Under the pieces are notes generated by a model. That model made no database searches. It saw nothing but the letters and a program-made list of their open reading frames with translations, and had not been told where the DNA came from. A stretch of 64,000 nt of DNA from Chlorokybus atmophyticus. Its lineage: Eukaryota > Plantae > Mesostigma and Chlorokybus algae. Where the stretch lies: contig RHPI01000810.1 in the NCBI GenBank assembly GCA_009103225.1, positions 1,123,853 through 1,187,852 on the forward strand, written 5' to 3'. The translations under genes were made by a program, and so were the position numbers. The stretch's first letter is position 1. The number at the start of each line of letters is the position of its first letter. Shown here in pieces: positions 1 to 64,000 of this stretch.

Positions 1-1064
1 CGGGAGTGCTACACCATCAACCGTCTCCATCGGCTCTGACCTTGGCTGCAAGTACACGCGCACATTATTAACTCAAGCATGCGTGCAACTTGACAGTAGA
101 CCACATGCATGCCGTAAAAGGAAGTTTAAACATACCTTGGCAAACTGCCCTGCCATTCTGCCAATCTTGACAACGGGAACACTACCACCAAACATCAACA
201 CAACGCTCATCTGTTGAACCAACTCTTGCGTCAACAGATGTGCAGACAGTCACGGGTTGCTGTGCTTAACAGTAACAGTGCGTGTGCAACAGGTAGCCAC
301 ACCTGCAGCAAAACCCTGAAAGAGTCTCTGATGTTGTCAGCGCAGAACTCGGCGAAGCTCTCAGCGCAGTCTCCGCCCTGCAGAATGAATGCTTTGCCAG
401 CCGCGGCCTGAGCAATCCCTTCTTGCAGCTTGCGAGCTTCACCAGCGAAAACCAACGGCGGATACTTCCTTAGTGTTTGCAGCGCTGTTGCGACAGCTTC
501 TTGATCCCTGCATGCAAACTAGCATGTCAAAAGCTCACAACGAAAACGCACGCTGTGCTGTGTGCATTGCCAACCAGTTGCGCGATTTGCTACAGGCATG
601 ACTTGTAGCTCACAACTAGCGTGCGAGCATGCAACGAGCGCTTGCATGCACACTGGGGATCAGAAAAGAACCATTGTGATAGCCACAACTGCTTATCAGC
701 AGGAACGACAGAACGTGTAAGATTGATGTTGCTGACAGACCAAAATGTGGCATGGAAAGCAAGCAAGCAAGCAAGCAAGGGCGGACCTGTAATCAGGCTG
801 CTGCATGGCGGTGCGTTGCTGCCAGCTATCGGGCGCCCATTCCGCGACGTGTCCTGGCTCCCTGAACGCTGGCGGCGTGTGAGACACCTTCTCCTTGAGA
901 TCCTCGGCCTGGGCGCACCTGGCCGGCAGAGGCATGCGCTGGGCGGGCGCACCTGCCCTCCTGCTGGACGACGACGGCCTCAGGGACGACCTGCTGCCCA
1001 CCCTCAGCTGCAGGCCCGCGAGCGACCCCGACATCGCCATGGCAGACGTTGTAGCCACCGCCAT
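1..1064 (-). CDS. DHS: Class II (plant-type) DAHP synthase, plastid-targeted; 5' part only, runs off the window. Exons 1064-787, 507-303, 210-136, 45-<1
   Basis: Spliced translation gives [56 protein letters not shown], the hallmark class II DAHPS motifs. The N-terminus is Ser/Arg/Ala-rich like a transit peptide. GT-AG junctions preserve the frame. Confidence 0.95.
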
Positions 1065-1632
1065 GACCACGCCGACAGCGCCCACCTCCTTGCCGCAACC
1101 TCCTTGCCGCCGCTGCCGCTGCCGCCGCCGAAATGCCCTTTCTGCGATACTGGCAGCCGCGGCGTAGCAACTGGCAGTATTCCGGCGTATTCCACTATGG
1201 TGCCTTCAGATACGTAGAGGTGTAGCCGCGATACCAAAGTATCTGAAGTCATCTCCGTACAATCCAGTACGGGAAGTGTCTGCCAGGCGGCGGCAGCGAC
1301 GGAGGCGCAGGCGGAGGCGGAGGCGGAGGCGTGGTGGTTTACAGCAATTGCTTGACAGCGTGGTCAAGACAGCGAGAAGCCTGTTTGGCGCTGGGGGAGA
1401 CAAGCCAGGCTCCAGGTAAGCTTGCACCGCACAGCGTTCAATCAGCACAACCCCAAAGCGGAGACTTATCCTTGTTTGAAGCTCGATCAGGTTGATGTCT
1501 CTCATCACTTCTTGTCGATGGTTTTGTTTCTTACTTGTAAGCTGGCTGTGTTCCTCATCTTCAGTGTGCATGACAGTGCAGCTTGTGGGAGCGATTCGGC
1601 GCAGTTGCTGCTGCTAAGCAAGCCGCAGCACA
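1065..1632. promoter_or_regulatory. Short divergent intergenic region (putative bidirectional promoter) between DAHPS and MFAP1
   Basis: The start codons face away from each other about 570 bp apart; GGAGGC/GGC repeats lie at about 1287-1330. Promoter function is inferred only. Confidence 0.4.
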
Positions 1633-3938
1633 ATGTCGGCGGCTGCGGTGGCTGCGGCGGCAGCTTCCAACGAGCAGGAGCAACACAAGGGCAGAGTCAG
1701 CGAGGTTAGAGTCAGTATCCTTAAAAACGGAAAATGGAATGGAATTCATGACTCCTCTCATGTGCTTGGTTGGTCATCGTAGTTAGTGGTTACAAGTTAC
1801 GCTGTCAATTGTAGAACTTTCTATACTCACTATGACATCATCAGCTTTGTTGCAAGGGTTTTTTATGTTTATTACTTTTGACTCAAACTGTTGTGTCCTG
1901 CATGTTACGGCTGCCTTCTTCTTCATCTTCCCGTTTCTTGTTTTGGTTGTGCCCTGTTTCAGACAAGCGACACATGGTGGAAGTCTGTTTGGTTGCTTAA
2001 CTTTAATGTTAGTTGCCACAAGCATTGTGTTGTTTGCTTGTTACCCTTAACCGGCGACCAGAGCGTTACTGGCCGGGAAAGGCGCCAGATTGGGCCGGTG
2101 ACGAGTCAGATGAAGAGCCAGGTGAGCTTATGGTTGTGTAGTTAGCTCAGGCAGCATGCAACTTAGAATTTATGCATGGAGTTGTTAAAATTGCCACGAG
2201 TGTCCAACTCTAACACATGTGAGCTCACTGAACAACTGCTGTGCAGAGGCTTTGGCTCCCCAGCAAAAAGCAGAGGCTCCAGGCTATGACAGGTGAGCCT
2301 GGCATTTCTGCTGGCAGCACTTCGCACTACACACTACAAACTGCACATCCCAAGTCTTTTCCTTCGTATGACACTCATGTCACACCTGCTACTGGCATTG
2401 CAGGAAGGATGCACGGTTGGAACGCATCGCGGAGAGCAGGAAAGAACGCCAGGATGCTATTGCAAGGCACAGAGAAATTCGTGCTGCAGAGGTATGGACA
2501 TGTACTTTACCCTAGTGAAATACACACGACTGCTGATTGTTAACACACTACCTTGGCCTTGCGCAGGTTATCTCCACAGAAGCTCGTGAGGAAGCCGAAG
2601 CCGAGTTGAGAGCTGCGCAAGCAGAGCGCTCGCAACCCGCTGCTGAAGAAGATGAGGACGAGGACACAGTAGAAGCCAGGAGAGCGCGCGCTAGGGAAAG
2701 GCAAGTCCTTTCTCTTGCATGAATGTCAGACTGGGTTGAGCTGCTGAGCTATTATGTGACAATATATACAATTGCAGGTATTTGCAGCAAAAGCGGCAGG
2801 AGGCAGAGCTGCTTGCTACTGCGGGAGCTGAGGAAGAGGACGAGGCGGAGGAGGAGGAAGAGGAGTCAGAGTATGAAACAGACTCTTCAGAAGAAAATGA
2901 GCGGCTACTGGTCAGACGGCTGTAACTCAATGTGTCTTGCATCAGTTGGTCTGCTTGCGACCTGATACAAGTGTCCACTTGCAGGTGAAGCCAGTTTTTG
3001 TACCAAAAGCAGAGAGGGAAACTATTGCTGAGCGAGAAAAGTTTGAGGCTGAAGAGAGGGAGCGGTTGCAAAAAGAAAAGGAGTTGGCCCTGAAACGCAA
3101 GGTCAGTTGCTTGGAGTACAGTATTCAATGATCTGTGCATACCTATACACTACCAAGTGCCAGTGAAAAGTTGTCAATTGCATTGTTAATTCAACTTGCA
3201 ATCACTGTGCAACAGGAAGAAACGCGCACGATTGTTGTGGAGATTGCAAGGCAGGAGGCGGAGGCAGCAGCTAATGCCACCGCACGGGAAGCAACATTGT
3301 CAGATGTTGACACAGATGATGAGGCAAATGAAGCTGAGGAATATGAGCTGTGGAAGGTGAGCAAAGTACCTTAGCCTCATTGGTAGGTACTGTGTGGGGT
3401 CATGGGTTCTCACACGCCCTCTACCACACATCAGGTACGGGAGATGGCTAGGATCAAACGGTTTCGCGAGGAGAGGGAGCGTTTGCAGCGAGAGCAGGAG
3501 GAGGTGGAGAAGCTGCGCAACATGACCGAGGAGCAGAGACGAGAATATGAGCGCAAGAATCCCAAGCAGGGGCTCGTCACAGCACAGCGCAAGAAGTGGA
3601 AGTTCCTGCAGAAGTATTACCACAAGGGCGCCTTCTTCCAGGAGGACGCCGATGACACAGCCGGCACTGCTGGCACAGCTGAGATATTCAAGCGGGACTT
3701 CTCGGATGCCACGGGCGAGGACAGGATGGACAAGTCCATCCTGCCCAAGGTCATGCAGGTGAAGCACTTTGGCCGCAGCGGGCGTACAAAGTGGACACAT
3801 CTTGTCGCGGAAGACACCACGTCGTGGGACAACCCGTGGACATTCAATGACCCCCTACGACAAAAGTATACGAACAAGATGGCTGGCATGAAGAACGCGT
3901 TTGACAAACCCAAAGGCAAGAAGTTGTCTCCCCGCTAG
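1633..3938 (+). CDS. MFAP1: Microfibrillar-associated protein 1 (spliceosomal B-complex protein, Spp381/MFAP1); multi-exon, last exon 3434-3938, first exon tentative
   Basis: RYWPGKAPDW at about 2063-2092, acidic middle region, VKPVFVPKAERETI, and the C-terminal KWKFLQKYYHKGAFFQ..MDKSILPKVMQVKHFGRSGRTKWTHLVAEDTT are MFAP1 signatures. Confidence 0.93.
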
Positions 3939-4154
3939 ACCATGCAAGATGCCAGCATGCGGCTGCATGTAATGCAGAGGTAATCGTTGCTCATGACAGT
4001 TGCAGCTATAGCAAAGCCAATGCACGTTGGCAGTGACAGTTGCGCTGTTTGTTTTTCGCACAGCATGCATGCCACAGCCTTCGTACAACAATTTTGCAAT
4101 ACTTGCAAAATGATTTTGATGTTGACTCAAGGCTGACTGTATGAAGCAGCAAAT

Positions 4155-4419
4155 NNNNNNNNNNNNNNNNNNNNNNNNNNNNNNNNNNNNNNNNNNNNNN
4201 NNNNNNNNNNNNNNNNNNNNNNNNNNNNNNNNNNNNNNNNNNNNNNNNNNNNNNNNNNNNNNNNNNNNNNNNNNNNNNNNNNNNNNNNNNNNNNNNNNNN
4301 NNNNNNNNNNNNNNNNNNNNNNNNNNNNNNNNNNNNNNNNNNNNNNNNNNNNNNNNNNNNNNNNNNNNNNNNNNNNNNNNNNNNNNNNNNNNNNNNNNNN
4401 NNNNNNNNNNNNNNNNNNN
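4155..4419. other. Assembly gap (N run)
   Basis: 265 consecutive N, followed by a G-rich edge. Confidence 0.99.
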
Positions 4420-5394
4420 GGGGGAGGGGGGCCATGCATGCATAGCACGCCCATGCATGAGCTCAGCATTATAGCGCTAGTCGGCAACAGCTGGCTGCAA
4501 CGTGTCAGTAGCACAAGCAGCTGTAAGGAGTGATGTCACATTGTACTGCGCAGCGTGAACAGCAGACAGAAGTCCTCTTTGGCTCGGGAGCGTGTTTATT
4601 GCACTTTTGTGCGTAGTCATGTTTGCAAGTATCCAGCAGCACGTCTGTGAAGCTGCAGTTTGCAATCTGCAGCACAGCTGCTGAGTTGCAGTCTGAAGCC
4701 TGCTGGGCCGTGTCGTCTCCTCTATTCCACGGGCTGTCATAAGCAGCAGACAGGACTGCTGGCACCATGAACATGGTGTTGTCCAAGCCAAGACCCTGTG
4801 GTTGAATAAGATTGTGCTGTATGCAAGGCAGGTGGTGACAGGCCTACCCACTAACACTGAAAAATGATCGAACCCTCCTCAATCTCATGGGATGATGACA
4901 GCCACATCGCATGTCTGCGTTCTTGGTCCAATTACTACCGATAACACACCGCGGACCACCGTGGCGGTCGGTGCAAGTGATGATGGGTCGACCGACGGTC
5001 GGTCACCAACAGTGAAGAGGCTGAAAGTCCTGCTGCAACAGGCCTGATCAGTTCTGTTCAGTGTTGCTCAGCCACTAATGAGACCGATACCTGCCACCGA
5101 CGCCTGCAGCCCTTCGGTCTAGGCCCGCTTCATACGCTGACTACGCAAAGCCGCCAGTACATATGTACCTGGCATGTACAAAACACCGTGCCGCAGCCCG
5201 TACAGCGGTATGTTGTGCTACGTTGCTCCATGCCGGGTTGCAATGTAGTTGCAATGTGGTTGATCTGATGTTATATCTCGCTTCAAGGAGTTGCTGGGCA
5301 AGCACACCATGACAGTTTTATGGTGAACTTGTCCAGCAACTCCAACCTGCCGACCGACCGACTGGTAACACTGACCGGCCGACGCAAAAGCCAC

Positions 5395-5717
5395 CCCCCA
5401 TGTACGCATTGGATCAACCACTTGCTGTCGCGCTGCACGGTACTTACACTGTTCTTGCATGGTCTGGCCCAGGACTCCTGGAGCTTCATGCGACAGGCTC
5501 GCTTGCTTGGCTCAGCAGCTTGCTGCGGCGGGTCCGACAAGGCCACGCCAGTACGAAAAGGCCGCGCGCAGTTTCACAGCCAGCCACCAGCCGGCCTCGC
5601 GTTGCCATCGCCTTGCTTCAACGAATGGCAAGGCGATGGCAACGCACGAGGAAAAGGGCAGAGATCTTGTGGAGAACAATCCCCCGGCATGCTGCGGCTC
5701 AGTCAGAGGACATGTAA
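5395..5717 (+). mobile_element. Possible highly decayed RLE-type non-LTR retrotransposon C-terminal remnant
   Basis: PLAVALHG and RPRVAIALLQR weakly echo the PLAxETxG and RQRVSCxLQRA motifs of the CRE-like copies elsewhere in this window. Confidence 0.25.
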
Positions 5718-5813
5718 GCTTGAACACATGCCTGAGTATCAAACGGCAGGTTTGGGTTGTGTTGCGTCGCCTGTGAGGCTGTGTTGTTGTGTATATGTAC
5801 TTAGCTTGCAAGC

Positions 5814-8673
5814 ATGGCTCCTTCTGTCGGCTCTACAACCCTCTGCTTCCTCCTTCTCTTCCTTGCCGTCGCCACCAGGCCCTTGGCCAATGGTGCGACC
5901 GATGCACTGTCCTTGCTTGTGTCGTGTTGGGCTCACTGTTCTCCCTTGCTTGCTGGCTGTTGGTTTCCTTTGCATGGGTACCTGTGCGCATGTCGCTGCC
6001 ATGGCAGTTTGTCTCAACTGACAGCTGCTTTCGGTGTGGGTGGGTGGGTGTCTCCCAGCGCAAACCTGGCCACCGTCGGAGGATTACGCCACCATCATTG
6101 GGCGCGTGTACTGCGACGCCTGCCAGAACGGCCGCTACGACCCCGGCACCGACTACCCACGCAGCAACGCCGAGGTGCGCACACACTGTCACGACAATAT
6201 TCAATGTTGGCATGTGAATCAACACCACCACAACCGACACAGGTGCTTCTCCAGTGCGAATTCTTAATTAAACAAGACTACGGGGACAACAGCTACCTCA
6301 TTGTGACCAATGTGACGACCTTCACAAACACCGAGGGTCGGTTCAACTTCACGCACCTCGCCGACACAGTGGAGTCCACCGCCGAGCAAGGTAACGAATA
6401 GTATGTTGTGTCCACCCATCTATCCACGCATGACATGCAACTTTGCTTGTAAGTGTGACATCTGCGTGCATAAGCATGAGTACGGGTATGTATGTGTAGT
6501 CACACACGCTCATTAACGCGTGTGCATGTGTACACATACGGGTATATGTGTACATGTGTTGCGCCGTTTGTGTATTCGTGCGCTTGCACACACACATCAA
6601 CTAGTTTGTTGTCAACTCCTTGCAGGATACTCTGATTCGTCATGCTCGGTCTCGGTCATCCGCATGGCTTCGCGCTGCAATGCTCCGTTGTTTTTGTCTG
6701 ATACAGCCTGCAACAACCCGCGCTATAAAGATCTAAAAGGTCTCCGCAAAGGGAAAACGTACAATGCCGACGTGTGCTTTGCTCCAGTCCCCACACCAAA
6801 GAAGTGCAACACCAACACAGCCACAGGTCGACGCTGATCATCATCATCATACCCAGTTAGGGTTTGCTGTTGGTGCTTACCTGTGCGTATGCGCACGCGT
6901 GTGTGTGTGTGTGTGTGTGTGCTCCTATCAAGATTTGCCATTGGTTTTTACTGGTGTGTGCGTGTCTGTGCCCGCGCATGCGTGTGTGCATGTGTGCACG
7001 CGGTTGTGTGCGCCCACATACCTTGTTTGCATCCGCAGGGTGTGCGCGCAGCCTGGTGAGCGTCGTGCAATCCAAGGATGCTACCGATCGCATCATTTAT
7101 GCCATAAAGAACATCTCTCTCAGCAACGAACCCGAGAGCAACCTGTACACCCACGTGACCAGAGCGATACCCGATAGCGATGTTGCGCAGACGGGTCCAG
7201 TCCAAGTCATCAAGGGTGCGCATCCTCGTGTGTGCATGTGTGTGCATGTGCACATGTGCACGGGTGTACAGGCTGCTCGGTTGCGTACTACATATGCAGT
7301 TTGCATGCGCACTCCATCTCTGCTTGTGTGTGTGTGTGTTTCAGACAGACTCTACTGGACGGAGGGTTCGGTTTCATACGCAGATTACCCTCACACCGAG
7401 ACCGAGCGTGTGTTCACAATCTCAGCGACCAACACATCCCGCGAGGCACAGCCGGCATCTCCAGTCTTCAAAACAGTCGAAGATAACTACTTTGGTCCTG
7501 TCAAAAGCTTCGTGTTTTATGGCAAGTGTCCATGCTCGTCAACCAGCACAACTGTCCTGTGAAGTGTGATACGCGTAGGGTATGAACATGTGGGTGTGTG
7601 CAGATGGTGAACGCCAGTTTGTTCTGTGGTGGAACTCGACCAAGGTTTTCAGCACCAACGCCAACTGGCGAGCGACCCCGTCGCTGCTGTACACGCTGAC
7701 CGACGCGCCCGCAGATGACGTCGCACGCCACAGCATCAAGGCAGCAACAGTAGACGACTCAGGTGCAGTAGATGACTCGGGTGCCTGATTCCCTAATATT
7801 GAAGGCATATGCGCACGCACACGCACACATTGACCCCACTACTGATCTGTTGCCATGCAGTTTTGCCCAACGTTGCGTACTGGTTGGAGTACATCACGTA
7901 CTACAGCAGCAAGCCGGACACGTTCTCACTCAAGCGCGGGTTGCTGAATGCCAGCAAGACGAGACTGACCAACATAAAGACCTTCGTGCTGTTCAGGCGA
8001 TCCTCTAGTTTGCTCTTCAGTTTGCTCTTCACCATGGGCCTGCACGTGGACTCCGGTGAGTGTTGCTTGTGTGCAGGTGTGTCGTTGTTGTGCGCGTGAT
8101 GATGAGGTTGGTGTTATTGTCGTTGTCGCAGTTCATGGACGGCTCTACATTGGATACATAACCCGCGCCGAACAGTCCATCATAGCTGTTCGCAACATCC
8201 GCACGGCTGGGCTTGAGGCCATTGCGACGAAGCGAATCGGTGCATTCGTAGACAACTTCTGCATTGACAAATACGCCGGTGAGATTGAGATTATAGCTTG
8301 TGCATCTGTCGGTGCACACTTGATTGTATCTCTATTTGCTGTGTGCGCACTCGCATGTAAGCATGTACATGAGCGTGTGCATGTGCGAAAGGGTCTTTGC
8401 GTGATTGAGCCCACGCGCGTGTGCCTGTGCGTGCGTGTGTTTATTGTGCTTGACCCCAAGTTGTATGCAGATCCACCAGTAATGTACGGCAGCACAGATG
8501 CTATCTCTTCTTCTGTTGAAAGATATGATGTGAATCCATACAAGGCCATTTTCAAGCTGGAACTGGACTTGTCCAACAACACGCACCCGTTGCTTCTTGC
8601 TGGCAATCCGCAGTACATTGGCCCCGTTTCACCATCTGTAGATAATATTGACATACTATACGGTGAGTGCTAA
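5814..8673 (+). CDS. Secreted protein: signal peptide + Pollen Ole e 1-like domain + repeat region resembling a YWTD-like beta-propeller. Exons 5814-5892, 6059-6174, 6243-6390, 6626-6826, 7039-7215, 7345-7521, 7604-7762, 7861-8055, 8132-8278, 8471-8662/8673; 3' end uncertain
   Basis: Hydrophobic N-terminus (MAPSVGSTTLCFLLLFLAVA). IIGRVYCDAC..AEVLLQC..TNTEGRF..CSV..C matches the Ole e 1 Cys pattern. Later exons contain RLYWTEG, AYWLE and RLYIG blade-like motifs. All junctions are in frame. Confidence 0.8.
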
Positions 8674-9608
8674 CTCTATATATATGCCCTATATATATGC
8701 TCTCTATATATAGATGTAATTTAACAGTGGTGTTCCATGTAAAAGCTATACAACCACCCGTAAGGCAGGATGCAAAACAAAAACCTCCTATTCATTCCAA
8801 AACTCCGAGTCGGTTCCCCCTTTGCCCTTTTGAACACTTACACAGTGTGCGGCGCACGGCAACCCTTACATGTTGCACCACAGCCACAGGTGGTGGTTGT
8901 GTACAGGTAATGACGCATGCATGTTGACTAACGGGGCAAGGGCAATAGCGAAGCTAGATAGCTGAGGTTGTATAGGCAGCCCGGTGGTAAAACAAGTTGT
9001 TGCCATATTGGACTGTGCTTGTGCTTGCGTATGTAACAAGGCCGTGCAATGGTGAGTCACATGCACACCATTGCATATATTCTACACATATGGACACCAC
9101 GCACAGCGTGAGAGAGTTTTAAATGGCCGGCGCTTACCATACAATATGTCAATAGCTACATCATAACCCACTCGGCCCCGGTACAACGAGTTGCCATCGG
9201 CGAGCGTGGGCCGCATGGTGTGGTTGCACAGATTCAGCTGCAGCGTATAGATGGCAGCCACACTGATTCAATTATTTTATGATGATCATCGAATATGCCG
9301 GGACGGTCAACGTGCGTCAACGTGCTGCTGTAAGGGATTGGTGGGTCTGCACAGAAGTTGAAACGCTATGTGAAATACACACGCGCGCAGCATGAGATTT
9401 ACACTTTCACACACCCACGCAAGCATGCGCGCGCGCTCGCAGATACATCCTCACATGCACGAAGAAATGCATACCTGGGCACGCACATGCTCGCACCAAC
9501 GTCATCACGATGAGTGAGTATGCACATGCTTACGTCCATAAGCGCACACACCCATGACTTACACGCGCATGAACCCACTCGCTCAGCCTGCTTTGGTGTG
9601 CATCATCT

Positions 9609-10660
9609 TACCAGCATACATGTCGACGGGAGTTGTAGAAGATCGTGCCGAGCGGCTTTGTCACGAGGCGTCAATGCTTAGACGTGCGGGTGTTGCGCAT
9701 AGTCACGATGAACCCGTCACTGTTCACTGAACGTGACGTACCCAACATAGAGCCGTCCGTGAACTGCGACAGCCGCCACTAATCACGTCATCATGCACGC
9801 AGTACTCACCAAAGTCCAGCTGCATGTCGAGCAGCAAACAGGCGGCAGTTTTGCATCTGAACAGCTTGTACGTCTGTCAGTTGGTCAGCCGCGTCTTGTT
9901 GGCATACAGCCACCGGCCCTCGAGTGTGTACGAGTGCAGTCTGCTGCTCGTAGTGATGTGCTCCACCCAATAATCTGTAGCTTTGTAATGGGGGGGCTGC
10001 GCCTTGCGGGATGTGTGCATCGCCGAGATCAAACACAAACACGCGCTCGGTCTTGGGTAAGGGTAAGGGTAAGGGTAAGGGCCCGGGTCTACAACTACGT
10101 GTAGTCCAAAAACACTCCGTCCAGTGCAGGTTAACTGACACGGACATACGTAAGCACGCACGCACACGCACAGACATACATGCACGCGCGCGTACCACAA
10201 CAAGCAGCTCTTTCAATAAGCAGTTGTGCATGCGTGACTGCAGCTGCAGCAAGGGGTGCGCATCGTTGATGACCCACTGCAACGGGTGTCGGTTCGAACA
10301 CCACTCACCAAACTGCGCGCACACCCACCTGCCGATGCAAGCAAGGTAATGCACACACGTGCACGCACATGCACACACGTGCGCGCGCGCTCAGACAGAC
10401 ACGTGCTCGTACGCACATGCACGCATGCGTACGCGCGCATACCCACACACTGATGCTTGGCAGTGACCTTCAGCTGTGGTCGTGGCGCATCGTTTTGGTG
10501 TGCGTATGTCAGTAAAGCACACGTCGGCGTTGTATGTGCGTGCTCGCGTGGAGGGCTCCAAGATGGTCGCGCGGGTTGTTGCAACGCGCAGCCGTACGTG
10601 TGACAGTCACTAGCAGTGCAAGACAGACGCTCTGTGAGGTGGTCATAACCATTTGTCTGG
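9609..10660 (-). pseudogene. Inverted, disabled paralog of the Ole e 1/propeller gene (remnants of exons 4, 5, 6, 8, 9)
   Basis: Aligns to the + gene (CNNPR..TYNADVCF, GCARSLVS, YWVEHIT..NKTRLTN, HGRLYVGY) with matching splice sites. Carries in-frame TGA stops (e.g. 9877-9879), frameshifts and loss of exon 7. Confidence 0.85.
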
Positions 10661-10807
10661 TTGGGTGTGTAAGCACACGCGGATGTAAAGGTCAACATAC
10701 AGCGTACACACCATTGGGCATACCCGTGCGCACGCACACACACACACATGCAGGCGCTTCTGCACAATGAAACACGTGTGTGCATGTGTGTACAATCACA
10801 ACCAACG

Positions 10808-10877
10808 ACGCATGCCATGCATGGACCGGTGGGTGGGTGGGAACACAGCAATGGTCAATTACCATACAACATCGACG
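10808..10877 (+). repeat. 70-bp dispersed repeat, copy 1 (identical to 15999-16068)
   Basis: ACGCATGCCATGCATGGACCGGTGGGTGGG...CATACAACATCGACG read identically at both sites. Confidence 0.9.
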
Positions 10878-12616
10878 AGTTGAGTTTTGAGCATCTACAA
10901 CACTATCTATCGTGGGCGCTGTCACACGAGTTCACTTTGCTCTCACCATTACAGCTTTGTTACATGCTTTGTACTCTTTAATAGCTGTCTTTATAACACA
11001 TATCCACCAGCTACACACCCGCAATACTATTACAAAACATGCTTGCCGCATACCCGGAGTACGCACAACAGTCACATGTAACCCACCTCGCATTTAACTA
11101 TGTGCCTACTTCCATAAGGGATGCTCCCAATCCTTGGACGCAAAATGTACTTCGCATTTACGCACGACAATTCGCACCTGATGGAACACAAACAACCACA
11201 TGATGCCCACATATAGCACACATCGTGAGAACACATGACAGCGTAGATATTGTATGTAGACTTGTCGGGGTTTCATGCAGTAATTGTCACCACTTCAGCC
11301 CAAGTTGCCATTAGATTCATATATGCAATGAGGGTATGTACAACGACTGATTGCGAACCCAACTTTCCCTAAACTCTTCATGTCATTCCCCAATCAATAC
11401 AAAAAATGTTGACACAGACCATGCAGTAGTGTCATGTACTTTTCAGTATCAGCACCCCTCCACTCAATACCAAGAGGCGAGAGGCGCACTGGTGGTCTGC
11501 TACGTGCACTGCCTCAGGCGCTTGCGCCGACCCTGAGGCTTTCTCTGGTTCCGTGGAAGGTCCTACTTGTGTGTTTGTGCTAGGCTGTGCTAGTGGACTG
11601 TTCAGGCAGCGCGTGTGCATGCATGTCCAACAACATATTTCTAAGCATGCTTGAAGGGCATGCGGGCCTTTTTATGATATATATACGTGCATGCATGCAT
11701 GCATCTCAGATATCTATCACAGTAGTGCTGTACTGCTGTGACTAACGCATGCATAGGGTGCATGTAGTTGGGTGCACATTGTATGCATGCACGCCAATAT
11801 GCAGACTTGTGCCATGGCGTGCATGTACGCGTGCGTGTTGACGAATAGGTGAATATGCAACAAAGACTGGAGTGATGTGCAGCATTGGTGGTTCAATGAA
11901 CAGGCGTTCTCCGTTCATTCAGCTGTCAATGCTGCACGCTGCTTCATCGCAATCAGAGACATTATCAATAGTGCACCATGCCTCAAAGACTTAAAACTTG
12001 CAGATGCGGAGTTGCTACAAATGCAAGCAATTATCATCGCAACCTCTGTCACTAGCAAGCCACTCCGCGAGGTTCAATACAAAAAGTCATTGTCAAAACA
12101 ATATACAATATACAATTTTGAGTGTATTGACATAACCATTATGCTTTTGTCAATGCCAACTTTGCATAAAGAATGCACGTTTTTTAATGCAATGCAATTG
12201 GTTAACTCGACAAGCTTGAGTCGACAAGTGTAATATCGGCGCCTTCACCACTAGGCTATAGCAGCAAAAGTCGCTGTCATAGGACGAGCCACATGCTATA
12301 TAACCATGTCCCATACCATGGTATGACAGCTCAAGTTAAGCAACTTTCGTGTGTACTTGCAAGTAAACATGCGATAGAATTGTGCGCTTTGTAATAGCAT
12401 TTTACGATGGCTATGTGCATTACATATTTTAAGATGTTGAACATATTTACAGTGGCAGCCATTGAATGTTATTAGCTTCACTTATATCATTATAAAGTTA
12501 TATGAAGATCACATATAAAGCAATTATGGCATCATTATCAAGTTTAAAACTTGTTACAAAACATACTAAAATACATCAGCTAAACCGAGTGACCAGTCAA
12601 GGGCTATGTATTATGC

Positions 12617-13352
12617 ATATATATGTATATATATACATATATACATATATGTATATATATATATACATATATATATATACATATATATATGTGTGTATAT
12701 ACATACATCGTATTTACTCTGATGGAGCCCCCCCCCCCCCCCCCCNNNNNNNNNNNNNNNNNNNNNNNNNNNNNNNNNNNNNNNNNNNNNNNNNNNNNNN
12801 NNNNNNNNNNNNNNNNNNNNNNNNNNNNNNNNNNNNNNNNNNNNNNNNNNNNNNNNNNNNNNNNNNNNNNNNNNNNNNNNNNNNNNNNNNNNNNNNNNNN
12901 NNNNNNNNNNNNNNNNNNNNNNNNNNNNNNNNNNNNNNNNNNNNNNNNNNNNNNNNNNNNNNNNNNNNNNNNNNNNNNNNNNNNNNNNNNNNNNNNNNNN
13001 NNNNNNNNNNNNNNNNNNNNNNNNNNNNNNNNNNNNNNNNNNNNNNNNNNNNNNNNNNNNNNNNNNNNNNNNNNNNNNNNNNNNNNNNNNNNNNNNNNNN
13101 NNNNNNNNNNNNNNNNNNNNNNNNNNNNNNNNNNNNNNNNNNNNNNNNNNNNNNNNNNNNNNNNNNNNNNNNNNNNNNNNNNNNNNNNNNNNNNNNNNNN
13201 NNNNNNNNNNNNNNNNNNNNNNNNNNNNNNNNNNNNNNNNNNNNNNNNNNNNNNNNNNNNNNNNNNNNNNNNNNNNNNNNNNNNNNNNNNNNNNNNNNNN
13301 NNNNNNNNNNNNNNNNNNNNNNNNNATATATATATATATATATATATATATG
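12617..13352. repeat. (AT)n/(ATAC) microsatellite flanking a 580-N assembly gap (12746-13325), with poly-C at the left edge
   Basis: Read directly from the sequence. Confidence 0.97.
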
Positions 13353-14493
13353 CATACACTTGATTATGCGCATGTATATAAATTCTGTACAGATGCGAGT
13401 TAGGTATATGTATTGCATACCTTTGATACTCTACAAATCGCAATGTGACACTAAGCATGAGACTCATACAAAAAAGTTGTGCACATAACACGTTGTTGGG
13501 GTGTATGTGCCTTCTGCTAATGCTTGCCTACCGGAGACATTTTGCATTAATAGGTATCTACATTTTAAGACTATACAAATGCTCTCGCATAGGTGCTAGA
13601 TTATAGCTCTACAAGCTTACAGCTCTCGCGTAGGTGCTAAGTATAAGTAATGTGGTATTGTGTGGCTTGCAGTAATATAAGGTCTCAATCCTCACATCCT
13701 CACCAACATCATGACACAAATCTGATGGCGTCAGATAATAATCAAATGAAGAATTATGAAACTTATTTTAATTATTGGCGTGAATGTAACACGATATTAC
13801 GGACTGTATCCTCAACGATTGCAAATTAGCAATCAGTGCATGATTGTAAATGTCACGGACACCTTTTTACAAGTCAAAGTTCTCTCGTTAAGGCAAGTTC
13901 GATACATATTATGTTATATGCACGTTGTAAAATGGGAACGCTCCAATGTGTTTAAATAGTTGTTTATATGCGTGACGGTCTTTTGCAACATGTAAAATTA
14001 TGTTATTGAGCTGGTGTTGAGGCTGCAATATGTTATCACGTGCATCGAGTATGCACTTATGCCATTTTCAAAGCAATATGGATGCAGATCAGACACATCT
14101 TGATTATGATCAAACATGAAATGCGTATAAATTGATCGAGTGCTTCAACATGGATTTCTTTCTTTGGATTCATTTACTTTCACAGTGTTGAGGGTTGTAC
14201 AGCCTGATCTCGATAAGCATACCACATCATGACCATTGCAGCCAGGCCTCAGAAGGATATGAATCAATGCAGCCAGTGTCCAGCAGATCATTGAGATACG
14301 CCCTTGTGATGACCCTGCCACGTGTCCTGTCAACTCTAGACGGCCCCAAACCCTCACCCTGGCCGTCACTGGTTGGCAGCGTCCGGTGCGGTGGCGGCGG
14401 CGGCGGTGTCGTTGACGGTGTGGGCGGTATTGTCGGTGTTGCAACAGGTAACCTTATTGAGGTCTACAAGGGCGGGGGTAATTTGCCGCAGCC

Positions 14494-15348
14494 ATGGCGC
14501 TTGAGGCGTACCTGGCGCTGGTAGGGTTGATGGTGGAGTTCGTGGCGTTGGGGGTGCTGTCGGCGCCGGCGCCGGCGCCGCTGCGGCGGCGGCTGATCCA
14601 ATGGACGGGGTCGTTGCTTCGCATGTTTGCCGCCGTCCTACCCTTCGTCTTCTTCCTCCTGGCTGACGCCGTCCTCAAGTACGAGAGGGGCCCTGGCCTC
14701 TCCGGCAAGGACCCCTCACCCGCCGCCGCTGGACCCTACGCCATGAACCCTGATCGCGTCGCACAGAAAACGTACAAGGCGCAGCGTAACATTCTACTCT
14801 ATGGTGGCATCCTCGGCATGTACTGGTAAGTTGCACAACACAGCCTATTACCTCAGTCAAGCATGTGCGTTGTCAAGACAGCCATCCACACAATTGCTTC
14901 CGATGCCCATCGTGGATTTGGTGCTGATTGTGGTAATCAGAGCTTACATTTTGATCGCAGGGTGCATTGTGACAAAAATTACATCATATCTCCATGCATA
15001 TGCTGCCATCGTACGCTGCTTCATCAACATTGCATGCAAGCATTCCCATCCACTGAGATCACAGTTCTCGTAGTTTATCGTGCAATCGTTATATTTTCTT
15101 CTGTATGGAGCATGCAGTGTCTCATGCATTCTGTGCTGTCCAGGCTGTTGTACAGGTACCGCGCCACTCTCATCAAGCTGGACGAGCTTGCCATGGAGTT
15201 GAAGCATGTGCAAACCACGCAGCTGCATGCCGAGGCCCCAGACGCAGCGCCCATTTCACCACCCAATGCAAAGCTGCCAGAGATGCCTTCAGCACCGCCT
15301 GCACTGGAAGAAACTGTGCCTCTGACCAGCAAGCCCAAGACTCTGTGA
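14494..15348 (+). CDS. BAP31: BAP29/BAP31-like ER membrane protein; exons 14494-14825 and 15144-15348
   Basis: Three hydrophobic helices, YKAQRNILLYG motif, C-terminal coiled coil and terminal KPKTL (KxKxx ER-retrieval signal). The phase-2 GT-AG intron gives an open frame. Confidence 0.8.
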
Positions 15349-15998
15349 GTGCGGGTTGTGAACGTTGGCGACTGCGCAAGCAGCGAGTGAACACGCACAC
15401 GACATGGGTGCTGTGCGCTTTGCTTATGCACGGAAGGTTTAGCGTTGATTGTAAGCGTTGGATTGTGTGCACATTTCATCTTGTACAAAGTGTCTTTTCA
15501 AGTTGCCTTCAGGCTCGGGTTATCTACCTGTCGTTCTTCTGTTGTGCTTCTGCCCCCATGACGTGATCACCTTCCACAGTGGCAGTGTATGCACGTGCAT
15601 GGGAAGGTGATGGTCATGGCGATTGTCTTTGATTTCTTGCTGGTGAACAGCTTGCTATTGTAGCGCAGGTTCCAGTGTGACTGCGCCACGTACGAATGAA
15701 GGCATATGTTGCACATAGGTTTTCATTCCAATGGTATGACACGACAATGCATGCATGCCTCACTCAGTCTCTATTGGCAGATAACTCATAATCCCGTGTG
15801 TCTGTGCAAAATTTATGGTCAGCAGCAGGAATTGGAATCTGCACATCACAATTAGGTAGCACAATTTGTGGATTCAATACAGATAGGTTATGTTCGTATG
15901 AGAGTACATCAGGAATGCAGCAGCCATGCATGCCGCATGCACAGCTCTATGTATTGAATGTATACAAAGCTGTGACTGTGTACCACCATGCCCCCTCC

Positions 15999-16068
15999 AC
16001 GCATGCCATGCATGGACCGGTGGGTGGGTGGGAACACAGCAATGGTCAATTACCATACAACATCGACG
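15999..16068 (+). repeat. 70-bp dispersed repeat, copy 2, ending at a single N (16069)
   Basis: Identical to 10808-10877. Confidence 0.9.
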
Positions 16069-16319
16069 NTGCAACTGGACGAATTGACCCCCCCCCGCCC
16101 TCCACCCTATACATGTGATAGAGATGTGGACCTCCCTCCTCCCCCCTAGGTACAACCCGCTTCCATTGTACAAATTAACAAATGTAGTCGGTACATGCAG
16201 CTCAGTATCCCTCCATCACACTAACCAGATCGCATGCATACTGCTTGTTTCACACCATGCATGCTAGCACAACAGCATACCCTTTGGTATACTACACACA
16301 CACAATACGCCACAATCCA

Positions 16320-17075
16320 CAGCTTCCAGCAATTGCCTATGCCCTTCATCTGAAGTCAGCAAGGTTGTCTGGCACCTTTTTTGGGACAGTGCTGCGCGTA
16401 CGCTTGGGGCTACCTCACCCATTGTTGGCGGGCGTGACGCACTACATTTGCGGGGCATCACTGCAGCAGGAGGGCACTCACCTGCTTCGCTTTGGCGTGG
16501 CCGAGGGCGTACCGCCACACACGATGCAGTGCGTGACGAGATGTACGCGCTGCTGACGGAGGCGGGCTTGGTTTCATGCCCATTCGCGCTGGAGAGGTAT
16601 ACGTACCTTCAGCGCGGATGGGCATGAAACTCGGTGCAGGGCAGACGGCTAGACCTGGTGGCATCCGAGCTTGGATGGGACCGAAAGCTGCTAATGGACG
16701 TCACTGTATCGGCGGTTGGGGATTGAGCCGGTGCGGCTGTCAAGATGGCGGAAGTGGCGAAGCGTCGTAAGTATGGTAACCACCCGCCGGGAGACACATT
16801 CTACCAAGTTGCGATGGAGACACAGGAGACGCTGAGAGAAGACTTTCAGCACGTGCTGCAGTTGTGTGCGCCCCACATTGCCACAGCGTGCGGAGGGAAG
16901 CCACGGCGTCTGGAGGGATGCATCTGCATTTGCCGTCCGTGCGTGGCTTGCGCCTTACAGCGCGGCGCAGGTGGTAGCGATATTGAAGCGGGGAGCTGCG
17001 GCGGTGGTTGCGGTACCGGGATGGGGTCTTGTGGCTAAGGCCCTCCGAATACTAAGGCGGACGCGGCGCTTGATT
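16320..17075 (+). mobile_element. Degenerate 3' part of a CRE-like non-LTR retrotransposon (zinc-knuckle region + restriction-like endonuclease)
   Basis: Across frameshifts: LRVRLGLPHP..ICG..HLL..THDAVRDEMYALLTEAG..QGRRLDLV..DVTV..GAAVKMAEVAKRRKYGNHPPGDTF..MET..VACALQRG. Confidence 0.75.
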
Positions 17076-17904
17076 TGCATGCCAGTGTACGACATATAGG
17101 ATGCAACATCCTATATGTCAAGATTATGGCATGCACGTGAGTGTGAGGCATGCAACACAAAGCACACATAAGAACACTCACATTCACCACCGGGTGTTCC
17201 ACCTAGTCACTACCTACTTAGCCCAACCCCCATCAGAGAGGCAGGCATGCAGGCACACATCATTATGATGATCACCTGTATCACGGCCGTTGTGTGTGTG
17301 TAGGTTAATGTGTTGGTTGTGTTCGGTTGGGCATGGTGGCAGTTAGGTATGGTGGTAGCAGTGATATCGAACGCTTGCATGTCAATGATAATAGAGCAGT
17401 AGTCTCAAGCTGCATGCACTGCATGGCATGCAGTACGTGCCCTCACCATTATCCCATTGTCAGCGCCACGTCCGCCACCAGAAGTAGCGTGGTTGCCTTT
17501 TTTGCATTGCTGCCTGACGTTATGACTGCCTTGGTGTTGTGTGTATGTGTTGATGATAGGTATGGGCGCAGACGGTTTGCCACGTGCTTTCATTCAAATA
17601 TTAATATTTAAGAGCTCATGGTTGGCAGGATTGTCCACATCAGCGCCCCATCCGACATCGCAGCCACTGCCATAGCTCTTTTCCCAATGATAGTAGGCGG
17701 TTGGGCACTGCTTGGCAAAGGTTACACGCTAACGGGCCAGCTGCAAGAAGCTCTCTCGCCGACGTTGCATAGTACTCTGCGCAGCCCCCAATTCTCACGC
17801 ACCGTCGTGGGAGGCGCTGGAAGTCCTCTCAAGCGATTATGGGACTCCATCGTGAGTGGGTAGACCGTTACACCGTTGTTACATGTCACGCCATCGTGAG
17901 AGCG

Positions 17905-18045
17905 GGTGTCGTGTGCTCCATAGCGAGCGCATGCGTGGGCAATGCTATAGCGCGGAGAAACGGCGGAGGCGATGCCCGGTTGGGGACCCTTGCACGCGGT
18001 GCTGCTCATGACGGAGGAAGCCGTGGCATTGTATGGGGGTAGTGT
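17905..18045 (+). mobile_element. Short 3'-terminal fragment of the same CRE-like family
   Basis: RVSCAP*RAHAWAML..AMPGWGPL..aligns with RVSCTLQRAQGITIL..AVPGWGPV of the 39.4-40.0 kb copy. Confidence 0.6.
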
Positions 18046-18129
18046 AGCAAAGTCGCTGACCGGTGTAGCGTGTGTTGTTGTTGCGGTATGTATGGTTAGG
18101 TATGGTAGGTATGGTAGGTAATGACAATC

Positions 18130-18420
18130 AAACACTTGCATATGTATCTCAATAGAAAGGGACCTAAAAACCTATCACATGCCGGGTGGTCATTGTACTT
18201 ACGGCGCTTTGCCAACTGTGCCGCTCGTGCTGCCGCCTCCTCGAGCGCGCCACACACCATCATGTCTAGCAGCAAGCGAGCGTCACGACTGTGCTCCCAA
18301 TGCCACCACGTCCTCCCCATGACTGCCCCTATCGCATGCAATGTTGGCGCTTCTCCTGTTGTAACGACATCCACAAGAGGCTGCCAGCAAGGGTTGGTGC
18401 AGCTGATGCACGTGTCCTAG
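18130..18420 (-). mobile_element. CRE-like RLE fragment in reverse orientation
   Basis: RDARLLLDMMV..AAARAAQLAKRRKYNDHPACDRF aligns with RDTRMLLDVTI..GAAKAAEQAKRRKYHDHPAADTF. Confidence 0.7.
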
Positions 18421-18704
18421 TGCTGCTGTGTGGCTTGACCAAACACTCCTCGACACACAGTCAGACACAGGCGTTGCATTGTACCATCTACTCTTCCTGT
18501 CCCTTTTGGGAAATGACATCCCATGGAGAGCCACAGTCATGCCAGGTTCCTTCATCTGTCCAATGAAGGCGGTTTAACACTCTGCTGAGCCATGTACGCT
18601 GTTGAATTGCGCTTGGATTCATGCACAGAATGGCATCAGACAAGCATAGAGCAGTAGACCATTGGGCTAATATTCGTGAGCTAACATTAATAATGGAGAC
18701 CTAA

Positions 18705-21700
18705 CTATCCAGTATCATCAACGGCAGCAAACGGTCTAGGCAATGGCACTAGTGCGTGCTGTTTGGGCGGCTTTATTCGAGGTGCTTGATCAGCGTCGTG
18801 CGGGGCAGAGGGCGGTCTTGAAGTGGTGTGCGCGTGCGCGTGCAGTGTGGTGCTGGTGTTGCCGGTACTAGTTGTATCAGCAACATCAAATGCCGTATCG
18901 TGCTCGAGAGAGTGCCTGCTGTTGCCGTCCAGTCCACCCCTGTTACTGTTTCTACTACCTACTGTGTTCTCCCTGAAAGGTGGAGATGCAGCGCCCGACA
19001 GAGTCTTAGGCGTGTCCGGCGAGTCTAGCGGGTGATTGGCGGCGTGCCCACGTGCAGCAGAAGAGACCCGCGTGATCGGCGGGAGCGGTGATGAAGTAGA
19101 AGGAGTGGACTCCAGCGACGCGGCCGCGCGCAGTTTAAACTCTGCCTCGTCTCCGTTGTCGTCCACGCCGCCAACAACATCACCTCCAACATCATCATCA
19201 TCGCCAACATCAACCAATGCCCTCCCCGCGGGTTTGCTGCGCTGCGGGTCGAAGAGTGTCACAGGTGATCCCACGTGAACTAACGGGGCACCTGGCAAGG
19301 ACACAACAGGTTCTCCTGCAGAGACGGGATCAGTTGGGCCCAAAACGCCCTCAGGGTCCCCGCCGTGTTGAGACGCGCTAATGCTGTTGTTGTTGTTGGG
19401 TCCAGTCTTGCGCTTGACCTCCTGCGCGCTGGACAGCAGGTCGATGATGTGGTTGGCGATGCGCGTGGCCTGCTCTTTGCGCTGCTGCTTCACGTCGGAC
19501 TCGCTGCGCAGACGCTTCCTCTCAAGGTGGCCGCGGATGGCCGCCTGCACGCACATCATGTGTATGTGTGTGCGCGCGTGCGCGAGCGCATGCGTGCGTG
19601 CGTGTCCAACATACACAGCACAGAGTTGTTAGTGTACTTTGGAAAGCGCCTGCAGCACAACACAGAATGCAAGCCTCCCCATTGAACTTGCTCTAAACCG
19701 GTCAATAGACTGATTGCGCAGCATGAGCACCTGTATGAGAGCGGCGCTGTAGGCGTGTGCAATAGGCACATCCTCCTCTTCCTTGCCATCGGGCGATTGC
19801 GCCGGCGGCCTCATCTCTTTCGACTTGCGCCGCATCGACAAACGGTGCCGAAACGACTTTGCAATCTGCGTCAACATCTGCTGCCGCTGCACCCACCTGT
19901 AGAAAAAGGTCACCAACTAAGTGAGGAAGTTCGTGCAGCATACACGCACAATACATGTGGACACGCGCACTGTCGACTTGTTATGAATTCCACAACAACA
20001 CGTGTCAACTTACTTGTCGACGGCCTCGCGCCTCTTCTCTCTGAGCTCTTTGCTCATCTCCTGTCTGAAGCTCGCGGGGAGCTCCTCCACCTTCACGCCC
20101 ATGGCGTGTCTGGTAAGCACCTGCAGGTTGGGGGTGAGGATGATTGACACAACGAGTTGGGTGCTCAGTTTGTTGCAAACAACATTGGTTTTGGGTATAA
20201 GTGACTCACCTGCAGGACGTCCTGATAGCAGAGGTATCCGCCCTGCTGAGGGATAACAAGCTCCGAGGCGAATTTCACAAAGTCCCTTCGAGTTATTGTG
20301 CGCCCGCGAAGACCTGACAAAGGCAACACAGTTGAGCTTACAAAGCATGTGTGCTTGCACTCATGTGGAACACAACATAGTGGTACTTATACAAGACACA
20401 CACCTAAGGGAGGAGGGAGCTTGCGCACGAGCGTCTCGAAGCGATTCACCGGGATGAAGTTTGTGCCTTTCGGGTCGAGTGTTTGCCACGCCTCCGTGAA
20501 CAGCTCCACATGCTCAAAGGTCACCTGCCAACATGAGACAAGCACATGTGTGCACATGCGTCACACATGCATGAGTGTTACATAGACGGATGATGAACAT
20601 GTGGGTACCTGTTTCTCGTCGTCTGCGCGTGAGATGGAGAAGTTCTCGAGCACGACGGCCACGAGTAGGTTGAGCATGATGAACGAGCCGGCGATGTAGA
20701 ACGTGACGAACAGGAGTGGCGCGTACTTGGTCCCGCACGTCTGCACCTCGGGATCGCACATGTCCGGGGTGGGGTACATGCAGTCGTACATGATGTCGTT
20801 CCAACCCTCGCCCGTGCTCATGCGAAGCAACGTCAACATGGAGATGCCGATGTTCTTGAAGTTGGCATGAGGGCCGATCTCTGTACCGCTCACCACACTA
20901 CCACAAGCCTGCGTGACAGCCACATGAGCGTGCGTGTACAGAAAATGCGCGACAGGTATGCACATGCACGACACATGCAATGGACCCAGCATGATGTCAA
21001 CCAGTTCACACTGTTCATGTAGACCGTGTGTGTGTGCGCGCTTGTGTGCGAGCAGTTGACTTGCAACTGGACGAATTGACAGCCTGCATTGCAACTACTT
21101 ATGCGCGTGTGTGTGACGAACTGACTAGAATACTGTTTGATCGCATTGCCACGCACCTGCATGCTGAGCACCGCATACACGAAGAAGAGTAGCAGTAGGA
21201 GCATCGACACGTTGAGTAGTGTTGGAAGTGAGACGATGAGCGTGACGAAGAGCATGTGGAGTCCCTTCAGTCTCAGGATGCGGCACAACCGTATCACGCG
21301 GAAGAGTCTCAGCACAGTCACAACAGCAGAATGGGGCACGAGTGCTTGCCCGATCAACGCGCCGACCGACACAACAAGATCAAACACGTTGGTCGCCTCC
21401 CGGAAGAAAGCCGCCGGGTAGTACGCGTACAACCGCGTGACGGCTTCAATGACAAATACAACAGCGAAGCCTAGATTGATGCGCTCGAGCGTATTGCTCC
21501 ATTTAGTTGGCTCGTTGTAGTAGTGTAGACACATAACCACCGTGTTGCACACAACGAGCCCAATCATGGCGTTCTCGCAGTGAGACCCAACCATAAACTT
21601 GTATAAACGTTTTCTGAATGCACCGCGTGGCCGCTTCATGACAGCGTGTGGCTTGAATCGGAGGGCCTTTCGGTACATTTCCACCCACGCTTTTTGCTCG

Positions 21701-24700
21701 GGTGTGAGAAACACGCTCCCGTTGGTGCTGTTTTGTCTCAAGGCTGAGAAGTTGTTGATGATGATGCCCACGAACACGTTCACAAGGAAGAAGCAGCTGA
21801 ACACCATGAACACGACAAAGTAGAGAGCCACAACTATGTGGGCGTCACGCCTCGGGGAACGCGCCACGCCGACCGCATCGATACCATTATACATAACGTC
21901 AGTCCATCCCTCTGTTGTGGACATTTGATATAGCGTAAGCATCGTCGAGCCGATGTTGTTGAAGTGGGCACGCGGTTGCACCCATTCTCTCCCCGGCCCA
22001 ACGCAAAGAGCCTCATATTCCACGCTCTCATCGGTGCAATAGAAAAACTTGCCCATGAAGAGCTGCATGCCGAATATGGCGAATATGAGCCATATGACGA
22101 GCGACACAAAGAGGACGTGTGCGAGGGCGGGTAGCGAGTGGAACAACGCGCTCGTGATGAGTCTCAATTCGGGCACGAGGTTGATCACGCGGATGGGTCG
22201 AAGGACACGAATGAGTCGAAAAGCCCGCGAAGAGCTCCCTTTGAAGCCCGAGAGCACGAGACTCGTCACGGATAGCAACACGATGGTGAAGTCCAACATG
22301 TCCCACGGTTCGCGCAAATAAGCCCCTTTGTTGCGCACGAGTCCCATCGCGATGATCTTGAAAACACACTCCAACGCGAAGAAGATCGTCACACCAATGT
22401 CCATGTATCGGAGTATGTCGTACGAGTTGCCGTTGCGCACAACAGCGGGAGTCTCGTACGCCAACATACCACAACAGACCAACACGACCGCGAGGACCGC
22501 GAGCTCAAAGCGCTTGTCGTCCACTATATCAAACACCGTGCGTCTGAACTTCCCGTCGACGGGAAACAACTTACAACTTCTACCCTCGTAACACTCCAAC
22601 CGCACACTCATCATCCCTTTCCAATGTTGCCGGCCACTCCACCCAAGCAATGCCGGTGATGGCTCTTTATGTTGGGGTGTTGTGGGCGAGTTGGGTGGGG
22701 CTTGCTTACCCGAGGGCATTGGTGACATTGCTGCTGCTGTTGTTGTTGTTGTCTTGATTTGCTGCAGGCTACTGTTGGGTGTTTGGTCCACGCTGTTGTT
22801 GAGACTGTTGTTGGACTTGCCTCCTTCTTCCTTGCGTTTTGAAGTCATTGAGAACCTTCTCAATGTTTGCGAGGGGAGTCTTCCCGTCACGGAGGCCGCG
22901 CGATGGACAGCTGTCGTTAGCACGGACTTCATGCGTGTCCATGTTGGCGAGGACGGCGAGCTTTGAGATGGATCCTCGGCGGCAAAGTTGGAGAGAAGTA
23001 TCGCGATGAACAGGTTGAGAATCAACCAGTTGCCGAGGGCGACGAGACTCACAAAGTAGATGGCCACGCCTCGACCCGCGGCACGCATCCCGTCGTGCAT
23101 CACAGCATCCTGAATTGGGAAAGGGAGTTTGTATAAAGCGTATGAATGAGTGCATGTGTGTGCATGTGCATGTGCATGTGTGCGTGTGCGTGTGCGTGTG
23201 CGCGTGTGCGTATGCGTGCGTGTGCGCATGTGTGGGTGTAAAGCGTTAACAAGGAGCATGTGTCTGCCACACAAACACACACATACCCAGTTGTCGCTGG
23301 TAAGTATCTGGAACACGGTGATGGACGCCCAGAAAAAGGTGTCAAAGTTGTGTCGGGGAAGCCCTTCGGGAAAGTTCATCTTGCCGCCAAAGAGCTGCAT
23401 GCCCAACAGCGCGTACACAAAGAGCAGGATGATGACAATGAGGGTGAGGTTGCCAAGCTCCAACACAGCGTTCCACAAGTTCATCAGAAACTTCTGCAGG
23501 GAAGGCCACTGCCTCATGAGCTTCATGAAGCGAAGCACACGCAACACACGCAGCGAGGTGAGAGACCCGTGCGATGCGAGGGCGAGCTCGATGAAGCTTG
23601 TTACAACCACAAGTCCGTCAAACACGTGGAACTTGTCGCGCAAGTACTCGCGGAAACCCAACGCGAGGAGCTTGATGGCCATCTCGATCGCAAAGAGCAC
23701 GGTGAGGGTGAGGTTGATGTTGTTCAGCGCATCCGAATAGGCCTTTGGCATGCCATAATAAGCCATGCTGAGGGAGATTGCGTTGAGCAACACGCCGCCC
23801 ATGATCATCGGCGAGAACAACGGGCTGTCATCAATGGTTTTACACACCCTCCTCAACTCATGAAACCACTTTGCCACGCGCTTGCGTACGAACAACGCAC
23901 ACGAGGACAAAGTCCTCTTGGTTCTGTTGTGGCGAGAGTAACCGTAGCTGTTGCTCACGTCGGCCCCGAGCTCTTTCTCCAACTCAGCCTGCTCGGCAGC
24001 AAAGTCCTCCTGTCTGATACGCTCGATCTCACGCAACGCATGGTCACGCTTCTCAGCAGCAGCCTTCTGCTCCTGCAACATGCGCTGGATGTGCGCCGCT
24101 TGCCTTTGCGTCTTGAACGTAAGCTCGTAAACCTGCACGAGACATCACGTACACGTGCGTGTCCAACTCACGAAACGCACAAACAGCATGCACATGGACC
24201 ACGACAGCAACATTTGTGCATGTTATCATGTAAAGGATACACACCTCAACTTGAGAACGCACATACAAGCAGTATGTACATATCAAGGACAACAACAACA
24301 CCTGTACCTATTACCATGTGCACGCATGCATGCCTGCATGCGTGGTGTGAAGACACACCTCATAGATGACGGCGAGAGCGAGGTTGACAAGAAAAAACCC
24401 TCCGATGAACACGAGGAACAGGAAGTAAATAAAGGCCCACCCGCTTGTACCGTCTTGGCACTCGTACATAATGCCAGACCACCCTTGCAGAGTGAACACC
24501 TGTCCATGGCACAACAGTCAGTAATGTACACATCTGCACCTCGCGTGGCCGGCATTTGTTGATGTGTACCTGAAATAGGTTCAAGCTGGCGTACAGCATG
24601 TTGTCAAAATTAACGGCACCAGATTCGGGGTTCGCGTAAGGGAGGCAAACCTGTGAGTGCATCACAACGGGTATCAACATAAAAACAACAAGCATTTGCT

Positions 24701-27700
24701 GCTATGCTGAACAATGGAATGTTGGTACACGAGCTTGGCACGAATGGTAAGAGTAACTCTCACCAACCACTACATAAACGCAGATGGGCCACATACTTCC
24801 AGTTATGGATGCGTGCCAGTGTGTGAGAGAATGTATGTGTGGGAGCGTGTGCGCGTGCTCGAGCGCGCGTGCAGAGTTGCATGTGAGCATGCGACACAAC
24901 TTGCCTGCTGCAAGGTGGCATTGCAATGGTGTCCGGCCCACCAGGTGGTGGAGTTTGTGCACACGCGGTCCACGTCGACAACGTCATAACCAGGAGGAAC
25001 ATAGTTCTTGAACTCCATCCCCACGAGACTGAAATTTGACGCCGTTGCCGTGCTGAGCGTGGTATCGTTATCTCCATAACATCGATTTCGCAACACCCCG
25101 CCAAAAATCTGCACACCTAAGATACCAAACATCTGCGCAACATAACAACAAAGCTCCCGTTAAACCAACATGCCTCCTCCGGATACTGTTGTGCGCGCTG
25201 TTGCTATGTTGTCTACACCACTCAATGTACGCACATGTACCTCTTACTTGTGCCAGCTACGTGTGACCAACAGTGCATTCATTGTATAAATGGGCAATAG
25301 CTGGCAGTACTCAAGGATGCAACAACACACATGTAACGGTATGGTATTGTTACAGACCCACTTGCGTGCACGTGTGCATGCACACACATGCACACGTGCA
25401 CGCACGCATGGAGTGAGCTTGACTCACTGCGCAGAGGACGACTAAGACGAGGAAGACGTTGGCGAGCATGGGAAGTGATTTGATCATCGCTCCCACAAGC
25501 ACGCGCATGCCGGGTAGGACGGATATGGTTCGTAGCGGCCTGAGTATGCGCACGACACGGATGGCAGCCACATTACCACTAAAGAACGGTAGCAGCGATA
25601 TGAGCCCGAGGTTGGTGACAGTAAAATCCAGCACGTTCCAATTGTCGCGTAAGTAACACCGCTTGTCTCGCATGAGACCCAACGCGGTGATCTTAAGTAT
25701 CATCTCAATGGCGTACACGCCCGTGAACGCGTCCTCCAAGCGACGCAACACGCCGTTGCGGCCCCATTGCGGAGGCTTTGTCGGGTCCAACAACGCGAGC
25801 AACACGCAGTTGGCCGCGATGAGGAGAAGGATGAAGTACTCGAACCACAACGCCTCAATGATCCATATGGCTGCCCTCCTTATGGGATGTTTGATGTCAA
25901 GGAAACCCAACGCTTTCTCACAATAGCGCAACTTCAACCCTTTTGCCTTTGCAAATATAGCCTTTTCTACAACAGCACCGATTGTTCCCGTCCTCATCAT
26001 CTCCGCGGCCGCTCTCACACGTGAGATCATTGCTTTGTTGTTGTTGACCCACTTCGGGTCCAGCAAGTTGGGTACCGAACCCGCCCGCTGATGGTGGATT
26101 GCTTCAACCATGTTGTGGTGGCCTTTCTCACCAACGTGTCTCGACACGTCGGCCCATCCTTTGTGCTTGTGCGCGCGGTTGGTGTCGTTGGTGTTGTTGG
26201 CGGCGATGCTGTTGGGGGTGAGGGGATGGTAGTTCTTGCTCGTGACTGCGGTGATGGCCTCCGTGTGGTTGCGGTTGAATGTTGTGTACGGTCTCTCGGG
26301 ACACGACAATGCGGATTTGGCCACCAACTCACCAGCTTCATTGAATGGTATCTGAGTTTGACAACGACTAGCATGTCAGATTAGACATGATGAACAAGAA
26401 CATATAAGCTCAACAATCAACACATGCAGCCATGTGTACATGTGTATATGCGGTTTTACTACCAGCTGCATGTGCGCACTTGTGTATGCAGACACAGAGG
26501 CGTGAACGCGTGCACACACGCGCACGTGCGCGCGCAAACTCGCACTCCTCCCGCACTCACGCAGAGGTCATCTCTCACATGATTATGCACGCGCACGCGC
26601 ATACACGTGCGCGCGCACAAGCACACGCCAGTTGCCCACGCACACACTCCGTCACACATGCACATGTGCGCCACGCACGCACACACACACGCGGATCATT
26701 GCTTGTGTATGCATATAATCATTGACGTGCGCGTTCACACTCGAGTACTGTGTATGTATGTGGTGCGTAACGCGCTTATACGTACAGTGACTGTGGGGTG
26801 GACCCGCTGCTTTTGCCTGATGACTTCCCAACCAGCCCCTGCCCCTGCCCCTGCTTTAGCCGCAGCGCCAAAGCGTCTATCGAGCGTCTGGCTGATATCA
26901 TTGCCGACATTCTCATTCAACACCGCTTTTTGACTCGGACGCGTCCGCTCCTGTGTTGATAAAACCGGACATAATTGAGTTGAGAGAGTTCATCCAAGAG
27001 CTAGCTAGCTGGGGTATAGTGGTACAGTGACTGTGATGGACAGTGAAGGTAGAGAAGTAAAACGGAAGACAACCAGTCAACAGCGTGAAAGAAGGGTCTC
27101 TTTTTGGGGTGGAGCTACTTGTCCTTTTGGCAGCGCGTAAACGTCATGTACAGCTAGACACACGCTAGGGTTGTGATGCAAATACAAGTCCGCTAATTGT
27201 ATCAAGGTGAGAAAGAAAAGGAAGCTGTAACACACACACACACGCGCGCACACCCAATGGTTGATGCTTTATTACATCATCAACACATATGCCACGCTGA
27301 AGTCAAGTCAACTAAAGATGGAAGATGCATCGACTGAAACTATCAAGGGAACTGATGTGTAAACCCTGTCCACATTGCGTCAAGCCGCAGAGCAATCTTG
27401 GATACCTCACTTGTATGTATGAGTTCTGTACGAGGGGGAACACGACCAGACTACAGCAAACACCAATGATTTGATTAACAACAAGTGTGTTTGCAATTGC
27501 ACAAGTTCTTGGCAAATCCAATGCTCATTTGAGGTTTGGGTCAGTCAGAGGCCCTGATCGCCAGTGTTGGTACCTTAAAGGTGGCAGCTGGCGCCAGCTT
27601 CGGCTTTTGCTTCCCCATCTTAAGCATACGACCAGAGTCATCCTGCTTCCTTTTCGTCTCCTCCTCCTCGCCCATCCCATCCTGCTTCCTACCGCCGCCA

Positions 27701-27714
27701 TGAGCAGCGTCCAT
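18705..27714 (-). CDS. Four-domain voltage-gated Ca2+ channel alpha subunit (Cav-like), multi-exon. The 5' exons (27714-27574 and about 26950-26802) are tentative; the core from 26351 to the stop at 18705 is secure
   Basis: Four S1-S6 repeats with S4 sensors IRVVRILRPLR, LRVLRVLRFMK, FRLIRVLRPIR and LRLFRVIRLCR. P-loops TLQGW, TSDNW, TTEGW, TGEGW. EF-hand-like WQTLDPKGT segment and a spliced IQ motif LIQAAIRGHLERK. Confidence 0.95.
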
Positions 27715-29663
27715 CAGCAGCACAATAAGGAGGAGGTGGAGGAGATGGACCAGACCAAGCTCCTGCTCAATTGATCAGCCAGCTTGCTGTGGCGCCCGCA
27801 AAGGGGCCACAGCTCACAGCCCCCTCCCATAGATCCAACCACCTCCACCTACGCAACCTGCATCACCATCACCTCCTCCTACCCCTACTTCACCTCCTCC
27901 TTGGCCGCCGCCGCGAGGCACTTTCCTCTTAATTTTTAATCTTTTTTCCCACGAGCGCGGACAGAGCAAACACATAAGAATAGATGCAGATCTCCGTATG
28001 CAAAAGTCCGTAGCGCTGTCAACAGCCGTCAGATGATCTGAACGCAATTCACTCGCCGTCCGATGCACCGGTTAAGGTTTCTGAACTTGCTGTCATTATT
28101 TCAAAGTCACGTGACTTTGGCGTTGAAGCGCGAGTCGCCACCTTCGTTAATGCGAGCTAGCGGATATCGTACGCAGTGGCTGCGCACTCCATGTCTGCGC
28201 GCAGATATCCGACTCCTGTGGTTGCTTCGGACGGGATATGGTACGTATGATATGGTACGACGGGGTACAATGTAGCCATACGGTTATAAGGGTGACGTTG
28301 GGCACACAATCTGCCTTCGTTGTAAGCATCACGCGTATTTCACAAACTTGCATCCGCTCTAAGGTTTCTTCGTGATGCTTGAATGAGCAACATCCTCCTA
28401 ACTTCATCTTATACTTCTGCATTATATTGGAATACAGCTACAACTTTGACCATGTTATCACACGGAAATTTGATCAATTGTCACTATATCAATGTGCATT
28501 ATTAATGTACATATTATGTTACAAACAATACAATAACATTAGGCTGCAAGCGCCGACCTATACGCAATCGGCCTTATATCACCATTATGAATAGTTTACG
28601 GACGGTGAATCAAGCAATCATGTCTTACACACGTTATGAAAAAAATGTAGCCATGAAAGTGAACAACAATAGCTACTGCAATGATATTACGACAGACTTG
28701 CTATTCGGGCATGTCAAACTTGTGCATAAGCATTCAAGATTTGTAGCGGAAGTCCCACTAGCACCGCGGTGCAGCACCTTATAGTGAAAATCGCAGCAGC
28801 GCATCCAGGGAAGAGATGGCGGCTACCAACCTCTCCACACAGCTCCAGCCGCATGGAGCCTGATCAGGCGCACCCACGCTCAACACACCTACACACAACA
28901 CCGCTCTCCACAAGGGATGAAAGGGAGAGGCCCTTTAACAGCTATTGGCTAGGCACCCCACACACAAGCGGCCCTGAAGTGGTGAACGCACTTAGATCCC
29001 AGGTTAACGTTGCTACTTATCATTTAAACAACTTGCTACTTATGGGACCTGATTTTGATACTCTCGAAGTGAAGTAAGAATCCACCTCAGGTGAATCAAA
29101 ACACCTCGGTTTTTTATATAAGCAACCCTATCTCGGAAATAGAAGCATGTGCTTTCCTACTACAATAGTACTTAAAGATTGCCCACAGGCATTACTAGCT
29201 CTGCGACTAAATAGTGGCAAATCGCATCATCACAAATCATGTGGTTTGCCAACATGGCTCACTTTCTTGAAACTGGCACATCATGTGGCGACCCATATTC
29301 GGGGCAAAAGGCCTCGGGCATTGAATGGCTTTGTACTAGCCCTTATCAATGCCTTGTGTAATTTGTCACACCCAAGGTCATATAGGCTCAAGAGTAGACC
29401 TACATGAGAGCAAACTTGTCTTCTTAACAAGTAAGGAACAGGGAATGACTTTTGTCGGCCTTATGGGCGTGACAGTCACTGTAGTACATTTGTGTATGAA
29501 TTGACATGATGAGTTGAGAGGCGCACGCCAAAGAATATGGGCCAAACCGTTAAACTACCCTTTTTATGCCCTTTACCAATAAAAGTAAAATTTTAATTAT
29601 GTACACAGGGTTCGCTTGTCTGTGAAAATTTCATTAAATGGACAATTTCGAATATAACAATAA

Positions 29664-29665
<2 letters not shown>

Positions 29666-29707
<42 letters not shown>
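29666..29707. repeat. (AT)n microsatellite
   Basis: About 21 perfect AT units. Confidence 0.97.
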
Positions 29708-29709
<2 letters not shown>

Positions 29710-31134
29710 CCATAACTGTGGAAAATTTTACATGGATCTTAAGAGCATCAAGCATACATGGCAAAAATGTGCGCCAATGCATAAACAATCACACTTTGTA
29801 TATGAACCAATTATATCTGTAAGGTTTATGTAACACAAGTTAATGCATTAAACTGTGACATCCGTAATTAAGCGTATATCCTCACACATATATCGATTTT
29901 AAATTGATAAAGTTATAACGTTATGCCTTATATGAACCGTCGTACATCATGTGCTCCATCAATGGGATAACACCGTATTGTAAGAATGATGGAGACAATT
30001 ATGATTCCTGCAAAAAACATTGATGGTTGCTAAAGGTGTACTTACTGGAATAACCACGGATCAAAACTTTACCCTTAACGCGTTAAAGTCATGTCAAGAA
30101 GTTTACCATTACCGTACCATTTGTTAAGATTGTCATAGATGGTGACTAGATGCTTTGCACATAGCCGTCAACGGCATTGCATCTACGTAACTCTTTCTCT
30201 TTGTTTTTTTTTGTCTTGCTCGCTCTTCGCGTGTGCCTTTTGCATCACAGTGTTTTTGTCTATATTGAGCAGCAGCATAACTGGCTGGAATGACAGCACC
30301 CACACATCACTGCAAGGACATACCTGCCATTGCATATGTCTTGTGCGCAAGCATGTGTACAAGCATATTGTGCGTCGACCGCATTTGTCAACATATCGCC
30401 GCCGCCATCCATGCGCGTGTCGATTAGCTTAGCAACGGCAGCGGCGGTGAGCGCGTGTGGCATCCCCACTCTCACAAAACCCTTTGCTACGCGTGTGCGC
30501 GACTACAATCAAACACGTATTAAGGTTGAGCACAAGCTATAGCCCAATTAAGTTGTTTTATGATCAATGGGGCTAACACCGCCGCATGTTGATGAGAAGC
30601 ACGATGATAGGTTTATCTTTCGCACACTACGAATTCAACGTTTCATCACGTGTTGTAGCTTACGCTTAGCCGGTAACGCAGGGGACTTTATTGAGACTTA
30701 TGCCATTGAGACGAACATACCCAGCCAGCTGTTCACCCCTGCTTGGCTGATACTAGTGAACATGCAGTAATTTGCCACGATCGAACGAGATGCAGTTAAT
30801 GCATCATGCGCGCGCATTTTGTCAATGACCAACCTGTCAGGAACTTCCTTCGCTGCTGGCGACGGAAGTTTCCTTGCAAACTCTGCCGCTGTGGCTGTTG
30901 CTGGCGGCGGTGGCGGTGGCGGCGGCGGGGAGCGAACCTTTCTACTTTCACCGCATATGCTGGTTACTTGGTGAAATTGCCCTTTGCAGGGTGGGCAGGA
31001 AGTAGCCGCAGCCGGCTCGCCTTATAGGTCAGTCTCACACTCTGCTTGTGTGCAAGGCTGCATACCATTACTTGAGCATTGCTTCTGCCTGTGTTCAACA
31101 TTAAGCATGCAAAGTTTTCAGCCTCCTGCACGGT

Positions 31135-32383
31135 ATGAGCGGCTTCCAAGAGGTGCTTCACACCGTGCCGCTGCCGGTGGCTATCGCGGTGAGCGCCGTC
31201 GTCCTCACCGTCGCCGTCCTCGCCTGGCGCAGCAGCAGCAGCAGGAGCACACCGCCTATGCAGATGGTACTGTTTTCCAAAGTGATACTGTGATTGGGCA
31301 AGCAGCATGCTTCGTGTTGATTTGCATGCCATTTTATCGCCGCGAGTGTGTTTTGGGCTTTCTTGTAGAAAGGACTCAACAGCATTGCACCCCAACAATG
31401 TTGCATGCATTGGGTGTTACCTCTAGTTGCTTTGCATAAAATCAACAATGGGCATCTGTGCAGACTTCGTTTGTGGACTGTTGTGCGTGACATTTGCAGT
31501 TGCAGTCATATGAACAGTAATGGGGCATTACGGTGGGCACTGTTGTTGCGCACACGTACACGCACGAGATTGCGTGCGTTGTCCAGTAGTCTTGCATGCT
31601 AGTTTTCTTGACCAGTATGATTAAAGACTGGTCATTCAACAATTGACTTCAGGCAACTATGGAGCCTGAACCGCCGGTGGTGTTGCGAGACGTCACGTCT
31701 GAGGAGCTGGCGGAGCACAACGGCACGGGTGGGACGGCCGTGTGGGTGGCTATCAAAGGCAATGTGTATGATGTGACGAAAGGGTCCGCCTTTTACGGCC
31801 CCGGCGGCCCTTACGAGATGTTTGCTGGCAAGTAAGGAAGCTTGTTGGGTTTGGGAGCACGAACACGCATACACATATACACACGAACACGCGTGTGCGC
31901 GCACACGCATATGCATATACACATGAACATGAATGTGAATATGAACACGTAAATGCCTGCACCCAAGCGTACCCACGTGCACGTGTGCATTCGCTCATTA
32001 GTCCTATTGGCATATTATAATATTGTAGTATACATACTCATGTTGATCAACCTTGTAAAGAAGCGCGCTGTTGGTCACTTTTACTATTGCAGGGATGCAA
32101 GCAGGGCGCTGGCAAAGATGGCCTTTTCTGCCGAGTACTTGACCACGCGTGTGCCCGAACTGGATGACTTGTCTTACAGCGAGAAGGAGACTCTCGACCA
32201 GTGGGAAATGGTCAGTTCATGTGTGCATGTATGACTGTGGTTATTCATGAATTTGTGTGTTGCATGGTCGCTTGTGAAAAGGTTTACTGTCGCTGACACA
32301 TGTTGGTCTTCTCACAGAAATTTGACATGAAGTACACTAAACTTGGCCGCATAGTATCCGAAGCACCGGCTGGCAGCCAGTAG
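31135..32383 (+). CDS. MSBP: Membrane-anchored cytochrome b5-like heme/steroid-binding protein (MAPR/MSBP); exons 31135-31266, 31653-31831, 32093-32210, 32318-32383
   Basis: N-terminal TM segment (VAIAVSAVVLTVAVLAW), then [52 protein letters not shown], typical of the MAPR family. Confidence 0.92.
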
Positions 32384-33194
32384 CATGACAATATACCCTG
32401 TACATATCTTGCCATGCGCAATATTTACCTTCAGTGATTAGGTCAGGCTTGTAGCTACTGGTTGGTTATGTCTCCTTGCTCTTTTGATAATGGGATCGTT
32501 GGCCGAGCGCTTTGCTTCGTTTGATGTCATCTCTGCATGGTCGCCAAAGGTGTTGTGAAAAGGTCACTATTATCGTCCGTGCATACCTGTGCACTTACAG
32601 TTGACCATTTGCCAACAGCTTCATTGATCAAGCAACGAAAGAGGGAATGACCAATGTCAAAGTGCCACAGCATATGCACATGCATATTGTACACCTCACA
32701 TGCATTACACCACACCCCAAGGTTACCACACATTCAACTCTACGCTACATGCACGACCACCGAGCTACACCAGGCGCGCTGCCTACCCTCGATCGCTAAC
32801 CCTACCTCTACCGCCCCCCTGTGAGTCACGCATGCATGCATGCAGTATACCCATCTCTACAGCGTATGCATTTGACAGAACCGAAGCATGCAACCCATTT
32901 GTTGAAACTACGAGCTCAAACTTCCCGATTATAATCACATCTGCGACATGAAGTCACTGCTACCGACCTCACAACTATGTACAAAGTACCCTCAACTAGT
33001 GAACCCTGCCAATTGTCTCAAACCAAGCAGCAATCAATCAACACCCCCCCCCCCCTCCCACCGGACATGAAGTCCGCGCTACCACACCTTTGCACACTGC
33101 CATGTGGCCATGGACACGGCGAGGGATGATGCTATAATACCATTGTCGCGATGCCTATGTTGAATAGGCTACTGGTGCGCCAATATTCCTTTCG

Positions 33195-33356
33195 TCAATC
33201 GCGGTCGGGGCGCTTGTGGGTTTCCTCGATGCTGCGCAGGCGTCGCCATATGCTGTCGGCCTCCGTCTTGATATCGGGCACGCGGTAGTTCTGCGCCGCG
33301 TACACGCCTGCGCACGTGCCCAGGCCGAACCACCACAGCTTCCCAAACAGACTCAT
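33195..33356 (-). CDS. STMP1: 53-aa STMP1/DUF4535-family micropeptide
   Basis: MSLFGKLWWFGLGTCAGVYAAQNYRVPDIK..IEETHKRP matches the GxxxGxYxAQNYxVP motif of the family; a spliced 5' UTR lies upstream. Confidence 0.8.
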   Translation of the reverse strand: MSLFGKLWWFGLGTCAGVYAAQNYRVPDIKTEADSIWRRLRSIEETHKRPDRD

Positions 33357-34141
33357 TGCGTCGAAATGCTCCTGGGAATACCTGCTTGCCTGCAACATAT
33401 TGCATGTGGGTGCGGGTGCATGCTCGTGTAAGTGTGTATCTACGCGTGCGTGTGTGCATGTGTCTGGCCAACTTCGTGTGTGTGCATGTGCATGCGCGTG
33501 CATGCATGTGTCTGTACGTGATTTGGAGATGACAACGGGCGCAAACACACAACATGAAAACACAACATCAACAATTTCAAAGACGCACATCGCAATTGAA
33601 GCCAACATGCGGACAAGGGGCGGAAGAAGCAGAACAACCGGAAACTCGACACAACCAAGTTCAATCGACTCACGCTCAGACGCAGACATGCCAACCAACC
33701 AACGAATATACAAACGAACAGCATACCAGACAGATTGACAGGAGCTTACCCTCAACAACCCTCGTCAACATACACTTAAGGTAATACGAGTTCCAGCGCG
33801 CACATGCACAACATAGCTTAATGTATATACACATGGCAGTCACAGCTCTGTACATCCCGTCACAACCACCATCAAGCATGTACATCGACTATCAAAACTA
33901 AACAGTCACGTACTGCATGTCACATGCTGCGTAGGCTGATCAGTCGCTGCCAAACCGCCAAGATCTCGAGTCAACTGTGAACAGCACCAACAACGCTACA
34001 CGTACAAACCCCAAACATGTCATAGACCACCAAACCTCGGTGATTGGACACAGACCAAGCTTTCCTGGCTGTACCTTGGCTGCTTGGCCGAGACCCACAC
34101 ACAATTGGTTTCAGTAGAAGCGCGTCCCCTGCCCTTTTCTC

Positions 34142-34203
34142 ACCGCCGCCGCCGCCGCCGCCTCCGCCTCCGCCGCCTCCACCGCCCCCCTCGCCGCCGC
34201 CGG
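34142..34203. repeat. (CCG/CCT)n trinucleotide tract near the 5' region of the STMP1 gene
   Basis: Read directly from the sequence. Confidence 0.9.
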
Positions 34204-35464
34204 CAAATTACTACTGGGTGCGGTTTGGCGTAGCAAGCTTATGCTAGGCTACCTGAACGCTGAGCAGCAGTCACGACTCTTGGCAAGTTGGATCAATGAA
34301 CATCATCACAACGTACAGGCCAGCGGTGGTCGCTGCGGATTGGTGAGTACACGTGCTGGCCCAGAGCGACATGCTGGCAGAGGCAGCCAGATCTGCTGAA
34401 TTGATAGATGAATACATTCGATACATGTGTTCCAAAAGGGGTATGCTGCTGTGTCGCATTGATGCATCTTGTTACTTGATCAGGTCAAGAACCTAATGGA
34501 TGCAGTCTACAATCTACCATGCTCTCTCACCTCTCTCTCTCTCCCCCCCATGTAATCGACGATTTACCTACACAGGGCAAGTTGATCACCTACAGCGAGT
34601 AATTCAAATGAACATGTGATTCAATGAAATGGCATCTCAGCAACGAAATCTATTTTTTATTTAAATGAGCTTTCTAAAATAGCACGTGCATGACTTATGA
34701 ATCAACTTAAAAAGTAATCGGAACCTTACACATGAGCATGACACGCGCAAGTTTTAGCGTCAATACAAGCAATCATGATTGCGGATATCGCTTTTGAGTC
34801 GACAATGTCAACATCTTCCAACATTGTGTAAATGATCTGATACCATATCAACACAAGTAAAGTGCATAAGCATACATTGTTGTTTTTGAGTTGGTAGGTT
34901 TTCACCAAGCATGTAAATGATAAACTTGTAAGGGTTTGTTTATGTTGCAGCATTACGTTATCATCTTCAATTATGATCGCAAACTGAAATACACGACACT
35001 GCGCATGTGATCGCACATGCGAAACGTGCACATGCCAACCCCACCACCCAACCCCACCGCCTAGGCCTATCTGCCAGCAACTAGGGACCCCTGGGCATTG
35101 CAGTGCTGACGTGGGACAAAGCCGCAAGAGTTGCGTCGCCAGGGAGCGCAGCAGCAGAGGGCAGGAGACAGAGGAGAGGGAGGGGGAAGGGAGGTGTGGT
35201 GGCGGAGAAGAGAGAGGCGGGTGCAGAGGGGGGAGTCCTGCTGGTCTGTTGTCGTTGCCACTGCTGCCGCTTTGTACAAGACCGTCTGCAACGGCCCTGT
35301 GGGCAGGTGAACGCATATGCATGCTTGCATGGCTAATGGGGTAGTAGGGGTAGAGTAGTGGGTGAGGTAGTGAATGAACCCGGTGGTTAACTTGACAACA
35401 GTGTGGTTGGTATGCGTTGTGTCTCTGCATGCTGCTGACTGTGCATGTCACCATGCATGCACGC

Positions 35465-35572
35465 TTTTATCGTTAAATTGGAGTGGCGCCTAGAGACGAC
35501 CTTGAAGAAGGTGATCTGGGGATCACCCGTAAAGTAGAGGTGGGTATGGTCGCCTACGGCAACTAGTTGCAT
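35465..35572 (-). pseudogene. Fragment of an NCLDV (giant virus) double-jelly-roll major capsid protein N-terminus
   Basis: [33 protein letters not shown] versus the recalled NCLDV MCP consensus [32 protein letters not shown]. Similarity stops after about 36 codons. Confidence 0.8.
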
Positions 35573-35760
35573 AACTTTGTTTTTTCAAAGAGGGTTTTAC
35601 CTCTCCTGCTCTCTCTACCTCTCTATTCGATAATTATCGCCGCGGGCTCTAGCAGCTCCTCTTCAGCTTCGTCCAGTCCCATACCCTTCCCTGTGCATTG
35701 TCGTTTCGCATTTGTTTGTACATGATACAATCTCACTCTATTGCATGTGCATAGATAGTC

Positions 35761-36042
35761 AGAAAAACAGATGGCTGTAAGCAATGTATCACTCGTTGAC
35801 CAACAGACAAAAACATGCAACACACAACTCCCGCATGTACACATCATTTCAAGTCACTTTTGTGAGGCTGCGGACCTGCCAAGAAAACAGATAGCTTCAA
35901 GCAAATGTATCACTCGTTGACCAACAGATGAAAGCATATGCTACACACATCTCCCGCATGTACACATCATGAGTGTATTGGGCGCCTCGCATGAGATGCA
36001 ATGCGTTTCAAGTCACTTTTGTGAGGATGCGGACCTGCCAAG
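35761..36042 (+). repeat. Imperfect tandem duplication of about 120 bp; the second copy has a roughly 36-nt insertion
   Basis: AAGCAATGTATCACTCGTTGACCAACAGA..CTCCCGCATGTACACATCAT..TTCAAGTCACTTTTGTGAGG.TGCGGACCTGCCAAG occurs twice in succession. Confidence 0.85.
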
Positions 36043-36300
36043 CCTGACGTACAGCACTAAATAACTCCAGTCTTGCAAAGCAATTGATAATGCTCACCAT
36101 CCGTGGTTGCATGCAACAAAGCGTGCCACTATGCAGCACTGCACTGCTGTCTGTGCGTGTGTGCAAATGGTGCACATGCAAATGCGTGGAGACCACAGTC
36201 CAACCATGAGTGAAGCTGTTTTGATCATGCACGCAACTTAAATCTCTCTGAACACCGAATCTCCGCAGCCAGTAGCATATCTGTCAAGGTAGCACCCAAC

Positions 36301-36983
36301 TCATTTTAATCGTTGAAAAATCTTGTTGGCAGCCTGCGTGTACAGAAGTCTAGAGTCAGGCTCTTGCATACCACAGCAGCTTGAGTAAGCTGGAGGCGCA
36401 AGCGCTCGGACTTGGCATTTGCAGGGCTTCAAAACACCACTTACGCATTTGTCGATGCAATGCCAGTAGTCAAAGTACTGCCCTGTGCAGTGCTTTTCAC
36501 CCTTCTCATCCTTCTCTGCTCTCTCAACACAGGCCTGTCAAGATGATATGATATGCTTCACGCATGCCTCGTACAGATGTCAAATTGCATTCACTGCATG
36601 CAGACTGCTTGTGAATGTGTTATCAGCCAACACAACCACTTGTGCGGCATTCAAATTGTTGATAGCCATGATCAGTTGCCAAAAAGACTAACAACTGCCA
36701 CAATGTACGATTACAACACACAAGGCAAAAATGCTGATTGGGGACAGTGTGGCATTTACTACTACAATGTGCATTGACAGCGCTCCAATGATGTTTGGGG
36801 AAAAACGATGGCGATGCATCCAAAACTACCAAACTTTGTTGTAGCACGATTGTCGTTAGCCGAGAGAAAAGGTGACTGTGTTACCTGATAGTTTAGTAGT
36901 TGCTTAACACATTGCGGCTTGCAGTTCTCCTCAAGCTCCGGCTTGGCATCAACGGGCTCCTCTTCTGTGTCCGCCCTGACCAT
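36301..36983 (-). CDS. QCR6: Cytochrome bc1 complex hinge subunit 6; exons 36983-36885, 36534-36445, 36333-36301
   Basis: EEEPVDAKPELEENCKPQCVKQLLNYQ|ACVER..KHCTGQYFDYWHCIDKC|AANKIFQRLK*, the diagnostic hinge-protein Cys pattern. Confidence 0.95.
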
Positions 36984-37528
36984 ACAACCACGACTAATGA
37001 CTACAGTAGGTGGAGGCAGCTATACCAATAGACACTTAGACGCAGAAAGGCGCAAACACGCAGCAATACACAAATCATGCCAGGCATGTGGCAAGTTGAC
37101 GCACAACATCTCCTGATCAGCAACAAATTCACCGGCCCAAGAAACAACCACACTATGAAAAGCTTACATGCTTGAGTAAGACGTCCAATACAGCAGCAAC
37201 GAGCCCGCAAGCACCACGCGGCGGCCACAGCGCCCAGCAAAGCCGCCCTTGGCTCAATGCAGCTGTTTTGCATTAGGGCTCGCATTAGGGTTTTGCTCCT
37301 CGATATCAAGCCTGATGATGCCGATATCGATAGCTAGACAATTGCCCGGCTGCGCCAGCTGCAATCTTTGCAGCGCGCGACGCTAGCTGTGGCTGCTGAT
37401 AGAACTTTCCACTTTCACACAATGCTCTTCACTCAGGCTTAGCGGCGGAGCTGCGACGTGGCGCATTCTGGGAGCGGGGGCGGCGGCGGGGGCGGCAGCC
37501 GAGGCCCCCAAGACGCTGTGAGGGCAGC
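36984..37528. promoter_or_regulatory. Putative bidirectional promoter shared by QCR6 and NDUFA13
   Basis: Head-to-head ATGs 545 bp apart; the GC-rich core includes both 5' UTRs. Function is inferred. Confidence 0.5.
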
Positions 37529-38708
37529 ATGACGGAGGCGGCTTTGCGCGGGGGCAAGAACTTGCGATCTGTCAAGGAGCTGCCCATACTGCAGGATGGC
37601 CCGCCGCCTGGTGGATTTCCTGCTGTGAAGTACGGGCGCTCTATCCCAAACAAAGGTTTGTTAGCGTGCATATTTGTTTTAGAGCTACACGTTAACCTCC
37701 TGCTGTAATTGTAGCAAGCAGAAGGTTTTCATAGGCTTCCGTTTCAGTGCGAGTCATGTGCTGCTGTGGCTTAAGTGCTGGCATGTAATGCACAGTGCTC
37801 AGTATATTGCATGCATTGGGTGGGTGACTACTAAGTTAATGACACTCCCTTGTTGGCCATTACATTTGTTGAACTACGAGAAAGTTTTGTTTCGCGCTTA
37901 TGGCTGCTCGTAGACTTGCTGCAGATCTCAGGGCACTTGGTCCATCCCAAAGTATTGACCGTACTCATCTATAGTATTGACCATACTTATATACTTTGTG
38001 TACATCATCCCAGGCCCGCACGGTGTGACGTTATTCACTGCAACTGCCATCCTGATGGGCTACGGACTGTACCGCGTTGGTTTATGCAACCGGGAACGCA
38101 GGTTTGTCTGCTTGTCTGTTTGCTGGTCTGTCTGCTTGTCTAGTTATCTGTTTGTGTCGTGTTCTGATAGTGTTGAAGTATGCCCTTGTCATCACGTGTT
38201 ACACTATCAGCATGCGCTATCGCAGGGCTTTGCAGCAGGAAAAGCTCGCAGCTCGCGTGTCTATCATGCCCTATCTACAGGCGGAGGAAGATGCCAGGTC
38301 AGAGTGCACACGATTTGGGAAGTATGTTGAAGTAGCTAGCAGGGAGGTCCACTACTAAAACATAGATGTACACAACTATGTGCATATACACTACCTACTT
38401 ATCTACCTATCTAGTACCTAGCACCCTGTATGGCTACCAAGCTAGCAATTGGTGCGGTTCTCTCAGTTCTCTTTTTTGTTGAATGCTAGGCCATAACACT
38501 GCTAGTGCTGGCCCCTCAATAATCATCATTTGGAGTCGATTAGTGTGTAGATGGAGGGTGGTTTGTGCGCAGGTATGTTGAGAAGAGGAAAAGGCAGATT
38601 GAGCTGGAAGCGGAGATCATGAGGAATGTTCCTGGCTGGAAAGTTGGTGAAAACGTGTACAAGACAAGGAGCTGGATGCCGCCAGCATCGTTCCCTACTG
38701 TTGTGTAA
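37529..38708 (+). CDS. NDUFA13: Complex I subunit B16.6/GRIM-19; exons 37529-37655, 38014-38101, 38226-38297, 38573-38708
   Basis: LPILQDGPPPGGF, EKLAARVSIMPYLQAEED and MRNVPGWKVGENVY..WMPP are NDUFA13 signatures. Confidence 0.95.
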
Positions 38709-39429
38709 CTCTATTACTGTGCAAGCTGTTGTACTTGCTCGCATTTGCACTGTGAAAGCTGCGCAATTTGCATTGATTCGTTGGTGGTGGATTCAGCATG
38801 CTCATGTGCTGACATGACCGCAACTATTTATGGGTGCAGTTGGCCAGGCCGACATTGCTGTGTGCGGCATATGGCTGCTCTGCGTACACTGGTTATTGTG
38901 GGTGGGCGGGTGGGTGTGGAGCATACATTAATGCCTCGCACACTGGTGTTTGTTGTGGTGTTTGTGCTTGCTACGTGCTGAATCTAGGGCCCTTGGCCCC
39001 TGAATCAGTACAGCTGACTTAGCAGGGCTTGCGCTAGTCCATGCGTTGGTGCCATGGTGGACCGCATGTCACATATGACACGGGCACTCGCATGAGACTG
39101 CGCACAATAGCCGTGGTGCAGGCAACAAGAACCGCCGTAGTTGCATACATGCATGATCAATATGGGGGCAATAGGCGCAAGGTAGGGTAGAGTTAGCCAG
39201 GTGGTCGCGCATGCGGCATGCAGGTGCGTGTGGTTGGTTGCATGTGGTTCGTGGTTGGCAAATCTTTCTCTCTATATATTATATCAAACGGTCACAAGGT
39301 CCTAGTGTCAAAGCCATCATGCCAACACAACAAGGCAAATCCCAAACAATCACAACGCGAAGACACATCATCATACAACTATGCACGCTAGCGTGCATTA
39401 GAAGGCTTAGCGTGCATTAGTAGGCCTCT

Positions 39430-40001
39430 TGCCAAGAGCGCTGCCACATCAGACAGGGTCATCATAGGAGCAGATTATGATGGCGGCCAACCTGGAGCTG
39501 CACGCATGGCCGTCGTCATTCTCTCCAATAGAGCCGATACTGCCGAGTGAGATGAGGGGGAGGCGGGTGGACTTGGTGGCCTCCGAACCCGGTCGAGATA
39601 CGCGCATGCTCTTGGATGTCACGATCACCGCATGCGGCGAGCAATAGGGAGGCGCAGCGAAGGCGGCGGAGCAGGCGAAGCGGCGGAAATACCACGATCA
39701 CCCCGCCGCCGACACATTCCATCCCCTCGCCGCTGAGACGCAGGGCACCCTGGGCCAGAGTTTTCACGACGTCATCGACACATGCGCTAGAAGGGCACTG
39801 GCTGCACGTGACCTGCCATTGAGCAGGCTGTCGGGCTACTTGGCTCTGTACCGGCAGCGCGTGTCATGCACGCTGCAGCGTGCCCAGGGCATCACCATCC
39901 TGGAGTGGGGGGCGGCAGTCGTAGCGGCAGTACCAGGCTGGGGTCCGGTCCAGACGGCGGCGCAAACGGCGGAAGCGGACGCTGTGCTGGCGGTAGTGTA
40001 G
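39430..40001 (+). mobile_element. Best-preserved CRE-like RLE C-terminal fragment (one in-frame TAG)
   Basis: GRRVDLV..MLLDVTIT..*GGAAKAAEQAKRRKYHDHPAADTFHPLAAETQG..YRQRVSCTLQRAQGITIL..* shows an RxD..D..K-Y (PD-(D/E)xK-like) arrangement. Confidence 0.8.
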
Positions 40002-40002
40002 T

Positions 40003-40700
40003 TGTGTAGGCGTGCTTGCATGCTGCTGGCATGCGTGTGAGTATGCTTGTGCAGTGATAGGCAGGGATGACAATACGTAGCTTGGGGTGACGATGTTGCA
40101 TACTAATGTATCGTAATAGAGCCACGCCCTGAGCTCGCCGTAGTGCACCAACAATCCGCTGCATGTACATGGACACGAACCCGAACATGCGTGTCGTATG
40201 CAACCCGCAATGCTGGACTACACGGCACGTACAGTCTCAGTAATGAGCTCATGGAAAGAACCACTCAGGGTGCCGAACGTCTCCACTGCCAAAGGAACGA
40301 ACTTGTATCCCGCTGCGTGGTCACCGTACTTCCACTTTGTCAACTCCGCGCGCTCCTCCGAGGAGTTGAGTTGAGTTGAGTTGAGTTGAGTCCTCCTAGC
40401 TGAGCGCTACGTATACATGTGGTAACGGTGGTGTTCAGTAGTAGGCGTCGCTCGTGGCCTAGCTTCAAAGCTAGGTCCACTCGGCGTCCCTGCACCACTC
40501 CAGCTAGGATCGGCATGAAACCAGAGCGTCTCTGCACCAAGTACCCCGCCTCCCGTAAAATATGATACACCTCGTCACGCAAGGCATCGTGCGTATCGCT
40601 GAGGAATAAACGAGCAAGCGTCTCATGAACAACTTTAACAACTGCGCGCCCTGCCATCTTCCACAAGTGGCAGGCTTAAGTGAAGCTTCAACGTCGTTTA
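40003..40700 (-). mobile_element. CRE-like fragment in reverse orientation, abutting the + copy tail-to-tail; it may extend to about 41250
   Basis: THDALRDEVYHILREAG..GFMPILAGVVQGRRVDL..LLLNTTV..[(AACTC)n insertion 40363-40390]..AELTKWKYGDHAAGYKFVPLAVETFG..MQRIVGALRRAQG. Confidence 0.75.
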
Positions 40701-41699
40701 ACACCCACGCCGTAGTTGCAGCAAACGCTGTGAGAAGTGTGGTAGCGCCGATGACGACTGAATATGGTGTTGTATGATTGGTGCAACAGCGGCATGCACT
40801 GCTATTGCATGGACCCTCCTTTGCAAAAAGTTCCTGTCAAGGACTACCGATGCGACGACTGCCGCATCTACGGCCTGCCTCAAACTCACACACGCTGAGG
40901 CCCGCAGCAGGGACTTCTTTAGTCCTCAGAGGGGTAGCTTGTTGACTGCTCTTACGCTGATCGTATGGGCGTGTGTTCTGTTACTCTATTGTTCAAGTTA
41001 CACCATACTGTTGATATGTGTTACGCTCCTCAGCTGGGAGGTATCCTTTCTCGTTAACCATGTCGTCCCACCACAGCTGCGACATCTTATCGCCGGTTTG
41101 GCATCATCAAACAGTGCTACCATCAAGCAGCTCGATGCATTGCCGCACGCGACCTCCCGCAGCCCGACAGCTGTCTTGCCAACCGTCCAGGAGGGCTCAA
41201 GCTTCTCGGCTATGCTAGTATCCAGTCCACACCTCGGGCTACTAGCATAGCAGTACTTGTTTCTCATTATCTCTGACTCTGGCCACCCCGTATGCTGGCA
41301 CACCAAAGTCCAAGGCCGCAACAACATGCCCTGCAATCAAGTGACAGCACTCACCAGTTACAAGTGTGTGTCACGGCCAGACAGGCCACATCCTATAATA
41401 AGGTCGAAGCAGACACGTTAAATGGACACAAAGCGCATGCAGCTCGCCGCCAGTGCAAGCATTGCGGAAGCCCGTGAAGAAGTCAGTCTCACCCGTGCGA
41501 TTAATATGCAAGGCAATAGACATGCGTTGCATGGGCTTAGAGTTATAAGCTCGCAATTTGCAACGCTCTGCAGGTCAAGCTACCCGCGACAAACCCATAG
41601 TTGGAACTGTCACAGTTTCAATTACAACGGTTGCAGCAACTCTAGTACTAGCGATATCTGGAGAAGATCCTTGTAACACGATCATAATCACCTTACTTG

Positions 41700-41990
41700 G
41701 TGGTGGGTGGGGCCACAAGCAATGCAGGCGACAGAGCAGAAGCCACCAGTTGTATAGTAGTGTGCGCCGTGTTTGCCATGCACTTTGGGGGCGGCGGTGG
41801 CAGGGCAGTCAGCGCTGTCGCCGTCGCTACCAATGCTGAGGGCGCTGCTGCTGCTGCGCAGGAGGCATCACGCTCACGCCGCAGCTCGCAGGTACATGAA
41901 GCACGACATCAACCCATCTTGGTGCTTACGCACAACAGCAACAGCCTGAGCCTCCAGCCAAATTGTGGTTGTAGGCATAGTGTCAACATC
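41700..41990 (+). repeat. Orphan diverged duplicate of the omega-amidase 5' region, exon 1 and intron 1 start (48215-48530)
   Basis: Shared GCCATGCAC..GGGCAGTCAGCGCTGTCGC..TCACGCTCACGCCGCAGCTCGCAG|GT..ACAACAGCAACAGC; this copy is frameshifted relative to the real exon. Confidence 0.8.
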
Positions 41991-43269
41991 CAATGCAAGC
42001 TGCAAATTCCTGAGCTGAAAGCAAGTAAGAAGTAGGGAAGCCAGTCTAGCCACATCAAACTACCATGCTGTTAGGCCTGAGCCCTCTCGGCTCTTGAGTA
42101 TGCCGCAAGTAGATCAGGAGTGACCATGCTTATATCTATATATGGCTTTTGCAGCCCCTCAGTTTCTTTGCGTATGGCTTGAATGTGTGCTTCAATCCGG
42201 CTCTTGTACTGAGCTTGGAGAGCTCTGCATCGAGAGAGCTCGTGCTCTTTGTGCTTGCACTTGGTTTCCAACTCATTGCTCTTGTGCATGATCTGGTTGC
42301 GGAGCTGCGTAATCTTGTTGGCATGCTTGATGCGTGAAGTGCTTAAGGCGTACAGCGTTGCTCCCACTTTGCCCCAACCAAGTAGGAGTGAGCCGGAGCG
42401 CACTGCAGCCCACGCCGTTGTGCCCGCGTACCCGCTCTTCCTTCTGTCCACATAGTCCCCATCATCACGATACGTGATGCTAACGCGGTACCCGGTCAAT
42501 TGCAATGGGGTGTTGCACTTGAGTGACATGCTGCCTCCCAACAGGAACTCTGTGCGGGGGCCGTCGCTGCCTGCCACCACCACTTCATCCGTGTCTACCG
42601 CTGCCAGCTGCGCTTTGTGGGCCTGTGAGATTAAGTGATCAGGACTCTCCCTTGACGTGCTTTATAGCTGAGGCCTTGCTGTCACATACATATACACCCC
42701 CTCGTGCATGCACGCAGCCACACACATGCACACATGGCCGCTAACCGCTATCGTCGCTGCCTTATCCACAATATCCTTGTCCAAGCGAATTATGTCTTCT
42801 GACATTCTCTGCTCCTCCGATGAAGAGTAGAGTTGAGTATGCTCAGCTTCAGATTGTCCATCTGCATCTTGAGCTCGACTACCTGCAGAGCATAGGGCAA
42901 GCAAGTCATGCGCAGCAACAATATGCAATTGCCTTGTTCGTTCCACTCACCTTCTTCTTGTCCGCCACCAGCATTGCAGCAGTCTTGGGAAAGCGCAAGT
43001 TGCCAACATTAATGGGCTCTCTTTCCCGGATCAGGTCCAACAGGTTCCTCCGTCGTTCACGCGCTTTGTCCCAGTGTTCCAACGCGTAGGGGTCAGGCAA
43101 GCTGTCCATGTCTATGATGGGCGGGGCGACGTCAACATTGAGCATGCGTGCCACGGCTCTGGCGAGCTGCTGGTCATTCTTTTCTCGCTCTTTCATGCGT
43201 TGCTGTGCAACCTGCAAGTGCAAGCAACAAAGAGCTTAGAAATTCGTTAAAGGGATCCGGGTCTGACAG

Positions 43270-43354
<85 letters not shown>

Positions 43355-43357
43355 ACN
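43270..43357. other. 85-nt poly-C run ending in N; probable assembly or sequencing artefact
   Basis: The homopolymer adjoins an ambiguous base; similar C/G runs border the other gaps. Confidence 0.7.
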
Positions 43358-43622
43358 ATAATCATGTTGCGCTCCCTGAGGTCTTTACTGAACATTTAGG
43401 TCCACAGCTGCAGCTCCTCCGTCGCCCTGCCTTCCATAAGCCTGGTCTCGTCCGTTAGCACAAGCACAGCACCTATCTGCTCCGCCTGCAGACTCGAGTG
43501 TTTATTGTGCGTGCCAGTGCAAAGCACACGATGCAAACATGGCCAAGGGTAGTGCTCACCTTTTGCAAGGTTTTCAGCAGCTGCTGCATGTTCTTCAAGT
43601 TGTTGCTCATGCTTGCCTCCAG

Positions 43623-44325
43623 TGTCACAACCCACTCGACCACAAAAGACTTGGTGCTTTTATGGTCGATTTGTGGTAATTTAATGTACCTTCCCGTTAC
43701 ATTCCCCCCCACTTAAGAACGCTGACGTCCTCGGCAGCTGGCGCTCTCATCAGCTGGGGAATTTTCTTCCCAGGGGTCTCCGATACCAATGTCACAACCC
43801 ACTCGACCACAAAAGACTTGGTGCTTTTATGGTCGATTTGTGGTAATTTAATGTACCTTCCCGTTACATTCCCCCCCACTTAAGAACGCTGACGTCCTCG
43901 GCAGCTGGCGCCCATCAGCTGGGGAATCTTCCCAGGGGTCTGATTTAGGGTCGGTCACCGGCCCCACCATCCAAGGACCGGCCAATTTAGGCCCATACCG
44001 GTCAGCGCGCGCATAGCCCGCCGCTGCCGGCCCCACAGGTCGCGTCGCCGCGATAGGCAGGTCGCGCCCTGCCGCGCCGACTGAACTGGTCAGTTCGGCG
44101 CTACTGCCAGTAGGCAAGTCGCGACCCATCGATGATGGCACTCATAAAGTGACCATTTACGATGTTATTGGATCGAGAAACAACGACCGCGGAACGTTCG
44201 TGTGCAAGGCAGGAATCGAACCCGGGTCTCAAGCTCCGATGACCAATGTCACAGCCCACTCGACCACAAAAGACTTGGTACTTTTATGGTCGATTTGTGG
44301 TAATGTGATGTACCTTCCCGTTACA
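43623..44325 (-). mobile_element. Tandem three-LTR TRIM (terminal-repeat retrotransposon in miniature), 703 bp
   Basis: Three 79-bp LTRs (44247-44325, 43790-43868, 43623-43701), each TGTAAC...GTGACA on the minus strand. Two are identical and the third differs at 4 positions. PBS-like TGGTATCGGAG / TGGTCATCGGAGC (compare tRNA-iMet PBS TGGTATCAGAGC) follows the first two LTRs. PPT TTAAGTGGGGGGGAA precedes the last two. Perfect 5-bp TSD TCCAG at 43618-43622 and 44326-44330. Confidence 0.92.
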
Positions 44326-47300
44326 TCCAGGGTTCCTGGAGTATCCGCCACCTTCACGCTGGGGTCGTCAATGACCTGCTTCATTGTGATCGCAGTCGTG
44401 CAGCAGGTGTCGCCTGCACTCGACTTGAAGTCCTGGACAAACAAGGCAAGCACACTTTCTATCAACTGAGCACGCATGTGAAGTTCTGCAGCGCTTGCAT
44501 GCAACTACTAGCTTGAGCATATGTACTTCATGCAACTAGTGCTGGTCCACACGTGATAGCGAGCTCATTGAGCCTCAAACATGTTCAACAAGATACAAGA
44601 CTGATGCATGCACACGTGTAGTGCATGTAGCAACCTGCTGTGCATTCTGGTGGCAATCTGTCTACCTCACCTGCAATTGAGGATCACAGGTCTGCGCGTA
44701 TTCGAATGCTTTATCCGGGTTGACAAGCAAGTTGGCGAGGCTGCTCTTCCCAACGTCGGTCGGCCCCACGAGGAAGACCATTCGCGCCTTCCCTTGCGCG
44801 CCTGCTTGGTGTAATGGTGGGGAAGAGGACGTTGACACAGGTGATGATGGCGCTTTGGCAAAACTCTCAGTTGAGGGCTCACCTGTCCGCTTGCGTTTGT
44901 GCTCATTCTTGTTGTTGGGAACTGACACACAACCGCAATACGAGTAGGTGAGTTGAAACGAGACCCTGTGCCCAAAGCTTAACTCAGCTGACAACCTTTG
45001 CAACCTCTTGCCACACCTATGCACACACTGCATGCTTGCAGCAAACATGGCTGCAGCATTGCTTGAAATGCCGTGTCCCTCCAGGCAGCAAGCTGCACAT
45101 CTAGCTTACCTTGACCTCTCACGCCTGACATGGTCGCCACTGGTGGTCACACCGGTTTGATCAACTAACACCACTCGCTCCACAACCTCTGTGATGGCCA
45201 GCAATAGCCGCCTGGTAGCTGGGGACCGCTGCCGCTCACAAGTTGCTGCTAAGCTTACTCACTCACATGTCAGCTTACCGCTGCACGCTGGGCCACTACA
45301 CAGCGCCACACTATTACTCACACACAGCGCCCCTTAGGCTCTGCCTGCCATCCCCGTGCCTGCATAGAACACGTTTGTGACCGCCGCCTCCTGACGTGCG
45401 ATCCTCAAACAAGGGGCTGCTGCTGGTGTTTCGCCCCCGCCCCCGCCCCCCCAGCAGCCAGGAGCCAGGGGCAACGCGAGTCACGTCACACGTGCCTGGT
45501 GAGCGCACACGCGCAGCAACGCATGCAAGCTCAGCCACATGTTCACTATCCCCACAGTGACCTGAGTGTGTGATGTGCCACCTCGTACTCTTAAGTCATG
45601 TACTGACCACCTGGCACATGCGCTCGCACTCAAACAGGAAAACCACTGCAAGTGTTACATGCGATGCAACAAGCATAGCAACCCCTCAAGTAGTGCAAAG
45701 TCGTGAGTTGTACCTTGATCGTGATTGGTTACATATGGATGTCATTATCAATCAGAATAATAAATCTGTGTTTATATCATATTCCACTTAATATTTCATC
45801 GAATGGCGTTTTCTTCTTATTTATAGCACATGTGTGCACATAGATGGATTTGAATGATGGCACATGATTGCGTCAATTTGCCAATTATCACTTCGTGCCC
45901 TTTGAAAGGGTAATCCATCATATGCAACCGTGTATATGCATTACTTTGCATATGCAATCGCACGATTTTGTATAAGGTAAACCATCTACAAATTATGTTT
46001 GTCGCAGCAAGTTGACGCTTATATAGCTTAACACTTGATATGCTTGATTTGATATGTTGTTGCGCATATGAACGCATGATATTGATATGCTCAATACATC
46101 TTCAAGATATTTAAGGTATTTAAGCTGACACAAGTTGTGTCAGCTTAAAGTGGTTTCCTGACCGGACATTGCTCAAAGGTTACAAGCAAATGCCATGTGG
46201 TAAAATGTTGCTCGCTGAAAGGATTATGACTTAAGACATTAAATTTCAGTAAAACCACGACAGTTTACATAATATTTCTGTTTATAGGCAATTGCGCGCA
46301 CTGAATGCTTATAGATGAGCGGCATGACAATTGGTTATGAATTGACTTAGTAACAAACAATACGGTACAGTTACGTATACAAATTACATCACATGTGAGG
46401 CACGATTTCGATTCCGCACAAATAATACAAGGTCCAAGCTGCATTCGTCGCAGACAATAAAAGTTGTCCGCTACGGATGCAATATATTCAATGCGTGAGT
46501 GTACATCTTATGTGGCAGATATCACACCAGTATGCCGACACGCACAATAAGCGAATTTCGAAACCTTAACTTGCATAGCCGTATGCACACACTCAGGCAA
46601 CCGTGCATAACCTGAGCAGCAAAGTTGTCGTACAAGCGAGACTTGATCGCGGGGTATGTCTCGCAGTGGGAATGCGTATAGGGGAGTACGCGAGTGTGAA
46701 AAGTAGGTAGTGCGGCAGGGCAGCATACGAGGTGGAAGGTACAGAGCGTAGCAGCTACGGTACTTGAGGTGGTGAAGTAGTGCGGCGGTGGGTGGAGGGG
46801 AAGGTGCGAAGGGAAAAACAAACTGTGTGGTCCCCTGAGCCTAGGTTAAGACAGAAGTCACTCATCAAGCTTCTTGACTAAGGCTGCATGTGAACAAGCA
46901 CACAGCAGTTATACAAGGGTGTTCGTGCGTGGTTTCAATTTGGCTAAGTCACTTAGCCAAACTGGAACTAAACGTTGAGTGCTTGCAGCACGTAAACTCG
47001 CATTACGGTAATGCGAGTTTACGTGCTGCAAGCACTCAACAACCGTGTGCTAGTGAACCTAACAACGGCCACGGCGGCTGTGCAAGGCATGCAAAGTACC
47101 GTGTTGTTTGGGAGGTGGTGCAGTTCGCATGCAACGGGGCAGTGGCCTTGCCACAAGATCAACAGCAATGTGTAGTAGAGATGCGAAACAATAAAGAGCA
47201 GGGCAAGGCAGGGCAAGGGCAAGGTATACAACTAGGGTGTCACGGGTGTCCACTCTTACAAATTCTATGCTCACACAAGGCAGCATGCATGCTCGCGGTT

Positions 47301-48305
47301 TGCCTAAGCTGATGTGGCTTTTCGAAAGTCTTAGAAGCAACGCCGCCGCTTCCGCGCCCGTCCGCTGACTTGCAACTTACTATTGACTTCCATGGTAGGT
47401 GCCAAAGGAGGCTGTCGATGTCGGCCACCGCCATTAGTTATCTTTCCTGATCGGTCCGCATGAGAGGATGCGTCGATGGGTCTAGTGACGCTGGCCGCCA
47501 GTATGCGGGGTTCGAGTGATGCGTGGTTCAAGTGATCTAGATGCCCGGGTGTAGCGCACAAGGGGTGCGAGGGAGAAAAGCGTGCCGAGGATCAGCACTG
47601 TGACGGAGTTGGTACTTTCATCAAAGAAACAATTACATTGGTCGACCCTGACGTAAGAACGTCTTTCAGCGTAACAATACTGCTCGTGCGCTATGTGCAT
47701 GTTAATGAAAGGCCCGAAAGATTAGTAACCACAGCATAGCACATAACTTAGCAAGCATCCATATATGACTTAACTCAATCACTCCAAACTCCAACCACGT
47801 ATGCATAAGTACATCACGGGGGGCTGAATGTTATGTGCAGCTACGTGCAAAGCAAAATATGTAGGGCAGAGCGAGACCGGTTGTTGGTGAGACAGTCACC
47901 ACTTGTATGTGCAGAGCTTAGCATCTATGCAAGTTGCGAGGCAAGGCAGGAAGTAGGCACGGCATGCGTGCACCAATCGATTGAGATGCGACACTCAGCA
48001 CACAAATATGATAACACACATCATAACAAGCAAAGACCACTTCACCTCTTCAAATTTATGCAGACTCATTCAGCGTGAGCGGCACACCATTACATTACCT
48101 CCAAGTGTGGCTTTGACATGCAAAGCAAAGCAATTGAAATGCTTTGCGTATGTAACTTACAAGGCGCAGGCTATTGCCATTGTGCATGTCAGTTGCAAGT
48201 TGTCAAACTCAGAGTCGGTGGTTGGGTGGCACGCAAGCACAGGCGACATCGCAGCCAAGCATCCTGCACAGCAAGCACAGCGGAGGGTGTTGCGCCGTGC
48301 CTGCC

Positions 48306-51300
48306 ATGCACTTGGCGGCGGCGGCGGCGGGGCAGTCAGCGCTGTCGCTGTCGTTCTTGCCGTCGCTTACACTGCTGAGATCGCTGCTGTTGCTGCGTGG
48401 AAGTCGTCACGCTCACGCCGCAGCTCGCAGGTGCAGGCGGGAATGACAACATTTCACCTTGGTGCTTGCTTGCTTGGTGCTGACGCGTAACAACAGCAAC
48501 AGCTGAGCCTCAAGCCAGCAATGCCTGGTGCCACCTGCATGCTTTCTAATCACAACTGACCTGACGGCAAACACCAGCTTGTTGATAACTTATAGTGGGC
48601 TTCTGCGTAAACTTGTTGTGATGGTTGTGCGCAGTTACAAAACGCCTGTGTATGCTTGTGGGATTGAGCTTGGGCTGCACAGGATTGAAAAGCTGTGTTT
48701 CCGCGCATGATCCCTGTGATTAAGACACACTACAGTACATACACTACAGTACACTACACTGCACTACACTACACTACACTAAGGCATGCAGTTACTCGCT
48801 CAATCACGCAAGCATCGACTCACCTGTCAGTCGCTTTAGTAGCTCAGTAGTTCAGTCGTTAGGCAACAGTTGATCACACATGCACTCTATTTGTCAGTCA
48901 GCCATCATGAATTTGCTTAGTTTGGCTAGTTTCTGCAGACAGTCGTTGCTTCCGAATACTTAATCGTGCTGTCACACAAGCAGTTATCAGTGCACTCAAT
49001 CATGCACTGGCTCGTTCATTCATGCACTTATCTGTTCATACTCATTGAGAAGGCTCTGAGCACATGCTACATCCGTAGCTCTTCAACTCTGCGTATGTGC
49101 GGGCTTTGAACACATGCATAACCACAAAGCACTTACCAAGTCTGATGCTCACATGCTTTGCAGGCTGTCCGCAAACACACGCAAAACCTTAGCTCCCCTT
49201 GCAATGAGCACATCCAAATACCCTTCCGCTCGCGAGCCTCCTGCCGAGCAGACACCAAACGTTACCCGCAAGGTGGGTTGCACAAAGAGAAAAGTTCTCT
49301 CCAATGCACTATGAAACGCATTGAATGATGGAACACATGTCATGATTTGGCAGGTGAAGTTGGGTCTGTGCCAGCTTGCGGTCACTGCGGACAAGGAGGC
49401 CAACATCGCCAACGCGCGCCGTGCTATCGCAGATGCGGCGGACAATGGAGCCAACATTGTCATGCTTCCGGTATGCTTGTTGTGTTGTGTTTGGTTGAAC
49501 ATGTGTTGGTTGTTATCGGTTGCATGCTGCTTGTAGCGTTGTCATTGTCACGATGTGCTTGTAGCATAGTTCAAGAGTGTTGCAGATACATACTTGTTTG
49601 GGCAGGGATACATGTGTACGTACGGAAATATGCACATATATGTGCGCACGTGCGTACATCTCTGTGTGTATGCATTCAGCTACATGTGCGTGTGCACACT
49701 TGTGCGCGTAAAATTTGCTTATTTCTTTTTGTTGAAGTGTAAGCGTGGATTCAACGCATTGCTCGCAGGAAATGTGGAACTGTCCATACGCCAACACAAG
49801 CTTTCCAGTGTACGCCGAGTCGTTGGACAACTCCCCATCGGTGGATATGCTGGCCAAGTGTGCCAAAGAACACAGTGTTGTCATTGTGGGAGGTGAGCTG
49901 GACATCAGTCAACACTTCAGCAAAGCGAAAAGAATTACCTAATGAAACTATGTTGATGATGCAGGCTCTGTTCCCGAGCGCGATGGAGACGCTCTCTACA
50001 ACACATGCTGCGTGTTGGATAGTAGCGGCAGGTTGGTAGGCAAACATCGAAAGGTGCGCATGCGCTTCGGTGTTTATGCAATCAACGTGTTGCCTTGTTG
50101 CATGTCCAAACCCGTGCTTTACGCCAACTCTTTTTGTACAGGTGCATTTGTTTGACATTGACATTCCAGGCAAAATGGTGTTCAAAGAGTCGGACACGCT
50201 TCATGCGGGGAACGCACCCACAGTGGCCGACACAGGTGAATGTTGTATTGGCCCCATCCACCCAATATTCACACATTGACACGCACACGCAACTCGTGCG
50301 CGCGTGCAATGTGACGAAAGTAAAAGGTTGCTCTCTCATACAGTAACATGCGTGCAGAGTATGGGAGGATTGGTGTCGGCATTTGTTATGACTTGCGCTT
50401 TCCCGAACTCGCTATGCTGTCGGCCGCCAGAGGTAATGTGGGTATTAGGCTATTTTCCCATTGCACAGTGCACTCTCATATGCCACTGTGCTTCCATCTT
50501 TTGCAAGCTGCTTGCCGGCCTACCTCTTATCACCAGTATGATTACACGTTGCAGGCGCGCAGCTTATGTGTTACCCTGGAGCCTTCAACATGACGACCGG
50601 CCCGTTGCATTGGGAGCTGCTGCAAAAAGCGCGGTATATCGTGTTGTTGTCTGGGAATACGTGATATCAAAAACCGTTATTACGCTTGATGTAATCACTG
50701 ACCCTCTATGCATCATGATACCATCACTTACACATCTTCCCCCTTGTACGCTGCGCTAACTGCTGCAACTTTCTGGGCAGGGCAGTTGACAATCAGGTGA
50801 GGTTGCCAGGGACTCTTGAGTAGTTGACACAACATACTTCATGAAGAGAGTTCTCATTTTCTCTTGGCTTGGCATTGCTTGTTGTCTGTTCAGTTCTTTG
50901 TGGCAACCTGCTCCCCCGCGCGGGATGAAAAGGCTTCATACATAGCGTGGGGCCATTCGACCGCAGTTGGGCCGGTGAGTTGTATATTGCCGTTTAGTTA
51001 TGTAAATGTGTCTCAAAATATACGCACAGGCATGCACACTCTCGCATATACTCTAAGGCACACACGCATACATACGCACATGCGCATGCACGCACACCTG
51101 CGTACACAGGCGTGCACGCATAGAAAGTGCTCACCGACTGATTTGCATGCAATTGTTTCAGTTTGGTGAGATTCTTGCTACGACCGAGCATGAAGCAACA
51201 ACTATATATGCAGAGTTGGACTTTTCTCAGATAATTGAAAGGAGGTAATGATTATACAAGCTGATGTACTGGCTGCATTTTCTCCTATTGTGTGTGTTGA

Positions 51301-51426
51301 CAGCGTGTATTTTGCAGGCGCATGTTGCCTTTGGAGCAACAAAGAAGAGGCGACGTCTACAAGTTGGTAGACATGACGAGAGCTCAGTCTCCCGCTGTCA
51401 AAGAGTCTCAGGCTGCAGTAGTATAG
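48306..51426 (+). CDS. NIT2: Omega-amidase (nitrilase family, NIT2), 12 exons: 48306-48430, 49164-49272, 49354-49470, 49769-49892, 49965-50053, 50142-50235, 50358-50432, 50555-50633, 50781-50796, 50894-50974, 51162-51244, 51318-51426
   Basis: [20 protein letters not shown] (Glu), [14 protein letters not shown] (Lys), [10 protein letters not shown] (Cys), [31 protein letters not shown]; every junction is in frame. Confidence 0.96.
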
Positions 51427-51919
51427 TAGTAAGGCAACACAACGCAAAAGCGGGCTGCAGTGTGCGGCGACATGCGTGCTTGGGGCATGCAAATTTTGAA
51501 CAGTCGGTTGGTTGTCATGTCTTGGTGGGAATGAATAATGAGGGACAGGTGACAATATCGCCGGCGTCAAGCTAGGTGCACAGGGCGGCACCGCAGTCGC
51601 TGCTGCAACGCTATCACAAGGCTGTGGTTGTAAGTGGCCAGCATTTTTGTTGCCCAAAGCGGGGCGGCGCTTTGCCACGGGATCTCTTCCACTATATGTA
51701 GTGCACAGCATGCTATAGGTTCTGCGCCGGAGTGCCCAAAATTTGCTTGCAAGCTTGGCTATGAAGGTCAGCTCGTTGCTGTGCATCAGCCACAAGGTGC
51801 TATTGAGCAAGTTCAGCTACACATTCTATAAAGCACTTGGTTGGGCGGAGCAGTCTGCAAACATGTTTACAACACCACTGTGGTTGGCACCATGGCCCAA
51901 TTGTTAACGGAGACCACTC

Positions 51920-51985
51920 CAAACGGCGGAGCTGACGTCGGAGGCAGACGCAGTGCTGGTGGCAGCAGCAGGGTAGTTGTGTAAA
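51920..51985 (+). mobile_element. Extreme 3' tip of the CRE-like family
   Basis: CGGCGGAGCTGACGTCGGAGGCAGACGCAGTGCTGGTGG..GTAGTTGTGTA matches the end of the 39.4-40.0 kb copy, including the GTAGTTGTGTA tail. Confidence 0.55.
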
Positions 51986-52437
51986 GCTGCGTATTGCGTG
52001 AGTGTGTTGCATGCAGTACACTGTTGGTAGGCATGGCAAACAGACCATAGCTGTAACTGCTTGCTAACTGTCCTAGTATTGAAATAAATGTTAACAGTGC
52101 TACGGCTGCCATACAATTTATTTTGGTAGATGCCTTGAAGCCCATAAAGACAGTATGTATGCGACTCAACCTGTGTGTTACATAATGCACAGGCTATTGT
52201 CAACAGTAGAGGTCACTTGTTCTGGTTGTCCCACTGTCAAATCTCCAAAGCAAATTGTGTAAGCAAACTCTGTATACAGCAGACTAAAAACATTGGTCAG
52301 CTTCAAACATTAGTATTGATATAGTACTATACACGACGATAGTGTAATCCACTGCTACTACAAACCCGCAACTGGTACAGCTGATAGAGCTGTGTGTGCA
52401 AACAATGCCAAATTGGCCAATGAAGCAAGTGCTGTTC

Positions 52438-55492
<3,055 letters not shown>

Positions 55493-58400
55493 CCACCTCA
55501 ATGCCTACCTCTGCGGCAATGTTATGTGATTAGAGCAGGCTAGAGCAGGCTAAGTGCAATGCGCCAGTGCCATACACACAACCGCATTACAGGCAAACAA
55601 CCGCAGGTTGTGTACTCAGAACCCAGCAATGCTCGGACCATGCAACAACGGGCGTGCTTGGACTAAGCATGAGCTCAGGACTCGAGCAGCAATCCTACCA
55701 AAGCAATGCTGGCAGCAGGCCACTTACGCACCAGCAGGCCACCGGCGGCTCTTCCAACAACACTGCCTGTTACTACCACCACTGCCGCTTGAGACGTGCA
55801 GCAACGGGCGTGCGCTTGCTGTCACTGGCCGCTGCTGTGTTGCGGCTGGCGCACACAGCTCACTACACTGTACTTAGCTCAACAACGTGGTAGGAGTGAC
55901 GCAATGACGCGGCCTTTATGCAGCCTCCAATGCAATGTAGCCCTCAAGTTGACTGGAAGAATGTTGCTACCAACCAGCGTACCAATGGATGACATATTAC
56001 TACTACTACTGCCCGGTTTACCAGGTGCTAGGCTATGGGATTGCCAGCTGGCAGGTAGTGATTGCCTTTTTGTCGAATGCGAGCGCAGATTTTGCCAGGA
56101 CGTACCAGGAATACGGTATCGGGTCTTTGCTACGCATCACATACGCTTCCCGTTGCGACAAAGCGTAACTCACGTGTAACGACGTTACAGCGCGGCGGCC
56201 ATGCTGGCTGCATACATGGATTTGGCGCGGATCTGCGCCCTCCTCGTATCATTCGTACCTCGTAGTGTTGGGCATTAAGCACTAATTGGCAGTTAGTGGT
56301 TAATACGTTATAGGTTGATGTTAACGCCAGGTTAAGCTCTCATGCGGTCAGAGTTTGCGATAAAAGTAGGCGCAAACGATAGCTCTTGATGAGGTCTTTG
56401 CAGCTGGTGTGCAAGTTAATGGTTTTGAGCAAATTCATTTTTCACAAATCCCCATATTTTTGCATAATACATGAGGTGCATGTGATGACCACCACCACCA
56501 CCACCATAATAATCATGTGAAGCTCATACATAGCCATACTTGCTTACATTAAGCTAATGTGCAGTGACCCATTGTGAATGAATTATCGACATGTAAGATT
56601 TGCTTTACATTAGTGACACTGAATCTTACAACTCAATAATTTGCTTGCAGTAATGCACATTACAATATAAACATGAATATGATTTACATGTACATCATAT
56701 GAACTTTAAACACATCAATTTTAAACATATATATATATTTTTGTATGTAATATATATAGTATGCATAATAAACTTATGTATAAATCTCTTCATTTCTATG
56801 TATGGACTTGATTAATTCACATGTTTAAATTAGTCAACATATACATATACACATGTACTATTTAAAAACGTACATATAATTTTTCCTATATATGTGTATA
56901 TACATGTACATGGATGCAAGTCAACGTACAAAACACATGTGACCGTGCCGTACATAAAGGATTGACACTATACCGTGAAGAGATCTTACAACTCACATTA
57001 TAAGGTACCAAGCACTTTATGTATCGTAACTCAAATCGTATGGTAATGTTGAGTACGAATGTAATCAACGTAACGCAGCGTAATCAAATGTACCTAAGCG
57101 TAAACCGCTAACCCATTAACCCTTATTGTCCTCTAATAATGGTTAATGTTAAGCTCGTTAAAGCTTGGTTAATAGTTAAACTGGTAATTGGTTAGCACCT
57201 GATACTAATTTCGTTCCGTGCAAATGAGCAAATCAGCGGGACACTAGCAGATATGCAGGTTACAGACGCAATAGCGTTGGACTGAAGTATGATTCCACCC
57301 ACGCTATACCAATAATAACATTGTTGCAAGCACATCGTAACAAATGGGCTCCGAGCACTAGGCTATGGTAGCAAAAGACGCTACCATGAGTGAAGTCTGT
57401 CACAACTTATCTTAAATCGTGATACATGATGTTGATTGACTTAACACGTATATATTTAAATTGCAACGCAAATTGTTGTAAGTATAATGTACGAGCACGA
57501 GGATACCGGCTAATTTTTGTCAATGGCATCCCGCCTCATCTTTTCAATGACAGTTGCAGCTATACAAAATACACCGTCTATGCTGCTAAGGTATACTGTA
57601 TATATTCATGCTGACATGTAGCGAAAATGCGAAGCAGGCAAGCAGCTGAACAAGCAACATTAAGTACTCTCAAACCGTTCGCCTAAGATACGCTTTACGC
57701 AAATGTGAGGCAACGCAGCATGCCCCACATTAAAACAAACTTACATAAAGAACATAAACTTAAAAAAAAACAGAGGTAGATTGTAGAACATGACATGATT
57801 GGAATTAGGCAAGCGAATGTGAGATACTGTGCTGTATTAATAATGTACACTACGATGCTGCCCCGGATGACTCTCGCAAACTTCTTTATAATTATAATGC
57901 AGCATGCATATCTGGCTCGCTTTAAGCTAGCGAGCAGATTGCAAGCCTGCAATTCCGTAGCATTAAACTTACAGACATATGCACGCGTTCGTGTGTTAGT
58001 TGACATCGGAAAAATTGCCACTCAATACATGTAATGATTAATGAAACCATTGTTGAATGGAAGCTGAAGTAATGTCTATTTTCAGTATAATAAAAAGCGT
58101 TGCGTTCAAAGTCGTTGCTGGCAATCAAACTATGCATGCGCTATTACCTATTGTCGTCCCTCTAGCGCCATCATCTTATAAGCTCATCGATATGCACAAG
58201 ATGTTTACTATTGCGCGCACACAAGTGTTATGTTGCTGTCAATGTCATGCCATGACTTAGACACAAATCAAATTAAGGCAGAGAGTCATCAATTAATGCT
58301 GCATTTTATCCTTCAAAAGGTAAAACTTATACCTGATGAAATACAAGTTTATATATGATACATCATAAAGCACTTGCACGTGCATGTAAGTTGTTACCCT

Positions 58401-58968
58401 AATGATACAGAAGCTTAAACATGTTGTTACGTACGTGACATAACATTGTTGATATTTTATTGCTAAGTTGTTAATGTTTTTAGCAATTCCTTCTCATGCA
58501 AAATATATATGATTTTCGATGCTTCATGAATATAAAATGTATACATGCATATTTCATATGCTATTGCATGCTTACGAGTGTGCTACATTTACATGCAAAT
58601 CTATTATTGACATGCGTTGAACCAAGTTTACATTTGCCGTAATTCGCATACTATGCTATGAGTATAATAATAATTTAAGTTAACATATAGTTGTTGTCGC
58701 TTTATGCACATATTGTTTAAACCATATGTTTTAATAACGACAATGACATCAACATTTTGGCATAAGTATTGATTGTTAATGCTAACGCATACGCTGCACA
58801 ATCTCCTACTTATAAAGTTAACTTATAAAGATGCCATAATATTTCTATAGGCAATGGTAGCACACCAGGCTCATGCTATTGTCAAGGCCAATGGGTTGTA
58901 GCTCACATCCAACATAATTGATATTAATCCATACGCATGCATGTAGTATAATTGTAAGGCAGGGATTT

Positions 58969-58999
58969 GAGGTAAGGTGAGGTAAGGTGAGGTAAGGTG
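58969..58999 (+). repeat. Three tandem copies of GAGGTAAGGT
   Basis: Read directly from the sequence. Confidence 0.85.
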
Positions 59000-59944
59000 T
59001 AGGACCCAGATGGACAACCTACAGCTAGAGTCTATTGATTGACTATGTTAATGCGCCACGCCGCATGCGTACGATAAGAGTGCTTCCCCCCTACACATTA
59101 TGCGCATTGTGCACTAGTCTCTTTGGTATGCACAAACATATGTTGCCGTACATGCACTATTGTGATGCACTTTTTTGGTTGAAATTATCAATGTAGTGTA
59201 AATAAATGTAACTCAACTTTGTATATACTATATGTAAGAGAACGTCACATTACAATCAACTACATCCCATTAATTGATATGGCTATTTGGGCTTGCACAC
59301 ATTTTACGCGCGACATAAGTTCCAGGACTCACTGTATATGGTATTCATGCCTCGAGACACTACCGTGCCTTGGCCGTATCCGTAGGAAATCGCTATCCTC
59401 AAGTTGCAATTTTGTTAAAACTTGACATGGACATTGGTGTACCCAGCAAGTAGGCTGTTTTGTTTCCAACCCGATGCGTGAAACTACGCATCAAAAAGCT
59501 CTTGCCTCGCAACCAATGCAATCGTGCCATGCAGTTTGAGGTGAACCGCAAGCACTTGGTCCCACCCTGCCTCAGCTTGCAGTTCCGTATCCAAGTGCTT
59601 ACCCTCTAGTGCACTCGATCGTGTACACCTAGACATGAGGGTGCTATCTAAAGCATAAGCATGGCCATGCATTACTCACTACCATGCACAGGCAAGGGCA
59701 ATTGCCCGACTGACTCTCATGCACTTAGTGCCCTTGCCCTTGTAATTGAGCTGCAATTGCCATGTGCTTGCTGGTGCTTGTGCTGCATGTGCGTGCGCTG
59801 TGTCAACGTCTGGAAAGCCTATGCATGGGGCTTGTGAGTATGTAGCATTCAACTCAGGTCTGCTGCGACATTTCAATTGGATCAGCTAGATAAGGGTTGC
59901 AGAGAGTACACACATCAGAACAAAACTGTGCAATGATAGTCTGC

Positions 59945-61352
59945 TCAATCTTGAGGAATGACCAGCCTCTGGCCTGGGTAGATGACATCTGGGTTGCGGA
60001 GTGTGTCCTCGTTCTTCTTGTAGATGTACGGCCACTTAGTCTTGAAGCAGTGGCCAACATAGCAGAGAGTGTCACCCTCCTTCACAACGTAGTCCGTGTC
60101 CTGGTGCTTGGCTTTGCCCTTGGCAAGCACCCCAACGCCAAGCACAACCGCTGCAACGCCAGCCACACCAAGTACCAACCGCGTCCAGAAATTACCATCA
60201 CCTTCACCTGTGGATGCTGCAGCCTTGCTGTCACTGGCGGATGCCGAGTTCGAGTGCACTGCAGGAGCTGGCCGGGGTGCGGGTGGTGGTGGTGCCGGGG
60301 TGCTGACCGTGGTGGTGGACACAGAAGAAGTTGTGCTCACAGAAGCAGCAGCAGGCTGCGGAGCGGGTGCTGGAGCAGGTGCCGGTGCAGTTGCGGACGG
60401 GATGTAGCGCAGAACCAAGCAGATCTCACCAACCTCAGCACCGACTGTGTCCTTCACCTTGTACCACTGCACTTGCGTGCCAGCGCTGATGATCTCTTCC
60501 AGCGGGACCGAGAAGGATCCCATGACTCCTTCCCGGTTGAGTGATCGGCTGTAGTCATCGTACACGGTGACCTGTTCACATAGCGCAAAGTTCAGAGCTG
60601 AGCTAACATGCTGCGTGTGGAAGCGTTGTTGCCGGAGGACTGCACCTAATGCCAGACACGTGTTAGGCAACTGACTGCTAACCTTCAGCTGTGATGTGGA
60701 CGATGGCACAGACAACTTGAAGTCCTTCACCCACTTGGGCGCCAAAGAGGAGCGGATAGCGTCTGTCTTGACCTGCAGTTATTAACGGGTTGTCAACACA
60801 CAATTCGAACTGCACGATGGGCACAACACATTGTGAACGACAACCACATCACATGGCAACGACAGGGTATACGACAGAACCAGCAAACAGCAGCAGCGAG
60901 GCTATTGCTGAGATGCTTGCACTCGCACATGCAAGGCACTAAACAAGTGTGCAGGCGGCGAGACGCCAGCAGCCGCAACACGCTTGCGCAATAACAGGTG
61001 AAAAGCCATTGACACAAACTGTTCCCCAACATAGCTGATGGCCATTTGGTTCGTGACCAAGCTCAGCTGACCAGATGACGTGCCATGCACACCAGCACGC
61101 GACCGGCCTGCTGGCTACTGTATGCCGCAAACGCATGGGCGCCACCTCACGCATGCCGACGGCAAGCAACAGTAGGCCTACAATGCCAGGCCAAGCACCA
61201 AGCAGCCCACAACGAACCACTCCTCAGCCACCAACCCTCACCTCCTGGTTGCCGAGCTGCAGTGAGACGAAAGGGTCGGCGCGGTCGGCCTCCAGCGACT
61301 TGAGGTTGCGCCCCTCGACGATGGACACTTGGAGCGCTCCGATGGAAGCCAT
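59945..61352 (-). CDS. C2 domain - Pro/Ser/Thr/Ala linker - single TM helix - LysM domain protein; exons 61352-61242, 60772-60683, 60571-59945
   Basis: C2: LQVSIVEGRNLK..ADPFVSLQLG..KT..PKW..F..LKVTVYDD..MGSFSVPL..QWYKV. TM: LVLGVAGVAAVVLGVGVLA. LysM: YVVKEGDTL..WPYIYKKN..NPDVIYPGQRLVIP. All introns are phase 0 and in frame. Confidence 0.88.
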
Positions 61353-61731
61353 GACGCCGACAAAGCCGACGAGCCACTCGCCACCACCACCACCTCCGCC
61401 TACTTCTACTTCACCGCCTGCAAGCTGAGAAGGTCGTTGCAATGCAAAGCACGGATCTCTCCCGTTAGGGTTTGTCCACAAGCTGAGCCACTCAGCAGAG
61501 AAGATCTTTGTTTCGTACTCGCTGCTGTCTGTGCGCCCGCCAACTCACTCAACGGGACTGGACTGCAAGTGGCAGTCCAGTCTGCAACTGGTCAGCTGCG
61601 CCCAAGACGGAAGCGCCCAGCCGTTGGATGCCGTCGATTTGCGATATATAGAACGGATCCCGCTCGATTGTCGTTCCGTTTGCAAGTTGCCACCCGGGCG
61701 TCTGAGATCAGATGAGACGCCATCTCATGGC

Positions 61732-61732
<1 letters not shown>

Positions 61733-61780
<48 letters not shown>

Positions 61781-61782
61781 GT

Positions 61783-61829
<47 letters not shown>
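61733..61829. repeat. Compound (CT)n-(GT)n microsatellite upstream of the C2-LysM gene
   Basis: Read directly from the sequence. Confidence 0.97.
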
Positions 61830-61835
<6 letters not shown>

Positions 61836-64000
61836 CGCAAAGTAGTCACTACAAGTTTTTAGGGATGACATCGCCATGCATGAGTGTGTACGGCGTGTTC
61901 ATTACGCATATTGACAAGGCACCTAAACATGCGCACCTATTGCTTGCATGCATGCGAGTGTGAAGCCGACATAGCACATGGATCTGAGCAAGCGGTTGCA
62001 AGTTAAAGAATTAACATGCATCATGTAAAGGACACAACCGATTAAAGATGCTAATAAATAAAAATGTCATGTTCACATTATTGCATAATCGTTATGCATT
62101 ACGTAACATGCATACATAAAGTTATGCACCTAACATTATGAACGATCCATTATTCAATTGCATGTAATCACGGCATAATGTATTCATTGGCTGAACTTGT
62201 ACATCTGAATCAATGTCTGATGCATATATGAAATACGCGATGAAGTAGTTCACTTGAACTGAGCATCGTGCATTTGCATATCATAATGTGGCGTGTCATA
62301 CACTCAAAATAAAGCATGCATGCACATGCTCTTGACTCTTTTGCCAGGGTGTTGTCACCATCAATATGTGTTTCAAATATTTTTATAACAAATTATGCAA
62401 GTGTAAAGTATACGTTTAATATGCACTGCTTTGGCAAAGTAAGCACAAAAATATCTCATGTTATAAAATATTAGATAAAATATGTATCTCACTTAAGCAA
62501 TGAAAGGCTCAATATCAACTTTTAACTAAATATGCCTTTCACATGTTTGACTGTAAATCAAGTCCAACATATGCAGCGTTGAAAATCTTTCTTGCCACTG
62601 TTCTTCATGAATAAAGCTTTGTATTTTCCATTCAACCTTTTGCCATGCGACTACGCGGTTGCATTTCCTTAACTTGATGTGCCGACATCTTATATTGCGC
62701 AATTTTGCAAATTATTAGGGTCTTCAAGCTTTTTGTAAATGCCACGTTAAGAACGTTGTACTGACGCATGTGACATTTGTTGTGGTATGCATCAAGGTCG
62801 ATATATGCATATAATGTACGTTAGTTCATGCGTATTGCTTGTTGCCCGTTGGACGGCGCGGGGAATGGCCGGCAGCTATGCTGAGTCACTGGTGCCGTTG
62901 TGTGTTTGATCTTACACTGCTGCTGCATGGATCAACTACAAGAAGCTATGGCAACGGCGTCACAAACAATCTAAACAGCCACGCACAGCACTACTACCTC
63001 CGTACCCTCCACCCTCCACCGTGCTGTTGCTTTGCGCTGCTCCGCTACTTTCGCCAGGTCTTGACCTCTTGACCTCGCGTTGGTGCATGTGTGCTCATAT
63101 TGGTCACAACTTTGCTACTTACCGCTACTGCCTGATGCCATGCCTCGCTTGCAATTAGCGCACGTAGAGCACTAGCTTTGTATGCCCGTGTTGGTTTTAA
63201 TTGAAGTGCCGCCTTGCTAGTGTGCCACCTTGTTAGGTACTTGCTGAATGCTTCCACACGATATTTACCTTATACTATGCATAAACCATTATCATGTTTG
63301 AATATGTGTAAAAATATCAATAACATAAAGCACAGGCTGTGCTTCATGTAAACGATAACTTTATTGCTTTACGTTGATCATATATAAGATCGTGCGTGCG
63401 TGCAATACATACCAAGCACATGACGTAGTCTTTTAAACATGTAACATACATATATCATAGACAACACTTGCACTTATTCGTCTGCCAGTGATTCACGGCG
63501 TAAGATGAGTTCATCTCCCACAAACAACAAAAGCACACAATAAGGTAAAGTGCGCAAGTATGCACACGCTTATTAAGGTCATGAAACTCGATATTACCAT
63601 GACATCTACCATTTTTGTTGGTTTTGGTAGCTTTATTGGTTGGTAAAATCTATGGCATTTCACGTTTTTGAATTGATGTAGAGTAGTGCGGATTGATGTT
63701 GATGTTTGCACATCATTGTAGCATGCTGCGGTTAATCGCATCAAGGCTTTATATGTATGTTTACGAGCGATGCAAAATGAATGTTTCATATACGCACACA
63801 AAACAAAAAAAAAGAGTAGGTGAGGAGTATGTGTGTATACGGGGTGTTGTACTACATGCTCAGTATACCATCATTGACATTGCAAACCCTTAACACAATG
63901 CAAGGTGCGACTGGACATACACTAACTGAAAATTCGTAAAGGCAGGTGCACTACAAACGTATTTACCCGTATTAAAGCCCCCCTTTCTACACAAGCCCCC

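What the first reader, a model, noticed from the sequence alone, without database searches (positions are those of the whole stretch)
59945..61352. Unusual C2-TM-LysM single-pass membrane protein
Seen: an N-terminal C2 domain without a signal peptide, a long PAST-rich stalk, one hydrophobic helix, and a C-terminal bacterial-looking LysM (GDTL..W..IY..N..NPDVIYPGQRLVIP) with two added Cys. Established: plant LysM receptors are RLKs or GPI-anchored proteins; LysM binds GlcNAc polymers (chitin, peptidoglycan); C2 binds lipids and often Ca2+. Inference: this could be a kinase-less glycan sensor or membrane tether coupling peptidoglycan or chitin binding (bacterial partners, or the plastid peptidoglycan found in some streptophytes) to membrane or Ca2+ events. 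Topology is ambiguous because basic residues flank both sides of the TM.
Basis: partly seen in the sequence, partly recalled or inferred. Interest (0 to 1): 0.72.

Follow-up and report, generated by a model that had tools for sequence, protein, structure and literature searches.

The report
Chlorokybus copy of eyespot protein MIN1
The gene is real and built as described, but it is the Chlorokybus copy of MIN1, a C2/membrane-anchor/LysM protein known from Chlamydomonas since 2008 and found across green algae, so it is an ordinary member of a known family with an open question about what it does in algae that have no eyespot.

Summary
On the minus strand, 61352-59945, a three-exon gene encodes 275 aa. 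It has a full C2 domain from residue 5, a disordered Pro/Ala/Ser/Thr linker, one TM helix and a C-terminal LysM with two extra Cys. Spliced transcript contigs from two studies put C2 and LysM on one mRNA.

The architecture is not unusual. The protein aligns end to end with Chlamydomonas reinhardtii MIN1 ("mini-eyespot"), published in 2008 as a C2/LysM protein. I found the same layout in about 15 chlorophyte genera and in every class of streptophyte algae. The gene tree follows the species tree. Two liverworts keep C2-linker-TM but have lost the LysM.

Across the family, charges beside the TM put the C2 in the cytosol and the LysM on the far side. The canonical Ca2+ ligands of the C2 are not conserved.

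The family persists in algae without eyespots (Chlorokybus, Klebsormidium, Zygnematophyceae) and in algae without plastid peptidoglycan (Chlamydomonas). Neither trait explains it.

Verdict: a new member of a known kind, of low to moderate interest. The scan noted a related C2-C2-TM-LysM gene elsewhere in this genome, but not this gene.

The parts
61242..61352 (-). Exon 1: ATG plus 37 codons, first C2 strands
   Evidence: Translation; Pfam C2 profile positions 1-34; splice joint seen in transcript contigs
60773..61241 (-). Intron 1, 469 nt, GT-AG
   Evidence: (joint skips 469)
60683..60772 (-). Exon 2: 30 codons, middle of C2 (family-invariant P49, K50, K53)
   Evidence: (C2 profile 38-66)
60572..60682 (-). 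Intron 2, 111 nt, GT-AG
   Evidence: (joint skips 111)
59945..60571 (-). Exon 3: 208 codons plus stop. One open frame holds the last C2 strands, the linker, the TM and the LysM
   Evidence: Because it is one exon, the C2/LysM fusion cannot be a gene-model artefact
60398..60571 (-). C-terminal part of the C2 domain (residues 68-125), including the invariant GTxVxW and CLVLR motifs
60179..60397 (-). Disordered Pro/Ala/Ser/Thr-rich linker (residues 126-198)
   Evidence: pLDDT 44-67. Length and sequence vary among orthologues. A related strain has an in-frame 3-nt insertion
60113..60178 (-). Single transmembrane helix (residues 199-220)
   Evidence: Hydropathy; model helix 204-220
59954..60097 (-). 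LysM domain (residues 226-273), ending 2 residues before the C-terminus
   Evidence: Pfam PF01476 at 29.3 bits; beta-alpha-alpha-beta model; matches to solved LysM domains
60047..60064 (-). Codons C237 to C242: the C-x4-C pair in LysM helix 1, a family signature
   Evidence: C237 in 21 of 21 and C242 in 20 of 21 aligned members; wider pattern
61353..61426 (-). 5' UTR, at least this far
   Evidence: Transcript contig X1 record 7 reaches 61426
59868..59944 (-). 3' UTR, at least this far
   Evidence: Transcript contig X2 record 8 reaches 59868

Best explanation
This is the single-copy Chlorokybus orthologue of MIN1, the C2/TM/LysM 'mini-eyespot' protein of Chlamydomonas. It is a single-pass membrane protein. 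The C2 domain and a floppy linker sit in the cytosol, and a constant 50-odd-residue LysM tail sits on the far side of the membrane (N-in, C-out). Shown here: the gene, its splicing and transcription, the domains, the orthology, the family's range and purifying selection. Inferred: the C2 head binds the lipid surface of a neighbouring membrane largely without the classical Ca2+ site, while the LysM tail holds a partner on the far side. The protein would then organise a contact zone between chloroplast envelope and plasma membrane, as proposed for MIN1. Chlorokybus has no eyespot, so this job must be a general one that chlorophyte flagellates also use in the eyespot. Which membrane holds the anchor and what the LysM binds are both unknown.
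For: The profile search finds C. reinhardtii CHLRE_12g490700 'Mini-eyespot' at E 6e-59 with 97% coverage. The pairwise alignment runs end to end at E 1e-31. The 21-sequence alignment shares the C2, the TM and the YYEVQEGDTLC.I..CF...DP..IYPG tail. The tree groups streptophytes (88/85) and core chlorophytes (100/99), as expected for vertical descent. Pfam finds C2 in 43 of 47 members and LysM in 38 of 47. Flank charges in 20 of 22 members favour N-in. Spliced transcripts come from two studies. Against a related strain there are 18 synonymous and 2 non-synonymous differences. From the literature: MIN1 is a C2/LysM protein of the eyespot proteome, postulated to act in envelope-plasma membrane attachment; min1 mutants have small, disorganised eyespots and less ChR1 and EYE2 (PMC3084665 and PMC3276157). 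Mesostigma is the only streptophyte with an eyespot (PMC1781420).
Against: The location and mechanism of MIN1 are unsettled even in Chlamydomonas. EYE2 and ChR1 stay together in most min1 cells, which weakened the simple tether model, and acetate rescues the phenotype. In this Chlorokybus protein the flank charges point the other way (N flank +1/-2, C flank +4/-3). No localisation, lipid-binding or ligand data exist for any streptophyte member. Identity to MIN1 is only 29%.
Confidence: 0.7

Rival explanations
1. Plastid-wall anchor. The protein sits in the chloroplast outer envelope with the C2 in the cytosol, and the LysM in the intermembrane space grips plastid peptidoglycan. The plastid wall is thereby tied to cytosolic or plasma-membrane lipids.
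For: All streptophyte algae encode the ten core peptidoglycan enzymes (PMC7455551). N-in/C-out topology with a basic stretch just after the TM would put the LysM in the intermembrane space if the anchor is in the outer envelope. The GDTL and N...P..IYPG parts of the LysM are intact. Earlier scan notes list several other 'cytosolic domain-TM-LysM' genes in this genome, untested here.
Against: Chlamydomonas, Volvox and other core chlorophytes keep an intact LysM tail although core Chlorophyta lost the pathway. Liverworts, which keep the pathway according to the same paper, lost the LysM. So LysM presence does not track peptidoglycan. There is no evidence for envelope targeting.
Confidence: 0.15
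2. Surface glycan sensor. A plasma-membrane protein whose extracellular LysM detects chitin or bacterial peptidoglycan and whose C2 passes the signal on inside, without a kinase.
For: N-in/C-out topology would expose the LysM outside if the anchor is in the plasma membrane. The best solved-structure match of the LysM is LysM1 of the fungal chitin-binding effector Ecp6. Chlorokybus lives on soil among microbes (PMC7027972).
Against: A single LysM with no signal peptide differs from every known plant LysM receptor. Only weak, sub-threshold matches appear to LysM-receptor-kinase ectodomain structures (E about 0.6) and to the LYK4/5 LysM3 model. The one genetic phenotype in the family is organelle organisation, not immunity or symbiosis. 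A C2 domain has no known way to report ligand binding across a long disordered linker.
Confidence: 0.08
3. The LysM tail is a protein-docking or redox module rather than a sugar binder. The conserved Cys pair makes a disulfide or metal bridge to a partner such as an EYE2-like LysM/thioredoxin envelope protein.
For: C237 and C242 lie at positions that are variable in ordinary LysM domains, yet they are near-invariant here. Several Chlamydomonadales copies have lost the second half of the LysM but keep C-x4-C. Apart from one multi-domain LysM protein, the nearest non-family sequences are BON-LysM proteins of the YgaU/Kbp type. By my own recollection, not checked here, the LysM of Kbp is cytoplasmic and not known to bind wall glycan. 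Boyd et al. suggest that the EYE2 LysM mediates protein-protein contacts, and EYE2 levels fall in min1.
Against: Netrium lacks both Cys, and in Spirogloea and Closterium the second Cys is shifted by two residues. In the model the two Cys lie five residues apart on one helix, which is poor geometry for an internal disulfide. No partner has been shown.
Confidence: 0.2
4. Gene-model artefact: C2 and LysM belong to separate genes.
For: None found.
Against: The last C2 strands, the TM and the LysM share one exon and one open frame. A 904-nt transcript contig spans all three exons. More than 40 orthologues have the same layout.
Confidence: 0.01

Closest known systems
Chlamydomonas reinhardtii MIN1 (Cre12.g490700, 'mini-eyespot'; Mittelmeier et al. 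2008, Eukaryot Cell 7:2100)
   Same: Same order of parts: C2 from residue about 3, variable linker, one TM, then a 53-58 aa LysM tail with C-x4-C that ends at the C-terminus. The alignment is full length. Single copy, and the tree follows the species tree.
   Different: 29% identity. The linker is shorter (275 against 322 aa). The Chlorokybus C2 keeps more acidic loop residues (E21, D26, D72, D73) than MIN1. The flank charges are reversed. The host has no eyespot, so the only known phenotype cannot apply.
Liverwort C2-TM proteins (Marchantia polymorpha MPTK1_2g11810; Calypogeia fissa CAM6127756)
   Same: The C2 is 45% identical to the Chlorokybus C2, followed by a linker and one TM.
   Different: The tail after the TM is only about 21-31 aa, with no LysM.
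Extended synaptotagmins / plant SYT1 and other C2 membrane tethers
   Same: The C2 fold is closest to plant E-Syt1 C2A, Munc13 C2B and dysferlin C2A. The general logic is the same: a membrane anchor plus a lipid-binding C2.
   Different: One C2 only, no SMP domain, the anchor is C-terminal rather than N-terminal, and the Ca2+ ligand set is incomplete.
Plant LysM receptors (LYK/LYR kinases, LYP/CEBiP GPI proteins)
   Same: They contain LysM and are membrane-attached.
   Different: No signal peptide, one LysM rather than three, no CxC linkers, no kinase and no GPI signal. The orientation is set by a C-terminal anchor.
Bacterial BON-LysM proteins (YgaU/Kbp)
   Same: The LysM subtype shares the N..(D/N)P(D/N).IYPG(D/Q).(L/I).IP ending.
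   Different: No BON domain here; those proteins have no C2 and no TM.

Membership tests
MIN1 family (C2-TM-LysM of green algae) | N-terminal C2 domain with no leader | tested here: met
   Pfam C2 at 66.4 bits, residues 5-105; model and Foldseek
MIN1 family (C2-TM-LysM of green algae) | Single TM followed directly by a C-terminal LysM that ends the protein | tested here: met
   TM at 199-220; tail of 58 aa against 48-59 aa in most members; LysM at 228-273 of 275
MIN1 family (C2-TM-LysM of green algae) | Full-length sequence similarity to C. reinhardtii MIN1 and descent matching the species tree | tested here: met
   E 1e-31 end to end; profile E 6e-59; tree. Only one Chlat1 protein was returned
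MIN1 family (C2-TM-LysM of green algae) | Family signature residues (T40, K50, K53, W103, CLVLR, GDTLC..(G/A).C) | tested here: met
   Column tallies
MIN1 family (C2-TM-LysM of green algae) | Role in eyespot organisation / presence in the eyespot | not testable with these tools
   Chlorokybus has no eyespot (PMC1781420). A complementation test in min1 would be needed
Ca2+-dependent C2 domains (synaptotagmin/PKC type) | Five acidic Ca2+ ligands in loops 1 and 3 (Syt1 D172, D178, D230, D232, D238) | tested here: not met
   The HMMER alignment to Syt1 C2A gives E21, D26, D73, S75, G82. These columns are not conserved across the family
LysM (PF01476) | Sequence profile and beta-alpha-alpha-beta fold | tested here: met
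   29.3 bits against a cut-off of 20.9; model; matches to solved LysM domains
LysM (PF01476) | Binding of GlcNAc-containing glycans | not testable with these tools
   Needs a pull-down or ITC with chitin oligomers and peptidoglycan
Plant LysM receptor kinases / LYP proteins | Signal peptide, three tandem LysM with CxC spacers, kinase domain or GPI anchor | tested here: not met
   One LysM, no leader, no kinase hit in Pfam
Classical tail-anchored proteins | TM within about 30-40 residues of the C-terminus | tested here: not met
   The tail after the TM is 58 aa and folded. The protein is tail-anchor-like only in orientation

The most novel reading that the evidence does not exclude
MIN1 was originally a chloroplast outer-envelope protein of the first green algae. 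Its intermembrane-space LysM held the plastid's peptidoglycan wall, and its cytosolic C2 held the plasma membrane, fixing the plastid to the cell cortex. Chlorophyte flagellates later reused this link for the eyespot and kept the LysM for a protein partner after losing the wall. Land plants dropped the LysM. Together with the other 'cytosolic domain-TM-LysM' genes noted in this genome, it would be part of a so far undescribed set of proteins that couple the plastid wall to the cytoplasm.
Probability: 0.12. Interest if true: 0.65.

Novelty: new member of a known kind. Interest (0 to 1): 0.3.

Why it matters
By itself this is an annotation: the gene can be named MIN1-like. The comparative result is more useful. 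MIN1 is known only as an eyespot gene, yet the family is kept under purifying selection in algae that have no eyespot, and even no flagella (Zygnematophyceae). In liverworts it loses only its LysM tail. The protein therefore has a more basic and still unknown job at a chloroplast or cell-surface membrane, and the eyespot phenotype in Chlamydomonas is probably one special case. The streptophyte members and the tail-less Marchantia gene offer a way to find that job.

Tried and rejected
1. The original MIN1 paper (PMC2593190 / 10.1128/EC.00118-08) is not held. What I say about it comes from later papers that cite it. My recollection of its abstract (the MIN1 C2 associated with the chloroplast envelope when expressed in moss cells, and loop mutations abolished this without abolishing eyespot assembly) is unverified and was not used as evidence.

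2. The ESM Atlas look-up gave only one weak hit (0.80) and no help.

3. Searches for papers on MIN1 in streptophytes returned only false hits on 'FLO-MIN1xx' flow cells.

4. I did not try a LysM tree to test horizontal transfer. The domain has about 45 alignable residues. The family is present on both sides of the chlorophyte/streptophyte split, so any acquisition predates that split. Nearest bacterial LysM types are named only as resemblances.

5. The top of the exhaustive search list is crowded with multi-C2 and multi-LysM proteins that score by summing repeats. I picked family members by single full-length matches and by the tail motif, so the census is a lower bound.

6. I rejected a Ca2+-sensor reading and a separate-genes reading.

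8. The C2-C2-TM-LysM gene noted elsewhere in this genome was not examined. None of the top 150 hits longer than 529 aa carries the MIN1 tail motif.

Full report
**What is there**

The window is nuclear DNA of the streptophyte alga Chlorokybus. The exon-3 product matches JGI protein Chlat1/608 at 100%. On the minus strand a three-exon gene runs from the ATG at 61352 to the stop at 59947-59945. The exons are 61352-61242 (37 codons), 60772-60683 (30 codons) and 60571-59945 (208 codons plus stop). The introns are GT-AG, 469 and 111 nt long. The spliced product is identical to database protein P0001, 275 aa.

All full-length searches used P0001, which has its own reference. The exons were joined only inside one local script, to count codon positions.

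**Transcript evidence**

Logan contigs of runs from two studies carry the spliced form. One 904-nt contig covers 59868-60569, 60681-70 and 61240-348. Its joints skip 111 and 469 nt at CT..AC on the plus strand, which is GT..AG on the gene's strand. With the stated 2-nt slack these joints fall exactly on my exon borders. The runs are only guessed to be RNA, but an intron-less contig can hardly come from genomic DNA.

A third run, labelled as the same organism, carries a variant about 96% identical. It has 18 synonymous and 2 non-synonymous differences and an in-frame 3-nt insertion in the linker. That is the signature of purifying selection.

The last C2 strands, the linker, the TM and the LysM share one exon and one open frame. 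The fusion is therefore not a modelling artefact.

**Domains**

- Pfam gives C2 at 66.4 bits (cut-off 22), residues 5-105, covering the whole profile, and LysM at 29.3 bits (cut-off 20.9), residues 228-273.
- An AlphaFold2 model built on a 21-sequence alignment shows four parts: an eight-strand sandwich at 5-125 (pLDDT about 90-97), disorder at 126-203, a helix at 204-220, and a beta-alpha-alpha-beta LysM at 226-272 (pLDDT about 90).
- Foldseek places the head among solved C2 domains: plant extended synaptotagmin 1 C2A, Munc13-1 C2B and dysferlin C2A, at E about 1e-9 and target TM-score 0.78-0.87.
- There is one hydrophobic helix and no leader.

**What it is**

A profile of the first seven relatives finds Chlamydomonas reinhardtii CHLRE_12g490700, named 'Mini-eyespot' by UniProt, at E 6e-59 with 97% coverage. 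It also finds copies in Volvox, Gonium, Tetrabaena, Astrephomene, Tetraselmis, Myrmecia and Klebsormidium. P0001 and MIN1 align end to end (29% identity, E 1e-31).

MIN1 is described in the literature as a C2/LysM-domain protein. [quoted passage not shown] 2008).

**Range of the family**

The exhaustive profile search and cluster look-ups add more hosts:

- Chlorophytes: Pyramimonas, Nephroselmis, a pedinophyte, Bryopsis, Haematococcus and Chlamydomonas sp. UWO241.
- Streptophytes: Coleochaete scutata, Chara braunii, Spirogloea muscicola, Closterium and Netrium. These add to Mesostigma, Klebsormidium and Chlorokybus.

Of 47 collected members, 43 match Pfam C2 and 38 match Pfam LysM. A maximum-likelihood tree groups the streptophyte copies (88/85) and the core chlorophyte copies (100/99), as expected for vertical descent of a single-copy gene. 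The Chlorokybus and Mesostigma branches are long, so their exact pairing is less sure.

Two liverworts, Calypogeia fissa and Marchantia polymorpha (MPTK1_2g11810), keep a C2 that is 45% identical to the Chlorokybus one, plus linker and TM. Their tail after the TM is only about 21-31 residues and has no LysM.

**Topology**

In 20 of 22 relatives the 15 residues before the TM carry 3-9 Lys/Arg and almost no acids. The 15 residues after it are about neutral. With no leader and a folded 120-residue N-terminal domain, the positive-inside rule puts C2 and linker in the cytosol and the LysM on the far side. This is an inference. No experiment on topology is known to me.

**C2 chemistry**

The HMMER alignment to synaptotagmin-1 C2A pairs the five Asp ligands (numbering from established knowledge of Syt1) with E21, D26, D73, S75 and G82. 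Across the family these columns are not conserved. The Chlamydomonadales have N at the D26 column and no acidic pair in loop 3. What is invariant is T40, K50, K53, W103 and the CLVLR strand. A Ca2+-independent, lipid- or protein-binding C2 is more likely than a Ca2+ sensor.

**LysM chemistry**

The GDTL turn and the N....P..IYPG ending are kept. The best solved matches are Ecp6 LysM1 and the LysM of E. coli Kbp/YgaU. Apart from one multi-domain LysM protein, the strongest non-family database hits are BON-LysM proteins of that type.

The two Cys are a family signature: C237 in 21 of 21 and C242 in 20 of 21 aligned members. Some Chlamydomonadales copies have lost the second half of the LysM yet keep C-x4-C. 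Spirogloea and Closterium shift the second Cys by two residues, and Netrium lacks both. In the model both Cys lie on one helix, five residues apart, which is poor geometry for an internal disulfide. Their role is unexplained.

**What it does**

Two simple ideas fail on distribution.

- Eyespot. Mesostigma is the only streptophyte with an eyespot (PMC1781420), yet every streptophyte algal class keeps the gene. That includes the Zygnematophyceae, which to my own knowledge have no flagella.
- Plastid peptidoglycan. [quoted passage not shown] Yet Chlamydomonas and Volvox keep an intact LysM tail, and liverworts lost it.

The best-supported reading is therefore the published one made more general: a cytosol-facing C2 on a flexible stalk, anchored in either the chloroplast outer envelope or the plasma membrane, that helps organise a contact zone between the two. 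The LysM tail would hold a partner that is still unknown.

That reading is itself shaky. In most min1 cells EYE2 in the envelope stays under ChR1 in the plasma membrane, and acetate rescues the mutant.

I give 0.9 to 'MIN1 orthologue', about 0.75 to N-in/C-out, and about 0.4 to the contact-zone mechanism.

**Comparison and novelty**

The architecture is not new, and the gene model is already in a public annotation. It is a new, uncharacterised member of a known family. I did not find three points stated in the papers I could search: the family's presence throughout the eyespot-less streptophyte algae, the loss of the LysM in liverworts, and the mismatch with the peptidoglycan pathway. These are modest comparative points, not a new kind of system.

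Earlier notes of this scan list other 'cytosolic domain-TM-LysM' genes in the same genome: C2-C2-TM-LysM, CH-TM-LysM and LysM-CASTOR/POLLUX. I did not test them. They make the plastid-wall idea worth a proper phylogenetic profile.

**Limits**

- The original MIN1 paper could not be read.
- Read depth from contigs cannot be used as an expression level.
- The census is a lower bound.

Noticed in passing
window 52400-55000, minus strand: The neighbouring gene downstream is a spliced beta-amylase. Three ORF pieces match Pfam Glyco_hydro_14 at 95, 92 and 31 bits, covering profile positions 31-96, 216-259 and 273-395.
   Followed up: partly
window 61735-61830: A compound (CT)n(GT)n microsatellite lies about 380 nt upstream of the MIN1-like ATG. 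It is flanked by AT-richer DNA (GC about 0.40 against 0.56 in the gene).
   Followed up: no
window 4155-4419 and 12746-13325: Runs of N (assembly gaps). The second explains the apparent GC of 0.25 at 12-14 kb.
   Followed up: yes
P0060, P0069, P0076, P0077, P0099 (Chlamydomonadales, including Haematococcus and Chlamydomonas sp. UWO241, which has two copies): These MIN1 relatives have a tail that stops about 35-55 residues after the TM. The second half of the LysM is gone but the C-x4-C motif is kept, which suggests the Cys pair matters more than the sugar-binding fold in these lineages.
   Followed up: partly
P0199 (Marchantia MPTK1_2g11810), P0147/P0193 (Calypogeia fissa): Liverwort descendants of the family keep C2, linker and TM but have no LysM. 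No function is attached to them in the records returned.
   Followed up: partly
Run X3 laid on window 59877-61345: A second Chlorokybus-labelled sample carries an allele or sister-species copy about 96% identical, with a GGT insertion after 60281 in the proline-rich linker.
   Followed up: partly
Same genome, other pieces (scan notes s1-079099, s1-174123, s1-177143, s1-079143): Several further genes are noted that join a cytosolic module, a TM and a LysM (C2-C2, CH, CASTOR/POLLUX, FIST-like). They may form a set. I did not examine them.
   Followed up: no
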